A stretch of 64,000 bases of DNA. Origin: Lachnospiraceae bacterium (lineage in GTDB: Bacteria > Bacillota > Clostridia > Lachnospirales > Lachnospiraceae). The position numbers and the translations under genes were made by a program. The stretch is from positions 38,551 through 102,550 of the forward strand of contig JAFYGJ010000014.1 in the NCBI GenBank assembly GCA_017543275.1, given 5' to 3'. The notes beneath the pieces are model-generated. The model was not told the origin of the DNA. It did no database searches and was given only the letters and a program-made list of their open reading frames with translations. Below are positions 1 to 64,000 of this stretch, in pieces; position 1 is the stretch's first letter; the number at the start of each line of letters is the position of its first letter.

Positions 1-2
1 AG

Positions 3-326
3 ATGGCTCTTATGCATCTGAGGAAAGAAAAACGCCGCCCGGACACCCTGGAGTATTCTTCGGAGCCGAAGGGCGCCGTCCCGCCGCCGGAGTTTCAGAT
101 CCTCCGGGATGAGCAAAACCGCGAACTCTATCTGGCCCTTTCGAAGCTGAATGCAGAGTACCGGCAGGTTCTGACGCTTCTGTATTTTGAAGAAATGTCA
201 CATGAGGAGCTTTCCGCTGTCATGGGCAGGAGCCGAAAACAGATTTACAATCTGGCGGAACGGGCACGGAAAGCTCTGAAAGAAGAACTGGAAAGGATGG
301 GATTTGATTATGCGCAGTACAGATGA
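3..326 (+). CDS. Sigma-70 family (ECF-type) RNA polymerase sigma factor, C-terminal part; the 5' end lies outside the window
   Basis: The frame is open from the window edge. It contains a region-4 HTH-like segment, YRQVLTLLYFEEMSHEELSAVMGRSRKQIYNLAERARKAL. Stop TGA at 324-326. Confidence 0.8.
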   Translation: MALMHLRKEKRRPDTLEYSSEPKGAVPPPEFQILRDEQNRELYLALSKLNAEYRQVLTLLYFEEMSHEELSAVMGRSRKQIYNLAERARKALKEELERMGFDYAQYR

Positions 327-341
327 AGCGTGGGAGGTAAA

Positions 342-1118
342 ATGAACCCGGAGATTTATTTCGCGCTGATCCTGACCGCCGTGTCACTGTTTGTACTGCT
401 TGGCACAATCCGCCTGCTGTGGCCCGGACGGCATGTTCTGGCCCTTTCATTCTTTGCTTTCGCCACGGCCTGCTTACTGTTCAGTACCCTGTACTGGCTC
501 GCCTATGACCTTCTGCGTCCCAAGACAAGAATGCCGTTTGCGGCCAATGAAATCTGTGAATGGGCACTGTTCCTTCTGTTGGCGCAATCCCTTAGGACTT
601 CCGTTCCCGCAAGAATCGGGCAGGCAAAAGCCGCAGTCCCCGCAGCGCTGTTTGCCGCAGCCAATACCGCGCTTTGGATCGCATGGTCCGGCGAATGGGT
701 TCAGGATATCCTGACTGGTCTTTTCCTCGGATGGTTTCTGTGGGTCCTGATCGCCTGTATGCTGGCAGCCCGCGTGCTGTCTCGCATCGAATGGATCGGG
801 TTCGGATGCGCTGCGGCTTTGCTGATTGCGGCGCAGACCATGACGTTGATCACCCCCGCATCCGCGAAGATTCTGAACATCATTTGTGCGGTCCTGATCT
901 TTGCCGTGGGTGCCGGACTCATGCTGAAAGCTCTGCTCGCTGTTATAAAAAGGCGCAGCCCCGGGCAGGGTCTCTGTCTTTCCTTTGCGGTATATGCCTG
1001 GTCCGAGATTGCCATGTACATGAGCGAAGGCCCTGTCTATATCGCGGCGCTTATCATGGCGGCGCTCGGTTATCTCCTGATGTTTTGGACAATCGGAAAG
1101 GAGGTGGCAGCGGCATGA
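342..1118 (+). CDS. Polytopic membrane protein (about 7-8 hydrophobic helices), function unknown; possible sensor or anti-sigma partner
   Basis: ATG 342 follows GGGAGG (332-337). Hydrophobic stretches run the whole length, e.g. IYFALILTAVSLFVLLGTI and LFLGWFLWVLIACMLAA. The stop overlaps the next start (ATGA at 1115-1118). Confidence 0.6.
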   Translation: MNPEIYFALILTAVSLFVLLGTIRLLWPGRHVLALSFFAFATACLLFSTLYWLAYDLLRPKTRMPFAANEICEWALFLLLAQSLRTSVPARIGQAKAAVPAALFAAANTALWIAWSGEWVQDILTGLFLGWFLWVLIACMLAARVLSRIEWIGFGCAAALLIAAQTMTLITPASAKILNIICAVLIFAVGAGLMLKALLAVIKRRSPGQGLCLSFAVYAWSEIAMYMSEGPVYIAALIMAALGYLLMFWTIGKEVAAA

Positions 1119-1747
1119 TCTATGCGGAAAACATCCTCCTGTGCATCGCGGTACCGCTTCTGGTCTCGCTGCTGTTCATCCGGGACAACGTGCGGCGCTT
1201 TATGGCAGCACTCCTTCTCGGAATGGGCGTCTGCCTGATTGCGGCATATATCTGCGGCTTTCTCGGCCTCGCTGCCGGTATGAGCGAAGATGATACCTCG
1301 ATCTTCCTGTCACCCGTCGTGGAGGAGCTGATGAAGCTCCTGCCGCTTTTGTTCTTTCTCCTGCTGTTCTCGCCGGAGGACCGGCAGCTCGCCATGCTTG
1401 CTGTGGCGATCGGCGCAGGCTTTGCCACCTATGAGAACTGCTGTTATATCCTGACCGCAGGCGCGGGCAGTCTGCCTTATATCCTGGTGCGCGGTCTGGC
1501 GGTGGGCGTGATGCACATTGTCAGCATCCTCGCGCTTTCGATCTGGCTGATTATGGCAAAACGGCTCAAAGCCTTTTCTTTCCCGGCAGTCGTAGGCGGC
1601 CTGTCCCTGGCCATGATCTTTCACGCGCTGTATAATCTGCTGGTATCCCGGCCGGGCGTTTCCACGGTGATCGGCTATCTGATGCCGCTTCTGACCGCCG
1701 TCCTGCTGTGGCTCCTGTACCGAAAGCTGCTCCAGATCTTTGACTGA
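1115..1747 (+). CDS. PrsW-family intramembrane metalloprotease (site-1 anti-sigma protease type)
   Basis: The start ATG 1115 overlaps the upstream stop. The family motifs occur in order inside hydrophobic helices: EExxK (VVEELMKLL), FxxxE (FATYEN), H (VMHIVS) and HxxxN (FHALYNLL). The long ORF 674-1747 is an in-frame upstream extension. Confidence 0.65.
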   Translation: MIYAENILLCIAVPLLVSLLFIRDNVRRFMAALLLGMGVCLIAAYICGFLGLAAGMSEDDTSIFLSPVVEELMKLLPLLFFLLLFSPEDRQLAMLAVAIGAGFATYENCCYILTAGAGSLPYILVRGLAVGVMHIVSILALSIWLIMAKRLKAFSFPAVVGGLSLAMIFHALYNLLVSRPGVSTVIGYLMPLLTAVLLWLLYRKLLQIFD

Positions 1748-1775
1748 TCATAATCATTGAAATACATGCCGTCAA

Positions 1776-1809
1776 TACCGCTGTCCACACCGGACAGCGG
1801 TAACTTTTT
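1776..1809 (+). terminator. Rho-independent terminator after the PrsW-like gene
   Basis: An 11-bp stem, TACCGCTGTCC (1776-1786) paired with GGACAGCGGTA (1792-1802), is followed by ACTTTTT. Confidence 0.7.
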
Positions 1810-1938
1810 GCACAAAACGCAGCTGCCTTTTTTGGGCAGTCCGCCGAAATTCAAGAAATTTCGGAAAACAGTGAGTAAAATCCCGAAAAACGGCAACTAA
1901 GCAGTGAAAACACATGGAACCCGGGAGGTGAAGATACA

Positions 1939-2268
1939 TTGAAATACACTTCGGAAGAGGCTTTGACAGAGATCATGTGTCGAAAAGAACAGATCATTCT
2001 TCAGCGAAGCCGCAGGAACCTGCGGCTGCTGTCGGCAGCATGCGGCCTTCTCGCGGCTGCACTTCTGCTGGTAATCAGCGTCATGCCCGGTCAAAGCGAA
2101 AGCGCCTATACTGGTACGGTCTACGGTTCATTCCTGCTCTCGGCAGAGTCCGGCGGCTATGTCCTTGCAGCGGTGATCGCTTTTGTGCTGGGCGTCTGTG
2201 TCACGCTTTTATGCATCAGGTGGAAAAATATGCACGCAAAAAAGGAAAAGAAAGAGGAAGAGGTATGA
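1939..2268 (+). CDS. Small membrane protein (two hydrophobic helices, Lys/Glu-rich tail), function unknown
   Basis: TTG 1939 lies 10 nt after GGAGG (1924-1928). Hydrophobic helices LLSAACGLLAAALLLVISV and YVLAAVIAFVLGVCVTLLCI. The stop overlaps the start of the next gene (ATGA at 2265-2268). The start codon is uncertain; ATG at codon 13 is an alternative. Confidence 0.5.
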   Translation: MKYTSEEALTEIMCRKEQIILQRSRRNLRLLSAACGLLAAALLLVISVMPGQSESAYTGTVYGSFLLSAESGGYVLAAVIAFVLGVCVTLLCIRWKNMHAKKEKKEEEV

Positions 2269-5200
2269 AAAAGAATTGGAGAAAAGTTGTCAGCGCATTA
2301 CTGACACTGATTATGCTGCTTGGCATTTTTCAGGGGACGGGGATCAAGGTAAGCGCAAACGATAATCCTGGAATCGCGCTTGAACCTACCGTTACAGTGA
2401 ATGCCAGTGTAAATGGTATGGAGATGGATGAGGAGACAGGTTGTCGGATTTGGGTTACACTGAATGCCTTGGTTGGGAAAGATTCAAAAAATGTGTATAT
2501 AACGCCCGAAGAAGATTATGTGTTTTATCTCAGTAAGGATAAAGAGGCAACTGAAAGCGCTTATGATTTCAAGTTTGCAGTGGGCGCAGAATCGTATATT
2601 CTCTATCGGGGGGCTGCCTGGTCGGTAAATACATTTAAAGGAGAACTGGATTGCTCTGAAGTTATCTCTGATGATGTTTTTTTTGATATTGATCCATATC
2701 AAAAGATATATTTTCAAACATATTCAGAAGTGTATTTCGATATGAACTGCAGCGGTAACGATGCTAGTGCTGCATATTTCAGCAGGGATTGTCTCGGGTT
2801 TGAATATACTGATGAAGATACAGATCCCGTGTCTGATATACCTCTCTATGTACCATATAATGACACCCTGACTCAGGCTCTTGATGGCAGCTTTGAGTGT
2901 TTCCCTGAGATTACATGGGAAGGCCATACGGCAAATGGGTGGTATTTAGAGGAGGGCACTTCTAGTAACCCAACCTTGACAGAGGTGTCAAAAGACAACA
3001 CGGTTTTCACAAAGCCTTCTTATACGTTAGTAATGTTATGGGATCAGCCTGAACCGGAGCCGGAGCATGTTCACACATATCCTGACAGTACGGAAGTAGA
3101 AGATCCGAATGTTAGCTGGCATTGGAACGGGTCGAGTGAAAACAATTATGCGGGTACTTATGTTGAAATCTTCTGTACAGATGATAAATGCCCCAATCGC
3201 GAAGAAAGCAAGGTGACAATTCAGAACACCGAAAATAATCAGCATAATATTGTCATAAATAATAACGAAGGCGAAACCGGAAAAACCTGTGAAGATGATG
3301 GACAATTAGTGTATACTGCCACCGCCACTTATGGGGGCAAAACATATGTTTCTACAAAAACCCTGGATGATAAAGCTTCCGGTCATATCTGGGAATTCGA
3401 CACTTCAGACGAAAACGCTGAATGGACCGAAAAAAGCGGCGGCGGTTTCTCAAAGGTCACTGTTAAAAAGACATGCATCAGTGATTATCACGATGAAGAG
3501 AAAGACGGTGCGCGGGAAAGGTCTGTTGAAAGCACCAATATTACCGAGGAGAAAGTACCGTCGACAATATGCGGCAAGCCTGACATCATAACTTACACTG
3601 CGACGTTTACCAACATAGAAGATTCTGCTATTACAAATCCATTTACAGTTACGAAAGTTGTTGAAGGTGATCCCCTCAAACATGACTGGGTAGTCGATAC
3701 CAATGCCGATCACGTGAGCTGGCTCGGAACCGATACAGCAGGCTATACGAAGGCTACGATTACAAAAACATGCCAAAACGCCGGTCATAGCGGAGAAGGC
3801 GACACTGCGAGCGCTATCAAAATCACAGTAGACGTCCAAAAGACTGCTACAGAGGCAACAGCATGTGAAGAGGGGGATGTGACGCACTATACAGCTGTAT
3901 TTACCAGTAAAGATGATCCTGCGATTACAGAGAACCTGACCTTTACGAAAGACGTAACATCTGATCCCCACCCGCATGAGTGGACATTCGAAACCAGTGA
4001 AGACAAAGTAACCTGGACCGGCAATGATACGGACGGCTATACGAAAGCCACGATTACAAAAACCTGCCAGAGCAAGTATCACGATGTGACGAAAAACGGG
4101 TCCGCTACAGTCTCTGTTACGGTAGATGTTGTGAAGACCACGACCGCCGCGGAGGCCTGCGGAGAACCCGCCAAAATCCACTATACCGCCGTATTTGACA
4201 GCAACGTCGATCCCGCGATCACAACCCCGCTCACATTTGAAAAAGTGGTGGACAGTGATGTTCTTCAGCATGACTGGGTACTGAAAACCGACGGCGAAAA
4301 CGTAGTCTGGATTGGCAGTGATGCGGACGGCTATACGGAAGTCCTGATCACGAAAACCTGTAAAAACGAACAGCATGATGAAACCAGGAACGGTGCAAAA
4401 AATGTCCTTCTCTCGAGCAAAAATATCACGGTAAGCACTGTGACAGCCTGTGGGAAACCGGACGAAACCCATTATGTCGCATCTTTTGACAGTACCATTG
4501 ATCCTCTGATTACGGAAGCCTTTACCGTTGAAAAAGTTGTGAAGGGTACGACAGTGCGGGAGCACGAATGGAAATTCGATACCGATCCCGAGCATGTGAC
4601 CTGGGTCGGAAACGATGAAGACGGCTACACGCGGGCGATCATCAAGAAGCAGTGCCTGAGCCAGTATCACAATGAGCAGGTGAACGGTCCGCGTGAGGTT
4701 TCTGTCAGTGTGAAGCCGACGATGAGCTATGATGAAGACGTGGCCTGTGGCGAAACAACCCAAATTATCTATACGGCCGTATTTGACAGCATGGTCGATC
4801 CGGCGCTTACGGAAACGCTCATATTTGAGAAGACGGTTGAAGGAATTGCCCTTCCGCATGACTGGGTCTTCGACACCGATCCGGAAGACGCGGTATGGAC
4901 CGGGAGCGACGAAGAAGGCTATACGAAAGTTACCGTCAAAAAGACCTGTAAAAACCCGAAGCACGATGAGGAGATAAGCGGTCCGGCCGAGGTATCCGTC
5001 TCGGCGGAAGTGAAAGTCAGCACGACTCCGGCAGAAAAGTGCAAAGAGCCCTCTAAGATCCATTATACAGCCGTATTTGACGAAACGGTTGACCCGGATA
5101 TCGGGAAAGCGTTTACGCTGGAGAAAATCGTGGACGGACCGGTTTTAGAGCATGACTGGAATTACGATGTGGATCCCGATCATGTTATCTGGGGTGCGAG

Positions 5201-7244
5201 CGCCGCTGAGACCTATATTCTTCGAACCTGTCTGAACGGCGAGGTGAAGCACGGGTCGGATAATAGCGAAAGGTGGGCGGCTGCGAGTCTCACGGTCAAT
5301 GTGACAGACGGCAGCTGTAATTCAGCGTACACGAAAACGATGACCGCTGTTTTCAAAGATGAGAACGGCAACGAATTTTTCACGACGACGAAGACTGAAA
5401 CCGCAGCAGAATGCCATACCTTCAAAATCAGCGCCTCCAACCCGCTGTGGCACTGGAATATCGGAAACGGCACCGAAACTTATTACACCGGGGCAGATTG
5501 CGTCTTTACATGCTCTGCAGGAAATCACAAAGTTACGGTTCCTGCAGTGGTGGTCCGCAATGTGGCCGGGGATACGGTTGTATACAATGCGAAGGTACAG
5601 GTGAGCTACTATGACGAGAACGGATTATTCTTCTATAATGAGGAATTCACCGATACGCGGTATACGAGACTGAACAGTGAAGGAAAAGAAGTATCCCCGT
5701 ATTCCGGAGCCACAGAGAGCGGCAAAACGATCTCCGAGCCGGAAGACGATGTAAGCCACAACCTGTTCTACACCGATTGCGATATTACAATCCCGCTTCC
5801 CGAAGGCGCGGATCCTTCAAAGGGCAGCGGCAAGTGGACAGCCTATTACAAGGTCGACAGCGATGGGACTGTCACGCTTCTTAAGACCAGTAAAGATGAC
5901 GTGAAGAAAGGCGCCTCCGCAGGGAACAGCCTGATCGTCATGCCGATCTGTGATGCAGAGGGAAATACGATCGGTGAATTTGAGTATCAGCTGCCGGTCT
6001 TCTACCAGAAACCGGCCCTGAAACTCTCGAGCAAGAGCGGGGTTGTGAATACTGCGCTTCCTGATCCGATGAGTCTTTCCACCATTGTGCTCGAGAAGAA
6101 AAGCACCGGCGTGTACGAAGCGCTTGATCTGAGCAGTATAGATACGAGTTCATTATGGACAGGCAAGTCCGAAACGGCTCCGACTATAAGCCTGGGCGAT
6201 AAAGCCGGAGAACTCCTGATTACCACAGGCCAGAAAATGAGCGGGAAACTCTGTATCCGGCTTAAAAACTGGAGAGAGACGATTGAACTCAAGTACTCAG
6301 TTAAGGCGTCCAATAAGAGTGTTCTCTCCGGCAGCGTGAATAAGCTGTACATGAATACGCACTTCTTCGAAAAAGGCGAAGCGGAGACGTGCTATATTAC
6401 CATCAACGGCAGAGAAGTCACGTCGGAAGATAATATTTCCGTAACATTCCCTAAAAATTGGGAATCTTCAGGCATCGATATAGAAGGTATCGAAGGCGGC
6501 ATCCTGACCCAAAGTGAGCTGTCATTCTGTTACAGGACCGACCAAGAACCGAAAAAGGGCAGCTTCACCTTTACATTTAAGTCGCCGGACGGAGAAAAAT
6601 TTAAACTTAAGCTTACGATAAGCAATAAGGAACTGGACAAGGCCGTATCGCTGAAGGTCTATACAAAGATGAATATTACCACCGGCCAGAAGCTGGTTCT
6701 GATTCCGAACCTCACTAACTGCGGCGGTCACATTGAGGCGGTCACAATCGACAACGATAACTATGTGATCGAGTACATAGAAGAGCTGAACGAGATCCTG
6801 GTTGACGTTGCCGAAGGCAAGTCGGTTTCGGCAGGAGTGTTTACGCCGACAATCACCTTATCGATTAACGGGTACGACTGTCCTGTGGCAGTGAAAACGA
6901 AAATTGCCGTCACAAGTCCTGCAGTAAAAATCAGCAAGGTCAATCTTCCTAAGGATTCGGCCGCTGCCGGTACGGCAGAAGGAGAAGCAAGTATCCGTGC
7001 AACGATCAAGAGCGGCGGTAAAATTTTTGAGATCCGGCCGGAAGATGTAATATTTCCAAACGCTTCCCTGTATAATGAAGAAGGCTGGTATGCCGTCAAC
7101 GGGGTGATCGTAAAGTGGAACCAGGAGGAGGGAACCATTTCCGTGAGGACACCGGGTGACGGTCAAAAGATTTCAAGCGTGAAGGTCGAGCTGTACTTCA
7201 AGGGTAAAACTGTGAAGAAGATACTGACACTCAAGGTCAAGTAA
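2265..7244 (+). CDS. Large secreted repeat protein (1659 aa): signal peptide, one Listeria/Bacteroides-repeat-like segment, tandem 98-aa Cys-containing repeats, and an Ig-like-looking C-terminal region
   Basis: ATG 2265 gives MKKNWRKVVSALLTLIMLLGIFQGTGIKVSA, a signal-peptide-like N-terminus. The GHTANGWYLEEG...TLVMLW segment resembles the Flg_new repeat. Nine repeats are visible, six of them clean. No LPXTG, SLH or choline-binding motif was seen. ORF 1977-7244 is an in-frame upstream extension. Confidence 0.85.
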   Translation: MKKNWRKVVSALLTLIMLLGIFQGTGIKVSANDNPGIALEPTVTVNASVNGMEMDEETGCRIWVTLNALVGKDSKNVYITPEEDYVFYLSKDKEATESAYDFKFAVGAESYILYRGAAWSVNTFKGELDCSEVISDDVFFDIDPYQKIYFQTYSEVYFDMNCSGNDASAAYFSRDCLGFEYTDEDTDPVSDIPLYVPYNDTLTQALDGSFECFPEITWEGHTANGWYLEEGTSSNPTLTEVSKDNTVFTKPSYTLVMLWDQPEPEPEHVHTYPDSTEVEDPNVSWHWNGSSENNYAGTYVEIFCTDDKCPNREESKVTIQNTENNQHNIVINNNEGETGKTCEDDGQLVYTATATYGGKTYVSTKTLDDKASGHIWEFDTSDENAEWTEKSGGGFSKVTVKKTCISDYHDEEKDGARERSVESTNITEEKVPSTICGKPDIITYTATFTNIEDSAITNPFTVTKVVEGDPLKHDWVVDTNADHVSWLGTDTAGYTKATITKTCQNAGHSGEGDTASAIKITVDVQKTATEATACEEGDVTHYTAVFTSKDDPAITENLTFTKDVTSDPHPHEWTFETSEDKVTWTGNDTDGYTKATITKTCQSKYHDVTKNGSATVSVTVDVVKTTTAAEACGEPAKIHYTAVFDSNVDPAITTPLTFEKVVDSDVLQHDWVLKTDGENVVWIGSDADGYTEVLITKTCKNEQHDETRNGAKNVLLSSKNITVSTVTACGKPDETHYVASFDSTIDPLITEAFTVEKVVKGTTVREHEWKFDTDPEHVTWVGNDEDGYTRAIIKKQCLSQYHNEQVNGPREVSVSVKPTMSYDEDVACGETTQIIYTAVFDSMVDPALTETLIFEKTVEGIALPHDWVFDTDPEDAVWTGSDEEGYTKVTVKKTCKNPKHDEEISGPAEVSVSAEVKVSTTPAEKCKEPSKIHYTAVFDETVDPDIGKAFTLEKIVDGPVLEHDWNYDVDPDHVIWGASAAETYILRTCLNGEVKHGSDNSERWAAASLTVNVTDGSCNSAYTKTMTAVFKDENGNEFFTTTKTETAAECHTFKISASNPLWHWNIGNGTETYYTGADCVFTCSAGNHKVTVPAVVVRNVAGDTVVYNAKVQVSYYDENGLFFYNEEFTDTRYTRLNSEGKEVSPYSGATESGKTISEPEDDVSHNLFYTDCDITIPLPEGADPSKGSGKWTAYYKVDSDGTVTLLKTSKDDVKKGASAGNSLIVMPICDAEGNTIGEFEYQLPVFYQKPALKLSSKSGVVNTALPDPMSLSTIVLEKKSTGVYEALDLSSIDTSSLWTGKSETAPTISLGDKAGELLITTGQKMSGKLCIRLKNWRETIELKYSVKASNKSVLSGSVNKLYMNTHFFEKGEAETCYITINGREVTSEDNISVTFPKNWESSGIDIEGIEGGILTQSELSFCYRTDQEPKKGSFTFTFKSPDGEKFKLKLTISNKELDKAVSLKVYTKMNITTGQKLVLIPNLTNCGGHIEAVTIDNDNYVIEYIEELNEILVDVAEGKSVSAGVFTPTITLSINGYDCPVAVKTKIAVTSPAVKISKVNLPKDSAAAGTAEGEASIRATIKSGGKIFEIRPEDVIFPNASLYNEEGWYAVNGVIVKWNQEEGTISVRTPGDGQKISSVKVELYFKGKTVKKILTLKVK
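3384..5150 (+). repeat. Six in-frame tandem repeats inside the large secreted protein gene, period 294 nt (first copy 297 nt)
   Basis: Units start at 3384, 3681, 3975, 4269, 4563 and 4857, and the next, degenerate unit starts at 5151. Consensus: H-[DE]-W-x-[FV]-[DE]-T...V-x-W-x-G-x-D-x-x-GYT-[KR]-x-x-[IV]-x-K-x-C...H...C-[GEK]-x-P...[HI]-Y-T-A-V-F-D...DP-x-[IL]-T. Degenerate copies flank the block from about 3063 to 5640. Confidence 0.9.
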
Positions 7245-7252
7245 AATCAGGC

Positions 7253-7281
7253 TTGACATTATGCCGGAACTGTGATAAATT
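7253..7281 (+). promoter_or_regulatory. Sigma-A-type promoter upstream of the ABC exporter leader
   Basis: TTGACA (7253-7258), 17-nt spacer, TAAATT (7276-7281), with an extended -10 TG at 7273-7274. Confidence 0.5.
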
Positions 7282-7338
7282 TCTATCCATACGCGGCACG
7301 CGGCGCGTATAAAACAAAACGAGGAGGACAGGACAGAA

Positions 7339-7380
7339 ATGTCGGAAAGGGCGCGGACAACAAGAGAATATACAATCTGA
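7339..7380 (+). promoter_or_regulatory. Candidate 13-codon leader peptide ORF (MSERARTTREYTI) in the exporter leader
   Basis: The ORF runs from ATG 7339 to TGA 7378-7380, with GAGGAGG at 7321-7327 upstream. It sits between the promoter and the terminator at 7463-7495. Codons 4-6 contain AGGGCGC, identical to the core of the terminator 3' arm. Confidence 0.3.
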
Positions 7381-7462
7381 TGTACCGTGGCCTGTCCATG
7401 GTGCAGTAACCTGTATGAATCCATGGATGCCTCCTGAAATCTCTGAAGGATAGAATAATGAA

Positions 7463-7495
7463 GCGCCCTATGCGATCCTGCATAGGGCGCTTTTT
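7463..7495 (+). terminator. Intrinsic terminator (attenuator) immediately upstream of the ABC exporter genes
   Basis: GCGCCCTATGC (7463-7473) pairs with GCATAGGGCGC (7480-7490), followed by TTTTT (7491-7495). It ends 10 nt before ATG 7506. Confidence 0.75.
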
Positions 7496-7505
7496 AGGGA
7501 AAAAT

Positions 7506-9341
7506 ATGATGAAAAACACACAGCAGAAAACTTACACAAAACTATCGATGCTCGGCCACTTCCTGAAGGGCTGCATGCGCTTCTTTATCTTTACAATTCT
7601 CTGTTCCCTGCTGGTGACCGTGCTGGAAATGCTGATCCCGCAGGTCATCCGCCAGACCGTTGACGCTGTGATCGGAACGGAGGAGATGAATGCGCCGGGT
7701 TTCATCACGAAATGGTTCGCGTCTATGGGCGGGGCCGCCTTTTTCCGTGAAAACCTGTGGATCATCGCCATTATCATCATGATCATGGCGGCTCTTTTAG
7801 CGCTTGTAATCTACCTTCGCGGACTCACGGCCTCGGTTTCGGCGGAGCGGCTGCAGCAGAACATCCGTGAGGATCTCTTCTCACACATCGGGAAGCTGCC
7901 CTTCTCCTGGCACCAGGAAAACAAGACCGGCGATATTATCCAGCGCTGTACTTCAGATGCAGAACGCGTGCGGACCTTTGTCTCGGAGCAGATGATCTCG
8001 ATCCTGCGGATTGTCATCATGGTTGTCATGTCGCTTGCCTTCATGCTGTCGATGAATGTGAAGCTGACGCTTCTTGCCGCGATTGCGGTCCCGATTGTCG
8101 TGACCTATTCAATGGTTTTCCACGGGAAAATCGGCCAGGGCTTTGAGAAGTGCGACGAAAATGAAGGTGTCCTCTCGACGATTGCGCAGGAAAACCTGAC
8201 CGGTGTTCGTGTTGTGCGCGCTTTCGGCCGTGAGGAATTTGAACGCGAGCGCTTTGAAAAACAGAACGTTTACTATACCGGTCTCTGGGTGCACCTGATC
8301 CGGCTGATGAGTTATTTCTGGTCGGTTTCGGATCTGATCGGCGGCCTGCAGATCCTGCTGATGCTGGTGCTCGGCTCTGTTTTCTGTGTAAAGGGACAGC
8401 TGACAGCCGGAGAGTTCATCGCGTTTCTGAGCTACAACGGCATGCTGATCTGGCCTGTCCGCCAGCTTGGACGCGTGATTTCCGAGATGAGCAAAGCCGG
8501 TGTTTCGATCGACCGTATCCGTTATATCATGAATTCTCCGATTGAGGAGGATAAGGCGGATGCCGTATCAACAGAACAGACGGAACAGGCGGTACGCGGC
8601 GATATTGTGTTCGACCATGTGAATTTTGGCTATGAAAAAGATCAGGAAGTCTTAAAGGACGTCAGCTTTACGATAAAAGCGGGTTCGACCCTGGGCATCC
8701 TCGGCTCGACCGGCTCCGGAAAATCGACGCTGATGCTGCTTCTGAACCGGCTGTATCAAGTGCCGGAAGGAGAAGGCCGGATCACAATCGGCGGCGTGGA
8801 TATTGCGGACATGAAGGCTGCGGATCTTCGGAACAACATCGGCATGGTGCTGCAGGAGCCCTTCCTGTTCTCCCGTACTGTTGGCGAGAATATCGGCATC
8901 CGTGACCGCGAAATGCCCTTAGAGGAGATCCGGAGCGCAGCGAAGATCGCCTGTGTCGACGAAACAATCACCGACTTCAAAAAAGGCTACGATACCATCG
9001 TCGGCGAGCGCGGCGTGACCCTTTCGGGCGGCCAGAAGCAGCGGACGGCAATCGCCCGGATGCTGACACAGAAGGCGCCGATCATGGTTTTTGACGATTC
9101 CCTTTCCGCAGTTGATGCGGAAACAGATGCGAAGATCCGGAAGCAGCTTTCGGAATCTCTCGGGCAGTCAACGGTTATTCTGATTTCGCATCGTGTGACG
9201 ACGCTGATGCAGGCGGATAAGGTCATTGTCATGGATAAGGGCCGGATTGTCGAACAGGGAACGCCCGAGGAGCTGAAAACCTCAGGCGGCCTGTATCAGA
9301 AGATATATGATATTCAGCTGAGTTTTTCGGAGGTTGAATAA
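7506..9341 (+). CDS. ABC exporter, fused permease/ATPase half-transporter (multidrug-type, subunit 1 of a heterodimer)
   Basis: N-terminal 6-TM-type region, then Walker A GSTGSGKST, signature LSGGQKQR and Walker B IMVFDDSLSAVD. The start is set at ATG 7506 because ORF start 7458 lies upstream of the terminator hairpin. Confidence 0.9.
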   Translation: MMKNTQQKTYTKLSMLGHFLKGCMRFFIFTILCSLLVTVLEMLIPQVIRQTVDAVIGTEEMNAPGFITKWFASMGGAAFFRENLWIIAIIIMIMAALLALVIYLRGLTASVSAERLQQNIREDLFSHIGKLPFSWHQENKTGDIIQRCTSDAERVRTFVSEQMISILRIVIMVVMSLAFMLSMNVKLTLLAAIAVPIVVTYSMVFHGKIGQGFEKCDENEGVLSTIAQENLTGVRVVRAFGREEFERERFEKQNVYYTGLWVHLIRLMSYFWSVSDLIGGLQILLMLVLGSVFCVKGQLTAGEFIAFLSYNGMLIWPVRQLGRVISEMSKAGVSIDRIRYIMNSPIEEDKADAVSTEQTEQAVRGDIVFDHVNFGYEKDQEVLKDVSFTIKAGSTLGILGSTGSGKSTLMLLLNRLYQVPEGEGRITIGGVDIADMKAADLRNNIGMVLQEPFLFSRTVGENIGIRDREMPLEEIRSAAKIACVDETITDFKKGYDTIVGERGVTLSGGQKQRTAIARMLTQKAPIMVFDDSLSAVDAETDAKIRKQLSESLGQSTVILISHRVTTLMQADKVIVMDKGRIVEQGTPEELKTSGGLYQKIYDIQLSFSEVE

Positions 9342-11176
9342 TGGCAGATATGAATTTCAACAAAGAAGAGCAGCAGTATGTGAAGCTGCCGTACTTCGGC
9401 ATTCCGAAGCTGCTGCCGTATTTAAAGCCGCTCAGGGGAATTATATTCAGCATGGTTGGACTGTGCCTTCTGGCCGGTGTGATCGACGCGATTACACCGC
9501 AGTTCCAGAAATATGCGCTGAACCACTTTATTGAGGGCAATACGCTCGATACACTCGTACCTTTCATTCTGATCTACCTCGGGATTCTTCTCACGCAGAC
9601 GATCGGGAACCTGATTTCCGGCTACCAGGGCGGAAAAATCGAAATGTACGTCTCGCGGGATATGCGGCGCGCGAGTTTCAACCACCTGCAGACCCTGTCG
9701 TTTTCGTATTACAACCAGAACAGCGTCGGCTACATTCACTCACGTGTCATGAGCGATACCGGGCGAATCGGCGGACTTGTCAGCTGGTCCCTGATGGACG
9801 GCGTCTGGAACCTGACCTATATGGTCGGATCGATTATTGCGATGTTCATGATGAACTGGAAGCTCTGCCTTCTGGTTCTGGTGATTGTTCCGCTGGCGAC
9901 GCTCGCTTCCGCTTATTTCCAGCGGCATCTGGTGCGGCTGAACCGGCGCGTTCGTGAGATCAACTCGCAGATTACCTCCGGTTTCAACGAAGGCATTACC
10001 GGTGCGAAAACCACGAAAACGCTGGTTGCGGAACAGCGGATGGAAGAGGACTTCAATCAGACCAGCCGTGAAATGACCAAGACTGCGGTCAAAACCGCGC
10101 ATTTCCGCTCGATGTTCGTTTCGACGATCAGTTTTGCTTCCTACATAGCGCTCTCCCTCGTGCTGTGGCGCGGCGGAAAGCTGACACTTGCACAGATGCT
10201 GGAACTGGGAACGCTGGCAGCTTTCACTTCCTACGCGCTGAACCTGATGGAGCCAATCCAGTGGATCGTGCGTGCGCTGTCGGACCTTGTGACGGTTCAG
10301 GTCAATATCGAGCGCTTCACACGGCTGATGGAGACTGAATCGGATGTCGCGGACAGCCCGGAAGTCATCGAAAAGTACGGCGACGCCTTCCATCCGAAGA
10401 AGGAAAACTGGGAAGAACTCTACGGAGACGTGGAATTCGAGGATGTGACCTTCATGTATCCGGACGGCGATGAAAACGTACTGGAGCACTTCAACCTGAA
10501 GGTTCCGCAGGGTACGAATGTCGCGATCGTCGGTGAAACCGGCGCAGGAAAGTCAACGCTTGTAAACCTCGTCTGCCGCTTCTTTGAACCGACGGAGGGG
10601 CGAATTCTGATCGACGGACGGGACGCGCGGGAGCGCTCGCAGCTCTGGCTGCACTCGAACATCGGCTACGTCCTGCAGACCCCGCACCTGTTCTCCGGAA
10701 CCGTGAAGGAAAACCTGCTGTACGGAAAGCCGGATGCGACAATGGAGGAGATCGAAGCCGCGGTCAAAGCGGTTTCGGCGGATTCCGTAATTGAGCGGAT
10801 GGATAAAGGCTACGACAGCGACGTCGGTGAGGGCGGTGATCTTCTTTCGACCGGCGAGAAGCAGCTTCTCAGTTTCGCGCGGGCGATCCTCAGTAATCCC
10901 CGGATCTTCGTTCTGGATGAAGCGACGAGCTCCATTGACACGGTGACGGAGAAGCTGATCCAGGATGCGATCGAGCACCTGATGAAGGGCCGTACTTCCT
11001 TTGTGATTGCGCACCGCCTTTCGACGATCCGCCAGGCGGATGTAATTCTTGTCGTACGCGACGGCAAGATTATTGAACACGGCCGCCATAACGAACTGAT
11101 GAAGATGCGCGGCTATTATTACAATCTTTACACCCGCCAGTTCACCGAAGAACTGATGAACAGCGGAGCAATATAA
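9341..11176 (+). CDS. ABC exporter, fused permease/ATPase half-transporter (subunit 2 of a heterodimer)
   Basis: TAATG overlap with the upstream gene. Walker A GETGAGKST, degenerate signature LSTGEKQL and Walker B IFVLDEATSSID. This is the typical asymmetric partner of heterodimeric exporters. Confidence 0.9.
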   Translation: MADMNFNKEEQQYVKLPYFGIPKLLPYLKPLRGIIFSMVGLCLLAGVIDAITPQFQKYALNHFIEGNTLDTLVPFILIYLGILLTQTIGNLISGYQGGKIEMYVSRDMRRASFNHLQTLSFSYYNQNSVGYIHSRVMSDTGRIGGLVSWSLMDGVWNLTYMVGSIIAMFMMNWKLCLLVLVIVPLATLASAYFQRHLVRLNRRVREINSQITSGFNEGITGAKTTKTLVAEQRMEEDFNQTSREMTKTAVKTAHFRSMFVSTISFASYIALSLVLWRGGKLTLAQMLELGTLAAFTSYALNLMEPIQWIVRALSDLVTVQVNIERFTRLMETESDVADSPEVIEKYGDAFHPKKENWEELYGDVEFEDVTFMYPDGDENVLEHFNLKVPQGTNVAIVGETGAGKSTLVNLVCRFFEPTEGRILIDGRDARERSQLWLHSNIGYVLQTPHLFSGTVKENLLYGKPDATMEEIEAAVKAVSADSVIERMDKGYDSDVGEGGDLLSTGEKQLLSFARAILSNPRIFVLDEATSSIDTVTEKLIQDAIEHLMKGRTSFVIAHRLSTIRQADVILVVRDGKIIEHGRHNELMKMRGYYYNLYTRQFTEELMNSGAI

Positions 11177-11346
11177 AGCCCCGCGGGACTTTACTGTCTG
11201 CGAAACTCGTCTGCGGGATCGTACTGCCTCTTCGGTGACGGTTCCAGGTCACCTCAGAAGCAGCACGATAACCCTCGACTCGCGTGTATCGAAACGACAT
11301 AAAGAGCACAGGACCTGGTCCCGCGGTTCATGAAAAGGAGAAGCGT

Positions 11347-12003
11347 ATGAATTGCAGAAAAAGATGGATCTGCTGCCTGGCGGCGGTCCTGATGATCGGA
11401 ATGATGCTTTCGGGATGTACCGACGGAAAGAAGGCGGTCGGTCCGAAGCTGCAGAAAGGACGCGCCGGTTCGGAAGCATACGAAGAGATTTTCGCGCCCC
11501 TTCTTGAGAACATCAGCTGGGGCATGCAGGTTCACGAGCTGCCGTCAGACTACCCTGTCGTAAATGATGAAGCCATTCGCGGCGACGGTATTCTGACGAT
11601 TCCGCTGTATATTTATGTGAAGGTATATGACCGGGACATGACAGTCTGGCTGAAATTCGATGAAGGAGACAATGCAGGCCTGTACGAAATGACGCTGCGT
11701 TTTGACCCTGAATTCTATGTGGAAATCCGGGACCGGATGATCCGGGATTTCGGGGCATATCAGACGGACGAAGGGGATCCGGAAAAATCGGTCTTCTTTC
11801 AGTCCCGTCCCATTTCGGATTATTACACAAAAGAGGAAATCCGGCAGATCTATCTGAAAATCATGGATGAAGAAGAACTGTCGGAAGAAGAGCTGGACTT
11901 TGCGATGGGGAATTCCGAATTTGTCTTCTCGGTGCGTTCGGGCGGAACCATCAGCATGAGTGCGCGTAACCATATGCCGATCAAAAAGTCCTGGGAAGAA
12001 TAA
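11347..12003 (+). CDS. Lipoprotein, function unknown
   Basis: ATG 11347 follows AAAAGGAGAAG. Signal peptide plus lipobox: MNCRKRWICCLAAVLMIGMMLSGC. Confidence 0.65.
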   Translation: MNCRKRWICCLAAVLMIGMMLSGCTDGKKAVGPKLQKGRAGSEAYEEIFAPLLENISWGMQVHELPSDYPVVNDEAIRGDGILTIPLYIYVKVYDRDMTVWLKFDEGDNAGLYEMTLRFDPEFYVEIRDRMIRDFGAYQTDEGDPEKSVFFQSRPISDYYTKEEIRQIYLKIMDEEELSEEELDFAMGNSEFVFSVRSGGTISMSARNHMPIKKSWEE

Positions 12004-12033
12004 TGGCATTTCCCCGGACAGAACGGAGTCAAA

Positions 12034-12708
12034 ATGAGCCGGATACTTCTCGTGGAAGACGACAGCGCGATTATACGAACCCTGTCGGATTATCTCTCGG
12101 AAGAGGGGTTTTCCGTCTCTTCTGTCAGCGGAAAAATGCAGGCGGAGCGGATTCTCCGGAAGGAGGAATTCGACCTGTGCCTTCTTGACGTGACGCTCTC
12201 CAACGGAAACGGCTTTGATGTCTGTCAGATCGCAAAAGAACTGGGCATTCCGGTGATATTCCTCACGGCTTCAGGGGACGAGAACTCGGTCGTCAGAGGC
12301 TTTGATCTGGGGGCGGAAGACTATATCCAGAAGCCATTCCGGCCGCGGGAGCTTCTTTCGCGGATCCGGAGAACAATCCGGAAAAACAACCCGGAGAGTG
12401 CGCATGAAATCAGTCTCGCCTGTGGCGTCTCGGTCAATCCCGAGAGCGGTGTTGTGACGAAAAACGGGGAAATCCTGCCGCTTTCCGCGTTGGAGTACCG
12501 GCTTCTCACGGTTTTTCTTCAGAACCGCGGGAAGCTTCTGTCGCGGGAGCAGCTTCTGTTTGACATCTGGGATGTGGGCGGCGATTATGTCAATGACAAT
12601 ACACTGACCGTGTATATCAAACGGCTCCGGGAAAAGATCGAAGATGATCCCGGAACGCCGCAGATTATCCGGACCGTGCGCGGGCTCGGGTACCGGATGG
12701 ATGAGTGA
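12034..12708 (+). CDS. OmpR/PhoB-family response regulator (REC + winged-helix)
   Basis: ILLVEDD...DLCLLDVTL receiver motifs and a C-terminal winged helix (LSALEYRLLTVFLQNRGKLLSREQLL...TVRGLGYR). Confidence 0.9.
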   Translation: MSRILLVEDDSAIIRTLSDYLSEEGFSVSSVSGKMQAERILRKEEFDLCLLDVTLSNGNGFDVCQIAKELGIPVIFLTASGDENSVVRGFDLGAEDYIQKPFRPRELLSRIRRTIRKNNPESAHEISLACGVSVNPESGVVTKNGEILPLSALEYRLLTVFLQNRGKLLSREQLLFDIWDVGGDYVNDNTLTVYIKRLREKIEDDPGTPQIIRTVRGLGYRMDE

Positions 12709-13724
12709 GGGCTTCTGTCGTGAAACTGTTCCGTAATCCCGAATACCGAAAAGAATTTCTTCTGTATCTTCTCCTGAGTCTTGTTTTTACAGCGGGCGCT
12801 TTCTTTCTGCGCCCGCTTTTCGGGTTTCTGATGCTTCTGGCCTGGCTCAGTTTTCTCGCGGTTCACAGCATCGTACTGCACCGCAGGTACCAGCGGATCG
12901 CACAGCTTTCCGATGAGATCGACCGGATCCTGCACGGGGAGAGCGAAGCGGAAATCAGTGTGCAGACGGAAGGAGAACTCTCGATTCTCCAGAATGAAAT
13001 CCGCAAGATGACGGTCCGTCTGATGGAACAGGCGGAGCTTCTTCGGACAGACAAGAAGCGGCTTTCGGAAGCTATTGAGGACATTTTTCACCAGCTTCGG
13101 ACACCGCTGACTTCGATGAACCTTTCTGTGGAAATGCTCCGCTCGCGGGAACTTTCGGCAGAGCGGCGAATGCAGATTGCGCGGGAGCTCACGAAGTCCC
13201 TGGAACGGATCCGCTGGCAGGTAGATACGCTCCTGAAGATCAGTAAGATCGACGCCGGCGCTGCCCTTTTCCGGGCAGAAGGACTTTCTGTGTCGGAGCT
13301 TGTTGACAGGGCTTCCGAACAGCTCCTGATTCCGATGGAACTTCGGGAACAGCAGTTTATCCGGGAGTGCGGGGATGCGCAGCTCAGCTGCGATTTACTC
13401 TGGACCGCGGAAGCACTCGGGAACATTCTGAAGAATGCAGTCGAACATACCCCCGAAGGCGGCGAGATCCGGATCACGGCACAGGAAAGCCCGATCTATA
13501 CCGAAATTATCATTGCGGATAACGGACCCGGCTTCGATCCGGAAGAGATTCCGCACCTTTTCGAACGCTTCTTCAAGGGCAAAAACGCCGGCTCCGATTC
13601 GATCGGCATCGGGCTTGCCCTTGCCCGCATGATCATTACCGGCCAGAATGGCACCATCACCGCCTCAAACCGAGATGGCGGCGGCGCCTGCTTCACGATA
13701 CGTTTCTATAAATCTGTAGTCTGA
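12705..13724 (+). CDS. Sensor histidine kinase, intramembrane-sensing (BceS-like) architecture
   Basis: GTG 12705 overlaps the response regulator stop. Two N-terminal TM helices have almost no external loop. H-box FHQLRTPLTS; HATPase motifs NILKNAVEHT, DNGPGF and GIGLAL. Confidence 0.85.
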   Translation: MRASVVKLFRNPEYRKEFLLYLLLSLVFTAGAFFLRPLFGFLMLLAWLSFLAVHSIVLHRRYQRIAQLSDEIDRILHGESEAEISVQTEGELSILQNEIRKMTVRLMEQAELLRTDKKRLSEAIEDIFHQLRTPLTSMNLSVEMLRSRELSAERRMQIARELTKSLERIRWQVDTLLKISKIDAGAALFRAEGLSVSELVDRASEQLLIPMELREQQFIRECGDAQLSCDLLWTAEALGNILKNAVEHTPEGGEIRITAQESPIYTEIIIADNGPGFDPEEIPHLFERFFKGKNAGSDSIGIGLALARMIITGQNGTITASNRDGGGACFTIRFYKSVV

Positions 13725-13744
13725 GAGGCGCCGCATCAAAATCT

Positions 13745-14112
13745 CCTGTTCCCGGTAAACATTTCGAACTGAATCCCCGGCTGCTTTCGCGATTTCTCAT
13801 AAGACGCGCCAGAAAAAAGTCTCCTCCTTCATGCGCAGCTCGACCGTGATCCGTCAAAATCCGGCGCGTCCTGCGGCGAAGGCTGATGCGGGGCTCCCTC
13901 GGACTTGCTCGCTCACTCCTTAAAAAACTGAAGCTTTTTATAGTCGTGCGCTTCGCTTCAGACAAGCTCGTTCGCCCCGCGCCTTCTTGCGGACGCTTGA
14001 TTTTGCCGGCGGTCTCGAGCGCAGGCAGGAGGAGAACTTTTTCTTCCGCCAGAGCGCATCCGTTTCGCGAAAGCAGTCGGGGATTCAGCGCGAAGCGGAT
14101 GACGGGAACAGG
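13745..14112. repeat. Long imperfect palindrome (about 368 nt hairpin-forming element) between the kinase and the ABC ATPase gene
   Basis: Arm pairs: CCTGTTCCCG (13745-13754) with CGGGAACAGG (14103-14112); GAATCCCCGGCTGCTTTCGCGA (13771-13792) with TCGCGAAAGCAGTCGGGGATTC (14065-14086, one G-T). Further matching blocks continue inward to a centre near 13929. Confidence 0.8.
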
Positions 14113-14206
14113 GAATTCCGGCGGCTGAAATATCGGAACAGGGTCACCAAGCTGTCACTTTCGCCTGTTAAACTGTATCTCAGAAACAGACGAGGAGGAC
14201 AAAGTC

Positions 14207-14896
14207 TTGGAAATCCTGAAAATAGAAAATCTGACCAAAACCTACGGCTCGGGCGAGAATGAAGTCCGTGCGCTGGACAATGTATCACTTTCGATCGAGA
14301 AGGGTGATTTCGTATCCATCATCGGGCCTTCGGGTTCCGGCAAATCAACGCTTCTTCATATCATTGGCGGCGTCGACCGCCCCACTTCCGGTAAAGTATT
14401 CCTCAACGGACAGGATGTCTATAAGCAGAACGAAGAGCAGCTCGCAATCTTCCGGCGGCGGGAGGTCGGGCTGATTTACCAGTTCTACAACCTGATTCCG
14501 GTACTGAATGTCGTCGAAAACATGACGCTTCCGGTGCTTTTAGACGGCCGGAAGGTCAACGAGGACCGGCTTACGGAGCTCCTTTCCGTATTGTCACTTG
14601 ACGATCGGAAAAACAACCTTCCAAACCAGCTTTCGGGCGGACAGCAGCAGCGGGTTTCGATCGGACGCGCCCTGATGAATGCGCCTGCCGTCGTTCTTGC
14701 GGACGAACCGACGGGTAATCTGGACTCCCGGAACAGCCAGGAAATCGTCGAGCTCCTGAAAATGTCCAACCGGAAATACGGGCAGACACTTCTTGTCATC
14801 ACACATGACGAAAATATCGCCCTGCAGGCCGACCGCATTATTGCAATCGAAGACGGCCGCATCGTACGGGACGAGCGGATCCGGAGGGCAGTCTGA
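14207..14896 (+). CDS. ABC transporter ATP-binding protein (MacB/LolD/FtsE-like)
   Basis: TTG 14207 follows GAGGAGG (14192-14198). Walker A GPSGSGKST, signature LSGGQQQR and Walker B VVLADEPTGNLD. Confidence 0.9.
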   Translation: MEILKIENLTKTYGSGENEVRALDNVSLSIEKGDFVSIIGPSGSGKSTLLHIIGGVDRPTSGKVFLNGQDVYKQNEEQLAIFRRREVGLIYQFYNLIPVLNVVENMTLPVLLDGRKVNEDRLTELLSVLSLDDRKNNLPNQLSGGQQQRVSIGRALMNAPAVVLADEPTGNLDSRNSQEIVELLKMSNRKYGQTLLVITHDENIALQADRIIAIEDGRIVRDERIRRAV

Positions 14897-17649
14897 TGGG
14901 TGTGCTTGCGAAGTTTACGCTGAAAACACTCCTGAAGAACCGGATGCGTACGATCGTGACGCTGATCGGCATCATCCTGTCGATGGCGCTTCTTACGGCC
15001 GTCATTGAAGGCGGTCACAGCGGGTTTACGTATCTTCAGGAGGCGACGGAATATGAAAACGGCAGTTTCTACGGATACTTTTCCGGAATGACCGCGGAGG
15101 ACATTCCGACAGTTGCGGAAATGAAGCATGTGACGAAGACCGGATGGCTTTCGGAACTGGGCTGGGCGGAATGCGGCAGCGTGAACACCGGAAAACCATA
15201 TCTTCTGGTCACGACGCTCGGAGAAGGATCCGAGGACCTTGCAGGCGTACGGATCGTGGAAGGCCGGCTTCCCGAAAATGATTCGGAACTGGTGGTTCCC
15301 CGGCATCTGCAGTCTAACGGAGGCGTGAATTACCGGATCGGCGATACCGTGACCCTGAATGTCGGGAAGCGCACGGCATCCGAAACCGTGCTGAATGAAA
15401 CAATCCCCTTGGGCGGAGCCGGAGAGGAATCCATCACGGATACAGAGGAGAAGACCTATACCGTCGTCGGAATCTGCAACCGCCTGAGCTTCGATGTCGA
15501 ATACATGAACTGTCCGGGGTATACCGCGTTCACAAGAGGAGAGCCTTCGGACAATACAAGGATCTTCTTCCGCCTGGATTCCGCCCGGAATTACAACAGC
15601 TTTGTATCGGAACACGTCATTGCGGAACACCCGATTCAATCGAATGGAATGCTTCTTGCTTTCTCCGGTTCTGTAGCAGACGGCGGTCTTCAGGTCGTGT
15701 TCTACGGCTTTGTCGCGATTCTTGTGATCCTGATTGCCATGGGATCGATTGCTCTGATCTATAACTCCTTTTCCATTTCGGTTGCAGAACGGACGAAACA
15801 GTACGGAATCCTGAAGTCTATCGGCGCAACCGGACGACAGATCAGAAGGACGGTTTTCTTCGAAGCGCTCGTCCTCTCCGTGATCGCAATCCCCATCGGA
15901 CTTCTTGTGGGATGTGTCGGAATCGGGACAACACTGTACTTCCTGCGTGACGCATTCAAAACGATGTTTGACCCGCAAGCTCCCGCTGTCATGCACCTCG
16001 TGCTGAACCCGAAGGCGCTTCTTCTGGCATCGCTCTGCTGTCTTCTGACGGTACTGATTTCGGCCTTCATCCCCGCGCGCCGCGCGCTCAGTGTATCTCC
16101 GATCATGGCAATCCGCGAGAACACGGCTGTTAAGATCCGTGCGAAAGCGGTCAGAACCTCCCGGCTTACACAGAAGCTGTTCGGTTTTGAAGGAACCATG
16201 GCCGCCAAGAACTTTAAGCGTGACAAGCGGCGCTACCGTGCGACGGTCGTATCGCTTTCCCTGAGCATCGTGCTCTTTATTTCCGCGTCCAGCTTTACAA
16301 GCTACCTGAAACAGTCTGCGGAAGGGATTGATTCCCTTGATTATGCGGCGGATATTATCTATACAAGAAGCGCTCCGCCTGATTCGGAAGAACTTGCCGC
16401 ACAGATGCAGATGGTCTCCGGAATTGACGGCGTGACGGACTGCAGCCTGATGCTGTACTATGCCGGCCATCAGACCGAGTTTGACCGCTCCATTCTTTCG
16501 GACAGTTTCCTGAACAATCCCTATGAGGATTTTTCGGAGCAGGCCGAGCCGGAAAAAGTGAAATATTATCTGCCGATTGCGCTGATTGACGATGAGCATT
16601 TCGCGGAATATGCGAAAGCCTGCGGAACTTCCGCGGAAAAACTTTCGGAGAACGGAGCCCGGGGAATCCTGTACAATTCGGTTACGACACATTATTTTGC
16701 AAACGGAAAACGCCGGTTCTACAGCTTTGACCTGCTGAAAAAACAGTCTGTACCGACGGCCATCCACAGCTGGAAAGTTCGCGAAATCGAAGGCTACATC
16801 ATTGTTTCCTATGGTAATGGCAGCGAGACAGTTCCGGGACAGACAGATCCATCGCAGGTTGTTTATTATCCGACAGACTATCTGGACACACTGTATTCCG
16901 AGGGGAAAGGCAATGACCAGGCGGATCCCGAATATGCACTTGTAATGAGCCGGGAAGAGGCGTCAGTGAGCATGGATTTTACGGTCGGCTGCCTGTCCGA
17001 TTTTCTGCCTCTTGGGGGATTCAGCAATAATCAGCCCTTCCTGATATATCCGCTCTCCCAGCTTCAGGAAGTCATTCCGGAGGAGCTTCTCAGAGACGAT
17101 GTTCATACCGCAATTGCGATCCGTTCCGTGAGTCACCAGGCGACGGCAGACAAGCTTACCACCACCCTTCGGGATCGAGGCGTAACCAACACCTACGTGT
17201 ATGACGCCGCAGCTTCCCGGGAATCAACGCGCATGGCAATCCTCGTGATTAACGTTTTTTCTTATGGATTCATTATCCTGATCTCGCTGATCGCGACGGC
17301 AAACGTATTCAACACGATTTCGACGAATATCCTTTTGCGGCGCAGGGAGTTCGCGATGCTGAAATCGGTCGGTCTTGCGGAATCGGGTCTTCGGAAGATG
17401 CTGAATTACGAGTGCCTGATTTACGGTCTGAAAGGACTTCTTTTCGGCTTCCCGGCAGCAGTTTTGATGACTTATGTGATCTACCGGATTACGAACATCA
17501 GCTTCGAAATTGATTTCTACATTCCCTGGCAGAGCATTGTGATCGCGGTCGGCTCCGTCTTCCTTGTGGTCTTTGCGACAATGCTCTATGCCCGCCGCAA
17601 ACTCCGCCGCGACAACCCGATCGATGCCCTGAAACTGGAGATGCTGTAA
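14896..17649 (+). CDS. FtsX/MacB-type ABC permease, tandem-duplicated (917 aa: two modules, each TM + large extracytoplasmic domain + 3 TM)
   Basis: ATGA overlap with the ATPase gene. There are two FtsX-like TM bundles at about aa 265-400 and 785-905, each preceded by a single TM helix and a long soluble domain. Confidence 0.85.
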   Translation: MGVLAKFTLKTLLKNRMRTIVTLIGIILSMALLTAVIEGGHSGFTYLQEATEYENGSFYGYFSGMTAEDIPTVAEMKHVTKTGWLSELGWAECGSVNTGKPYLLVTTLGEGSEDLAGVRIVEGRLPENDSELVVPRHLQSNGGVNYRIGDTVTLNVGKRTASETVLNETIPLGGAGEESITDTEEKTYTVVGICNRLSFDVEYMNCPGYTAFTRGEPSDNTRIFFRLDSARNYNSFVSEHVIAEHPIQSNGMLLAFSGSVADGGLQVVFYGFVAILVILIAMGSIALIYNSFSISVAERTKQYGILKSIGATGRQIRRTVFFEALVLSVIAIPIGLLVGCVGIGTTLYFLRDAFKTMFDPQAPAVMHLVLNPKALLLASLCCLLTVLISAFIPARRALSVSPIMAIRENTAVKIRAKAVRTSRLTQKLFGFEGTMAAKNFKRDKRRYRATVVSLSLSIVLFISASSFTSYLKQSAEGIDSLDYAADIIYTRSAPPDSEELAAQMQMVSGIDGVTDCSLMLYYAGHQTEFDRSILSDSFLNNPYEDFSEQAEPEKVKYYLPIALIDDEHFAEYAKACGTSAEKLSENGARGILYNSVTTHYFANGKRRFYSFDLLKKQSVPTAIHSWKVREIEGYIIVSYGNGSETVPGQTDPSQVVYYPTDYLDTLYSEGKGNDQADPEYALVMSREEASVSMDFTVGCLSDFLPLGGFSNNQPFLIYPLSQLQEVIPEELLRDDVHTAIAIRSVSHQATADKLTTTLRDRGVTNTYVYDAAASRESTRMAILVINVFSYGFIILISLIATANVFNTISTNILLRRREFAMLKSVGLAESGLRKMLNYECLIYGLKGLLFGFPAAVLMTYVIYRITNISFEIDFYIPWQSIVIAVGSVFLVVFATMLYARRKLRRDNPIDALKLEML

Positions 17650-17670
17650 CCCCGCATCTGCCGCCACTCC

Positions 17671-17954
17671 CCGAAGGACAGGCTCTGCGTGCCTCATGCT
17701 GTCTGTTCTCACTAGAGCTCACGCGGTACGTAACACTAAAGACCTTCCGGACCCCTGGTGCGGTGAACTCGCGCAAATTAGGAAGAAACACGATTCAGTA
17801 TGAGAAACCGTGTGCGGTTTCCATACTGAATCGTGTTTCTTATTAGCGCTCAAACAGCACGCACAATCCGGGGTCCGGAAGGCCAAGTGTTAGGGTGCCG
17901 CTTGCCGCAAATCGTTCGAACAGACAGCATGAGACCTTCAAGCCTGTCCTTCGG
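17671..17954. repeat. Long imperfect palindrome (about 284 nt) immediately downstream of the permease gene
   Basis: CCGAAGGACAGGCT (17671-17684) pairs with AGCCTGTCCTTCGG (17941-17954). CTCATGCTGTCTGTTC pairs with GAACAGACAGCATGAG, and CCTTCCGGACCCC with GGGGTCCGGAAGG. The core hairpin AAGAAACACGATTCAGTATG...CATACTGAATCGTGTTTCTT is centred at 17812/17813. Confidence 0.85.
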
Positions 17955-18066
17955 TGTGCGGCACCGAATATATGCGCGGCGGACGGGGTCGGAGGAATAA
18001 AAGCGGTAGCATTTTCCAGGGAACTGTGTTACAATAGGCGAAACGAATGAGACCGTGGGAGAAAGT

Positions 18067-18885
18067 ATGGTCAGGATTGTCATTGCCGCGCATAAAACAG
18101 CCAGGCTGCCGGAAGGGGCATGCTACCTTCCGGTCTTTGTCGGTGCGGCGCTGCATCAGGGCGAGGACAACCTGCCGCCGTACTGCAGGGATGATCAGGG
18201 AGAGAATATCTCAGAGAAGAATCCGCTGTACTGTGAACTCACGGGACTGTATTATGCCTGGAAAAACCTGGGCTGCGATGCGCTTGGACTCGTTCATTAC
18301 CGGCGGTATTTTGCGGGGAAGGATAAAGCTTCGGCAAAGGGAGCGGAAAAGGACTTTCAGCGGATTCTCCGGTCGGAAGAGCTGGAGAAAATCCTGGAAG
18401 AAAAGGACCTGATTCTGCCGAAGAAGCAGAATTATTATATCGAGACGCTGTATTCACACTATGCGCATACGCATGACGGAGCCCAGCTGCAGCTGACAAG
18501 ACAGATCATTCAGGAAGAGTGCCCCGAATATCTGCGGTCCTTTGACCGGATCATGCGGGAGCGATCGGCCCATATGTTCAACATGATGGTCATGAAGGAG
18601 CCGTTTCTTTCAGAATACTGCAGCTGGCTCTTTGCGATACTCGGGAAACTCGAGCAGCGTTTCAGCCTGGAGGAACAGTCCGCTTACCAGCGGCGCTATA
18701 TCGGCCGGATCGCGGAGATTCTGCTGAATGTCTGGCTGGATCGGGAAGTGGAGCTCGGCCGGATCAATCAAGACCGAATCGAAGTGCTCCCGCTCGTGTA
18801 TCTCGGGAAAGTAAACTGGTTCAAAAAGGGGAGTGCCTTTTTGCGGGCGAAATTCCTGCATAAACGCTATAAGGAGAGCTTCTGA
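18067..18885 (+). CDS. DUF4422-family protein (putative exopolysaccharide glycosyltransferase)
   Basis: MVRIVIAAHK...YCELTGLYYAWKN...GLVHYRRYF matches the DUF4422 pattern as I remember it. ATG 18067 follows GGGAGAAAG. Confidence 0.7.
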   Translation: MVRIVIAAHKTARLPEGACYLPVFVGAALHQGEDNLPPYCRDDQGENISEKNPLYCELTGLYYAWKNLGCDALGLVHYRRYFAGKDKASAKGAEKDFQRILRSEELEKILEEKDLILPKKQNYYIETLYSHYAHTHDGAQLQLTRQIIQEECPEYLRSFDRIMRERSAHMFNMMVMKEPFLSEYCSWLFAILGKLEQRFSLEEQSAYQRRYIGRIAEILLNVWLDREVELGRINQDRIEVLPLVYLGKVNWFKKGSAFLRAKFLHKRYKESF

Positions 18886-18887
18886 CT

Positions 18888-19775
18888 GTGAGAAATACCG
18901 CCGCAGTTGTCGTGACCTACAACCGAAAAGAGCTGCTCAGTTCCTGCATTTCGTGCCTTCTTTCACAGGAATATCCCTGTGATATTCTGATTATCGATAA
19001 TGCGAGTACGGATGGGACGGAGGAAATGCTTCAGCCGCTGATTGACGCGGGGAAGATCCGTTACCACAATACCGGCGAAAACCTCGGCGGAGCAGGCGGT
19101 TTTGCGGAAGGGATGAAAACGGCGCTGAAGATGGGCTATGAATATCTCTGGCTCATGGATGACGATACGGAAGTTCACACGGATGCGCTGAAAGAACTGT
19201 TTGACGCAGACCGGCGCCTTGGAGGCGCATACGGCTTCCTTTCCGGTGTTGCTTATTTCCGGAAAACCGATGAACCATGCCGGATGAATATCCAGCGGAC
19301 AGACTGGCATACGAAGGTCAGCGATTACGAATCGCCGGAAGTACCTGTCGTCATGGCAACCTTTGTTTCCTTCTTCGTGAAAGCGGAAACGGTGCGGCGC
19401 TTCGGCCTTCCGATCCGGGAGTTTTTCATCTGGGCGGACGATCTGGAATATTCACGGCGGATTTCAAGGGAACTTCCCTGCTACATGGTTCCCGCAAGCC
19501 GGGCCGACCACATGATGAAAAGCAATGAAAAGGTCGGAATCGAGCAGGAATCGGAGGACCGGCTGTGGCGCTACCGCTGTCTTTATCGGAACGAGCGGTA
19601 TCTGTACCGCCGGGAAGGCATGGCAGGACGCTTTTACCTTCTGCTGCGGATCTGTTACCACAGTTATAAAGTGCTGGCGCATGCAGAGTCCGGGAAAGCG
19701 GAGAAACTGAAGACCATCTGGCGTTCGTACCGGGACGGACGGCATTTCCATCCGGTGACAGAATATCCGGACTGA
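18888..19775 (+). CDS. Family 2 glycosyltransferase
   Basis: GTG 18888 follows AAGGAGAG. VVTYNRKELL...ILIIDNASTDGT...WLMDDD are GT2 hallmarks. Confidence 0.85.
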   Translation: MRNTAAVVVTYNRKELLSSCISCLLSQEYPCDILIIDNASTDGTEEMLQPLIDAGKIRYHNTGENLGGAGGFAEGMKTALKMGYEYLWLMDDDTEVHTDALKELFDADRRLGGAYGFLSGVAYFRKTDEPCRMNIQRTDWHTKVSDYESPEVPVVMATFVSFFVKAETVRRFGLPIREFFIWADDLEYSRRISRELPCYMVPASRADHMMKSNEKVGIEQESEDRLWRYRCLYRNERYLYRREGMAGRFYLLLRICYHSYKVLAHAESGKAEKLKTIWRSYRDGRHFHPVTEYPD

Positions 19776-19853
19776 GAAATATCCGGGAGAATCAGGCCAA
19801 GACTATTGGCTTCAACATGACTTTATTAATACAGGTGTATTCGGGGACTGTTC

Positions 19854-21335
19854 ATGAAGAAAGAGAAGAACCTCAAACTGAACGCGGTGATGAATGCGGT
19901 TCTTACCATGTCTTCGTTCCTGTTTTCTCTGATCACCTATCCTTATGTGGCGCGCGTACTGGGACCTGCGGGGACCGGCCGCGTGCTTTTTGTGCATTCC
20001 CTGACTACCTATTTCAACATGTTCGCACAGCTCGGAATCCCGGTCTACGGCGTCCGGGCCTGTGCCGCAGTGCGGGACAATAAAGAGGAACTGTCGAAAA
20101 CTGCCCAGGAGCTGCTGCTTCTGAACCTGATCATGAGCCTGTTTTCCTTCCTGTTACTCGGGGCAGGCATTCTGGCCATCCCAAGGCTCCGGGACGAGAA
20201 AACGCTGATCATTCTGATGAGCTCCTGCCTTGTACTGTCCATGATCGGCATGGAATGGCTGTTCATGGCTGTCGAGGACTATACTTTCATGGCAGTCCGC
20301 TCGGTGGCGGTCAAGCTCTTGGCACTGGTGCTGATGTTTCTGATGGTCCGCTCAGAGTCGCATGTTCTTCGCTACGGCCTGATCCTGACGCTGGCGCTCT
20401 ACGGACACTTCTTCCTGAATTTCCTCTCGATCCGCCGTTATATCCGGCTGAAACCGGTAAAAGGGCTTTCGATCCGGCGGCACCTCCGCCCGGTCATGAC
20501 ATTTTTCCTGATGTCTTTTGCCGTGACAATTTATACCAATCTGGACACCCTGATGCTCGGCTTTATGAAGGGCGATACCGAGACCGGCTATTACGGGACG
20601 GCTGCGAAGATCAAAACCGCACTGTCGGCGATGGTCACCTCCCTTGGGGCAGTGCTGCTGCCGCGTGCTTCCTATTATGTGGAACAGAAACGCTTTGAAG
20701 AGTTCCGGACCATGAGCCGCCGCGCACTTGGTGTTGTGTTTCTGATTGCACCGGCTGCCGCGCTGTATTTTTTCCTGTATGCACGGCAAAGCGTCATCCT
20801 GATCGCCGGGGAAGAGTTCCTGCCGGGCACAGCATCCCTTCAGATCCTGATGCCGACACTGCTTTTGATCGGTCTTACGAACATCCTCGGCATGCAGATT
20901 CTGGTCCCGCTGAAGCGGGAAAAAGCTGTGTTCCTGTCGGAAGTCATCGGGGCGGGAACGGATCTTGTGCTGAATCTTCTGTTGATTCCACGATTTGGAG
21001 CGGCCGGCGCTGCGATCGGAACACTTGCGGCAGAACTTGCGGTACTTGTTGTGCAGGCATGGGCGCTTCGGACAGAACTGAAATCGCTTTTTTCCGGCAT
21101 TCCGTACCTTCGGATTCTGCTGGCGCTTATTTTGTCAGGCGCGCTTGCCTGGGGCTTCCGGTATTTTTCGTGGAGGAATATTCTGATCCTTGCCGCTTCT
21201 GCTGCAGTATTCTTTGCGTCGGACTTCCTGCTTTTATACCTGCTGCGCGTTCCGGCACTTCGGGAGATCATTTCCGGTCTTTCCGCGAGGCTTTTCCATA
21301 AAAATCCCCCCGAAGAGGAGAATAAGGACAGCTAA
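19854..21335 (+). CDS. Wzx-like oligosaccharide flippase (MOP superfamily polysaccharide biosynthesis protein)
   Basis: A 493-aa protein with about 12-14 TM helices. Its N-terminus, KLNAVMNAVLTMSSFLFSLITYPYVARVLGPAGTGRV, is typical of this family. Confidence 0.8.
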   Translation: MKKEKNLKLNAVMNAVLTMSSFLFSLITYPYVARVLGPAGTGRVLFVHSLTTYFNMFAQLGIPVYGVRACAAVRDNKEELSKTAQELLLLNLIMSLFSFLLLGAGILAIPRLRDEKTLIILMSSCLVLSMIGMEWLFMAVEDYTFMAVRSVAVKLLALVLMFLMVRSESHVLRYGLILTLALYGHFFLNFLSIRRYIRLKPVKGLSIRRHLRPVMTFFLMSFAVTIYTNLDTLMLGFMKGDTETGYYGTAAKIKTALSAMVTSLGAVLLPRASYYVEQKRFEEFRTMSRRALGVVFLIAPAAALYFFLYARQSVILIAGEEFLPGTASLQILMPTLLLIGLTNILGMQILVPLKREKAVFLSEVIGAGTDLVLNLLLIPRFGAAGAAIGTLAAELAVLVVQAWALRTELKSLFSGIPYLRILLALILSGALAWGFRYFSWRNILILAASAAVFFASDFLLLYLLRVPALREIISGLSARLFHKNPPEEENKDS

Positions 21336-21456
21336 TCCGTCGGTTTTCCTGCTTTACCTTTTTGGAAAAGCGCGTTATACTATAAACTGTAAAAAGCCAT
21401 GAAACAGACGGGCAGGCGGAAGCCGCACCCGTCAGCACTGAGAAAGGAAGGTTACT

Positions 21457-22458
21457 ATGGGACCCGGAGAAGTATTTGGCATTATTCTTGCCATTGCGCT
21501 TATCATCTTTATCCTGATTGTGATTTTCAGGAATATCATTATCGTACCGCAGGCAATGTCCTTTGTTGTGGAACGTCTCGGCAAGTACAGGAAGACCTGG
21601 GAGGCCGGCCTGCATCTGAAAATACCGATCATTGAGCGTGTCGCGAAGCGGGCGTCTCTGAAGGAGCAGGTGCTGGATACGCCGCCGCAGCCCGTGATCA
21701 CGAAGGATAATGTTACAATCCAGATCGACTCGGTCGTATATTTCCATATCTTTGACGCGAAACTGTTTGCATACGGTGCACATGACCCGGTCGTCGCGCT
21801 TGAGAACCTGTCGGCAACAACCCTTCGTAACATTGTCGGTGAGCTGACGCTCGACGAATCCCTCACCTCGCGTGATACGATCAACGGCCGTCTGACGCAG
21901 ACACTCGATGAAGCGACAGACCGCTGGGGCATCAAGGTCGAGCGCGTGGAGCTGAAAAACATCATTCCGCCCGCGGAAATCCGCGCATCAATGGAAAAGG
22001 AAATGAAGGCGGAACGTGAGCGCCGGCAGACTGTTCTTGAGGCGGAAGGCCACAAGCAGGCGGTCATCACGAGAGCCGAGGGCGATAAGCAGGCCATCGT
22101 TTTGGCCGCGGAAGGCGAACGTGACGCGCGGATTGCGAGGGCGCAGGGTGAAGCGCAGGCCATTTACCTTGCGAAGAAGGCGGAAGCAGACGGCATCAAG
22201 GAACTGCTGAACGCCCAGATTGACGAGCGTGTTCTGGAGCTGAAGCGCTATGAAGCCATGGTGAAGGTGGCGGACGGCCATTCGGCCAAGATCATCATTC
22301 CGACAGATATGGTTTCAAGTGTGAAAAATGCAGTAATGTTCTCGGAAATGACCGGTCTGGGCGATACGACGAAGAGCCGTGAGAAAGAACCGGAACCGGC
22401 TTACGTAGACCCCTGCTGTGACGAAGATCAGATTGTCATTCCCGGCAGCGTGAAGTAA
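21457..22458 (+). CDS. SPFH/band-7 (stomatin-like) protein
   Basis: An N-terminal TM helix is followed by an SPFH core (IIVPQAMSFVVERLGKY...ITKDNVTIQIDSVVYF...LRNIVGELTLDE) and a coiled-coil tail. Confidence 0.9.
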   Translation: MGPGEVFGIILAIALIIFILIVIFRNIIIVPQAMSFVVERLGKYRKTWEAGLHLKIPIIERVAKRASLKEQVLDTPPQPVITKDNVTIQIDSVVYFHIFDAKLFAYGAHDPVVALENLSATTLRNIVGELTLDESLTSRDTINGRLTQTLDEATDRWGIKVERVELKNIIPPAEIRASMEKEMKAERERRQTVLEAEGHKQAVITRAEGDKQAIVLAAEGERDARIARAQGEAQAIYLAKKAEADGIKELLNAQIDERVLELKRYEAMVKVADGHSAKIIIPTDMVSSVKNAVMFSEMTGLGDTTKSREKEPEPAYVDPCCDEDQIVIPGSVK

Positions 22459-22486
22459 TCCTCAAAAACCAAAAAAAGAATCATAA

Positions 22487-22551
22487 AGAAAACACCTTCT
22501 TCAAAACAGTGGCGAGATTTGTGCTGCCGCTGAAAAGAGAAGGTGTTTTCT
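22487..22551. terminator. Hairpin between convergent genes, probably a bidirectional terminator
   Basis: AGAAAACACCTTCT (22487-22500) pairs with AGAAGGTGTTTTCT (22538-22551). A-rich and T-rich runs flank the hairpin on both strands. Confidence 0.55.
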
Positions 22552-22595
22552 GATTTACAGAGATTAACGGATCCGGGGTCTGTCCCCGTGAAATA

Positions 22596-23585
22596 TTACT
22601 CTTTCTGCAGGTATTTTTTGAGCCAGACGCCGGAATCGGAGAGGTCGTCATCCGTGAAACCGGAGGTCTTGTTGCATTCCGGTTTGATGAGCGCGCAGGT
22701 CTCGTCTTTATTGGAGAGGTTCCAGCAGCAGGAGCTGATGTGATACTCATCAAGGAAAGCGGTCCAGTTGTCGCCTTCCTCAGTGTTCGCAATGCCCTTG
22801 CCGGAGGAGTCGGAGATGCCGTACTCGGTGACGAAGATCGGGATGCCTTTATTCATGGCGTCGATTGCGTCATTACGAAGCGACTGCTTGTGCGTTTCCG
22901 CATAGAAATGGAGCGTGTACATGACGTTTTCAAACTCCAGCGGATTGTAGGTCGGAGCCTGGACGAGTTTGGACCAGCTCGGAGTTCCGACGATTACAAT
23001 GCTGTCCGGATCATTTTTGCGGATAACCGGGATCACTTCTTCGGCGTAGGCCTTGATCACATCCCACTGGCAGTTGTTGGGCTCGTTGCAGATCTCGTAG
23101 AGGACATTGTCGTAGTCCTTGTATTTCTGCGACATTTCGTCAAAGAAGGCAATCGCCTCGTCTTTGTGCAGATTCGGATTGCCGTCCGAGAGGATGTGCC
23201 AGTCGATGAGCGCGTACATGCCCTCCTCCGTGCAGAGTTTTACGCCGGTATCAATCAGTTCCTTCAGCTTTTCCGGGTCACCGTTTTTCGTTGTATAGCC
23301 CATGTTTTCCTGTGTATACATCGCGAGCCGGATGATATCGCAGCCCCATTCCGTATGAAGCTGATGGAAGCATTCTTTGTTGACGTACTGCGGGAACCAG
23401 GCGAGTCCGTGGGTGCTGATGCCCTTCATCTGTACCGGCTCGTTCTTTTCATTGACGAGATTGATGCCCTCCACATGGAGCTTCTGGAACTTCGGCTTAC
23501 CGGAACATCCGCCGAGAACCACCCCGAAGAGCAGCAAAAGAAGAAGCGCTGCAGCAGCCTTTCTCATCATTCCTTTTTTATTCAT
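22596..23585 (-). CDS. Glycoside hydrolase family 5 (endoglucanase-type), lipoprotein
   Basis: Lipobox LGGCSG. GH5 motifs YEICNEP (acid/base Glu), HFY and VTEYG (nucleophile Glu). Confidence 0.9.
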   Translation of the reverse strand: MNKKGMMRKAAAALLLLLLFGVVLGGCSGKPKFQKLHVEGINLVNEKNEPVQMKGISTHGLAWFPQYVNKECFHQLHTEWGCDIIRLAMYTQENMGYTTKNGDPEKLKELIDTGVKLCTEEGMYALIDWHILSDGNPNLHKDEAIAFFDEMSQKYKDYDNVLYEICNEPNNCQWDVIKAYAEEVIPVIRKNDPDSIVIVGTPSWSKLVQAPTYNPLEFENVMYTLHFYAETHKQSLRNDAIDAMNKGIPIFVTEYGISDSSGKGIANTEEGDNWTAFLDEYHISSCCWNLSNKDETCALIKPECNKTSGFTDDDLSDSGVWLKKYLQKE

Positions 23586-23696
23586 AGAAGTCCTTTCCGG
23601 TATGCGGGCGTCATCTGCCCGCCTGCCATCTTGTGTTAATGGTATCTTATCATAAATATCCCGAAAGTCAACCGTTCCGCCGCATGAAACAGGATC

Positions 23697-23726
23697 TTGT
23701 CAAAGCAGTAATTTCTGTGATACAAT
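23697..23726 (+). promoter_or_regulatory. Sigma-A-type promoter upstream of the PfkB-family kinase gene
   Basis: TTGTCA (23697-23702), 18-nt spacer, TACAAT (23721-23726) preceded by TGA (extended -10). Confidence 0.45.
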
Positions 23727-23765
23727 CGAAGCCGAACAGAAAGAAACCCGGAAAGGAAGTACCGC

Positions 23766-24662
23766 ATGATTTACACCGTCACACTGAATCCCTCGCTCGA
23801 TTATTTTGCTTCGGCGGATTCCTTTACAGCAGGAAAAACGAACCGGACGCACAATGAATATATTGTTCCCGGGGGAAAAGGCCTGAATGTATCCATGATG
23901 CTCTCGCGTCTCGGCATGGAAAGTACGGCGATCGCCTTCTCGGCGGGTTTTACCGGCATGGAACTGACGCGGCTTCTTCAGGAGGCAAATGTCAATACGG
24001 AAATGATTGATGCAGGATCAGGCTTCACGAGAATTAACGTAAAGATTAATACCGGAATGATCACGGAATTCAACGGCGCCGGCGTGACGATCTCCGAAAA
24101 GCTTAAAAAAGCGCTGGAAAAGCGCCTGTCGGAATTCACCCCCGGGGACCTTCTGGTCCTGTCCGGGAATCTTCCAAAAGGCGCAAAGCCAACTTTTTAC
24201 CGGGATCTGATGGCGGTGACCAAGGCCCGGGTGATCCTGGATTCCTACGGGGAAGCGCTTCTGTCGGCGCTTTCATACCGGCCCTTCCTGATCAAGCCGA
24301 ATGATGAGGAAATCGAAGGGCTTGCCGGACATCCGGTGAATACGGAGGAGGGTCTCCTCTTCGAAATGCAGAAGCTCCAGCAGCTCGGTGCCCGAAACGT
24401 CATGGTCTCCCTGGGCGGAAAAGGAGCAGTACTCCTTACAGAAACAGGTAAATTCTTCTCCGAGACACCGCCTGAGGTCCCGCCGGGACATCCCTTCAAT
24501 ACAGTCGCAGCCGGAGATTCCATGATCGCGGGCTTTATTGACGCGTATCAGCGGAATGCGGATTACCGCGAGGCGCTTCGCTTTTCGGTCGCAGTCGGAA
24601 CTGCCGCCGCTTACTCGGAGTGGCTTCCGGAGAAGCATTTTATCGAGGAACTGTTTTTGTAA
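23766..24662 (+). CDS. PfkB-family sugar-phosphate kinase (1-phosphofructokinase / tagatose-6-phosphate kinase type)
   Basis: MIYTVTLNPSLDY...GGKGLNV...NTVAAGDSMIAGF is the characteristic 1-PFK/LacC pattern. Confidence 0.85.
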   Translation: MIYTVTLNPSLDYFASADSFTAGKTNRTHNEYIVPGGKGLNVSMMLSRLGMESTAIAFSAGFTGMELTRLLQEANVNTEMIDAGSGFTRINVKINTGMITEFNGAGVTISEKLKKALEKRLSEFTPGDLLVLSGNLPKGAKPTFYRDLMAVTKARVILDSYGEALLSALSYRPFLIKPNDEEIEGLAGHPVNTEEGLLFEMQKLQQLGARNVMVSLGGKGAVLLTETGKFFSETPPEVPPGHPFNTVAAGDSMIAGFIDAYQRNADYREALRFSVAVGTAAAYSEWLPEKHFIEELFL

Positions 24663-24663
24663 A

Positions 24664-25146
24664 TCAGTCCGCTTCCGGCGGGTTTTTCTCCTGATGGTCG
24701 ATCCACATGCGAAGGGTCTGGACTGCTTCGGAAATCTCGTCAAGCTCTTTTTTGATGTCGTCGAAATCCTCCTGCTCATCCGGATCGATTCTGCCGTCGA
24801 CTGCAATCTCGATCAGACGGTTCTTGCGCTTTTCAAGAGAATTGATTGCATTGACCGTTTCAAGCGTAATCTGAGAAAGAGACTTCAGTTCGATTTCCGG
24901 GACATAGATCTGCCCGATCGGGCACTCGTGCGAACAGTAGTAATTGCAGAGGCGCGCGTCGCGGTAACAGCGTGACATGGCAAGTACTTCTTCCGGATGC
25001 GGAAGGGAACGTTCGGATTCGATCTTTTCGATCCGGTCATCGCTGACGAAACTCATCAGTTCGCCGGCTCTCTCCCGGGTAAGCCCGGCAGCTTCTCTGG
25101 AGATCTGGTAAGCATTTTTATTGGCTTTAACGGATTTTCTTCCCAT
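24664..25146 (-). CDS. XRE-type helix-turn-helix protein with a Cys-rich segment
   Basis: N-terminal HTH-like segment AYQISREAAGLTRERAGELM, then CYRDARLCNYYCSHECP. The start is set at ATG 25146, 10 nt after AAGGAG, rather than GTG 25155. Confidence 0.6.
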   Translation of the reverse strand: MGRKSVKANKNAYQISREAAGLTRERAGELMSFVSDDRIEKIESERSLPHPEEVLAMSRCYRDARLCNYYCSHECPIGQIYVPEIELKSLSQITLETVNAINSLEKRKNRLIEIAVDGRIDPDEQEDFDDIKKELDEISEAVQTLRMWIDHQEKNPPEAD

Positions 25147-25243
25147 AACGTTCACGCTCCTTCCGGTTCATTGCAGCAGACAGATCATCAACAATCAGAC
25201 CTTTATTAGTATATATGGAAAGCGCGAATAAATCAACTGAAAC

Positions 25244-25272
25244 TTGACGGGAAGGGCCGCCGGGTGTATCAT
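25244..25272 (+). promoter_or_regulatory. Sigma-A-type promoter upstream of the PI-PLC-like gene
   Basis: TTGACG (25244-25249), 17-nt spacer, TATCAT (25267-25272). Confidence 0.45.
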
Positions 25273-25365
25273 AGCACTTTAAGATTGTGTTTTATGGGAT
25301 CACAACGCGCATGGCCCGGTTTCGGGCAGCGGCAGCGATATTTTTACAGGGAGTATGATACGGCT

Positions 25366-26373
25366 ATGGAAAATGAAAAGAAACCGATGAAACCGGCAGC
25401 AATGGTTTTATTTATCCTTTTTCTGCTGATTATTGTGGTGTTGGGATGGGTTATGCTTGTTCCGAATCTTGAAAAGGCGGATACATTGCCGGTTTTCGGC
25501 TCGGACCGCTGGATGGGAGATATCCCGGATGAGACGCTTTTGTCGGAGATGGTGATTCCCGGGACGCATGATTCCGGAACCCAGTATGTGCAGCTTGCGT
25601 ATTTTTCGAAATGCCAGTCGGCTTCGATTGCGGAACAGCTGAAGGCCGGTTTCCGTTATCTTGACATACGTCTCGGTGCGGATCAGGGAAAGCTGAAATT
25701 CATGCACGGCTTTACAAGCTGCAGGACCGGAAGTTCGATCTGGAGCTCTGCGCTGTATGTGGATTCGGTGCTTTCGGACTGCGCATCGTTCCTTTCAGAA
25801 CATCCGACTGAGTGCGTGCTCTTTGTCGTGAAACAGGAGCACGGGGACGAGAGCGTTTCGGAGTTCCAGGCGCTTCTTGACCAGGCGATCAGCGCTTCCG
25901 GTATTTCGCTCCTTGAGACCGAAGCCATGCCGACAATCGGAGAAGCCCGCGGGAAATTGGTACTGTTCCGGCGATATGAAGATGAAGCAGGCCTGAAGGC
26001 GCGTGCCGGCATCCCGCTGATCTGGGAAGACCAGCCCAAAGACGGACTCGATTATGTTTCGCCGCCTTTCAGGATCAGCGAATCTGCGGGGCTTACGCTG
26101 CAGGTTCAGGACCGTTTTGAATACACAGTGGGTTCGAAATGGGCGGCATTCAAGGAAAGCCTTTATGGCAGCGATATAAACCTGGACTTCCTAAGTACCA
26201 AGGGCACCGCTAAATACGGCCATCCGTACCGGTTTGCGAAAAAGCTGAACCGGAAGCTTCTGAAAGAGGATCTGACCGTGTACCGGGAGTCTCTGACAGG
26301 CGTCTTTGTGATTGTGGATTTCGGCAGCCCGAAACTGGCGCAGAAGGTATACAGCCTCAATTTCCCGGAATAA
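25366..26373 (+). CDS. Membrane-anchored phosphatidylinositol-specific phospholipase C X-domain protein
   Basis: N-terminal TM helix (AAMVLFILFLLIIVVLGWVMLV), then PI-PLC X-domain motifs IPGTHDSGT and RYLDIRL. ATG 25366 was chosen within ORF 25264-26373. Confidence 0.75.
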   Translation: MENEKKPMKPAAMVLFILFLLIIVVLGWVMLVPNLEKADTLPVFGSDRWMGDIPDETLLSEMVIPGTHDSGTQYVQLAYFSKCQSASIAEQLKAGFRYLDIRLGADQGKLKFMHGFTSCRTGSSIWSSALYVDSVLSDCASFLSEHPTECVLFVVKQEHGDESVSEFQALLDQAISASGISLLETEAMPTIGEARGKLVLFRRYEDEAGLKARAGIPLIWEDQPKDGLDYVSPPFRISESAGLTLQVQDRFEYTVGSKWAAFKESLYGSDINLDFLSTKGTAKYGHPYRFAKKLNRKLLKEDLTVYRESLTGVFVIVDFGSPKLAQKVYSLNFPE

Positions 26374-26398
26374 CAGGGGCAGCACGGAGGTATAGCAG

Positions 26399-27460
26399 AT
26401 GATGGAGCAGAAGGAACTGGATTTTCTCAGGGAAGTAACGGATCTTCAGGGCACGAGCGGCGGAGAAGCGGCAGTTCGGGAGTATTTCCGGGGAAAATAC
26501 GCCGGGCTTGCGGATAAAGTGGAAACCGACGGAATGGGTTCGCTTTTAGCGGAGCTTGGAACTTCAGGCCCGCGGATCCTTGCAGCCGGCCATATGGATG
26601 AAGTCGGCTTCATGGTTCGCAGCATCACGGAGGACGGCTTTGTCCGTTTCACGCGCTGCGGCTACTACTTTATTACCGGCGTGCTGTCGCAGCATTTTGT
26701 GATCCAGACGGAGAAGGGCGACGTGGAAGCGCTCTGCGCGATCGGTCCGGAAGGCGGGATGAACAAGGAGTATCCCGAGATGGAGAAGCTTGTGCTGGAC
26801 GTCGGCTGCAGCTCCAAAGAAGAAGTTCGCGAACTCGGTATCCGGATCGGTGATTTCATTGTCCCAAAGGGAGATTTCACACAGCTCGGGAAGGATAAAA
26901 AACACCTTGTCAATAAGGCCTGGGATAACCGGATCGGCTGTGCAGTTTCCTATCGCGTGATGGAGAACCTCCGGGAATCCGGCCATCCCAATATCTTCAT
27001 CGGCGGGGGTTCGGTTCAGGAAGAGGTCGGGACGCGCGGTGCGAAAACGCTTGGCTTTCAGTCCCGTGCGGATATCGGCTTTTCCATTGATGTTGGCATT
27101 GCTGACGATGTGCCCGGCGCAGACCGGGAGCGCGTGTCTCTCGGGAAAGGACCGGATCTCTGCTTCATGGATTCTGCTACAATCTCCAACCGGAAGCTGA
27201 TGCGTTTTGCTGTATCGGTCGCCGAGGAATGCGGCATTCCTTATCAGACTTCAGTCATGAAGCACGGCGGAACCGACGCCGGTGAATTTCAGGGTATCCG
27301 CTCAGGCATGCCGGTGCTTCTTCTGAATGTTCCCTCACGCTACTGCCACACGCCGACGAGCATGATCCATTACGATGATTATATGAATACCGTCCGCCTT
27401 CTCACGGAGATGGTGTGTCGATTGGATCAGAAAACCGTTGACGAAATCAGGAGCTTCTGA
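26399..27460 (+). CDS. M42-family metallopeptidase (glutamyl aminopeptidase / FrvX-CelM type)
   Basis: LAAGHMDEVGFMV...KAWDNRIG...SVQEEVGTRGA...CHTP motifs. Confidence 0.85.
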   Translation: MMEQKELDFLREVTDLQGTSGGEAAVREYFRGKYAGLADKVETDGMGSLLAELGTSGPRILAAGHMDEVGFMVRSITEDGFVRFTRCGYYFITGVLSQHFVIQTEKGDVEALCAIGPEGGMNKEYPEMEKLVLDVGCSSKEEVRELGIRIGDFIVPKGDFTQLGKDKKHLVNKAWDNRIGCAVSYRVMENLRESGHPNIFIGGGSVQEEVGTRGAKTLGFQSRADIGFSIDVGIADDVPGADRERVSLGKGPDLCFMDSATISNRKLMRFAVSVAEECGIPYQTSVMKHGGTDAGEFQGIRSGMPVLLLNVPSRYCHTPTSMIHYDDYMNTVRLLTEMVCRLDQKTVDEIRSF

Positions 27461-27615
27461 TGGCGGAATAATCGGTTTTATTCCGCGGAAACAATCCTTT
27501 TTTCACTTCCATAAAAATGCTATGATAATCCGCGAGGAGGCAGAAAACCTCCCCGCGGATTTTTGTTCCGACGGGCAGAAATGCCTGTCCGCTGTATGTG
27601 AAAGGGGTGAAAAGG

Positions 27616-29124
27616 ATGGAAAAATATCTGATTCCACTGATTATTATTGTTGTCATCCTGCTGATTATCATTATTATCTCAGGCTATGTGAAGGCACCGC
27701 CGGACAAGGCCTATATTATTTCCGGCCTTCGCCGCGAACCGCGGATCCTGATCGGACGCGCCGGCGTAAAGCTGCCCTTCCTGGAAAGAAAAGATACGCT
27801 GGTCCTGAAGCAGGTCAGCATTGATATCAAAACGAACGGCTATGTGCCGACGCTGGATTTCATCGGCGTGGATATCGACGCAGTTGCCAAGGTACGGGTC
27901 AAAACCGATCCGGAAGGCATTAAGATTGCGATGAAGAACTTCCTTAATATGGACGACAAAACCATCATCGCAGCGCTGACGGATTCCCTGCAGGGCAACA
28001 TGCGTGAGATTATCGGCACGGTCCGGCTGAAAGAACTGAACACAGACCGGAAGAAATTCGGTGACGAGGTGCAGGAGAAGGCTCAGAAAGATATGAATGC
28101 GCTGGGCATCGAGATTATTTCCTGCAACATCCAGAAAATAGAGGATGAAAAGGGACTGATTGTCGCCCTCGGCCAGGATAATATGTCGCAGATCCAGAAG
28201 GATGCTTCGATTGCAAAAGCACAGGCAGACAAGGATGTGGCAGTCGCTGAGGCAGAGGCAAAACGCCTTGCGAATGAAGCACAGGTTGCAGCCGAGACAG
28301 AAATCGCGGCAAGAAAGAACGAACTTCGGATCCGTCAGGCAGAGTTGAAGAGAGAGTCGGATGTGAAGCAGGCGGAAGCAGATGCGGCTTATGAGATTCA
28401 GCAGCAGGAGCAGCGGAAAACGATCGAGGTTGCGACTGCAAATGCGAATATCGCGCGTCAGGAGCGCGAAATCGAGCTGAAAAAGAAAGACGTCGAAGTG
28501 ACCGAACAGACTCTCGAGGCGCAGATCAAGAAGAAAGCCGAGGCTGAAAAATATGCGCGTCAGCAGCAGGCGGAAGCCGAGCTCTTTGAACGTCAGCGCA
28601 AGGCCGAGGCGGAGCGCTTCGAACGCGAGAAGGAAGCCGAGGCGAAGAAGGTCCAGGCGGAAGCAGAACTTTATGCCAAGACCCAGGAAGCGGAAGGCAT
28701 TCGGAAGGTCGGCGAGGCAGAGGCAAAGGCCATTGAGGCGAAAGGCATCGCGGAAGCGGAGGCGCTGGAGAAGAAAGCCGAGGCCATGAAGAAATACGGC
28801 CAGGCAGCCATGATGGAAATGATCGTGAAGGCCCTTCCTGAGATGGCGGCGGCAATTGCGAAACCGATGGAGTCGATCGACAGGATTACGATCATCGACG
28901 GAGGTGCAAACGGCGAATCAGGCGTTTCCCAGATGGGCGGCTACGTTCCGAACGTGCTCGCAAAGACCATTGAATCCGTGAAGGAGGTCACCGGTCTCGA
29001 TCTTGTGGAGGTTATGAAGGCCCAGACCTACGATGCGAAGGTAAACCGCAACATTAACGTGAGCGGGCTTACAGAAGAGGCCCAGGAGGCGCTGAAAGGG
29101 GCGGTTTCAGGCGCCGAAGCGTAA
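27616..29124 (+). CDS. Flotillin-family SPFH protein (YqiK/FloT-like)
   Basis: ATG 27616 follows AAAGGGGTGAAAAGG. The order is an N-terminal TM helix, an SPFH domain, then a long Ala/Glu/Lys-rich coiled-coil (flotillin) region. Confidence 0.9.
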   Translation: MEKYLIPLIIIVVILLIIIIISGYVKAPPDKAYIISGLRREPRILIGRAGVKLPFLERKDTLVLKQVSIDIKTNGYVPTLDFIGVDIDAVAKVRVKTDPEGIKIAMKNFLNMDDKTIIAALTDSLQGNMREIIGTVRLKELNTDRKKFGDEVQEKAQKDMNALGIEIISCNIQKIEDEKGLIVALGQDNMSQIQKDASIAKAQADKDVAVAEAEAKRLANEAQVAAETEIAARKNELRIRQAELKRESDVKQAEADAAYEIQQQEQRKTIEVATANANIARQEREIELKKKDVEVTEQTLEAQIKKKAEAEKYARQQQAEAELFERQRKAEAERFEREKEAEAKKVQAEAELYAKTQEAEGIRKVGEAEAKAIEAKGIAEAEALEKKAEAMKKYGQAAMMEMIVKALPEMAAAIAKPMESIDRITIIDGGANGESGVSQMGGYVPNVLAKTIESVKEVTGLDLVEVMKAQTYDAKVNRNINVSGLTEEAQEALKGAVSGAEA

Positions 29125-29148
29125 CTTATACAAAATAATACACAAAAA

Positions 29149-29176
29149 GAAAACGGCCGGGAAACCGGCCGTTTTC
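29149..29176 (+). terminator. Rho-independent terminator after the flotillin gene
   Basis: GAAAACGGCCGG (29149-29160), loop GAAA, then CCGGCCGTTTTC (29165-29176). Confidence 0.8.
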
Positions 29177-29193
29177 GACATCTGTGCAGGGCC

Positions 29194-29222
29194 TTGATGC
29201 CTGGGGGAAACTGTGTTATGAT
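29194..29222 (+). promoter_or_regulatory. Sigma-A-type promoter upstream of the 144-aa hypothetical gene
   Basis: TTGATG (29194-29199), 17-nt spacer, TATGAT (29217-29222) with TGT immediately upstream. Confidence 0.4.
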
Positions 29223-29308
29223 GATACCCGTAAAACAGGCATACGATCCCGCTGCTCATAATCCTGGGGGGACTGCGGCGATGAGACACTGACGCAAGGA
29301 GGATTCAC

Positions 29309-29743
29309 ATGGACGATCTGAATGTTTACGAACAGTATTTTGCAGCGGAAATGACCGCAAACGGAAGGCCGCGTCATGCGGCACTTGTAAAACTCATTGC
29401 GCAGTCGGGAGAGGGAAAGATCCGCTATGAAGCGGCTGTAAGTTTCTTTCCCTACGACGATCCGGAGGACTTTATGGTTTCCTACGACGCGTACTTCAGT
29501 AAGACTTTGTATGAAGGCACCGGCAGACGCTCGAAAAAGCGCGAAAAAGCGCTCCTTGCGGATTTCAGGGAAACAATCGACGAACTCACGAAAAACCCCG
29601 AAAACTGCGCAAATTTCGCCGAAAACGGGATGTTGTGGACCGAAGGGACAGTTTTCTGGGATCAGCCCCTCATGGATGCCCGCGGTGATCACAGGCTTCC
29701 GCCTGTCCCGGACGGACAGACATCAGACAGCGGGTGCAAATAA
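29309..29743 (+). CDS. Hypothetical cytoplasmic protein (144 aa); no family recognised
   Basis: ATG 29309 follows AAGGAGG. There are no hydrophobic segments and no motif I can assign. Confidence 0.55.
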   Translation: MDDLNVYEQYFAAEMTANGRPRHAALVKLIAQSGEGKIRYEAAVSFFPYDDPEDFMVSYDAYFSKTLYEGTGRRSKKREKALLADFRETIDELTKNPENCANFAENGMLWTEGTVFWDQPLMDARGDHRLPPVPDGQTSDSGCK

Positions 29744-29859
29744 AAGAACAGCACGAAAAGGTCTTCCTTTTTCCGGCAATTTAGGGTATACTGATAAGGC
29801 ATCGGAAAGCCGGTGCTTCATTTCGTGAATATACAAAGAAAGCAGAGTATTGGAAAAAT

Positions 29860-30627
29860 ATGCTGGAACTGAAAAACATTTCCTTTATGGTGGATTCGGA
29901 AGGTGCGGACAAGGAGATTATCCGGGATGTCACGCTCACGATTCCGGACCGGAAGATGGTCGTCGTGACCGGCCCGAACGGCGGCGGAAAGTCGACGCTG
30001 GCCCGGCTGATTGCTGGCATTGAAAAGCCGACTTCGGGGCAGATTTTCCTGAACGGTGAAGATATTACGGAGAAATCCGTCACAGAACGCGCGAACCTTG
30101 GCATCGGCTTTGCCTTCCAGCAGCCGGTGAAATTCAAGGGGATCCGCGTAATCGACCTGATCCGCCTTGCTTCCGGAAACCCGAGGCTGTCGATTGCGAA
30201 CGCCTGTGAATACCTTTCGGCTGTCGGGCTTTGCGCGATGGACTATATCGACCGCGAAGTGAATGCCAGTCTTTCGGGCGGTGAACTGAAACGGATCGAA
30301 ATTGCGACCGTCATTGCACGTGCGACAAAGCTTTCAGTCTTTGACGAACCGGAGGCCGGGATCGATCTCTGGTCCTTCCAGAACCTGATCGAAGTGTTCC
30401 GGCATCTCCGGGAGAACATCAAGGACAGTTCAATCATGATCATTTCACACCAGGAGCGGATTCTGGCGATTGCGGATGAGATCGTGGTATTAAGGGACGG
30501 CGTCGTTGACCGGCAGGGACCGCGGGACGAGATTCTTCCGGGCCTTTTGGGGACGACTTCGGCTGTACCGAGCTGCCGCGTAGTGCAGGCACAGGACAGT
30601 CTTGCGGCAAACACCGCGGTACAGTGA
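29860..30627 (+). CDS. SufC-like ABC ATPase
   Basis: Walker A GPNGGGKST, signature LSGGELKR and Walker B VFDEPEAGID. No permease gene is adjacent; the neighbour is a SufB/D-like gene. Confidence 0.8.
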   Translation: MLELKNISFMVDSEGADKEIIRDVTLTIPDRKMVVVTGPNGGGKSTLARLIAGIEKPTSGQIFLNGEDITEKSVTERANLGIGFAFQQPVKFKGIRVIDLIRLASGNPRLSIANACEYLSAVGLCAMDYIDREVNASLSGGELKRIEIATVIARATKLSVFDEPEAGIDLWSFQNLIEVFRHLRENIKDSSIMIISHQERILAIADEIVVLRDGVVDRQGPRDEILPGLLGTTSAVPSCRVVQAQDSLAANTAVQ

Positions 30628-30645
30628 GGGAGGAGGACTTTGGCG

Positions 30646-31572
30646 ATGAAGAAACCGGATGAGATTCAGTTAAGACTCTTAAGGGAAGTCGCGGACCTCC
30701 ACGAAATCCCAGAAGGCGCCTATAATATCCGCGCGAACGGCGAATCAGCCGGCCGCCGCTCCACGGAAAACATCGAGATCGTCAGCAAAACGGATGTCAG
30801 CGGGCTTGAAATCTATATTAAGCCCGGCACAAAAAAAGAGAGCGTCCACATCCCGGTTGTCATGACTGAGACCGGTCTGAAGGAGCTCGTCTACAATGAT
30901 TTTCATATCGGCGAAGATGCAGAGGTTGTGATTGTCGCAGGCTGCGGCATCGACAACTGCGGACCGAAGGATTCGGAACACGACGGCATTCACAGATTCT
31001 TTGTCGGGAAGAATGCAAAGGTACGCTATGTCGAGAAGCACTACGGCTCCGGTGACGGCACCGGAAAACGAATCCTGAATCCCGGAACCGAGGTCTACCA
31101 GGAAGAAGGCTCCTCTGTCGAGATGGAAATGGTGCAGATCAAGGGCGTGGACGATACAGTCCGCACAACAACTGCGGAACTTGCTGCCGGCGCGAAGCTT
31201 GTTGTCCGTGAGCGGCTCATGACGCACGGAGAACAGAACGCAGTCTCAACCTATGTCATCAATCTGAACGGCGACGGCGCTTCGGCGGATGTCGTATCCC
31301 GTTCGGTCGCGCGTGATAATTCTTTCCAGAAATTTGACGCAAAGATCGTCGGGAATGCGCAGTGCTCCGGCCATACGGAGTGCGACTCGATAATTATGGA
31401 TAACGGCCGCATCCTTGCGGTTCCAGGCCTCGAAGCCAACAATGTCGACGCCGCACTGGTGCATGAAGCCGCGATCGGAAAGATTGCCGGTGACCAGATC
31501 ATCAAGCTTATGACGCTCGGCCTCACGGAAGCCGAAGCCGAAGAGCAGATCATCAACGGATTCCTGCGATAA
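30646..31572 (+). CDS. SufB/SufD-family protein
   Basis: Beta-helix-type repeat region and a C-terminal pattern, VDAALVHEAAIGKIAGDQIIKLMTLGLTEAEAEEQIINGFL, typical of SufB/D. ATG 30646 follows GGAGGAGG. Confidence 0.75.
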   Translation: MKKPDEIQLRLLREVADLHEIPEGAYNIRANGESAGRRSTENIEIVSKTDVSGLEIYIKPGTKKESVHIPVVMTETGLKELVYNDFHIGEDAEVVIVAGCGIDNCGPKDSEHDGIHRFFVGKNAKVRYVEKHYGSGDGTGKRILNPGTEVYQEEGSSVEMEMVQIKGVDDTVRTTTAELAAGAKLVVRERLMTHGEQNAVSTYVINLNGDGASADVVSRSVARDNSFQKFDAKIVGNAQCSGHTECDSIIMDNGRILAVPGLEANNVDAALVHEAAIGKIAGDQIIKLMTLGLTEAEAEEQIINGFLR

Positions 31573-31658
31573 GTTGAGCCAATCGGGGACAGGTACCAGG
31601 TGGGTCAATCAGCACGCTGATTGACCCACCTGGTACCTGTCCCCGATTGGCTCAACTT
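31571..31658. terminator. Perfect 43-bp inverted repeat filling the gap between two convergent stop codons; presumed bidirectional terminator
   Basis: The left arm 31571-31613 (AAGTTGAGCCAATCGGGGACAGGTACCAGGTGGGTCAATCAGC) is the exact reverse complement of 31616-31658. The formal loop is 2 nt. TT follows on the + strand. Confidence 0.7.
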
Positions 31659-33071
31659 TTACACGGTCTCAACCCGGATCGTGTTGGTGTTTCCGGACTG
31701 GCCGTTGATCCGGCCGCCGGTCAGGACGACTGCGTCACCTTTTTTGAGCCCGAAGACGCGTTTCGCGTGCATGACGGCAAAGTGGAACATGACGTCCATC
31801 GAGTCAAACTGTTCGGAGAGGACCGGGATGACGCCCCACGACAGATTCAGTTTGCGCCAGGCCTTCTCGGAGGTGGTCATGCCGATGATGTCGACCGGGC
31901 AGCGGAAGCGGGAGACGAAACGTGCTGTGATGCCGGAACGGGAGGTCACGACAATACCCTTTGCATGCGTGTCGATCGCCATCGTGCAGACTGCGTGCGA
32001 GATCGCGTCGAGCGTGTTCTTGATCTCATAGGAAGTCCCGTAGAACCATTCCTTGTAATCAATATTTCTTTCAGTATACTCGGCGATTTCGGCCATGTTC
32101 CGGACGGATTCGACCGGGTATTTTCCTGCGGCGGATTCGCCGGAAAGCATAATCGCCGAGGTTCCGTCGTAAACCGCATTCGCAACGTCCGAGATTTCGG
32201 CCCGGGTCGGACGCGGGTTCTGGATCATGGACTCGAGCATCTCGGTCGCAGTAATGACCCGCTTTCCACGAAGCCGGCAGCGGCTGATCAGGTGTTTCTG
32301 GACCGAGGGCACTTCGACATAGGGAATCTCAACGCCGAGGTCGCCGCGTGCGACCATAATGCCGTCTGCGATTTCACAGATTTCGTCGATGTTGTCGACG
32401 CCCGAACGGTTTTCGATCTTGGCAATAATGTCAATGTCCTGTCCGCCGTGTTCGTCGAGGAAGCTCCGCATGACCTGCATGTCTTCTTTCGTGGAGACGA
32501 AGGAAGCTGCGACGAAATCCACGTCGTTTTCGATGCCGAACAGAAGGTCTGACTTGTCCTGCTCCGACAGGAAGTCATTTTTCATCAGCTTGTTCGGGAA
32601 ATTCATGCTCTTGCGGTCGGAGAGCACGCCGCCCGCGATGACCCGGCAGTGAATCCGGGGCTTTTCGATGGATTCCACCTCGAGGATCACGATACCGTTT
32701 GCGATGAGTACCCGGTCACCAGGCGCAAGATCGTCTGCAAGACCGGCGTAGGAAACTGCGACAATCTCTTCATTTCCGACAATATCTTCGGTCGTGAGTG
32801 TGAACAGGTCGCCGTCGTGAAGCTCGATCCGGCCTGATTCAAAGGTTTTGATGCGGTATTCCGGACCTTTCGTGTCGAGCATAATTGCGACCGGAAGATC
32901 CAGTTCCTCCCGGACCTTTTTGATGGTCTCGATTTTGGCGCGGTGTTCTTCATGCGTGCCGTGGGAGAAGTTCAGGCGGGCGACGTCCATGCCCGCTTTG
33001 CACATTTTGCGAAGGACCTCTTCGGACTCTGATGCTGGTCCGATGGTGCAGATGATTTTGGTTTTTCTCAT
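31659..33071 (-). CDS. pyk: Pyruvate kinase
   Basis: MRKTKIICTIGPASES...ARLNFSHG...MLDTKGPE...MVARGDLGVE are canonical pyruvate kinase motifs. Confidence 0.95.
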   Translation of the reverse strand: MRKTKIICTIGPASESEEVLRKMCKAGMDVARLNFSHGTHEEHRAKIETIKKVREELDLPVAIMLDTKGPEYRIKTFESGRIELHDGDLFTLTTEDIVGNEEIVAVSYAGLADDLAPGDRVLIANGIVILEVESIEKPRIHCRVIAGGVLSDRKSMNFPNKLMKNDFLSEQDKSDLLFGIENDVDFVAASFVSTKEDMQVMRSFLDEHGGQDIDIIAKIENRSGVDNIDEICEIADGIMVARGDLGVEIPYVEVPSVQKHLISRCRLRGKRVITATEMLESMIQNPRPTRAEISDVANAVYDGTSAIMLSGESAAGKYPVESVRNMAEIAEYTERNIDYKEWFYGTSYEIKNTLDAISHAVCTMAIDTHAKGIVVTSRSGITARFVSRFRCPVDIIGMTTSEKAWRKLNLSWGVIPVLSEQFDSMDVMFHFAVMHAKRVFGLKKGDAVVLTGGRINGQSGNTNTIRVETV

Positions 33072-33181
33072 GGGAAAGCCTCCTCTGTCTGACTGATTGA
33101 ACTGCTTCTGCCCGTCGCTTTGCTGTCATTTTTATTGTAAACGATTCTGCGGGAAAAATCAATGCAGATATGACTTCCTGC

Positions 33182-33210
33182 TTGACAATCTGTGCGACGG
33201 GCTTTAAGAT
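33182..33210 (+). promoter_or_regulatory. Sigma-A-type promoter upstream of ppa
   Basis: TTGACA (33182-33187), 17-nt spacer, TAAGAT (33205-33210). Confidence 0.5.
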
Positions 33211-33242
33211 GATAAGGAATTATGAAACTTATGGAGGAAAGT

Positions 33243-33770
33243 ATGAATATCTGGCATGATATCGACGAATCCCGGGTAACCCCGGATGAATTTGTGGCAG
33301 TCATTGAGATTACGAAGGGCAGCCATGTAAAATATGAACTGGACAAGGAGACCGGTTTTCTTTCAATGGACCGGATCCTGTTTACGGCAACGCATTATCC
33401 GATGAACTACGGTTTTATACCGAAGACCTACGGCGACGATAAGGACCCGCTGGATGTACTCGTGCTGTGCACGGAGGCGATCCGGCCGATGACGCTGGTC
33501 CGGTGCCATGCGATCGGCGTGATGCGTATGGAAGACGACGGCGCAGGCGATGAGAAGATCATCGCGGTTCCGTCAGCCGATCCGAATTTCAGGGATTTCC
33601 AGGACATCAGCGAGCTTCCGCAGCATATTTTCGATGAAATGCAGCATTTCTTCAAGCATTACAAGAGTCTTGAGGGCAAAAAAACCGTCGTCAACGAAAT
33701 AGGCGGCTCGGACGAGGCGCGTGAGATCATCGCGGCCTGTATCCGCAATTACCACCTGAAGTTCGGGTGA
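33243..33770 (+). CDS. ppa: Inorganic pyrophosphatase (family I)
   Basis: ATG 33243 follows GGAGG. VIEITKGSHVKYELDKETG...YPMNYGFIP.T..DDKDPLDVLV is typical of family I PPases. Confidence 0.9.
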   Translation: MNIWHDIDESRVTPDEFVAVIEITKGSHVKYELDKETGFLSMDRILFTATHYPMNYGFIPKTYGDDKDPLDVLVLCTEAIRPMTLVRCHAIGVMRMEDDGAGDEKIIAVPSADPNFRDFQDISELPQHIFDEMQHFFKHYKSLEGKKTVVNEIGGSDEAREIIAACIRNYHLKFG

Positions 33771-33809
33771 CAGTATACAGCAGTCCCTTATACTGGGAAT
33801 ATACGGAAA

Positions 33810-33839
33810 GAGGCATGTTCTTCGGAGCATGTCTTTTTT
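33810..33839 (+). terminator. Rho-independent terminator after ppa
   Basis: GAGGCATGTTC, loop TTCG, then GAGCATGTCT (with G-U pairs), followed by TTTTTT. Confidence 0.6.
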
Positions 33840-33872
33840 GTACCTGTTCAGGAAGAACTTCCTGTGTTTTCC

Positions 33873-33901
33873 TTGACATTCCGGCCGCCGGGCCTTAAGA
33901 T
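33873..33901 (+). promoter_or_regulatory. Sigma-A-type promoter upstream of the YesM-type kinase gene
   Basis: TTGACA (33873-33878), 17-nt spacer, TAAGAT (33896-33901). Confidence 0.5.
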
Positions 33902-33987
33902 GAAAACAGGACTATCTGAAGATATATCTGGAAAAACTGTGTCCGGAAGAGACGGCGTAAAGGGAATCCAGAAATCAGGAAGCAGGG

Positions 33988-35781
33988 ATGAACAGAAAGA
34001 GGAAGAGAAGACCATATTCGATCAGCAGACGCATCTACTGGGTAATGTATATCCTGATGGGTCTGGAGATCATATGTTTTTCGGCTTTTTCCTTTTATGC
34101 TTCCATGTCATTCCGCAGACAGCGCTTTGCCGACCTGAAGCAGACACTTGCGCTCTATGACGCACAGATCTCGGATTCACTTTTCGGCATTGATTATTAT
34201 CTGATGCAGGTTGCACAGTATTCGAGCGAGTATTCACAGGCGACGGTACAGACGGCGGACAATAAAGATTTTACCGGGAATGTCAGGCTTCAAAACCTGT
34301 TGGAATACAACCTGCGGTCCTTCCCCGGACTGGAGGGGATGATTGCATATTTTCCACTGAGCGATACGTTTATCTCCGCACAGAATTATGAGAGCAGCCG
34401 CCGGATTTTCCACGAATACCTGCGGCAGCAGATGGCGGATGAGGAAGGCCGAAAAAAGCTGGATCCCGGCGGAGGCATCTACTGGAATGTTCTGGAATAT
34501 GATGAAACAACCTATCTGGTCAGCATATTCAACAATAAAAACAGTTATGCCGGCGCCTGGACCAATCTGGACAGACTCAGCGATATCCTGACGGAAATCG
34601 GCGGATTGCAGACTTCTGTCTTCTTTTCCGATGAAAACGGCGGAATTTTCCCGATGCGTACAGATACGATTCCCGACATGGCAGGCGGAGAAGACATGGA
34701 AAGATTGGAGGCCGCTGTCAGAAAGACCGGGGAGAAAGGGGATTATCAGATCGTCCGTCTCGGCGACTGTGTTTACCTTCTGGTGCAGCAGGAATTAAGT
34801 ATCAGTGTACCTGTGATCCGGACAAACGTGCTGGTCCCGGTTCAGGATATTGACAGCTCCTTAAGAAGGTACGCGATGATCTCCGTTGTGATTCTGGGGG
34901 TGACGCTGGCCGCATTCATCCTGGTGGAGCGGATGCTCAGCCGCTTCATGCGGAAAACGACGACGATGCTGGGGGCGGTCACGGAAGCCATTGCAGCCGG
35001 CCGGGAGGACGAACGCGTCAATACGGATGTGATTTACGCGGACGAGATGAGGCAGATCGGCACTTCCTACAACTATATGGTTGACCGTGTGCAGTCGCTC
35101 AAGATCGAGGCATATGAGGAAAACATCCAGGCGAAAAACTTCCAGCTTCTCGCACTCCGGTCCCAGGTTGCGCCGCATTTTCTGATCAACTGCCTGAATA
35201 TGATCGGGTATATGGCGGACGGAACAGAGGAAAATACTGAACTGATTCACCAGATGGTCGCGACGCTTTCCCAGCATCTCCGGTATACGCTGAGCACAAA
35301 GGAACGCGTGCCGCTGTCGGAGGAAGCGGAGTACGAGCAGAACTACGTTGCGCTGACGGATCTCCGGTTTCCCGGCTGCCTCACATTTGAAATGGATATT
35401 TCCGAAGAAGCGTCACGGGCCATGGTGTTCCCGCTGATCCTGATCATGTTTACGGAAAATACATTTAAGTATAATCTCGTGATGAGAGAGCCGCTGAAAC
35501 TGATCGTCCGGGCTTATGTCTACGAAAAGGACGGCGAGAAACGGCTGCATATCGAACACATTGATTCCGGGTCGGGCTATGAAGAGAATGTCCTGCAGCG
35601 AGGGAACGAGATTGCTTCTCAGGAGATTGCAGGTTCAGGCGGCGCCCAGATCGGACTTCGAAACATCGGACAGAGACTCCGTCTGTACTATAACGATACG
35701 GCCGAGCTGAAACTGTCCAATGAACCGGGCATGGGCGCGAGAAACGATATCGATATCCCTTATGTCGAATACAATGAATAA
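33988..35781 (+). CDS. Sensor histidine kinase, YesM/LytS-type (TM, extracytoplasmic domain, TM, HAMP, His_kinase, HATPase)
   Basis: The H-box QVAPHFLINCLN is characteristic of the LytS/YehU-type His_kinase domain. The C-terminal ATPase has GLRNIGQRLRLYY. Confidence 0.85.
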   Translation: MNRKRKRRPYSISRRIYWVMYILMGLEIICFSAFSFYASMSFRRQRFADLKQTLALYDAQISDSLFGIDYYLMQVAQYSSEYSQATVQTADNKDFTGNVRLQNLLEYNLRSFPGLEGMIAYFPLSDTFISAQNYESSRRIFHEYLRQQMADEEGRKKLDPGGGIYWNVLEYDETTYLVSIFNNKNSYAGAWTNLDRLSDILTEIGGLQTSVFFSDENGGIFPMRTDTIPDMAGGEDMERLEAAVRKTGEKGDYQIVRLGDCVYLLVQQELSISVPVIRTNVLVPVQDIDSSLRRYAMISVVILGVTLAAFILVERMLSRFMRKTTTMLGAVTEAIAAGREDERVNTDVIYADEMRQIGTSYNYMVDRVQSLKIEAYEENIQAKNFQLLALRSQVAPHFLINCLNMIGYMADGTEENTELIHQMVATLSQHLRYTLSTKERVPLSEEAEYEQNYVALTDLRFPGCLTFEMDISEEASRAMVFPLILIMFTENTFKYNLVMREPLKLIVRAYVYEKDGEKRLHIEHIDSGSGYEENVLQRGNEIASQEIAGSGGAQIGLRNIGQRLRLYYNDTAELKLSNEPGMGARNDIDIPYVEYNE

Positions 35782-35803
35782 TCTGAAATCTGCGGGGGAA
35801 AAC

Positions 35804-37381
35804 ATGAAGCTTCTGATTGTTGACGACGAATACTACCTGGTACGGGGGCTGAAAAACCGCATCAACTGGGCCGAATGCGGGATTGACACGGTGCTGGAGG
35901 CTTACAGCGCGGAACAGGCGCTTCAGATTTATCAGGACACCCAGGTCGATATCCTGCTTGCGGATGTGGAGATGCCGCGGGAGAACGGCCTCTCACTGAT
36001 CCGGAAAGTGGTTCAACAGGGCTATGATTCCATCAATATCCTCCTGACCGGACATGCGGATTTTAACTATGCACAGGAAGCCATCCAACTGAGGGTCTTT
36101 GATTACCTTGTCAAGCCGATCGAAAGCGCGCAGCTGATGCTCGTGATCACGCGGGCGGTCGAGGAACTGCAGCGGCGCAGGAACGAAGAAGAGGCAGCGC
36201 AGCTGATGAAGCGGGAGAACTTCTGGCAGCTGCTTTATTCCGGAGAGCTTCCCGTGATCGGCGCGGATGTCGTCCAGGAGCACCTGGAAAAGGCCGGACT
36301 CGGCGATATTTCGGTGGATGATCATTTTTACTACAGCTATATGCTGGTAAAACGTGCTGACTCTTCTTCGGCCAGGCCCGAGTCTTCGCCTGACGCGGCG
36401 CCGGCCATGCAGGCGGATATCCGCAGCCTTCTGACAGAAGAGTCCAATATCGCGGCTGCGGACCGGAGAGGGTATATGATCTGCACGCGGATTGAGCCCG
36501 ATGTCACGAAAGAGATGCTTCGTAGCCGTGCGGAAGCGCTGGTGGAAAAGCTCGGGGAGATACATCCGCATCATTTCTTTGTGCTGTATACCTTTACGGA
36601 GGCACCGCTTCTTGCTGCGCCGTATGCCTGCGAACTTCTTTCCCAGTACGCGAAACGGATCCTGACGACGGGGAACAAAGTGGTTTCAATCCTCAGTCCG
36701 GAACTGAAGGACCGGTTGGAAGAAGACCAGAAAGGACTTCTGATCCCGGCGGAAACCTGGCGGGAATGGCTTTTACAGGGGAGGACGGATGATATCCTGT
36801 TCCAGGTCCGGAAGCTTCTCGAGCAGCGGAATACGGTGTATTCGGTCCGGTATCTTTCCTTTATTTTCTACAGCCTTCTGGACATTGTGATTTCCGTCTT
36901 TTCCGACAGGAAGCTTTCGCCGGGAGATCTTCTGTCGCGGGTTTCGCATGGTTCGGACTTCGCACAGGCATCCAGCTCACCCGAAAGCCTGGTTCACTGG
37001 GCGGAAAACCTGCTGCGCGAGGCGGACGCCGGTCTTAAGCGCGGGAAAGAGACCGGATCTTTGATGGAGCAGGTCCGGGATTACATTGAGGAACATTACA
37101 GCGACCCGGAGATGGACCGCGAACATATTGCTTCTGCCGTGCATATCTCGGAGGACTATCTTTCCTATCTTTTCCACAAAGAAAACGGATGTCTGCTTTC
37201 TGCCTATGTCACCGACAAAAGGATCGCAGCCTCAAAGAAAATGCTGCAGTCGACGGATCTCACGCTCGAGGAAATCACCGAACGCTCGGGGTTTACGAAC
37301 AGCTCATACTTCCACAGGCAGTTTAAAAAGCTCACCGGACTTACGCCGACCGCGTACCGGAAGCAGTACGGGAAAAAATAA
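35804..37381 (+). CDS. Response regulator with AraC-type HTH output (YesN-like)
   Basis: ATG 35804 (MKLLIVDDEYYLV) starts the REC domain. The C-terminal AraC HTH is ERSGFTNSSYFHRQFKKLTGLTPTAYR. Confidence 0.9.
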   Translation: MKLLIVDDEYYLVRGLKNRINWAECGIDTVLEAYSAEQALQIYQDTQVDILLADVEMPRENGLSLIRKVVQQGYDSINILLTGHADFNYAQEAIQLRVFDYLVKPIESAQLMLVITRAVEELQRRRNEEEAAQLMKRENFWQLLYSGELPVIGADVVQEHLEKAGLGDISVDDHFYYSYMLVKRADSSSARPESSPDAAPAMQADIRSLLTEESNIAAADRRGYMICTRIEPDVTKEMLRSRAEALVEKLGEIHPHHFFVLYTFTEAPLLAAPYACELLSQYAKRILTTGNKVVSILSPELKDRLEEDQKGLLIPAETWREWLLQGRTDDILFQVRKLLEQRNTVYSVRYLSFIFYSLLDIVISVFSDRKLSPGDLLSRVSHGSDFAQASSSPESLVHWAENLLREADAGLKRGKETGSLMEQVRDYIEEHYSDPEMDREHIASAVHISEDYLSYLFHKENGCLLSAYVTDKRIAASKKMLQSTDLTLEEITERSGFTNSSYFHRQFKKLTGLTPTAYRKQYGKK

Positions 37382-37513
37382 AAGCATCTCAGAATAGTTC
37401 AGCTACATCACGGAATAATACAGGACGAAAGAGCGGATTCATGGTATCCTTTTTATACAAAATGACGAAACGGCCTCTGCCGCTTTGGAAAATCAATTTA
37501 AAAGGAGAAAAAC

Positions 37514-39106
37514 ATGAGAAAAGTACTTGCTATGATGCTTGCCCTGATCTTGGCGCTTTCTGTTCTTGCAGGATGTACCAACGGCGGCGGCTCAGACAAA
37601 ACCCAGGAAGCTCAGGGCGACAACGGCGGCGCTGAAGACAGCGGAAGCGCAGTTGAAAAGGCAATTGCCGGTTACAAGTCCGGCAACATGCCTACCGTAA
37701 CCCTTTGCTTCGGCAACTTCGCCGGCAAACCCGCTGGCGTTGACCGCATCGGCGCCGCGATGAGCAAGATCACGGAAGAGAAACTCGGCATCAAAGTGGA
37801 GCTCACAATCGACAGTATCGGTGCTCTTTCACAGCAGATGAACCTGGACCTCGCTTCCGGCAATGCTCCGGACCTCTTCAACGGACTTCTGGCCGGCTTT
37901 ATGGCTTCCGTCAACTCCGGCTACCTCTACGATCTTGAGGAAAACGGACTTCTGGACACCTACGGCGCAGGCATCAAGGATTGCTTCAGAGAGATCGAAC
38001 TGAACGGCTGCCGCGTGAACGGCACCCTGTACGGCATCCCGGTCAAAAAGGACGATGCAGCGGGTATGTTCGGTATCTCGATCCCGCAGGAATATCTGGA
38101 TACGATCGGCTACGATTACGCTTCCAAGTACGCAAAAGAAGGCGATGAGATCATCTACACCGACCTGGACGAAATCGAAGGCATCCTGACACAGCTGAAG
38201 GCAGCTTATCCGGATAAGACCACATTCTTCATGGATGCGTCTTCCGTCATGGCTCAGTGCCTTGAAATCGACAACATCGGCAACGACTATTTCGGCGCAC
38301 TCTGTGATCCTGTAAACAGCCTCGAAGTTACCAATCCCTTTGAGGACCAGAAGTATTATGATCTCTGCAAGCGCATGTATCATTGGAACCACGATCTCGG
38401 TTTCTTCAGCATGGACGCTGCGACGACCGACGTTGCGACAACCGTTCAGGTCAAGTCCGGCAGCCTCTGCGCTTATAAGACCGCGACGAAGCCCGGCATT
38501 AAGCAGCAGGAATCTAATCTCTGCGGCATGCCCGTGATTATCTTCCAGTGCGGAACCGACTTCAAGAAGGCTTCCACTTATGGCACGATGCCTTGGGTTA
38601 TGAACCATGCAACCGAAGATCCGATAGCAGCTATGCTGGTTCTGAATGAGCTTTACACCAATCCTGATCTGATGACCCTGTTCTGCTGGGGCGAAGAAGG
38701 CAAGGAATGGAAGGAAACCGGCGATGGCCATATCACATTCGCGGACGGTGTTGACGCTCAGAATTCCGAGTACTACAACAACACCAACTGGGAACTTCCG
38801 AACCAGTTTATCGCCCGGATCTGGGAAGGTGACGAACTGACCCTTTGGGAGAGAATGCAGAGCTTCAATGACAATGCACGTACCTCAAAGGCAATGGGAT
38901 TCACCTGGGACAACAGTGATGTATCCAATGAGTATTCTGCGCTGACCAACGTGTATGAAGAGTACAGAAAGCAGCTGGAGCTGGGCTTTGTGGATCCTGA
39001 TGTAGCCATTCCGGAAATGGTGGAAAGACTGAAATCGGCTGGTCTTGAGAAGTACATGCAGGCGAAGGCGGATGCATTGAAGACTTGGGCAGACGGTCAG
39101 AAATAA
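37514..39106 (+). CDS. Extracellular solute-binding lipoprotein of a carbohydrate ABC importer (large LplA-like type)
   Basis: Lipobox LSVLAGC. The 530-aa size and its position upstream of two sugar-type permease genes support the call. Confidence 0.85.
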   Translation: MRKVLAMMLALILALSVLAGCTNGGGSDKTQEAQGDNGGAEDSGSAVEKAIAGYKSGNMPTVTLCFGNFAGKPAGVDRIGAAMSKITEEKLGIKVELTIDSIGALSQQMNLDLASGNAPDLFNGLLAGFMASVNSGYLYDLEENGLLDTYGAGIKDCFREIELNGCRVNGTLYGIPVKKDDAAGMFGISIPQEYLDTIGYDYASKYAKEGDEIIYTDLDEIEGILTQLKAAYPDKTTFFMDASSVMAQCLEIDNIGNDYFGALCDPVNSLEVTNPFEDQKYYDLCKRMYHWNHDLGFFSMDAATTDVATTVQVKSGSLCAYKTATKPGIKQQESNLCGMPVIIFQCGTDFKKASTYGTMPWVMNHATEDPIAAMLVLNELYTNPDLMTLFCWGEEGKEWKETGDGHITFADGVDAQNSEYYNNTNWELPNQFIARIWEGDELTLWERMQSFNDNARTSKAMGFTWDNSDVSNEYSALTNVYEEYRKQLELGFVDPDVAIPEMVERLKSAGLEKYMQAKADALKTWADGQK

Positions 39107-39219
39107 TCCGATCATTGTAAGCTGTTAAAAAGAGATGATGAATTAGTTCAGGAGGCAGAGGATTGGGGAACCTAAGCCCCGCTCCTCTGCCTCTCCCTTT
39201 CAGAGAAAGGAGGGAGAAA

Positions 39220-40164
39220 GTGGCAGTTATCAAAGAAAAAAAGCTCACCCCGGCGAAGCGCAAAGCATTAATTAAACGGTCCATTCCGATTTATATCATG
39301 ATGCTCCCGGGACTGATTTATCTGGTTATCAACAACTATATGCCCATGCCCGGTATCATTCTTGCGTTTAAGAAATATACGGCTAAGCTGGGTATTTATC
39401 GTTCTCCGTGGAACGGGCTCAAGAACTTCACCTATCTGTTCTCGACGCCGGACGCGTTTGTTATTACGAGAAACACCATATTGTATAATGTGGCGTTTAT
39501 CATCATTAATCTGATCTTTGCCGTGGCGGTCGCTATCATCCTGTCGGAACTGACAGGCAAACTCAAGAAGGCTTATCAGTCGATTATCCTTCTTCCGCAT
39601 CTCCTGTCTGCGGTTATCATCAGTTATCTGGTATTTGCGTTCCTGTCCGCTGACAACGGTTTTATTAACAACTCGATTTTAGGACCTCTGAAAAAGGATC
39701 CGATCGGTTGGTATGACAACGCGAAATACTGGCCCTTCATCCTGGTTTTCGTGAACCTGTGGAAGGGTATCGGATACAACTGTATTATTTATCTGTCGAC
39801 GATCCTCGGTTTTGATCGTTCGTATTACGAAGCCGCCCGGATCGACGGCGCGAGCAAGTGGAAACAGATTACTAAGATCACACTTCCGCTGCTTCGCCCC
39901 ACGATTATCATGCTGTCCCTGATGGCGGTTGGCCGTATCTTCTACTCGGATTTCGGCCTTTTCTATCAGGTGCCCAGAAACTCCGGTGCACTCTTCCCGG
40001 TTACAAATACGATTGATACCTACGTTTACAGAGCCCTGATTGAACAGGGTGACATTACGAAATCCGCCGCTGCTGGCGTGTACCAGTCCCTTGTCGGATT
40101 CATCCTGATCCTGAGCGCGAACCTTCTTGTCAGAAAGCTCGATCCGGACAGTGCATTATTCTAA
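39220..40164 (+). CDS. Carbohydrate ABC importer permease (LplB-like)
   Basis: GTG 39220 lies 7 nt after AAAGGAGGGAG. Six TM helices and the EAA-loop-like segment YYEAARIDGASKWKQITKITLP. Confidence 0.85.
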   Translation: MAVIKEKKLTPAKRKALIKRSIPIYIMMLPGLIYLVINNYMPMPGIILAFKKYTAKLGIYRSPWNGLKNFTYLFSTPDAFVITRNTILYNVAFIIINLIFAVAVAIILSELTGKLKKAYQSIILLPHLLSAVIISYLVFAFLSADNGFINNSILGPLKKDPIGWYDNAKYWPFILVFVNLWKGIGYNCIIYLSTILGFDRSYYEAARIDGASKWKQITKITLPLLRPTIIMLSLMAVGRIFYSDFGLFYQVPRNSGALFPVTNTIDTYVYRALIEQGDITKSAAAGVYQSLVGFILILSANLLVRKLDPDSALF

Positions 40165-40182
40165 AGAAAGGAGGAGAAGAAC

Positions 40183-41088
40183 ATGAAAAGAAAAAGAGTC
40201 GGAGAAGAAGGAAGGTTCCAAATCTTTGGCAATATCATCATGATTCTGTTTTCACTGGCTGCGGTTATTCCATTGGTCCTGCTTTTGATCTCGTCCTTTA
40301 CCGATGACAGTGCGCTGGTTCGAAATGGCTACTCCTTCTTCCCGGAGAAGTGGAGCGCATATGCCTACCAGTATATTTTCACATCCGGAAATTCGCTGAC
40401 CAGGGCGTACATCATGTCCTTTGTCCTGACGGCTGTCGGTGTTGTCGTAGGTCTTGCGATTACGACCCTTCTCGCATACGGTCTTTCTAAGAAATTCCTT
40501 CCGGCGAGAGGCGTTATCACCTTCCTTGTTGTATTTACAATGCTCTTCAACGGCGATCTTGTACCGACCTATATGAACTACGCAAATGTTTTCAAAGTGA
40601 AGGATACTTTCTTCGGGCTTCTGCTCCCAGGCCTTTTGATGAATGCTTTCAACGTCATGATGATGAAGTCATACTTTGTATCGGGCGTACCGGATGAAAT
40701 CCTGGAAGCAGCTTATATTGATGGCGCGAACGAATACCAGACCTTCCTCAAGATCGCGTTCCCGCTTGCGAAGCCCATCGTTGCAACGATCGCGCTTTTC
40801 ATCGGCATTGGCTACTGGAATGACTGGATGAACGGTTATGTATACCTGTCCAAGGCAACCCACCTGTATACAATCCAGAATCTTTTAAATCGGATGATGC
40901 AGAACATTCAGTTCCTTCAGCAGAATTCTTCCACGATCAGCGGCGCCAATACCGGACTTGCGTCCATCCCAGCGGTTTCTGTTCGTATGGCGATGGCCGT
41001 ATGCGGCATCCTTCCGATCGTTGTTATCTATCCCTTTATCCAGAACAACTTCGTCAAAGGTATTACCCTCGGCGGCGTTAAGGGATGA
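40183..41088 (+). CDS. Carbohydrate ABC importer permease (LplC-like)
   Basis: Six TM helices and the EAA loop ILEAAYIDGANEYQTFLKIAFP. Confidence 0.85.
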   Translation: MKRKRVGEEGRFQIFGNIIMILFSLAAVIPLVLLLISSFTDDSALVRNGYSFFPEKWSAYAYQYIFTSGNSLTRAYIMSFVLTAVGVVVGLAITTLLAYGLSKKFLPARGVITFLVVFTMLFNGDLVPTYMNYANVFKVKDTFFGLLLPGLLMNAFNVMMMKSYFVSGVPDEILEAAYIDGANEYQTFLKIAFPLAKPIVATIALFIGIGYWNDWMNGYVYLSKATHLYTIQNLLNRMMQNIQFLQQNSSTISGANTGLASIPAVSVRMAMAVCGILPIVVIYPFIQNNFVKGITLGGVKG

Positions 41089-41100
41089 TCGGTATTCTCT

Positions 41101-41140
41101 AAAGACACCGCGCGGGGATCTGCCTGCGCGGTGTCTTTTT
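41101..41140 (+). terminator. Rho-independent terminator after the permease genes
   Basis: AAAGACACCGCGC (41101-41113) pairs with GCGCGGTGTCTTT (41126-41138), followed by TT. Confidence 0.7.
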
Positions 41141-41220
41141 ACCCGGGATTTTCCGAGGAAGAGTTAATGAACTGGAAACCGGGAGTACAGTGCATATTTT
41201 TACCGGAGGAAAAATGACAT

Positions 41221-42501
41221 ATGGCAAGAGCATATTATACAGAAGTTCGCGTGACGGATTTCGGCCCCTATACAACGAAAATCATCCTTCCCCTTGACGG
41301 GAAAGTACAGGAAGGCGCGATCGGAACAGATACCTTTTCCGTTTATGTACGTCGTCTGGATCAATATGGAAAGCAGCTGATGGTGCAGAAGTTCCGTTCC
41401 TTCGATCCAAACGTCCCGAAGGACATGGTCGAAAGCCGCGGCTTTCTGGAGGTAACGGATGCATATCCGTCGGATCTTTACGGAAACCGCCTCACAGAGT
41501 CGGACATTGTGACGCTCGTAATTAAGCATGGTCCCAGCGTCTGGCTTGCTTCCGAGCTCGGGCAGGACGGCCCCTTCAACACCTTTATTCATACCGTACA
41601 GGTGATCACACAGGTCAAACCCTTCAAAGACGAAAAGGATATCGTGACCGGACTGGTTTTTGATACGAAAGTCGGAATCCACAAGCCCGATCTCTACGGC
41701 TGGATCAACAGCCGCTCGAATTACGCGGACTGCCCCTTACGCTACGGCTACTTTGTGCCGCAGGGCCCGGGAGAGAAGAAACCGCTTCTCATATGGCTTC
41801 ATGGTGCGGGAGAGGGCGGAACGGACACGACAGCCGCCTATGCAGGCAACAAGGTGACCGCGCTTTCAAGCGCAGAAGTGCAGGGATTCTTCGGCGAAGG
41901 CGGCGCCTATGTTCTGGCCCCGCAGACCGAGACTTTCTGGATGGATTCCGGAACCGGTGGTATCGAGGCAAACGGAAAGACCAAGTACGGTCCGGCGCTG
42001 AAAGCCTGCATTGATGAATTTGTTGCGAACAACCCCGCCGTCGACACGGAGCGGATTTATATCGGCGGCGATTCCAACGGCGGCTTCATGACGGTCCGTA
42101 TGGTATTGGATTATCCGGACTTTTTTGCGGCGGCTTTCCCGGTCTGCGAAGCGCTTCCGGATCGGTGCATCAGTGATGAAGAACTTGCAAAAATCAAAGA
42201 TCTTCCGATCTGGTTTGTCGCGGCGAAAACCGATACGCTGGTTCCGCCCGCGGAGTATGCAGAGCCGACTTATCAGCGGCTGAAAGCACTCGGAAATCCG
42301 GATGTGCATTTCAGCTACTGGGACAAAATTGAAGACCTGCACGGTCTCGCCGATCCGGTCGACGGAAAGCCTTATGAATATTTCGGGCACTTCTCATGGA
42401 TTCCGGTATTCAACAATGACTGTGATTTCGATTATGACGGGTCAAAGGTCGTGTTTGAAGGAATGGAAGTCTCGCTTCTTCAGTGGCTCGGCATGCACTG
42501 A
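41221..42501 (+). CDS. Alpha/beta-hydrolase (prolyl-oligopeptidase/esterase-like serine hydrolase), no signal peptide
   Basis: LLIWLHGAGEGG oxyanion-type segment and the nucleophile elbow IGGDSNGG, preceded by an N-terminal domain of about 190 aa with unknown fold. Confidence 0.7.
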   Translation: MARAYYTEVRVTDFGPYTTKIILPLDGKVQEGAIGTDTFSVYVRRLDQYGKQLMVQKFRSFDPNVPKDMVESRGFLEVTDAYPSDLYGNRLTESDIVTLVIKHGPSVWLASELGQDGPFNTFIHTVQVITQVKPFKDEKDIVTGLVFDTKVGIHKPDLYGWINSRSNYADCPLRYGYFVPQGPGEKKPLLIWLHGAGEGGTDTTAAYAGNKVTALSSAEVQGFFGEGGAYVLAPQTETFWMDSGTGGIEANGKTKYGPALKACIDEFVANNPAVDTERIYIGGDSNGGFMTVRMVLDYPDFFAAAFPVCEALPDRCISDEELAKIKDLPIWFVAAKTDTLVPPAEYAEPTYQRLKALGNPDVHFSYWDKIEDLHGLADPVDGKPYEYFGHFSWIPVFNNDCDFDYDGSKVVFEGMEVSLLQWLGMH

Positions 42502-42527
42502 GGACGGCATATGAGAGGAGATTTCAG

Positions 42528-44018
42528 ATGATCAGAAAGCCCCGCACCATTCTGACAACCGACATGGAATGCGACGATATGAATTCCATGATCCATCTCT
42601 TTCTCTATCTGAACGAGCTGGATCTCATGGGCATCGTCTACACTTCCTCGCAGTTCCACTGGAACGGAGACGGCATTCACACCCTGGGTGAGGTGACGCC
42701 GCATTACTGCTGCCTCGGCCGGAAGGAGACGGACGGACCGATGCCGGACCGTGAGCCGGATCCTTCAGCCGCGGATATGATGCTGTTCAGGCCTTTTGAG
42801 ATCGGTTGGATCGAGGACCTGATACGAAACGAATATACAGCGGTTTATCCGAAGCTTCGGACACACGCTGAAGGCTTCCCGACACCGGCAGAACTGCTTT
42901 CAAAAGTATATTACGGAAACTACTGGTTCGAGGGCGACGTGCGCTATGAGACGGAAGGATCGCGGCTCATCGAGCGCTGCATCATGGACGAAAGGGAGGA
43001 TGTTCTCTATCTGCAGTCGTGGGGCGGCGTGAATACGATCGTGCGTGCACTGCTGTCGATCTGGGAGAAATATTCGGAGAAGCCGGAGTGGCCCTCGGTC
43101 TGTGAAAAGGTCGTAAAAAAGATCGCGATCCTCGGTGTTATAGGTGGACAGGGACAGGACAACAGCTTCCTTGACAACGATATTCCGGGGAAGTTCCCGG
43201 GAATCCGGTGCATCCGCGCGGACTTCGGCTATGCGTCCTTTATGACAGCGAAAAACTGCCAGGAGGATGTACTCCCGATGATGCAGGCAGCCTTTATGTA
43301 TCCGCATTTCAAGGTGAATCACGGTCCTTTGATGGAAAAATACGCGCTATATGGCGACGGAACGATCTTCCGCGGAGAGTGTGACCGCTTCCAGTACGGT
43401 CTTCTGCCGGTACTGGACTGGTTTAAGGGGCAGGAGCCGCTTCATTTTGAGAAATACGATATCCTCGGCGAAGGAGATTCCGGGACCTACATCCCGCTTT
43501 TCACGAATTTCGGGCTGCGGGGCATGGAGGACTGGCGTTACGGAACCATGCTTGGTGTGCTGCGAGTGGATGATCCGAAGCCTGTGGATATGGCGGTGAT
43601 GATGGCAGAGATGCGAAAGCGCGGGCCGAGAAAGAATCCTTTCCTCAAAGCCTATCACGAAGACTTTGCGGCGCGAGCAGATTGGTGTGTGAAGGATTAT
43701 GCGGAAGCGAATCATAATCCGGCAGTTGTGCTGTCGGCGTATGACCTTTCTGCGGCACCGGGCGAAACGCTCTGCGTTCAGGGAGCGGTTGCGGATGTGC
43801 GGCCTTATGAAGCGAAATGGTGGCTGTACCGGGAAGGATCCCAATATGCGGGAGATTTCGATGCCGCCGAGATTTCGGCTGACGATCAGATGTCCTTGTC
43901 CTTTACTGTCCCTTCGGACGCGAAGGCTGGCGACTATTTCAACCTGATCCTGGAAGCCCGGAACGAACATGAAAACCCGATGACCGGCTACGGACAGCTG
44001 ATTGTGACCGTAGCATAA
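42528..44018 (+). CDS. DUF1593-family protein (nucleoside-hydrolase-like N-domain plus C-terminal beta domain)
   Basis: ATG 42528 was chosen. RTILTTDMECDDMNSMIHLFLYLNELDLMGIVYTSS matches the DUF1593 N-terminal pattern as I remember it. Confidence 0.65.
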   Translation: MIRKPRTILTTDMECDDMNSMIHLFLYLNELDLMGIVYTSSQFHWNGDGIHTLGEVTPHYCCLGRKETDGPMPDREPDPSAADMMLFRPFEIGWIEDLIRNEYTAVYPKLRTHAEGFPTPAELLSKVYYGNYWFEGDVRYETEGSRLIERCIMDEREDVLYLQSWGGVNTIVRALLSIWEKYSEKPEWPSVCEKVVKKIAILGVIGGQGQDNSFLDNDIPGKFPGIRCIRADFGYASFMTAKNCQEDVLPMMQAAFMYPHFKVNHGPLMEKYALYGDGTIFRGECDRFQYGLLPVLDWFKGQEPLHFEKYDILGEGDSGTYIPLFTNFGLRGMEDWRYGTMLGVLRVDDPKPVDMAVMMAEMRKRGPRKNPFLKAYHEDFAARADWCVKDYAEANHNPAVVLSAYDLSAAPGETLCVQGAVADVRPYEAKWWLYREGSQYAGDFDAAEISADDQMSLSFTVPSDAKAGDYFNLILEARNEHENPMTGYGQLIVTVA

Positions 44019-44022
44019 GTAT

Positions 44023-44076
44023 ACAGGGGAAGATCAGCCGTACGAATCTTGTACGACAGACCTTCCCCTGTTTCTT
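44023..44076 (+). terminator. Possible terminator hairpin
   Basis: ACAGGGGAAG (44023-44032) pairs with CTTCCCCTGT (44062-44071), followed by TTCTT. The loop is long and has an internal GTACG...GTAC pairing. Confidence 0.45.
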
Positions 44077-44093
44077 GTAAAAGGAGAAAGTCA

Positions 44094-45098
44094 ATGAACT
44101 GGCATAAAAACATGGGACCGCTGGATTTCAGCAAATTCTCGGATATTCTCCTGGAGGCACCGGACGGTGACATCCGGCCGCAAAGCGAGCCGTACTTCAA
44201 GGCAACGGAGCTTGCGGAGGGCGTATGGCAGGTGCTTTCGGACGGTGATCACAGCTATGTCCTCGAGGGAGATGATGAGCTTCTGGTTATTGATTCGGGG
44301 ATCGGTGCGGGCAGCATCCGGGACTTCTGTCAGTCCCTCTGTCCCGATAAGCCACTGTACCGGATGCTTCTCACGCACTACCACGGCGACCATATCCTGA
44401 ACTGCTATCAGTTTGACTGCGTCTACATGTCGGAGGATACCTACCGGCTGCGAGCGGAATTTGCGGAATTCCGGGACCTGAATGTTCCGGAGGATTATCC
44501 GGTTGTATTCCTGAAGGACGGCGATGTAATCAATTTAGCAGGCAGGCCGCTGGAAGTCATCGGTCTCTGGGAGCATGCGAAGGGATCGCTGCAGTTTTTG
44601 GACCGGAAATCCCGAATCTTGTTCTGCGGGGACGAGCTGAACGGAAACTACTTTGACAGCCAGATTTCCGTGGAGCACTCCTACCGGAACCTGGTGCGCT
44701 GGAATGCACTTCGGCCATATTACGACCGCCTGGCCGCCGGCAACGACATGCACGATGCGTCCTATATCGAACGCTATCTGGAGATTGCGGAGTATTTGCT
44801 GAACGGCCACGAGAACGAAGGATCGGCCCTGTATAAGCCGCATACGACGGACCGGATTGCCAGCATTTCGGAACTTCATGGAAAGCGTGTCTTTGCGCGC
44901 CGCGCCCCGAAATTTGTCGGCGTCGGCTTTGAGGAGAAGATGATCGAGGCAGGATACGGAGACCAGCTTCGGCTAAATGATGGCCATTTTGCCTTTGCAC
45001 ATATGCGGAAGCTGGGACCGGATGGCCCGTTTGACCGTGAAATCGTACGAAACGGTGCTCATTTCTGCTATTTCCTGAATAAAATCTGGGACAGGTGA
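44094..45098 (+). CDS. Metallo-beta-lactamase-fold hydrolase
   Basis: ATG 44094 follows AAAGGAGAAAG. HxHxDH motif LLTHYHGDHI. Confidence 0.8.
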   Translation: MNWHKNMGPLDFSKFSDILLEAPDGDIRPQSEPYFKATELAEGVWQVLSDGDHSYVLEGDDELLVIDSGIGAGSIRDFCQSLCPDKPLYRMLLTHYHGDHILNCYQFDCVYMSEDTYRLRAEFAEFRDLNVPEDYPVVFLKDGDVINLAGRPLEVIGLWEHAKGSLQFLDRKSRILFCGDELNGNYFDSQISVEHSYRNLVRWNALRPYYDRLAAGNDMHDASYIERYLEIAEYLLNGHENEGSALYKPHTTDRIASISELHGKRVFARRAPKFVGVGFEEKMIEAGYGDQLRLNDGHFAFAHMRKLGPDGPFDREIVRNGAHFCYFLNKIWDR

Positions 45099-45115
45099 AA
45101 ACCTGTCCCGTTTTG
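45088..45115. terminator. Terminator hairpin overlapping the MBL gene stop, between convergent genes
   Basis: GGGACAGGT (45088-45096), loop GAAA, then ACCTGTCCC (45101-45109) followed by GTTTT. On the opposite strand AGATTTT follows the hairpin. Confidence 0.6.
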
Positions 45116-45126
45116 TCGGTTGGCAT

Positions 45127-46134
45127 TTATACCGAATTTCTTCTCACGAGATTGACGCCGACGAGGAGTCGGATCGGGACGAAGTTTTTCGTGCTAAGCA
45201 GCGTTTTCAGACGCTGCACGGCCATTTCGCCCATGTATTTCTTGGGTACGTTGATGGTGGTTAAGGGAGGAGAGACGTAGTTGCTGATCGGCATGTTGTC
45301 GAAACCGACGATGGCAACGTCCTCCGGGATTTTGTATCCGGCCGCCTGAAAAGCGCGCATTGCGCCGACCGCGATCAGGTCGTTGTCCGCAAAATACCCT
45401 CTGGCCGGCGTGAACCCGTCTTCCTCGATCAGTTCTTTCATATCCGAGAAAGCGCCTTCCATGGAGGGCGTGAGCCGGTGCACGGGAGATTTTCCGGTCG
45501 ACATGCCGCTTTCGCGGATGGCTTTATAGAACCCGTCCGCCCGGTCCTCAAAATTGCTGATGCTGTAGGAGGAACGCAGATACCCGGGCTGCGCGTGCGT
45601 CTCCCGGATCAGATGGTTTGCAGCGAGATAAGCTCCTTCCACGTTGTCGATCTGGACGGCATCGCGCCGGAGATTCAGAAAGGAAGCATCTAAAAGCACA
45701 ACCGGAAAGGGCAGATCGGAAAAACCGCTGAAGTCATCCCGCTGCATTTCAGTCCCGAGCACGATCAGGCCGATACAGTCTCTGTAACGGAGGTTTTCGA
45801 TCTCTTTTTGTGTTTCCTCGCTGTCGTACAGATAGAGGGTGCGGAGCCTCAGGTTTTCAGTACGGCAGGCTTCTTCCACACCGGCTGAAAGCTCCGAGAA
45901 AAAGGGTGTATCAGCAACGATTGCACCGTGCTTCCGGAAGATCACAAAATAGACAGAGCCGTTGAGGTTGTGTTTCTGATTGACACGGGTAAAATCGTAG
46001 CCGTATTTTTCGGCTGCCGCGAGGATTTCCTTTTTCCGTTCCCGGCTGACCCCGGGTTTGTTGTTTAAGGCCATCGAAACGGCGGCCTCCGAGATGTTCA
46101 GTATTTTCGCGAGTTCTTTTGCGGTAACGGACAT
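45127..46134 (-). CDS. LacI-family transcriptional regulator
   Basis: N-terminal HTH VTAKELAKILNISEAAVSMALNN, then a periplasmic-binding-protein-like sugar-binding core. Confidence 0.9.
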   Translation of the reverse strand: MSVTAKELAKILNISEAAVSMALNNKPGVSRERKKEILAAAEKYGYDFTRVNQKHNLNGSVYFVIFRKHGAIVADTPFFSELSAGVEEACRTENLRLRTLYLYDSEETQKEIENLRYRDCIGLIVLGTEMQRDDFSGFSDLPFPVVLLDASFLNLRRDAVQIDNVEGAYLAANHLIRETHAQPGYLRSSYSISNFEDRADGFYKAIRESGMSTGKSPVHRLTPSMEGAFSDMKELIEEDGFTPARGYFADNDLIAVGAMRAFQAAGYKIPEDVAIVGFDNMPISNYVSPPLTTINVPKKYMGEMAVQRLKTLLSTKNFVPIRLLVGVNLVRRNSV

Positions 46135-46156
46135 GGCGGGCTCCTTTTTTGGCTGG

Positions 46157-46170
46157 TGTTTACGGAAACA
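46157..46170. promoter_or_regulatory. Candidate LacI-family operator (imperfect 14-bp palindrome)
   Basis: TGTTTACGGAAACA has 12 of 14 positions symmetric. It lies 23 nt upstream of the LacI start, in the divergent intergenic region. Confidence 0.3.
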
Positions 46171-46366
46171 GCGCTATTCTGAATTTCTGGTACCATTCAT
46201 ATCATATCTGAACCCGAAAATCAAGGTGTTTTATTGAGATTTAGTAGATAATTAAGTAAAAATAGCTGAATTTTCTGATGCTATTTATGTGAAGAACCGC
46301 TATAATAGCCTCAGAATCAAACAGCCCCGACAGGGGGGCAAATTATCATACACGGAGGTTTCGTAC

Positions 46367-47773
46367 ATGGCAGCAGTAAAGATCGGTTTTGCACCTACAA
46401 GACGCGCAATCTTCTCCGCCCCGGCGGCAGTGGAGTACGCAGGTTACACAAGAAACAAACTGAACGAACTTGGCATTGACTTTGTCGACATCGACGACAT
46501 CAACGAGGAAGGACTCCTCTATGACGACAACGATATCGATGCCATTGCAAAGAAATTCACCGATGCGGGCGTAAAGGGGCTCTTTCTTCCTCACTGCAAC
46601 TTCGGTACGGAGTATGTCTGTGCACGGCTTGCAAAGCGCCTCGGACTTCCGGTGCTTCTCTGGGGTCCCAGAGATGAGCGTCCGGACGAGCGGGGCATGC
46701 GGCTCCGGGATTCCCAGTGCGGCCTTTTCGCGACTGGAAAAGTTCTGAGAAGATTCCGTGTTCCCTTTACCTATCTCACAAACTGCAATCTGGACGATCC
46801 GGAATTTGCAATCGGCGTGAAGCAGTTTTTAGCAGTCTGCAACGTTGTGGATGTGATGCGCCATACCAGGATTCTCCAGATCGGACCGCGGCCCTTTGAT
46901 TTCTGGTCGACGATGTGCAACGAAGGCGAGCTTTTAGAGAAGTTCAATATCCAGCTTTCCCCGATTCCGCTTCCGGAGCTCTACGCAGAAATGAAGAAAG
47001 CAAAAGAGGAAGGCGCGGAAGTCGGCGAAGTTGTGAGCTACTGCAATGACAACATGTGCATCAAATGCAGCCCGGCGAACTTAGAGAATATCGCCGCACT
47101 GAAGGTTGCGATGTCACACCTTGTGAAAAAGTACGGCTGCAACGCGGTTGCGATCCAGTGCTGGAACGCGCTGCAGGACGGCATCGGCATCATGCCCTGC
47201 GCGGCGAATTCCCTCCTGAATGAAGAGGGCATCCCGGTCGTCTGCGAGACCGATATTCACGGCGCGATCTCCGCTGTCATGATGGAAGCGGCCGGAATGG
47301 ACGAGAACCGGACATTCTTTGCGGACTGGACAGTGCGGCATCCCGACAACGACAACGCTGAGCTTTTACAGCACTGCGGTCCGTGGCCGATTTCCGTGGC
47401 GCGTGAGAAACCGACGATTGACGTACCGGTTGCCTTTGACTACACCGGTTCTGTAATGGCGGAAGCGAAGCACGGCCCGATGACCCTGTGCCGTTTCGAC
47501 GGAGACGAGGGTGAGTATTCGCTGCTTCTTGGACACGCGAAGGGCGTCGACGGCCCCTACACCAAGGGCACCTATGTCTGGGTTGAAGTCGAGGACCTGC
47601 CGAAACTGGAGTACAAGGTCGTGACCGGCCCCTACATTCATCACTGTGTCGGCATCCATCAGGACGTTGTTCCGGTGCTCTATGAAGCCTGTAAATATCT
47701 GGGTATCAAAGCGGACCTTTATGACAGCACCAACGAAGAAGTTGAACGGCAGATTTACGCACCCGGAAAATAA
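46367..47773 (+). CDS. L-fucose/L-arabinose isomerase-family protein (FucI-like sugar isomerase)
   Basis: ATG 46367 follows ACGGAGG. KIGFAPTRRAIFS...LPHCNFGTE...LLWGPRDE...DSQCGLFATGKVLRR matches the pattern of this family as I remember it. Confidence 0.7.
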   Translation: MAAVKIGFAPTRRAIFSAPAAVEYAGYTRNKLNELGIDFVDIDDINEEGLLYDDNDIDAIAKKFTDAGVKGLFLPHCNFGTEYVCARLAKRLGLPVLLWGPRDERPDERGMRLRDSQCGLFATGKVLRRFRVPFTYLTNCNLDDPEFAIGVKQFLAVCNVVDVMRHTRILQIGPRPFDFWSTMCNEGELLEKFNIQLSPIPLPELYAEMKKAKEEGAEVGEVVSYCNDNMCIKCSPANLENIAALKVAMSHLVKKYGCNAVAIQCWNALQDGIGIMPCAANSLLNEEGIPVVCETDIHGAISAVMMEAAGMDENRTFFADWTVRHPDNDNAELLQHCGPWPISVAREKPTIDVPVAFDYTGSVMAEAKHGPMTLCRFDGDEGEYSLLLGHAKGVDGPYTKGTYVWVEVEDLPKLEYKVVTGPYIHHCVGIHQDVVPVLYEACKYLGIKADLYDSTNEEVERQIYAPGK

Positions 47774-47800
47774 GGACAGACAGATAAGGAGAATATTACG

Positions 47801-48643
47801 ATGAGCTGCAATCTCAGAAAAACAGCCTATGAACTTCGCGCCTACGCACTGGATCTGATCTACGGCGCGAAAACCGGACATATCGGCGGGGACTTCTCGG
47901 AAGCGGAAGTCATGACCGCACTTTATTTCAGCGAACTCAACGTGAGCCCGGAAAATCCGGAAGATCCCGGCCGTGATTATTTTATTCTCAGCAAGGGCCA
48001 TTCGATGGAACTTTACTACGCAGCACTTGCAAAGCGCGGCTTTTTGGATGCAGAAGATGTCATGAACCGCTACTCGCGCTTCGGATCCCCCTACATCGGA
48101 CATCCGAACAACAAGCTTCCGGGCATCGAAATGAATTCCGGGTCTCTCGGGCATGGACTTCCGGTTTCGGTCGGCATTGCAAAGGCGCTTCAGATGGATG
48201 AGAAGCCGAACCGGGTCTATGTCATGATGGGCGACGGCGAACTCGCGGAAGGCTCGGTTTGGGAAGGCGCGATGGCAGCTGCTCATTACAAGCTGGACAA
48301 TCTTCTTGCGATCGTCGACCGGAACCGCCTGCAGATCTCCGGATCGACAGAGGATGTCATGCATCACGATGACCTTGCGGCACGATTCTCGGCCTTTGGA
48401 TGGCATGTGATTATTGTCGACGGAAACGATATGGACGCAATCCTGGAGGCCTTCGGAAAAGCGAAGGAAATCAAAGGACAGCCGACCGTGATTATCGCGG
48501 AAACCACAAAGGGCAAAGGCGTTTCTTTCATGGAAAATAAAGCCGGCTGGCATCATAAAGTGCCCTCGGCGGAAGAGTATGAACAGGCAAAAAAGGAACT
48601 TTTGGAAAAGATTGCGGAACTTTCAGAGGAGGTGCAGGCATGA
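47801..48643 (+). CDS. Transketolase, N-terminal (TPP-binding) subunit
   Basis: GHIGGDFS...LSKGH...GSLGHGL...GDGELAEG motifs. The 280-aa length is that of the split form. Confidence 0.9.
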   Translation: MSCNLRKTAYELRAYALDLIYGAKTGHIGGDFSEAEVMTALYFSELNVSPENPEDPGRDYFILSKGHSMELYYAALAKRGFLDAEDVMNRYSRFGSPYIGHPNNKLPGIEMNSGSLGHGLPVSVGIAKALQMDEKPNRVYVMMGDGELAEGSVWEGAMAAAHYKLDNLLAIVDRNRLQISGSTEDVMHHDDLAARFSAFGWHVIIVDGNDMDAILEAFGKAKEIKGQPTVIIAETTKGKGVSFMENKAGWHHKVPSAEEYEQAKKELLEKIAELSEEVQA

Positions 48644-49572
48644 ATAAAATTCCCAACAGACAGGCCATCTGCGAAGTGCTGATGGAGCATGCGAAAGAAG
48701 ACCGGGACGTCCTTGTTCTCTGCAGCGATTCGAGAGGCTCCGCCTCCATGACGCCGTTCTTTGACAATTTCCCGGCACAGGCGATTGAGACCGGTATCGC
48801 GGAACAGAACCTCGTGAGCATTTCCGCCGGCCTTGCGAAAGCCGGAAAGAAGCCCTGGTGCGCATCGCCCGCCTGTTTCCTTTCGACCCGTTCCTATGAG
48901 CAGGCCAAGGTTGACGTAGCTTACAGCAACACCAATGTGAAGCTTCTCGGAATCTCCGGCGGCGTCAGCTACGGCGCTTTGGGCATGAGCCACCACAGCG
49001 CACAGGATTTCGCGGCGATGGCGGCGATCCCGAACATGCGCGTTTACTGCCCCTCGGACCGCAACCAGACGAAGACGCTCACGGAAGCGCTCCTTTCGGA
49101 CAGCAAACCCGCCTACATCCGCGTCGGCCGCAACCCGGTCGAGGATGTTTACGCGGAGGATGATGTACCGTTCGAAATGGATCGGGCAACCGTCGTCACG
49201 GAAGGCACGGATATCCTGATCGTCGCCTGCGGCGAGATGGTGCTCCCGGCAAAACAGGCCGCGGAAGCACTGAAGGATCTGGGCATCAGTGCCTGCGTCC
49301 TCGACATGTACTGCATTAAGCCGCTGGATACGAAAACGCTTCTTGAGAAAGCACAGAATGTAAAAGCGGTTATCACGATTGAAGAACATGCGCCGTTCGG
49401 CGGTATGGGTGCTTCCGTCGCACAGTGCCTCCTGCAGAATGCGCCGAAAAAAGCAAAACTGCTGGCCCTTCCGGATTCTCCGGTGATCACAGGTGTTTCG
49501 AAAGAAGTTTTTGACTACTACGGACTGAACTGTGAAGGCATCGTTAAAGCGGCGCAGGAGCTTCTTAGCTGA
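48640..49572 (+). CDS. Transketolase, C-terminal (pyrimidine-binding) subunit
   Basis: ATGA overlap with the N-terminal subunit gene. FPAQAIETGIAEQNLVSISAGLA is typical of this subunit. Confidence 0.9.
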   Translation: MNKIPNRQAICEVLMEHAKEDRDVLVLCSDSRGSASMTPFFDNFPAQAIETGIAEQNLVSISAGLAKAGKKPWCASPACFLSTRSYEQAKVDVAYSNTNVKLLGISGGVSYGALGMSHHSAQDFAAMAAIPNMRVYCPSDRNQTKTLTEALLSDSKPAYIRVGRNPVEDVYAEDDVPFEMDRATVVTEGTDILIVACGEMVLPAKQAAEALKDLGISACVLDMYCIKPLDTKTLLEKAQNVKAVITIEEHAPFGGMGASVAQCLLQNAPKKAKLLALPDSPVITGVSKEVFDYYGLNCEGIVKAAQELLS

Positions 49573-49599
49573 CTTCAATTACCCCAATCAGGAGCAATT

Positions 49600-51075
49600 A
49601 TGAATCAATATATCATTGGCATTGACCAGAGCACACAGGGAACCAAAGCGGTTCTCGTGGACCAGAGCGGGCGGATCCTTCTTCGGAAGGACCGTCCGCA
49701 TCGTCAGATTATCAGTGAACTTGGCTGGGTTTCACATGACCCGGAGGAGATTTATCAGAATACGCTTACAATTGTCAGGGAACTGATCGCGGAGACCGGG
49801 GTACAGGAAGAAGAGCTTTTCGGCATCGGTATTTCCAATCAGCGGGAAACGACGGTTGCATTCCATGAAGACGGAAAGCCGGTAACGGATGCAATTGTCT
49901 GGCAGTGCTCCCGGGCGAAAGATATTGTTGCAAAGATGGCGGAGGAGAATCCGGGCTTTGCGGAAACGGTAGAAGAAAAGACAGGCATTCCTTTCTCGCC
50001 CTTCTTCCCGGCCGCCAAAATCCGCTGGCTGATCGAGAACTGCCTTGCTGATGCGGGGGCTGTGGATCTGTCTTCTGTGCGTTTCGGAACGATGGACAGC
50101 TATCTTGTGTATCGTCTCACGGAAGGCCGGTCCTATAAAACCGATTATTCGAATGCAAGCCGCTATGAACTGATGAACATTCGGACCCTTCATTGGGATG
50201 AGGAGCTTCTTTCCTCTTTCGGGATTCCGAAAGCTTCCCTTCCGGAGATCTGCGACAGCAACGCCAGCTTCGGCGAGACCACTTTCGGCGGACTCCTGAA
50301 AAAGCCGCTCCCGATTCTTTCTGTGATGGGCGATTCCCATGCGGCGCTGTATGCGCAGGGCTGTCACAAAAAGGGGATGGTCAAAACAACCTACGGAACA
50401 GGCTCTTCTATCCTGATGAATATCGGGACGGAATTCAAAAGAAGCAGCTGCGGGCTTGCGACTTCCGTAGCTTATGCTGCGGACGGAGAAATCAATTACG
50501 GACTTGAGGGCAATATCAACTATACCGGCGCTGTGATCAGCTGGCTTCGGGACCAGATGCAGCTGATCACATCTCCCGCAGAGGTGGAACCCCTGGCCCG
50601 GCTTGCAAATCCGGATGATACTACCGTCCTTGTCCCGGCATTTACGGGCCTTTCAGCCCCGCACTGGGCGAACGACGCGAAAGCGACGATTACGGGCATG
50701 ACCCGTACAACCGGCCGGAATGAGCTCTGCAAAGCTGCACTCGAGAGTATTGCTTTCCAGATCACGGACATCCTTTCCGCGATGGAAACGGACTCGGGAC
50801 TTCAGATCGGAGAGATCCGGGTAGACGGCGGCCCGACAAGAAATGCGTATCTTATGCAGTTCCAGGCAGATCTTTCTGACTGCACGGTTTCCGTCCCGGA
50901 GATGGAGGAATTTTCCGCGCTTGGTGTGTCCTTCATGGCAGGCGAGAAGGCCGGCATCATGGACGGGTCCGTTTTCGAAAAATGCACAAGGAAGCTTTAC
51001 CGGCCGCAAATGACGGAGGGAAAGCGGCAGGAGAAAAAAGCCCTCTGGGCGGATGCAATCCGGCGGACTCTTTAA
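49600..51075 (+). CDS. FGGY-family carbohydrate kinase (glycerol kinase-like)
   Basis: IIGIDQSTQGTKAVL...GWVSHDPEEI...SNQRETTV...GDSHAALY...RVDGGPTRN are FGGY signatures. Confidence 0.85.
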   Translation: MNQYIIGIDQSTQGTKAVLVDQSGRILLRKDRPHRQIISELGWVSHDPEEIYQNTLTIVRELIAETGVQEEELFGIGISNQRETTVAFHEDGKPVTDAIVWQCSRAKDIVAKMAEENPGFAETVEEKTGIPFSPFFPAAKIRWLIENCLADAGAVDLSSVRFGTMDSYLVYRLTEGRSYKTDYSNASRYELMNIRTLHWDEELLSSFGIPKASLPEICDSNASFGETTFGGLLKKPLPILSVMGDSHAALYAQGCHKKGMVKTTYGTGSSILMNIGTEFKRSSCGLATSVAYAADGEINYGLEGNINYTGAVISWLRDQMQLITSPAEVEPLARLANPDDTTVLVPAFTGLSAPHWANDAKATITGMTRTTGRNELCKAALESIAFQITDILSAMETDSGLQIGEIRVDGGPTRNAYLMQFQADLSDCTVSVPEMEEFSALGVSFMAGEKAGIMDGSVFEKCTRKLYRPQMTEGKRQEKKALWADAIRRTL

Positions 51076-51098
51076 AGCCTCTGAAGGACCGATTTCCC

Positions 51099-51127
51099 TT
51101 GACGGATGCGGGGATTCGGGCTATACT
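51099..51127 (+). promoter_or_regulatory. Sigma-A-type promoter upstream of the FMN-dehydrogenase-like gene
   Basis: TTGACG (51099-51104), 17-nt spacer, TATACT (51122-51127). Confidence 0.5.
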
Positions 51128-51162
51128 CAAATCAGAAATCTTGGGAACTTCAGGAGGCAGCT

Positions 51163-52053
51163 ATGATTAAAAACAAAAACAGCAATTCGATGGACATCAC
51201 GAGAAAATACCTGGATTCTCTGGTGATTGAAGGCCGGATTCTCGGTTCGGTGCATCCTTCCGCAAAGTGTACCGTTCTCGGTATGGAATTTGACACACCC
51301 ATCATGGGCGCGGCGCTTTCGCACCTGAAGCCAGGGATGGCGGGCTATGCAGAAGGGCTGAAACTTGCGAATGCGTTCTGTTCGGTCGGTATGGGCGGCA
51401 ATGAAGACCTCGGAAAGGTACTTGCGACTGGTGCGAAGGTGATGAAGGTGATCAAACCTTATGCGGACCGGGAGAAAATCTTCTCCAGAATCCGTTTCTC
51501 GGAAGAGCACGGTGCAGTGGCGGTCGGTATTGACGTCGAGCACGCGACCAATTCCGAGGACGATGCAGATTCCCTCGTTGCAGGGCTTCAGATGAAGCAG
51601 CCGACGCTTTCGGAGCTTCGGGAGTATGTCACATCTACAAAGCTTCCCTTCTTCTTTAAGGGTGTGATGAGTGCGAAAGATGCGCTTACTGCAAAAGAAA
51701 TCGGTGCGGCAGGTGTAATCCTGAGCCACCACAACAACATTTTCCGCTGTGCGGCTCCGCATGTATTCCAGCTTCCCGAAATCCGTGAAGCAGTCGGACC
51801 GGATTTCATCCTGATCGTTGACGGCGGAATCGAAGACGGTTATGATGCATTTAAGGCACTTGCACGCGGCGCGGACCTGGTGTCTGTCGGCCGTCCCTTT
51901 ATGCCGCCCTATGAGGAAAAGGGACCGGAAGGCGTCGCGGAGGTCGTAAGAGAATTTACCGGGCAGCTTCGTGCGATGATGCTCCGGACCGGATCGAAGG
52001 ATCTGAAGTCGATCGAGCCTTCGGTTGTCAGGGAAGCATACTGGTTATCATGA
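51163..52053 (+). CDS. FMN-dependent alpha-hydroxy-acid dehydrogenase/oxidase-family protein (short form)
   Basis: ATG 51163 follows CAGGAGG. KGVMSAKDA...GVILSHHNN...IVDGGIEDGYDAFKALARGADLVSVGRPF is a TIM-barrel FMN_dh-like C-terminal pattern. Confidence 0.7.
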   Translation: MIKNKNSNSMDITRKYLDSLVIEGRILGSVHPSAKCTVLGMEFDTPIMGAALSHLKPGMAGYAEGLKLANAFCSVGMGGNEDLGKVLATGAKVMKVIKPYADREKIFSRIRFSEEHGAVAVGIDVEHATNSEDDADSLVAGLQMKQPTLSELREYVTSTKLPFFFKGVMSAKDALTAKEIGAAGVILSHHNNIFRCAAPHVFQLPEIREAVGPDFILIVDGGIEDGYDAFKALARGADLVSVGRPFMPPYEEKGPEGVAEVVREFTGQLRAMMLRTGSKDLKSIEPSVVREAYWLS

Positions 52054-52060
52054 AAGAAAA

Positions 52061-52115
52061 AGGGGCAGGTTTTCCGTCCGGAATCAGACGGGAAGCCTGC
52101 CCCTTCGGATTTTTA
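52061..52115 (+). terminator. Terminator-like hairpin (18-bp stem with G-U pairs)
   Basis: AGGGGCAGGTTTTCCGTC (52061-52078) pairs with GACGGGAAGCCTGCCCCT (52087-52104), followed by TCGGATTTTT. Confidence 0.6.
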
Positions 52116-52144
52116 CAGCCGGCCAGGGTCCGGCAGGAAGGAGT

Positions 52145-53677
52145 ATGAAAATGTTAAAGAAGGTATTGACTGAAAACGGCTGGGTCGAAGGACTTCCGGC
52201 TGCGGATCCGCGGATCATCGCATTCAAGGGTGTTCCCTTTGCGGCGCCGCCTGTGGGGGATCTTCGCTGGCGTGCCCCGCAGCCTGCAAAAGACTGGGAC
52301 GGCGTGCTGAAATGCTGGAAATTCGCGCCGATTTCGATGCAGCTCAAGCCCGGCCTCGATCCGACCGACATCTATGCCGGAGAGTGGAACGTGGATCCGG
52401 AAATCGAACAGTCCGAGGACTGCCTGTACCTGAATGTCTGGACGCCCGCAAAATCTGCGGATGACAAGCTCCCGGTTTTTGTCTGGTACTTCGGCGGCGG
52501 CCTGCAGGTCGGAAACACTGCGGAGATGGAATTTGACGGTGAGCGGATTGCGCGGCGCGGAATCGTTGTCGTAACCGTGAACTACCGGCTGAATGCATTC
52601 GGGTATCTTGCACATCCGGAAATCACGGCGGAAGACCCGGAATTCCCGACGAACTTTGGGTATTTGGATCAGCGCTTCGGTACGATGTGGGTCAAGCGGA
52701 ATATCGCAGCCTTCGGCGGTGATCCGGAGAATATCACAATCGGCGGCCAGTCCGCAGGCGGCGGCAGCACGATGGCGCAGGTTGCAAGCCCCTTAAACAA
52801 GGGCCTCTTCCAGAAAGCGATCGTCGACAGCGGCCTTGAGCTGATGCCATATGAGAGCGCGATGTTCGGCCATCTGAAGAGCCTTCAGGAGGCTGAGGAG
52901 ATCGGAAAACAGTTCTTTGAAATCCTCGGTGTGAAGACCCTCAAGGAAGCACGTGCGCTTCCGGCAGAATACATCCGCGACAAATTTGTCGAAAGCCGGA
53001 TCTGGCTTTCGCCCTGCTGTGACGGACACATGGTGACCGGCCTTTCGAACGAGCTTTTCATGAAGAATGAAGCGAACGTGGTCCCGGTGATGCTCGGCCA
53101 CACCTCGACCGAATTCCCCTCTGCGCCGGCTGTGAAAACAGTGGAGGAGTTCGTGGAATACGCGAAGTCACATTACGGCGAGGACGCGGATGAGTATCTT
53201 CGGATCTGCAATTCGCCGAACGGCTCCATCAAGGAAATGCTTTATAAGGCTACGGTCCAGCACATTGAATACTCTGCACGCCGCATCGGGCACGCGAAGA
53301 CCGTGACCGGCGATCCGAACCCGGTTTACTACTGGGTATTCGATCCGGAGATCCCGGGCTGGGACAATCCCGGGACTTTCCACTCCTGCGACCTGTGGTT
53401 CTTCTTTGAGACGCTTGCGAAGTGCTGGCGGCCCTTTGTCGGCAAGCATTACGATCTTGCACGGCAGATGTGCAACTACTGGGCGAATTTCATCAAGACC
53501 GGCGACCCGAACGGCAAAGATGCGGACGGCTCGGATATGCCGTACTGGAAGCCCTATACCGACGCGGAACCCTGCCGCATGTGGTTCGGCGACACAGCCT
53601 ACACCGAGGAGAAAGGCCCGTCGGATCTGGTAGCCTTTTTGATGAAACAGGCGGAAAAAGAAAGGAGGACGGTATGA
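52145..53677 (+). CDS. Type-B carboxylesterase family protein
   Basis: ATG 52145. FKGVPFAAPPVGDLRWRAP, EDCLYLNVW and the nucleophile elbow GGQSAGG. Confidence 0.85.
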   Translation: MKMLKKVLTENGWVEGLPAADPRIIAFKGVPFAAPPVGDLRWRAPQPAKDWDGVLKCWKFAPISMQLKPGLDPTDIYAGEWNVDPEIEQSEDCLYLNVWTPAKSADDKLPVFVWYFGGGLQVGNTAEMEFDGERIARRGIVVVTVNYRLNAFGYLAHPEITAEDPEFPTNFGYLDQRFGTMWVKRNIAAFGGDPENITIGGQSAGGGSTMAQVASPLNKGLFQKAIVDSGLELMPYESAMFGHLKSLQEAEEIGKQFFEILGVKTLKEARALPAEYIRDKFVESRIWLSPCCDGHMVTGLSNELFMKNEANVVPVMLGHTSTEFPSAPAVKTVEEFVEYAKSHYGEDADEYLRICNSPNGSIKEMLYKATVQHIEYSARRIGHAKTVTGDPNPVYYWVFDPEIPGWDNPGTFHSCDLWFFFETLAKCWRPFVGKHYDLARQMCNYWANFIKTGDPNGKDADGSDMPYWKPYTDAEPCRMWFGDTAYTEEKGPSDLVAFLMKQAEKERRTV

Positions 53678-55269
53678 GTTTACCGAGAGTTGAAACCCGT
53701 AACGGCCGGAAACTGCTGCTGGTGGATGAAAAGCCGTTTATTCTCCTGTGCGGGGAACTGCATAATTCGAGTTCTTCGACGACAGAATATATGGGGCCTG
53801 TCTGGGACCAGATGCAGGCCCTGCACTTAAACAGCCTGCTTTTCCCCGTCACCTGGCAGCAGGTGGAGCCGGAAGAGGGCGAGTTCCATTTTGAACTTGT
53901 CGACGGGCTGATCGAACAGGCCAGGGCGCACGGAATGAAATTCGGAATTCTCTGGTTCGGCACCTGGAAAAACGCCGCCTGCTCCTATGCGCCGCCGTGG
54001 GTTAAGACGGACATGGAGCGTTTCCCGCGTGCGGAAGTGGAAAAGGGAAAACGTTTCAAAAACATCGCGTTTAAAACCTTTATGATGCCCTATACCACCC
54101 TGTCTGCGTTTTCGGAGGAGACAGCACGGATGGATGCGCGTGCATTCGCAAAACTCTGCGCACATATTCGGGAAGTCGATACCGATCACACGGTTATCCT
54201 GATCCAGGTCGAAAATGAGACCGGAATTCTGGGCGCGGCACGCGATCACTGCGACGCGGCAGACGCGGCTTTTTCGGAACCGGTTCCGGCGGAACTGGTA
54301 CAGGGCCTTCTTGAAAGAAAGGCAGGGCTGGTTTCGGATGTCCGGGAAGCGCTCGAAAAATGTCAGGAGGGCAGCTGGCAGGAAGTTTTCGGAGATGCGG
54401 CTGAAGAAATGTTTATGGCCTGGTACACGGCAAAGCACATTGAAACGGTCGCAGCTGCCGGGAAGGCGGAGTATCCCCTTCCGATGTATGCAAATTGCTG
54501 GCTGGTACAGGGCGGAAAGCCCGGCGAATACCCATCGGGCGGTCCGGTATACCGGACGATGGAGGTTTATCAGATCGCGGCACCTTCCCTGTCATGGGTC
54601 GCGCCGGACATCTACATTCCGGAGTTTATCGATACCTGCCGGAAATACACGAAGCAGGGAAATCCGCTTTTCATTCCGGAAATCGCACTGCAGTTCCGCG
54701 CAACTTCACGACTGATTTATGCGGTCGGGAAGCATCACGCGCTCTGTTTTGCGCCTTTCGGAATTGAGGACATCGGAAAACGCGCGGATACTTCGCTCGG
54801 AGATCTGGTCGGCATGAATACGAGTGATCCGGCTCTCAAAAAACCGCTGATTCCGGAGATTTACGGACGTGCTAATGAGTTGATCGGCGGACTGATGCCG
54901 GTCCTGACCTCTTTGTACGGAACGAACGACCTGCAGGCAGTCATCCAGGAGGATCCGGAAAACCAGACGATGGCTTTCGACGACACTGAGATCAGTGCCA
55001 TGTTTGCAGTCCCGGGCATCGATACCGGTGCAGGCGCGCTGCTTGCTGCGAAGACCGCTCCGGACGAGTATTACCTTCTGGGCTATGCCGTCATGCCATT
55101 CTTCCGTTCGCTTGACCCAAAGAAACCTTATACGGAATACCTGTCGATCGAAGAGGGCGAGTTTATTCGCGGAGAATGGACGCTGCACCGGCTCCTCAAC
55201 GGTGACGAAGAGTATATCCGTTTCGATGAGCCGAAGATCCTGCGGATCCGCACGCATCGTTTTGCATAA
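53674..55269 (+). CDS. GH35-like glycoside hydrolase with a DUF5597-type C-terminal domain
   Basis: ATGA overlap with the esterase gene. GELHNSSSST...VTWQQVEPEEGEFHF...LWFGTWKNAACSYAPPWVK and QVENE match the GH35-like/DUF5597 pattern as I remember it. Confidence 0.7.
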   Translation: MSLPRVETRNGRKLLLVDEKPFILLCGELHNSSSSTTEYMGPVWDQMQALHLNSLLFPVTWQQVEPEEGEFHFELVDGLIEQARAHGMKFGILWFGTWKNAACSYAPPWVKTDMERFPRAEVEKGKRFKNIAFKTFMMPYTTLSAFSEETARMDARAFAKLCAHIREVDTDHTVILIQVENETGILGAARDHCDAADAAFSEPVPAELVQGLLERKAGLVSDVREALEKCQEGSWQEVFGDAAEEMFMAWYTAKHIETVAAAGKAEYPLPMYANCWLVQGGKPGEYPSGGPVYRTMEVYQIAAPSLSWVAPDIYIPEFIDTCRKYTKQGNPLFIPEIALQFRATSRLIYAVGKHHALCFAPFGIEDIGKRADTSLGDLVGMNTSDPALKKPLIPEIYGRANELIGGLMPVLTSLYGTNDLQAVIQEDPENQTMAFDDTEISAMFAVPGIDTGAGALLAAKTAPDEYYLLGYAVMPFFRSLDPKKPYTEYLSIEEGEFIRGEWTLHRLLNGDEEYIRFDEPKILRIRTHRFA

Positions 55270-55273
55270 GGCC

Positions 55274-56554
55274 ATGAAGAAAAAGACAGTTTTACTGATT
55301 GCGGCAGGCGCAGGAATTCTCTGCGCCGCCGCTGTCATCACACTCATTCTGATTATGATGAACAGACAGAAAAAAACCGGCCCCGCGACCGGGTATCTGT
55401 GCGCGGAAGGAAAGACACTTTATGACGGGGAGGGACAGCCCATCCTGCTTCAGGGTGTGAATCTTGGGAATTACTTTGTGCAGGAATTCTGGATGTCGGC
55501 GACGGAGGCGACAGATCGGGTACGGTGCCAGAAAGAACTGGAAGAGATTCTCATCGAGCGCTTCGGTGAAGAAAAGGCAGGAGTGCTTCTCAATACGTAT
55601 CTTGATCACTTTATTACAGAGGCGGATTTTGATTTTATTCAGGGACTCGGCTTCAACTGTATCCGGGTTCCTTTCTGGTATGGGACACTGACGGATGATC
55701 TGGGGAATTTCAAGGCGGATGCCTTTTCACGCCTGGACTGGGTGGTTTCACAGGCTCAGGCGCAGGGACTCTATGTGATTCTGGATCTGCACGGTGCCTA
55801 CGGATCCCAGAACGGCAGCGATCACTCCGGAATCGACGGCGGAGAGGACAAGAAGAACGCTTCGGCCTTTTTCTTCGGTGATCAGGCAGCAAAGAATCAG
55901 GAACTCACCTATAAACTCTGGGAGGAAATTGCGGCACACTATAAGGGAAATCCGACCATCGCGGGATACGACCTCCTGAATGAGCCTTTCTGCACCTGGC
56001 GCTACAATTCGGGCATGAGCGACCAGGAACTGCACGATCTTTTGTACCCGGTCTACGATACGGCTTATCAAAGGATCCGGGCAGTCGATCCTCTGCACCT
56101 GATCATCATGGAAGCCGTCTGGGACGCGACAGATCTGCCAAGCCCGAAGGAATACGGCTGGACCAACGTCATGTACGAATATCATCAGTATGAGTACAGC
56201 AATTACTGGAATGAAAACAATACGCAGGTCAAAAGCTTTGAGCGGAAGATCAAAAACATCAGGAGCAAAAACCACGATGTCCCGTCGTATATGGGCGAGT
56301 TCACGCTTTTCAACGACATGGAAGCCTGGATGGAAGGCCTGAGACTCCTGAACGAAGCGGATATCAGCTGGACCTTCTGGTCCTATAAATGTATGAAAGA
56401 CAATGACAACTGGGGCATTATGCGCCTCGCGGTATCAAAAGTGAATCCCGAAACGGATTCCTATGAAGAAATTATCAGGAAATGGTCCAATCTTGACAAA
56501 GCAAGGGAAAACTATCCATTGATGAAAGCAATCCGGTCAGGGGGATTGGAATAG
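55274..56554 (+). CDS. Glycoside hydrolase family 5, N-terminally membrane-anchored
   Basis: ATG 55274 gives MKKKTVLLIAAGAGILCAAAVITLILIMM. GVNLGN, DLLNEP (acid/base) and MGEF (nucleophile). Confidence 0.85.
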   Translation: MKKKTVLLIAAGAGILCAAAVITLILIMMNRQKKTGPATGYLCAEGKTLYDGEGQPILLQGVNLGNYFVQEFWMSATEATDRVRCQKELEEILIERFGEEKAGVLLNTYLDHFITEADFDFIQGLGFNCIRVPFWYGTLTDDLGNFKADAFSRLDWVVSQAQAQGLYVILDLHGAYGSQNGSDHSGIDGGEDKKNASAFFFGDQAAKNQELTYKLWEEIAAHYKGNPTIAGYDLLNEPFCTWRYNSGMSDQELHDLLYPVYDTAYQRIRAVDPLHLIIMEAVWDATDLPSPKEYGWTNVMYEYHQYEYSNYWNENNTQVKSFERKIKNIRSKNHDVPSYMGEFTLFNDMEAWMEGLRLLNEADISWTFWSYKCMKDNDNWGIMRLAVSKVNPETDSYEEIIRKWSNLDKARENYPLMKAIRSGGLE

Positions 56555-56656
56555 TCACTTGATTTTTCCCTGCGTGTCCTTTATACTGAAATCAGAACAG
56601 AAAGATGGCTGCTGCAGCCGCGAAAAAGCAGACAAAAAGAGAAAGGAAACAGCACT

Positions 56657-58150
56657 ATGAAGATGAAACTATTTACCACACAGGGCGCCGCGCTTCAGGA
56701 ATCGGTTACGGAAATTGTGATGACCGACGAGGCACTGGAGCCGCGTGCGCTGGAGAATCAGGTTGTGAACCTTTACCCTGACATGACATTCCAGACGATT
56801 ACAGGCTTCGGCGGCGCGATGACGGAAGCTGCGGGCTATGCGCTTTCCCTGATGCCGGAGGAAAAGCAGGAAGAGGCAATCGCAGCCTATTTCGGTCCGA
56901 AAGGGAACGGATATTCGGTAATCCGGACCCACATTGACAGCTGCGACTTTTCCCGGAGCACCTATCAGGCGGTTTCGGATGTCATTGCAGACCCGGAATT
57001 CACCACCTTTACGATCGAACGTGACCGGAAATACATCATCCCGGCGATCAAAAAGGCAGTTGCGGCAGCCGGCTATCCGATTTCCGTCCTGCTGTCTCCC
57101 TGGTCTCCGCCCGCGCAGTGGAAGACCGAATCCGAAATGCTGAAGAACATGCGCCACCTTGAGGACGTGAAAAATGTGATGGCGACCGAGCAGCAGGCGG
57201 AGGAAGTCAAAGAAGAGCATCCGATGGTCCGGGCAATCCGGGAGGCTGCAAAAAACGCACCGACGGACGGCTCCGGTACCCGTGTCTGCGGCGGACACCT
57301 GAAGCCCGAATACTACGGCCCCTGGGCAAAATACATGACCATGTATGTGAAAGCCTATCTCGACGAGGGCATTCCGGTGAAATTCCTGACGGTGCAGAAT
57401 GAAGCACAGGCTGCGACACCCTGGGATTCCTGTCAGTGGACACCGGAAGAGGAGCATATTTTCCTGCGTGACTATCTGTATCCGTCGATGAAGGAAGCCG
57501 GACTTCTCTCGCAGGTAGGACTGTATTTCTGGGATCACAACAAGGAAAATCTCTACAACCGGACGCGTGTCATGATGGAAGATGAAGCGGCCGAAATGGT
57601 GCAGGGTGTTGCCTTCCACTGGTACTCAGGAGACCATTTCGAAGCTGTGGATCTTGTCCACAGACGCTGGCCGAACCTGAAGCTGATGTTCTCCGAGGGC
57701 TGCTGCGGCTTTGTGAAGGACGAACCGGAAACCGAGCTTCAGCATGCAGAAAGCTATGTACATGACATCATCGGAAACCTTAACGCCGGCATGGACACCT
57801 GGTTCGACTGGAACCTGTACCTGGACGAACAGGGCGGCCCGAACCATGTGTCGAACTTCTGCTCGGCGCCGATCATGTATGACGGAAAGGACGGCTTTGA
57901 GAAAAAGGCTTCCTACACCTACATCGGTCACGTTACGAAGTACATTGCGCCGGGTGCAAAGCGCATCGGCTGGACAAAGTACACAGACAAGCTGGAGGTA
58001 ACAGCATTTGAGAACCCCTCCGGAAAGCTCATCGCGGTCTTTTTGAACCGTACCGGTGAAGAGCTTCCGGTCAACATCCGCTATGAAGGAAATGTCGCGA
58101 AATTCGTGCTTCCGGCACGGGCCATTGCGACAGCCGTGATAGGAGAGTAA
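56657..58150 (+). CDS. Glycoside hydrolase family 30 (glucosylceramidase / beta-1,6-glucanase type), cytoplasmic
   Basis: TITGFGGAMTEAA, LSPWSPPAQWK, LTVQNEAQ (acid/base region) and MFSEGC (nucleophile region). No signal peptide. Confidence 0.85.
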   Translation: MKMKLFTTQGAALQESVTEIVMTDEALEPRALENQVVNLYPDMTFQTITGFGGAMTEAAGYALSLMPEEKQEEAIAAYFGPKGNGYSVIRTHIDSCDFSRSTYQAVSDVIADPEFTTFTIERDRKYIIPAIKKAVAAAGYPISVLLSPWSPPAQWKTESEMLKNMRHLEDVKNVMATEQQAEEVKEEHPMVRAIREAAKNAPTDGSGTRVCGGHLKPEYYGPWAKYMTMYVKAYLDEGIPVKFLTVQNEAQAATPWDSCQWTPEEEHIFLRDYLYPSMKEAGLLSQVGLYFWDHNKENLYNRTRVMMEDEAAEMVQGVAFHWYSGDHFEAVDLVHRRWPNLKLMFSEGCCGFVKDEPETELQHAESYVHDIIGNLNAGMDTWFDWNLYLDEQGGPNHVSNFCSAPIMYDGKDGFEKKASYTYIGHVTKYIAPGAKRIGWTKYTDKLEVTAFENPSGKLIAVFLNRTGEELPVNIRYEGNVAKFVLPARAIATAVIGE

Positions 58151-58151
58151 G

Positions 58152-61058
58152 ATGCAGACAACGACTTATCCCGAGCGTTTTACGCGATCGGACCTGAAAA
58201 TTGACCCGCCCGAGCTTCGCGATCGGAAAATCGAAGCCCTGATCAAAGCGATGACGATGGAAGAGAAGTTCTCTCTTTTAGGCGGCTCGACGGAGCCGGA
58301 AGACAAGGGCAAAATCGGCAACGCCGGTTATCAGTGGGGTGTTCCCCGTCTCGGCGTACCGGAGGCCGTTATGTACGACGGCCCGGCCGGTATTACGGGC
58401 GTCGTGGAGACCACGGGACTTCCGCAGCCCTCGCTTCTCGGCTGCACCTGGGATCCGGAAATGGCCTATGAATTCGGTGCGATTGCGGCTTCTGAGGCTG
58501 CTGCCTGCTCCGGAAATTATCTTCTTGCGCCGCAGGTTGACGTGATTCGGACACCGCATTTCATGCGGAACAAGGACATGAAGGCCGAGGACAGCTACCT
58601 TGCGGGTGTTCTGGGCGTTGAAGAGACAAAGGGCTGCCAGGACCAGGGCGTCATTGCGACGATCAAGCACTTTGCGGTTGCAAACACAATGGGCCGTTCT
58701 TTCTTCAATTTCCCGAACGAAATGGTCGATGAGCAGACCCTGCATGAGCAGTATTTAAGAACTTTTGAAATGTCGATCCGCGAAGGAAATGCCGGGTCGC
58801 TGATGAACGCCTACAACAAGGTGAACGGCGACTACATGTCTGCAAATGCTCCGCTTCTGAAAGGCGTTCTCCGTGATCAGTGGGGCTACAAGGGCTCCGT
58901 CATGAGCGACTGGGGTTCGGTACACGCTTTCACCATGAACAAGGGCATGGATATGGAAATGCCTTTCCCGGCCTACAATAACGCGAACCGGATCCTGAAG
59001 CGCATCCGGAACGGAGAAATGAGCTGGGAAGACCTCGACGACGCCGTGCGCCATGTCCTCTACGGTATGGCGACGGTCGGACTTTTAGGGCTTGTGCAGC
59101 TTGATGAAGAGGGAAAGGTGATTCCGGAGCCGCTCAGAAAACAGCCGATCCAGATGGAGTGGTATTACGAGGAAGCGGTACAGGAGGGACTCTTTGACCA
59201 AAACGCCGAAAAGGCCGCGAAAATCGTCGAAGAAGGCGCTGTGCTTCTGAAAAACGACGGCGTACTGCCGCTTCAGGAAGAGCAGCTTTCCGGAAAAGTG
59301 GCGCTTCTCGGCCTCGGTGCAAAATATCCTGTAACCGGACAGATGCAGGAGCGGAGTTACGGTACGATCCGCCGGATGCAGTCCGGACAGGAGGCGCTTC
59401 TTGAAGTGACCGGCAGGGAGTTCGCGGCATATCCCGGCATCGATTATGTCGGCGAGCCGATTCCGGCGGAATGCTTCTTCCGGAATGCGGAAGGCGATGA
59501 GAAGGGGCTTGTCCGTACATTTGGAATCCTCCCCGAAGACCGCGATCCGGTCGCCCTGGAGCAGGGACCCGGCGGTGCCGGCGCTGCATTTACAGGCTTC
59601 ACGGCATTTGATGAAGACGGCGTCCTGATTGATACCGGCATGACGAGTTACAATGCAAAGGAAGAGGAAATTCCGGCTGATTTCCCCCTGGGGAAACAGG
59701 CGGCGATCGATCCGATGATTGATTTCACGGTCGGAAAGGATTCGGACGGAAAGGTCATTAAAACCTATAAGAACGGGCCTAACGGGACCGCATTCCTCGA
59801 AGGCGAAAGCTTTACCTGGAAGGGATATCTTGAGGCACCGGAGAGCGGTGAATTCCGCCTGATTTTAGAGTGTATCGGCGGCATGGCAAGTTTCTTCATC
59901 CGGTCGGATGAAGGCTGGAAGCTCGGGGGAAAGTCCGCCATGCGTGAATGGGCGCAGTGGCCCTGGGAATCCCTGATCTGCACGCCGGAAGGCATGGGTA
60001 TCACCGGAACAACGCTGAAGCTTACGGCCGGAAAGCGCTATGAGATTCTCGTGCATGCGCGCGGCTGTGTGAAAAACAAGGACCTGCAGCTGCGGCTCGC
60101 CTGGCAGACGCCGTCCTTCATGAAAAAGAATTACGATGCGGCACTTTCCGCGGCAAAGGATGCGGACACGATCATCTTCTACGCCTGCGAAAATGTCATG
60201 CGCGACATCAATGCCGGCTTCCGGATGGTAAATGAAACGATGCCGCTCACGATGGGCGGAGAGGAGCGTCAGTTCCTCGCAGATGTCATTGCCGCAAAGA
60301 GACCGGAAGCGAAGCTTGTCGTGATCGTCCAGAGCAGCAATGCCCGGGCAATCGGCGACTGGGAAGGATCTGCTTCGGCAATCCTGACCGCCTACCATCC
60401 GGGACAGGAAGGCGCGCGGATACTGGCGAAGATCCTGATTGGAGCGATCAATCCTTCCGGAAAGCTTTCACAGTCCTGGCCTGCCCGTACGGAGGACACG
60501 CCGATCACGGACAGCGAAGAGCATCTTCGTGACCGTGGGACCGGAGACGGACCGGATCAGGATATCCGCATCCGGATGACGGAAGGCATTTTCACAGGGT
60601 ACCGGTATTATGACAAAACCGGCGTGAAGGCACTTTATCCCTTCGGCTACGGCCTGTCCTATACGAGCTTCGAATACAGCGGACTTGAGGTGGAGACAGT
60701 TGACGGTGTTCCGGACTTCGGATCGACGATACGGGTGTCGTTTACCGTCAAAAACACCGGAGAACGCGCAGGTTCCGAAATCGCGCAGATCTACATCGGA
60801 AAGGGTGAGGTACCGCCGCATATGCAATGTGCGGAAAAGCAGCTTATCGGCTTCATTCGGGTAAAGGACCTTGCACCGGGAGAGGAGAAAGCGGTTTCGG
60901 TGACAATCGATCCGCGGATGCTTCTGAGCTGGGATCCGGCCCTGACGCCGATCCGCCGTTCCGACGGAACGCTCGACAAATGGGTTCGGCCCGACGGCCC
61001 GCGGGAAGTGATGGTTGCGGCATCCAGTACCGATATCCGGCTGTGCACCACGGTATAA
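58152..61058 (+). CDS. Glycoside hydrolase family 3 beta-glucosidase with an inserted PA14-like domain and a C-terminal Fn3-like domain
   Basis: MTMEEKFSLLGG, KHFAVAN and SDWG are GH3 motifs. FTWKGYLEAPESGEFRLILECIGGMASFFI is PA14-like. GYGLSYTSFEY precedes the Fn3-like tail. Confidence 0.9.
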   Translation: MQTTTYPERFTRSDLKIDPPELRDRKIEALIKAMTMEEKFSLLGGSTEPEDKGKIGNAGYQWGVPRLGVPEAVMYDGPAGITGVVETTGLPQPSLLGCTWDPEMAYEFGAIAASEAAACSGNYLLAPQVDVIRTPHFMRNKDMKAEDSYLAGVLGVEETKGCQDQGVIATIKHFAVANTMGRSFFNFPNEMVDEQTLHEQYLRTFEMSIREGNAGSLMNAYNKVNGDYMSANAPLLKGVLRDQWGYKGSVMSDWGSVHAFTMNKGMDMEMPFPAYNNANRILKRIRNGEMSWEDLDDAVRHVLYGMATVGLLGLVQLDEEGKVIPEPLRKQPIQMEWYYEEAVQEGLFDQNAEKAAKIVEEGAVLLKNDGVLPLQEEQLSGKVALLGLGAKYPVTGQMQERSYGTIRRMQSGQEALLEVTGREFAAYPGIDYVGEPIPAECFFRNAEGDEKGLVRTFGILPEDRDPVALEQGPGGAGAAFTGFTAFDEDGVLIDTGMTSYNAKEEEIPADFPLGKQAAIDPMIDFTVGKDSDGKVIKTYKNGPNGTAFLEGESFTWKGYLEAPESGEFRLILECIGGMASFFIRSDEGWKLGGKSAMREWAQWPWESLICTPEGMGITGTTLKLTAGKRYEILVHARGCVKNKDLQLRLAWQTPSFMKKNYDAALSAAKDADTIIFYACENVMRDINAGFRMVNETMPLTMGGEERQFLADVIAAKRPEAKLVVIVQSSNARAIGDWEGSASAILTAYHPGQEGARILAKILIGAINPSGKLSQSWPARTEDTPITDSEEHLRDRGTGDGPDQDIRIRMTEGIFTGYRYYDKTGVKALYPFGYGLSYTSFEYSGLEVETVDGVPDFGSTIRVSFTVKNTGERAGSEIAQIYIGKGEVPPHMQCAEKQLIGFIRVKDLAPGEEKAVSVTIDPRMLLSWDPALTPIRRSDGTLDKWVRPDGPREVMVAASSTDIRLCTTV

Positions 61059-61079
61059 ACTGAATTGAGTTTGGGACAG

Positions 61080-62780
61080 ATGCCTTTTCGGGAGCGGCAG
61101 AAAGACTGGTCCCGGGGGTGTCTGTCCCCTGTTTTCTCGGAGAACAAAGAATTGGGAAAGCTTGCAAAAATACCGGTCGTAGTGGGTGTGACCGGTCATC
61201 GGGATTATCTGCCGGAGGAACGGGAGAAGCTTGCGGATCTTGTGCGAAAGGAACTTCGCGCGATCCGGGAGCGCTGTCCGCATTCGCCGATGGTGCTTCT
61301 CACAAGTCTTGCGGAAGGCGCGGATCAGTTGGCGGCAGAAGCGGCGCTTTCGGAGGGCTATGCGCTTTCGGTTCCATGTCCGATGCCTGTCCCGGAATTT
61401 GAAAAGGATTTTACGGCGGATGTGCTCCGGAATTTCCGTACGCTTCTCACGAAGGCAGATGAGGTGTTCTGCGTCCCGCTGGGGAGCCCGGAGAACATTG
61501 CGGACCCTTCTGATTTTTCAGACCCGGAAGCCCGGAACCACGCCTACCGTACGGCGGGCATCTATGTTGCGGAGCACTGCCATGTGATGCTTGCGCTCTG
61601 GGACGGAAATCCCGGAAAGCCCATGGGCTGCGGTACTGCGGAAGCAGTTGATTTCAAGCTGAACAGTGTCCGGGATGAACCGGACCTTCGGAGCCTGCAG
61701 GCACCGGAAGGATTTGTGATTCAGATTGAGACCAGGCGGAAGAGCAGAGAGGCGGGTTTTGCAGAATCCGGCCGGATCCGGCGCTTCGGGGATCAGAAGG
61801 AGCTCCGGGAAATTCTTCGAGAAACGGAACGCTTCAACCGGGACGCGGAGCGGGATGCGGTATCGCGAAAAGCAGTTTTGGCAGAAGAAAGTACCGGAGG
61901 GATGCTTGGGCGAATCGCTGCTGTCTACGATGCAGCGGACCGGATGAGTGTGCAGAATGCAAAAAAGCACCGCCTGACGATCGGACTGATCTCCACGGCG
62001 GCGGCGCTCTTTACGATTTCTTTTCTTTTATACGACGAGATGTCGCTGTACCGGCTGATCCTTCTGTGCGGGATTCTGATCGGAGCACTTTTTCTGATCA
62101 GTCTTGTGGCACGGCGCTCCGAATTTCATGAGCGGTATATCGAATACCGTATGCTTGCCGAAGGGCTTCGCGTACAGCAGTTCCTGCTCCGGTCCGGCGT
62201 CAGTGAATCCGTCGGGGGACAGCTTTCCTGGGCTGTCCAGACCCGGCTCCCCTGGGTCAAGGAGGCTTTTTTCGCGCTGACAATCGGGGATGCCGCGATG
62301 GAAAATGATCATTCGGCAACTGCTTTCTGCGAGGATCAGCGTCTCTACCATGAGAAAGCGCTGCAGAGGACCCGAAAGCAGCTTCGCCGCAACGACCGCA
62401 TCATGAAAACCGCCCTGATTCTGACGCTTCTTTCCTACATTGGCGCTCTGTTTTTCGAAATTACCTGGGGCGGCCTTCTCGGCGGGGAACCGGTACTCTC
62501 GGCTAATACCCTTGAAATGCTCCGGACCGTCCTGAAAATCATTCTGGGATCGCTGTCTGCGGCGACGCTGTTTGCCGGCAGCTATTACGGGAAAATGTCT
62601 CTCGACGAACTCCTTTCAGATCACGAGCGCATGATCCGTCTCTTTGAGACGGGCGAGCATGAGCTGGAACGTGTCGGGGAGAGCCCGGCGCTTCTTCTCC
62701 GCCTGGCCCGCGAAATGCTGAATGAGCATGCGCGCTTCTATGCATGCCAATCGCAAAACCGGCCTGACGTGAGCCTGTAG
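61080..62780 (+). CDS. Fusion protein: YpsA-like SLOG Rossmannoid N-domain plus two 2TM hairpin modules (SLATT/LSDAT-like); candidate conflict-system sensor-effector
   Basis: The open frame runs 61065-62780. Possible starts are TTG 61065, ATG 61080 and TTG 61152 (the last 8 nt after GGAGA). Motifs: VVGVTGHRDY, LTSLAEGADQLAAEAAL, VPCPMPVPEFEKDF and HVMLALWDG. TM helices lie at about aa 304-323, 328-349, 446-466 and 486-506. The coding call is solid; the domain call is an inference from memory of the family. Confidence 0.7.
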   Translation: MPFRERQKDWSRGCLSPVFSENKELGKLAKIPVVVGVTGHRDYLPEEREKLADLVRKELRAIRERCPHSPMVLLTSLAEGADQLAAEAALSEGYALSVPCPMPVPEFEKDFTADVLRNFRTLLTKADEVFCVPLGSPENIADPSDFSDPEARNHAYRTAGIYVAEHCHVMLALWDGNPGKPMGCGTAEAVDFKLNSVRDEPDLRSLQAPEGFVIQIETRRKSREAGFAESGRIRRFGDQKELREILRETERFNRDAERDAVSRKAVLAEESTGGMLGRIAAVYDAADRMSVQNAKKHRLTIGLISTAAALFTISFLLYDEMSLYRLILLCGILIGALFLISLVARRSEFHERYIEYRMLAEGLRVQQFLLRSGVSESVGGQLSWAVQTRLPWVKEAFFALTIGDAAMENDHSATAFCEDQRLYHEKALQRTRKQLRRNDRIMKTALILTLLSYIGALFFEITWGGLLGGEPVLSANTLEMLRTVLKIILGSLSAATLFAGSYYGKMSLDELLSDHERMIRLFETGEHELERVGESPALLLRLAREMLNEHARFYACQSQNRPDVSL

Positions 62781-62801
62781 GAGGGGAACCTGTCCCCGCG
62801 G

Positions 62802-63995
62802 TTACTTTTTATAGTATTCGTGCACAAGCGAACGGTATCCGAGGGCTTTCAGGTCCTCATAACTTACCTCAAAGCGGGATTTTCGGTGGCTGCCCGAGAG
62901 AAGATACCGGATGCAGTCCTGCGCGTACTGATCGATGAGGTGCAGGCTTTCTGTTGTGTTGATCACCGAGAAAAACCAGCTGCTCCACGAGAGGTCGTTT
63001 CCTTCGGAACTCTCCAAAAGCTTACGGTTGAAAATACGGATAAATGCGGCGGCGGCCTTCCGGGGTTCGACGCCGTTTCGTTTGTGCCAGCGCGCAAGTC
63101 CGTCGCGTTTTCGTCGCATTTTCCCCTTCAGTTTCTTCAGCGTTGCCGGAGCGATATCGACGCGTTTTCCGACGATCGAAAAGCCGAGGAAGATGAAGCC
63201 CTGGTCCGGGGAAGAAAAGCATTCCTTATCCGGGTTCATTGTCAGACCGTAGCCGACGAGCGAAGCGCGGATTTCAGCCGCCCGCTCTCGACATACATCT
63301 TCGTTTTCCCCGAAAAGAATCATATCGTCCGAATAGCGGACATAGAGCACACCCTGTTCTGAAAAATGACGGTCCAGATCCCGCAGGTACAGGTTGGCAT
63401 AGAAGGCGGAGAGAGGCGTTCCGGCCATGATACCTTTATGAGAATCCAGAACAGGCTGTCCCTTTTCCAGAACCCGGGTCTCTGTGAGAAGTCCCGTAAG
63501 GAACGTACAGAGCGCCGGATCATCCGAAAGCACATCCCGAAGCATCGGGAGAAAACGGTCCACCGGGATTGAATTGAAGTAATCGTGGATATCTGCCTTA
63601 TAGGAATACAATGTGTGGAGATTCCGTATCCGAATCAGATGCCGGACTGCATCCTTTGCATTTCGGCCCGGACGGAAGGAATAGAGATTCTCCGAAAAAA
63701 GTCCGTCGTATTTCCGGAGAATCAGCCAGGTCAGAAGCTTCAGAACCGTGTTTTCCGGCTTCGGATAGATATAGACGGTCCGTTTCTTCTGAGATCCGAG
63801 TTTGCTGATGACAGCCCTTTTCGGAAGCGGGAAAGGCTCGCCGGCCTGAATTTTTCCTGCAGGCGCAAGATATCGCTTCTCCCGGACAAAGGCCGAAAGC
63901 TCCTCGGAAAAAGCGGTGTTTCCGACGAGCGATTGTTTGTATTCGAGAAAAGCTTCCCAGGTTTTCTGATCGGAAAGCCGTGAAAGCAGCGACAT
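62802..63995 (-). CDS. Stand-alone reverse transcriptase (397 aa, YSDD catalytic motif) with a helical thumb-like tail; the subfamily is unresolved
   Basis: RT motifs occur in order: SFRPGRNAKDA, ADIHDYFNSIP, GIMAGTPLSAFYANLYL, VRYSDDMILFG (YSDD at 63324-63335), LTMNPDKE and FIFLGFSI. The ATG at 63995 is only 5 nt from the window edge, so the start and upstream elements cannot be verified. Confidence 0.85.
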   Translation of the reverse strand: MSLLSRLSDQKTWEAFLEYKQSLVGNTAFSEELSAFVREKRYLAPAGKIQAGEPFPLPKRAVISKLGSQKKRTVYIYPKPENTVLKLLTWLILRKYDGLFSENLYSFRPGRNAKDAVRHLIRIRNLHTLYSYKADIHDYFNSIPVDRFLPMLRDVLSDDPALCTFLTGLLTETRVLEKGQPVLDSHKGIMAGTPLSAFYANLYLRDLDRHFSEQGVLYVRYSDDMILFGENEDVCRERAAEIRASLVGYGLTMNPDKECFSSPDQGFIFLGFSIVGKRVDIAPATLKKLKGKMRRKRDGLARWHKRNGVEPRKAAAAFIRIFNRKLLESSEGNDLSWSSWFFSVINTTESLHLIDQYAQDCIRYLLSGSHRKSRFEVSYEDLKALGYRSLVHEYYKK

Positions 63996-64000
63996 CTTGC

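Follow-up and report, generated by a model that had tools for sequence, protein, structure and literature searches.

A UG26 reverse transcriptase and a SLOG-SLATT fusion protein lie tail to tail in a Lachnospiraceae genome

A gene for a SLOG-domain protein with membrane helices and a gene for a reverse transcriptase (RT) converge at the end of the window, by which we mean the whole 64,000-nucleotide stretch of Lachnospiraceae DNA analysed here. The locus raises the question of whether the two genes form one abortive-infection module, as was originally predicted, or are neighbours that belong to different systems. We find that both are members of previously described kinds of conflict genes, and conclude that they very probably represent two independent conflict-system units, placed tail to tail in this lineage only.

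Results

Gene models and layout of the locus

Both ORFs are present as described, one on the + strand at 61065..62780 (571 aa from a TTG; ATG at 61080) and one on the - strand at 62802..63995 (397 aa). The features of the locus are the following (SLOG-4TM and SLOG-SLATT are two names for the same protein family):

61113..61131, + strand: terminator-like hairpin with T-run (consensus scan, pattern match only)
61152..62780, + strand: SLOG-4TM (SLATT) gene, probable start TTG 61152 (542 aa); longest ORF from 61065
61170..61799, + strand: YpsA-like SLOG (Rossmannoid) predicted sensor domain, aa ~36-245 of the long ORF (Foldseek, Pfam YAcAr, motifs)
61929..62180, + strand: SLATT/DUF4231 module with the first TM hairpin, aa 289-372 (Pfam DUF4231, hydropathy, AF2 helices)
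62400..62585, + strand: second helical hairpin, aa ~446-507, with one strongly hydrophobic helix and one weaker (AF2 and hydropathy)
62781..62801, no strand: gap between the convergent stop codons, exactly 21 nt, GAGGGGAACCTGTCCCCGCGG
62802..63995, - strand: UG26-class (class 2 UG/Abi) RT, 397 aa (PADLOC RT_UG26, Pfam RVT_1)

The true start of the SLOG-4TM gene is probably TTG 61152, at aa 30 of the long ORF, because GGAG is found 9 nt upstream, homologues begin there and pLDDT is below 50 for aa 1-28. Gene callers put the start at ATG 61080. The terminator-like hairpin falls within the N-terminal extension of the long ORF, 3' of the GH3 stop (61058) and 5' of the likely SLOG-4TM start. Apart from the RT, the window otherwise holds housekeeping genes, as judged from a Pfam/PADLOC survey of 43 window ORFs; matches to 'mad3/mad8' in the same survey were rejected as defence genes, as they are generic ABC ATPases.

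A YpsA-like SLOG domain fused to a membrane region

The protein encoded by the plus-strand ORF joins a YpsA-like SLOG domain to a membrane region of SLATT/DUF4231 type. In the AlphaFold model of the protein (pLDDT 85.4, pTM 0.85), the N-terminal domain has a SLOG-type Rossmannoid fold and is YpsA-like. The best PDB match of this domain in Foldseek is Bacillus subtilis YpsA (2nx2, E 2.9e-4), with every one of the 178 target residues aligned. DprA, ShosA, LOG-like proteins and the SLOG domain of ThsA rank next, and the top PDB matches (YpsA, DprA, ShosA, MoCo carrier protein, TM1055 and ThsA-SLOG) are all SLOG members. The YpsA-like call, made previously for aa 36-181, is borne out by this match and by the motif residues, given that G41, G44, R46, A83/G85/D87, P106, F116, H171/H173 and A177-L-W-D-G181 are invariant or nearly so in 26 homologues. 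The conserved SLOG motifs read G-x-T-G-H-R, E-G-A-D and A-L-W-D-G ... G-C-G-T-A-E. Pfam YAcAr, a SLOG family, matches aa 42-101 (E 2.9e-5) at 24.3 bits, just below its gathering score of 28.2, and 11 of the 26 family members match it at E <0.01. The fold and the conserved G-x-x-G and G-x-D motifs suggest that the domain binds a ligand derived from a nucleotide, a prediction that also draws on the YpsA literature (PMC6459960).

The membrane region had been described as four TM helices in two hairpins, each with the layout of a SLATT module. The first hairpin fits this description: DUF4231 of Pfam covers aa 289-372 with 26.5 bits (gathering score 24.7) and is likewise matched by 20 of the 26 family members, with SLATT membership marginal on NCBIfam (SLATT_1, 19.6 against a cut-off of 41). 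The second hairpin does not, since aa 380-571 have no match in Pfam and no similarity to the first hairpin (hhalign probability 0.75%) or to any SLATT profile is detectable; two tandem SLATT modules were rejected on these grounds. As for the helices themselves, three segments are strongly hydrophobic (aa 303-324, 325-352 and 446-469) and the fourth, at aa ~480-507, is weaker. The model places the helices of the second hairpin at aa 418-467 and 480-507, and within it hydropathy exceeds the threshold only over aa 446-469.

Family context is Thoeris-like, and the copy studied here is solo

The SLOG-4TM family comprises more than 960 clusters, mostly from rumen and gut samples of Firmicutes (Clostridia, Lachnospiraceae, Ruminococcus). 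These genes usually have several TIR-LRR or TIR-WD40 genes beside them, and a gene for a RyR-domain protein directly upstream. TIR-profile matches occur in 18 of the 26 family loci whose flanks reach 10 kb or more, and two or three TIR genes per locus are common; this share (69%) is approximate because the iterated profile may have drifted (38 to 54 hits in one round). The count comes from a reseeded profile, as a profile built from the TIR-WD40 cluster alone misses the TIR-LRR type. Among the family neighbours, Pfam identifies TIR_2 in 17 proteins and ThsB_TIR in seven. The family context is thus Thoeris-like. SLOG domains of Thoeris ThsA bind cADPR isomers, and the usual TIR neighbours of the family suggest an NAD+/ADP-ribose-derived signal for the SLOG domain.

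The protein studied here has no match in PADLOC 2.0, and its gene is a solo copy under purifying selection. Searches of the 64-kb window with 24 representatives (tblastn), three TIR HMMs and a cluster-0 HMM detected neither a TIR gene nor a cluster-0 partner gene, and no RyR or LRR partner was found there. Relative to the 98%-identical copy in contig L003, pN/pS is 0.14 for SLOG-SLATT, 0.10 for the RT and 0.07 for GH3.

This isolation invites the reading that SLOG-4TM was left behind by a TIR-based (Thoeris-like) system whose TIR genes were lost, and that it has no immune function any more, persisting by chance or through co-option, for example in nucleotide-gated membrane signalling downstream of a sugar-utilisation operon. 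We consider this unlikely, although it accounts for the missing TIR, RyR and LRR partners and has further points in its favour. The gene lies directly 3' of GH3, and a consensus scan recognised no promoter of its own; about 30% of the long-flank family loci are likewise solo, and the solo copy L172 sits amid arginine-biosynthesis genes; and in Bacillus, YpsA itself is a housekeeping protein that takes part in cell division (PMC6459960). However, the intact ORF has lost none of the family-invariant residues, the pN/pS of 0.14 indicates that the gene is maintained by selection, and the terminator-like hairpin separates it from GH3. In addition, TIR genes may sit elsewhere in the genome.

The RT belongs to a UG26 module with an RNA and a small protein

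We identified the minus-strand ORF, from profile matches, as a full-length UG26-class RT without a fused extra domain. PADLOC RT_UG26 matches residues 1-396 of 397 (E 3.2e-164), far ahead of the runner-up RT_UG27 (E 1.2e-32) and of the Drt2 and Drt9 profiles (only E 2e-20 and 6e-24). Pfam RVT_1 is the sole Pfam domain in the 397 aa (aa 69-274, E 1.3e-18). Homologues number 2253. Y221-S-D-D224 is invariant across 21 homologues, in keeping with the stand-alone RT with palm motifs including YSDD that had been read from the sequence.

It had been cautioned that further genes or a non-coding RNA might lie upstream of the RT, past position 64000, and both are indeed there in the relatives that we used for the extension, the 98%-identical contigs L002-L004. 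In these, an RT-5 RNA and a COG2852-like gene occupy the region ~100-920 nt past position 64000; the coordinates in L003 are 4223-4330 for RT-5 and 4363-4914 for the gene. Both are upstream of the RT and in the same orientation. The gene is a 183-aa ORF that matches PADLOC RTasCOG2852 (E 2.5e-56), and 77 of 80 genomic UG26 loci have a homologue of it immediately 5' of the RT.

The spacer between the COG2852-like gene and the RT is always at least 153 nt long and contains Rfam RT-5 (RF03026), which scores 78-92 bits in L003, L005, L006, L031 and L061 (91.5 bits at 4223-4330 of L003) against a gathering score of 45.7. RT-5 was found in all 81 loci with upstream sequence, and 24 of the 34 predicted pairs show compensatory changes. 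Conservation extends past the 104 nt covered by the Rfam model, to an outer stem of 10 bp (GCAGAAAGAGAA/UUCUCUUUCUGC) that surrounds the RNA and has a U-run after it. An Rfam scan of the 64-kb window did not find RT-5, as the window reaches only 5 nt beyond the RT start. Downstream of the RT, no conserved gene was found in 60 loci with at least 2 kb of downstream sequence. From these comparisons, we assign the RT to a UG26 + COG2852 + RT-5 RNA module, which ties an orphan Rfam motif essentially one-to-one to UG26 RTs and their COG2852-like partner.

The RT and SLOG-SLATT genes do not travel together

The original prediction combined the two genes in one abortive-infection module, in which a signal from the RT is read by the SLOG domain and opens the membrane effector. 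That both ORFs are conflict-system genes is supported; one encodes a UG26-class RT and the other a SLOG-SLATT protein. The proposed module is not. Lack of a conserved neighbourhood in related genomes had been named beforehand as grounds for refuting the pairing, and this is what the comparison shows: using tblastn, blastp and HMM searches, we found SLOG-SLATT within 10 kb of UG26 in 0 of 80 loci from other genomes, and an RT beside SLOG-SLATT in 0 of 90 loci. The counts cover the best 80 among 438 RT relatives and, for SLOG-SLATT, 80 among more than 569. In syntenic relatives, the RT module is present but the SLOG-4TM gene is not. In L005, L008 and L011, GH30-GH3 converge on the RT with gaps of 169, ~11 and 139 nt, respectively, and nothing in between; L005 additionally shares the HTH and ABC-transporter genes on the far side.

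We therefore regard the single-module model, including its variant in which a UG26 system recruited a SLATT effector in this lineage, as very improbable. Only 21 nt separate the two genes, their arrangement recurs within the lineage in four or more metagenome samples (L001-L004), and the stability of this adjacency makes a lineage-specific functional link conceivable. Purifying selection acts on both genes, and SLATT proteins recur as partners of other UG/Abi RTs, sporadically so in UG28 (7 of 124), UG17, AbiA and UG23 (PMC9226505). Against this, the absence of co-occurrence holds at profile sensitivity, and the genes are convergent, hence not co-transcribed. The RT has universally conserved partners of its own, and the usual partners of the SLOG-4TM family are TIR and RyR proteins. 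An RT-to-SLOG module is thus not supported, as the genes come from different, already known kinds of system and adjoin each other in one lineage only; the earlier reservations, that the genes are convergent and may be parts of two units, proved well placed. A shade less probable again is that, in this one lineage, UG26 captured an orphan SLOG-4TM as an extra effector whose SLOG domain, which in other genomes would respond to signals made by TIR proteins, would here sense an RT-5-templated product or a released nucleotide; if true, this would be a cross-wiring of RT-based with TIR-type immune signalling.

Least credible, at a negligible probability, is that the RT is part of a mobile retroelement (group II intron, retron or DGR) reaching past the window, the other origin envisaged for it: NCBI annotators name its homologues 'group II intron reverse transcriptase domain-containing protein' and there are weak, sub-threshold matches to TIGR04416 (97.8 bits, cut-off 300) and the retron St85 RT model (53, cut-off 235), but the RT_UG26 profile spans the whole protein, the module occupies a fixed syntenic chromosomal site in several species, and Rfam scans of the window and the extended loci returned RT-5 only, with no intron or retron RNA. 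For the RT, all models of group II introns, retrons and Abi were rejected, as they scored far under their cut-offs.

Discussion

Given the analyses presented above, we favour two independent units. The first would consist of the UG26 RT, a structured non-coding RNA (RT-5) and a small protein that resembles COG2852 and is of Vsr/PD-(D/E)XK type. Judging from DRT2 and DRT9, the adjacent RT-5 RNA probably serves as scaffold or template from which the RT makes a DNA product upon infection, and the COG2852-like protein may act as accessory or effector. The second unit would be a one-protein sensor-effector that arrived as a solo insertion between the glycoside-hydrolase operon and the RT. The prediction is that its YpsA-like SLOG domain binds a ligand derived from a nucleotide and that its SLATT-type membrane region, once activated, disrupts the membrane. 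The trigger is probably a signal made elsewhere in the genome, unless the protein needs no dedicated neighbour. The main value of the analysis is that it corrects the proposed RT-to-SLOG signalling pathway and replaces it with two known kinds of genes side by side.

Comparison with known systems

A COG2852/YcjD-like gene was reported as UG26-associated by Mestre et al. 2022, who found it in only 9 of 35 UG26 members and rated the defence prediction for the group as 'inconclusive' (PMC9226505). The RT described here agrees with that group in its full-length profile match, its length of ~400 aa without fusion and the COG2852-like gene directly upstream. It differs in that the association is near-universal (77/80) and that a structured RT-5 RNA lies between both genes. 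The RT-5 RNA motif was described by Weinberg et al. 2017 (PMC5737381); the same covariance model matches the spacer here, in which the conserved element is longer and has an outer stem.

Like DRT2 (UG2) and DRT9 (UG28), the UG26 module combines a class 2 UG/Abi RT with a conserved structured RNA adjoining the RT gene. Unlike them, it has another RT group, another RNA and an extra small protein. COG2852, RT-5 and the UG26 RT together form a compact three-part system, comparable to DRT2 and DRT9 for testing. An RT beside a SLATT-type protein, as seen at this locus, is also a feature of UG17 RTs with SLATT and, sporadically, of UG28, AbiA, UG23 and UG3+UG8; in those systems the association recurs across genomes, whereas here it was found in 0 of 80 loci and the SLATT protein carries its own SLOG sensor.

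[quoted passage not shown] The B. subtilis protein is the best structural match of the SLOG domain, and the G-x-D/E signature of the clade is present as G85-A-D87. In contrast to YpsA, which is stand-alone and soluble, the domain (17% identity) is fused to four membrane helices.

Thoeris type I comprises ThsA (SIR2-SLOG), and type III several TIR proteins with a SLOG-domain effector. In type VII Thoeris, SLATT proteins are cADPR-activated membrane effectors (bioRxiv 10.64898/2025.12.03.692087). The SLOG-4TM family resembles these systems in its SLOG sensor (types I and III), its SLATT effector (type VII ThsH) and the one to three TIR genes beside its relatives. It departs from them by combining sensor and membrane effector in a single protein and, in the window studied here, by lacking a TIR gene. 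The family may be regarded as a candidate fused sensor-effector for TIR-made signals.

RT and SLOG-4TM genes

We identified two convergent ORFs at the end of the window, both as originally predicted, with 21 nt between their stop codons:

61065..62780, plus strand: SLOG domain fused to a membrane region (SLOG-4TM), 571 aa
62802..63995, minus strand: reverse transcriptase (RT), 397 aa

The identity of the minus-strand ORF as an RT with a YSDD box is borne out by a match to Pfam RVT_1 (E 1.3e-18) and by the box itself (residues 221-224), which is invariant across 21 homologues. PADLOC places the full-length protein in group UG26 (E 3.2e-164; next group E 1e-32). Group II intron, retron and Abi identities were rejected, as their model scores fall far under the cut-offs. 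Mestre et al. 2022 (PMC9226505) described UG26 as a class 2 UG/Abi group of small size, sometimes located beside a COG2852/YcjD-like gene, and rated its defence role inconclusive.

The original prediction joined the RT and the SLOG-2TM protein in one candidate module, in which the SLOG domain could read a signal made or controlled by the RT. Its domain calls largely stand; the pairing does not. We compared 80 UG26 loci from different genomes of rumen and gut Clostridia, Lachnospiraceae and Ruminococcus, whose RTs are 57-74% identical to that of the window. A SLOG-4TM relative was detected within 10 kb of the RT in 0/80 (tblastn, blastp and the family HMM on six-frame translations), and none of 90 SLOG-4TM loci (80 from metagenomes and 10 from look-ups) contains a UG26-like RT. 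In the syntenic genomes L005, L008 and L011, GH30 and GH3 genes matching those of the window converge directly on the RT, with GH3/RT gaps of 169 nt, about 11 nt and 139 nt, respectively. The L005 RT is 74% identical, and the HTH and ABC-transporter genes on its far side are common to L005 and the window. Given this synteny and the absence from the 80 UG26 loci, the SLOG-4TM gene is a lineage-specific insertion between a sugar-hydrolase operon and the RT, and the RT module persists without it.

The 169-nt L005 junction (L005:9197-9365) contains a long perfect hairpin between A- and T-runs (AAAAAACCTCCCCCAAAAGAGAC...GTCTCTTTTGGGGGAGGTTTTT), which resembles a bidirectional terminator; the inserted gene fills this position in the window. 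TIR-domain genes occur a few kb from the RT, with no SLOG-4TM gene, in two of the 80 UG26 loci (L014:6571-9687 and L026:4562-6747), probably through coincidental clustering of defence genes.

The remainder of the window (1-61000) encodes housekeeping functions, including GH3, GH5 and GH30 hydrolases, ABC transporters, pyruvate kinase, two-component regulators and SPFH proteins, and yielded no Rfam or further specific defence-profile matches. Thus, the two genes lie outside any larger defence island.

The RT unit extends beyond the window

Only 5 nt separate the RT start from the end of the window, and the original prediction had allowed for further RT partners past position 64000. We found them on contigs L002-L004, which are 98% identical to the window and continue with a 240-nt spacer followed by a co-oriented 183-aa ORF. 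This ORF is a full-length match to PADLOC RTasCOG2852 (E 2.5e-56), and a homologue lies directly upstream of the RT in 77/80 UG26 loci; two of the other three are contigs that start at the RT. The spacer has a minimum length of 153 nt, is much more conserved than either flanking protein, and belongs to Rfam family RT-5 (RF03026; 78-92 bits, gathering score 45.7):

L003:4223-4330, minus strand: RT-5 RNA between the COG2852-like gene and the RT, ~100-210 nt past window position 64000
L005:7779-7884 and L031:9864-9968: further examples of RT-5 RNA

RNAalifold predicts 34 pairs in the spacer, with compensatory changes in 24. A local profile detects the element in 81/81 RT loci having upstream sequence, and in neither the window nor any SLOG-4TM locus searched. 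As the UG26 loci share no conserved gene downstream of the RT and the partners lie upstream, the RT unit consists of the COG2852-like gene, the RT-5 RNA and the RT. RT-5 belongs to the 'RT motifs' that Weinberg et al. 2017 (PMC5737381) detected close to RT genes, with function unassigned. Mestre et al. 2022 described ncRNAs for UG2, UG3+UG8, UG27 and UG28, not for UG26 (PMC9226505), and so the link may be unreported so far.

The conserved element is longer than the 104-nt Rfam model. In the spacer alignment (columns 63-72 / 255-264, e.g. L003:4123-4362), an outer stem of 10 bp (GCAGAAAGAGAA/UUCUCUUUCUGC) closes around RT-5. This stem shows compensatory changes and leads into a U-run, so that it resembles an intrinsic terminator. 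The Rfam consensus line leaves two invariant blocks, GCCUGCG and CGCAGGC, without pairing; their covariation in L061 and L023 suggests a pseudoknot. At a single locus (L029:7519-9959), it is the opposite strand downstream of the RT that carries the COG2852-like gene and RT-5. There RT-5 has stayed 3' of the COG2852-like gene and not 5' of the RT, a hint that its transcription occurs together with that gene or just after it.

The SLOG-4TM protein

The AlphaFold model draws on 26 homologues and has high confidence (pLDDT 85.4, pTM 0.85). Among solved SLOG proteins, its N-terminal domain most resembles B. subtilis YpsA (2nx2), ahead of DprA, ShosA, LOG-like proteins and the ThsA SLOG domain, so that the fold, besides the motifs, supports the predicted YpsA-like SLOG domain; the Pfam SLOG family YAcAr matches at aa 42-101 slightly below threshold (24.3 bits, threshold 28.2). 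A SLATT-type membrane region is supported: DUF4231, of the SLATT clan, matches aa 289-372 above its gathering score (26.5 versus 24.7 bits). SLATT similarity is not detectable in the second hairpin, and just three of the four helices predicted to form two hairpins are strongly hydrophobic. The name SLATT reportedly goes back to Burroughs et al. 2015, where the domain was associated with SMODS and SLOG.

Translation likely starts at TTG 61152 rather than at 61065 or 61080. Homologues start at the matching position in the alignment, and aa 1-28 have pLDDT < 50. The upstream interval contains the following:

61058-61152: GH3 stop, terminator-like hairpin (61113-61131), GGAG 9 nt 5' of the start, and TTG 61152

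Because the hairpin lies after the GH3 stop, within the N-terminal extension of the long ORF, and GGAG precedes TTG 61152, the annotated 566-571-aa ORF probably carries a spurious 29-aa extension.

The family is large (962 clusters at E below 1e-5; members of ~530 aa). Strong conservation marks the motifs G-x-T-G-H-R, E-G-A-D-Q, A-L-W-D-G and G-C-G-T-A-E, and the membrane region is also conserved. Usually directly upstream is the gene for a ~630-aa protein that contains an HD-like motif (LFHDIGYPFE), a C-terminal RyR domain being detected in 10/24 of these; in L174 an ion-channel/RyR protein takes its place. Also recurrent are one to three proteins in which a TIR domain is fused to LRR or WD40 repeats (TIR-TM-LRR or TIR-TM-WD40 type), with Pfam TIR_2 in 17 and ThsB_TIR in 7. 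The TIR profile matches 18 of the 26 loci whose flanks reach 10 kb or more, an approximate count given possible drift of the iterated profile; the remaining eight are solo, as in L172, amid arginine-biosynthesis genes. Multi-gene TIR/RyR neighbourhoods are found among L085-L171 (e.g. L088:1202-9641 and L085:8001-17593), and at L173:5188-9590 and L174:3895-7059. PADLOC 2.0 does not recognise this Thoeris-like locus of rumen and gut samples.

No TIR, RyR or LRR partner is encoded across the 64-kb window. Despite this, the gene is maintained, as indicated by the intact family-invariant residues and a pN/pS of 0.14 against the L003 copy, near the values for the RT (0.10) and GH3 (0.07).

Proposed functions and known systems

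In the most likely working model, the SLOG-4TM protein is a sensor fused to its effector: binding of an NAD-derived nucleotide to the SLOG domain would activate the membrane region, upon which the infected cell would arrest growth or die; the signal source for the window's protein would be encoded elsewhere. A link between the YpsA clade and NAD/ADP-ribose has been described (PMC6459960). By analogy with DRT2 and DRT9, RT-5 may be a scaffold or template for DNA synthesis by the RT.

The SLOG domain is shared with Thoeris ThsA, where it binds TIR-made cADPR isomers, and with the reported 'type III Thoeris', which combines several TIR proteins with a SLOG effector; the SLATT-type region recalls type VII Thoeris, in which SLATT proteins are membrane effectors switched on by cADPR (bioRxiv 10.64898/2025.12.03.692087). 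The RT unit is of the same kind as the UG26 and COG2852-like pairs of Mestre et al. 2022 and PADLOC, and its RNA as Rfam RT-5. All components therefore belong to known kinds, and a new RT-to-SLOG module is not supported. Mildly new are the near-universal triad of RT-5, UG26 and COG2852, and the TIR/RyR context of the SLOG-4TM family, which may overlap with type III Thoeris.
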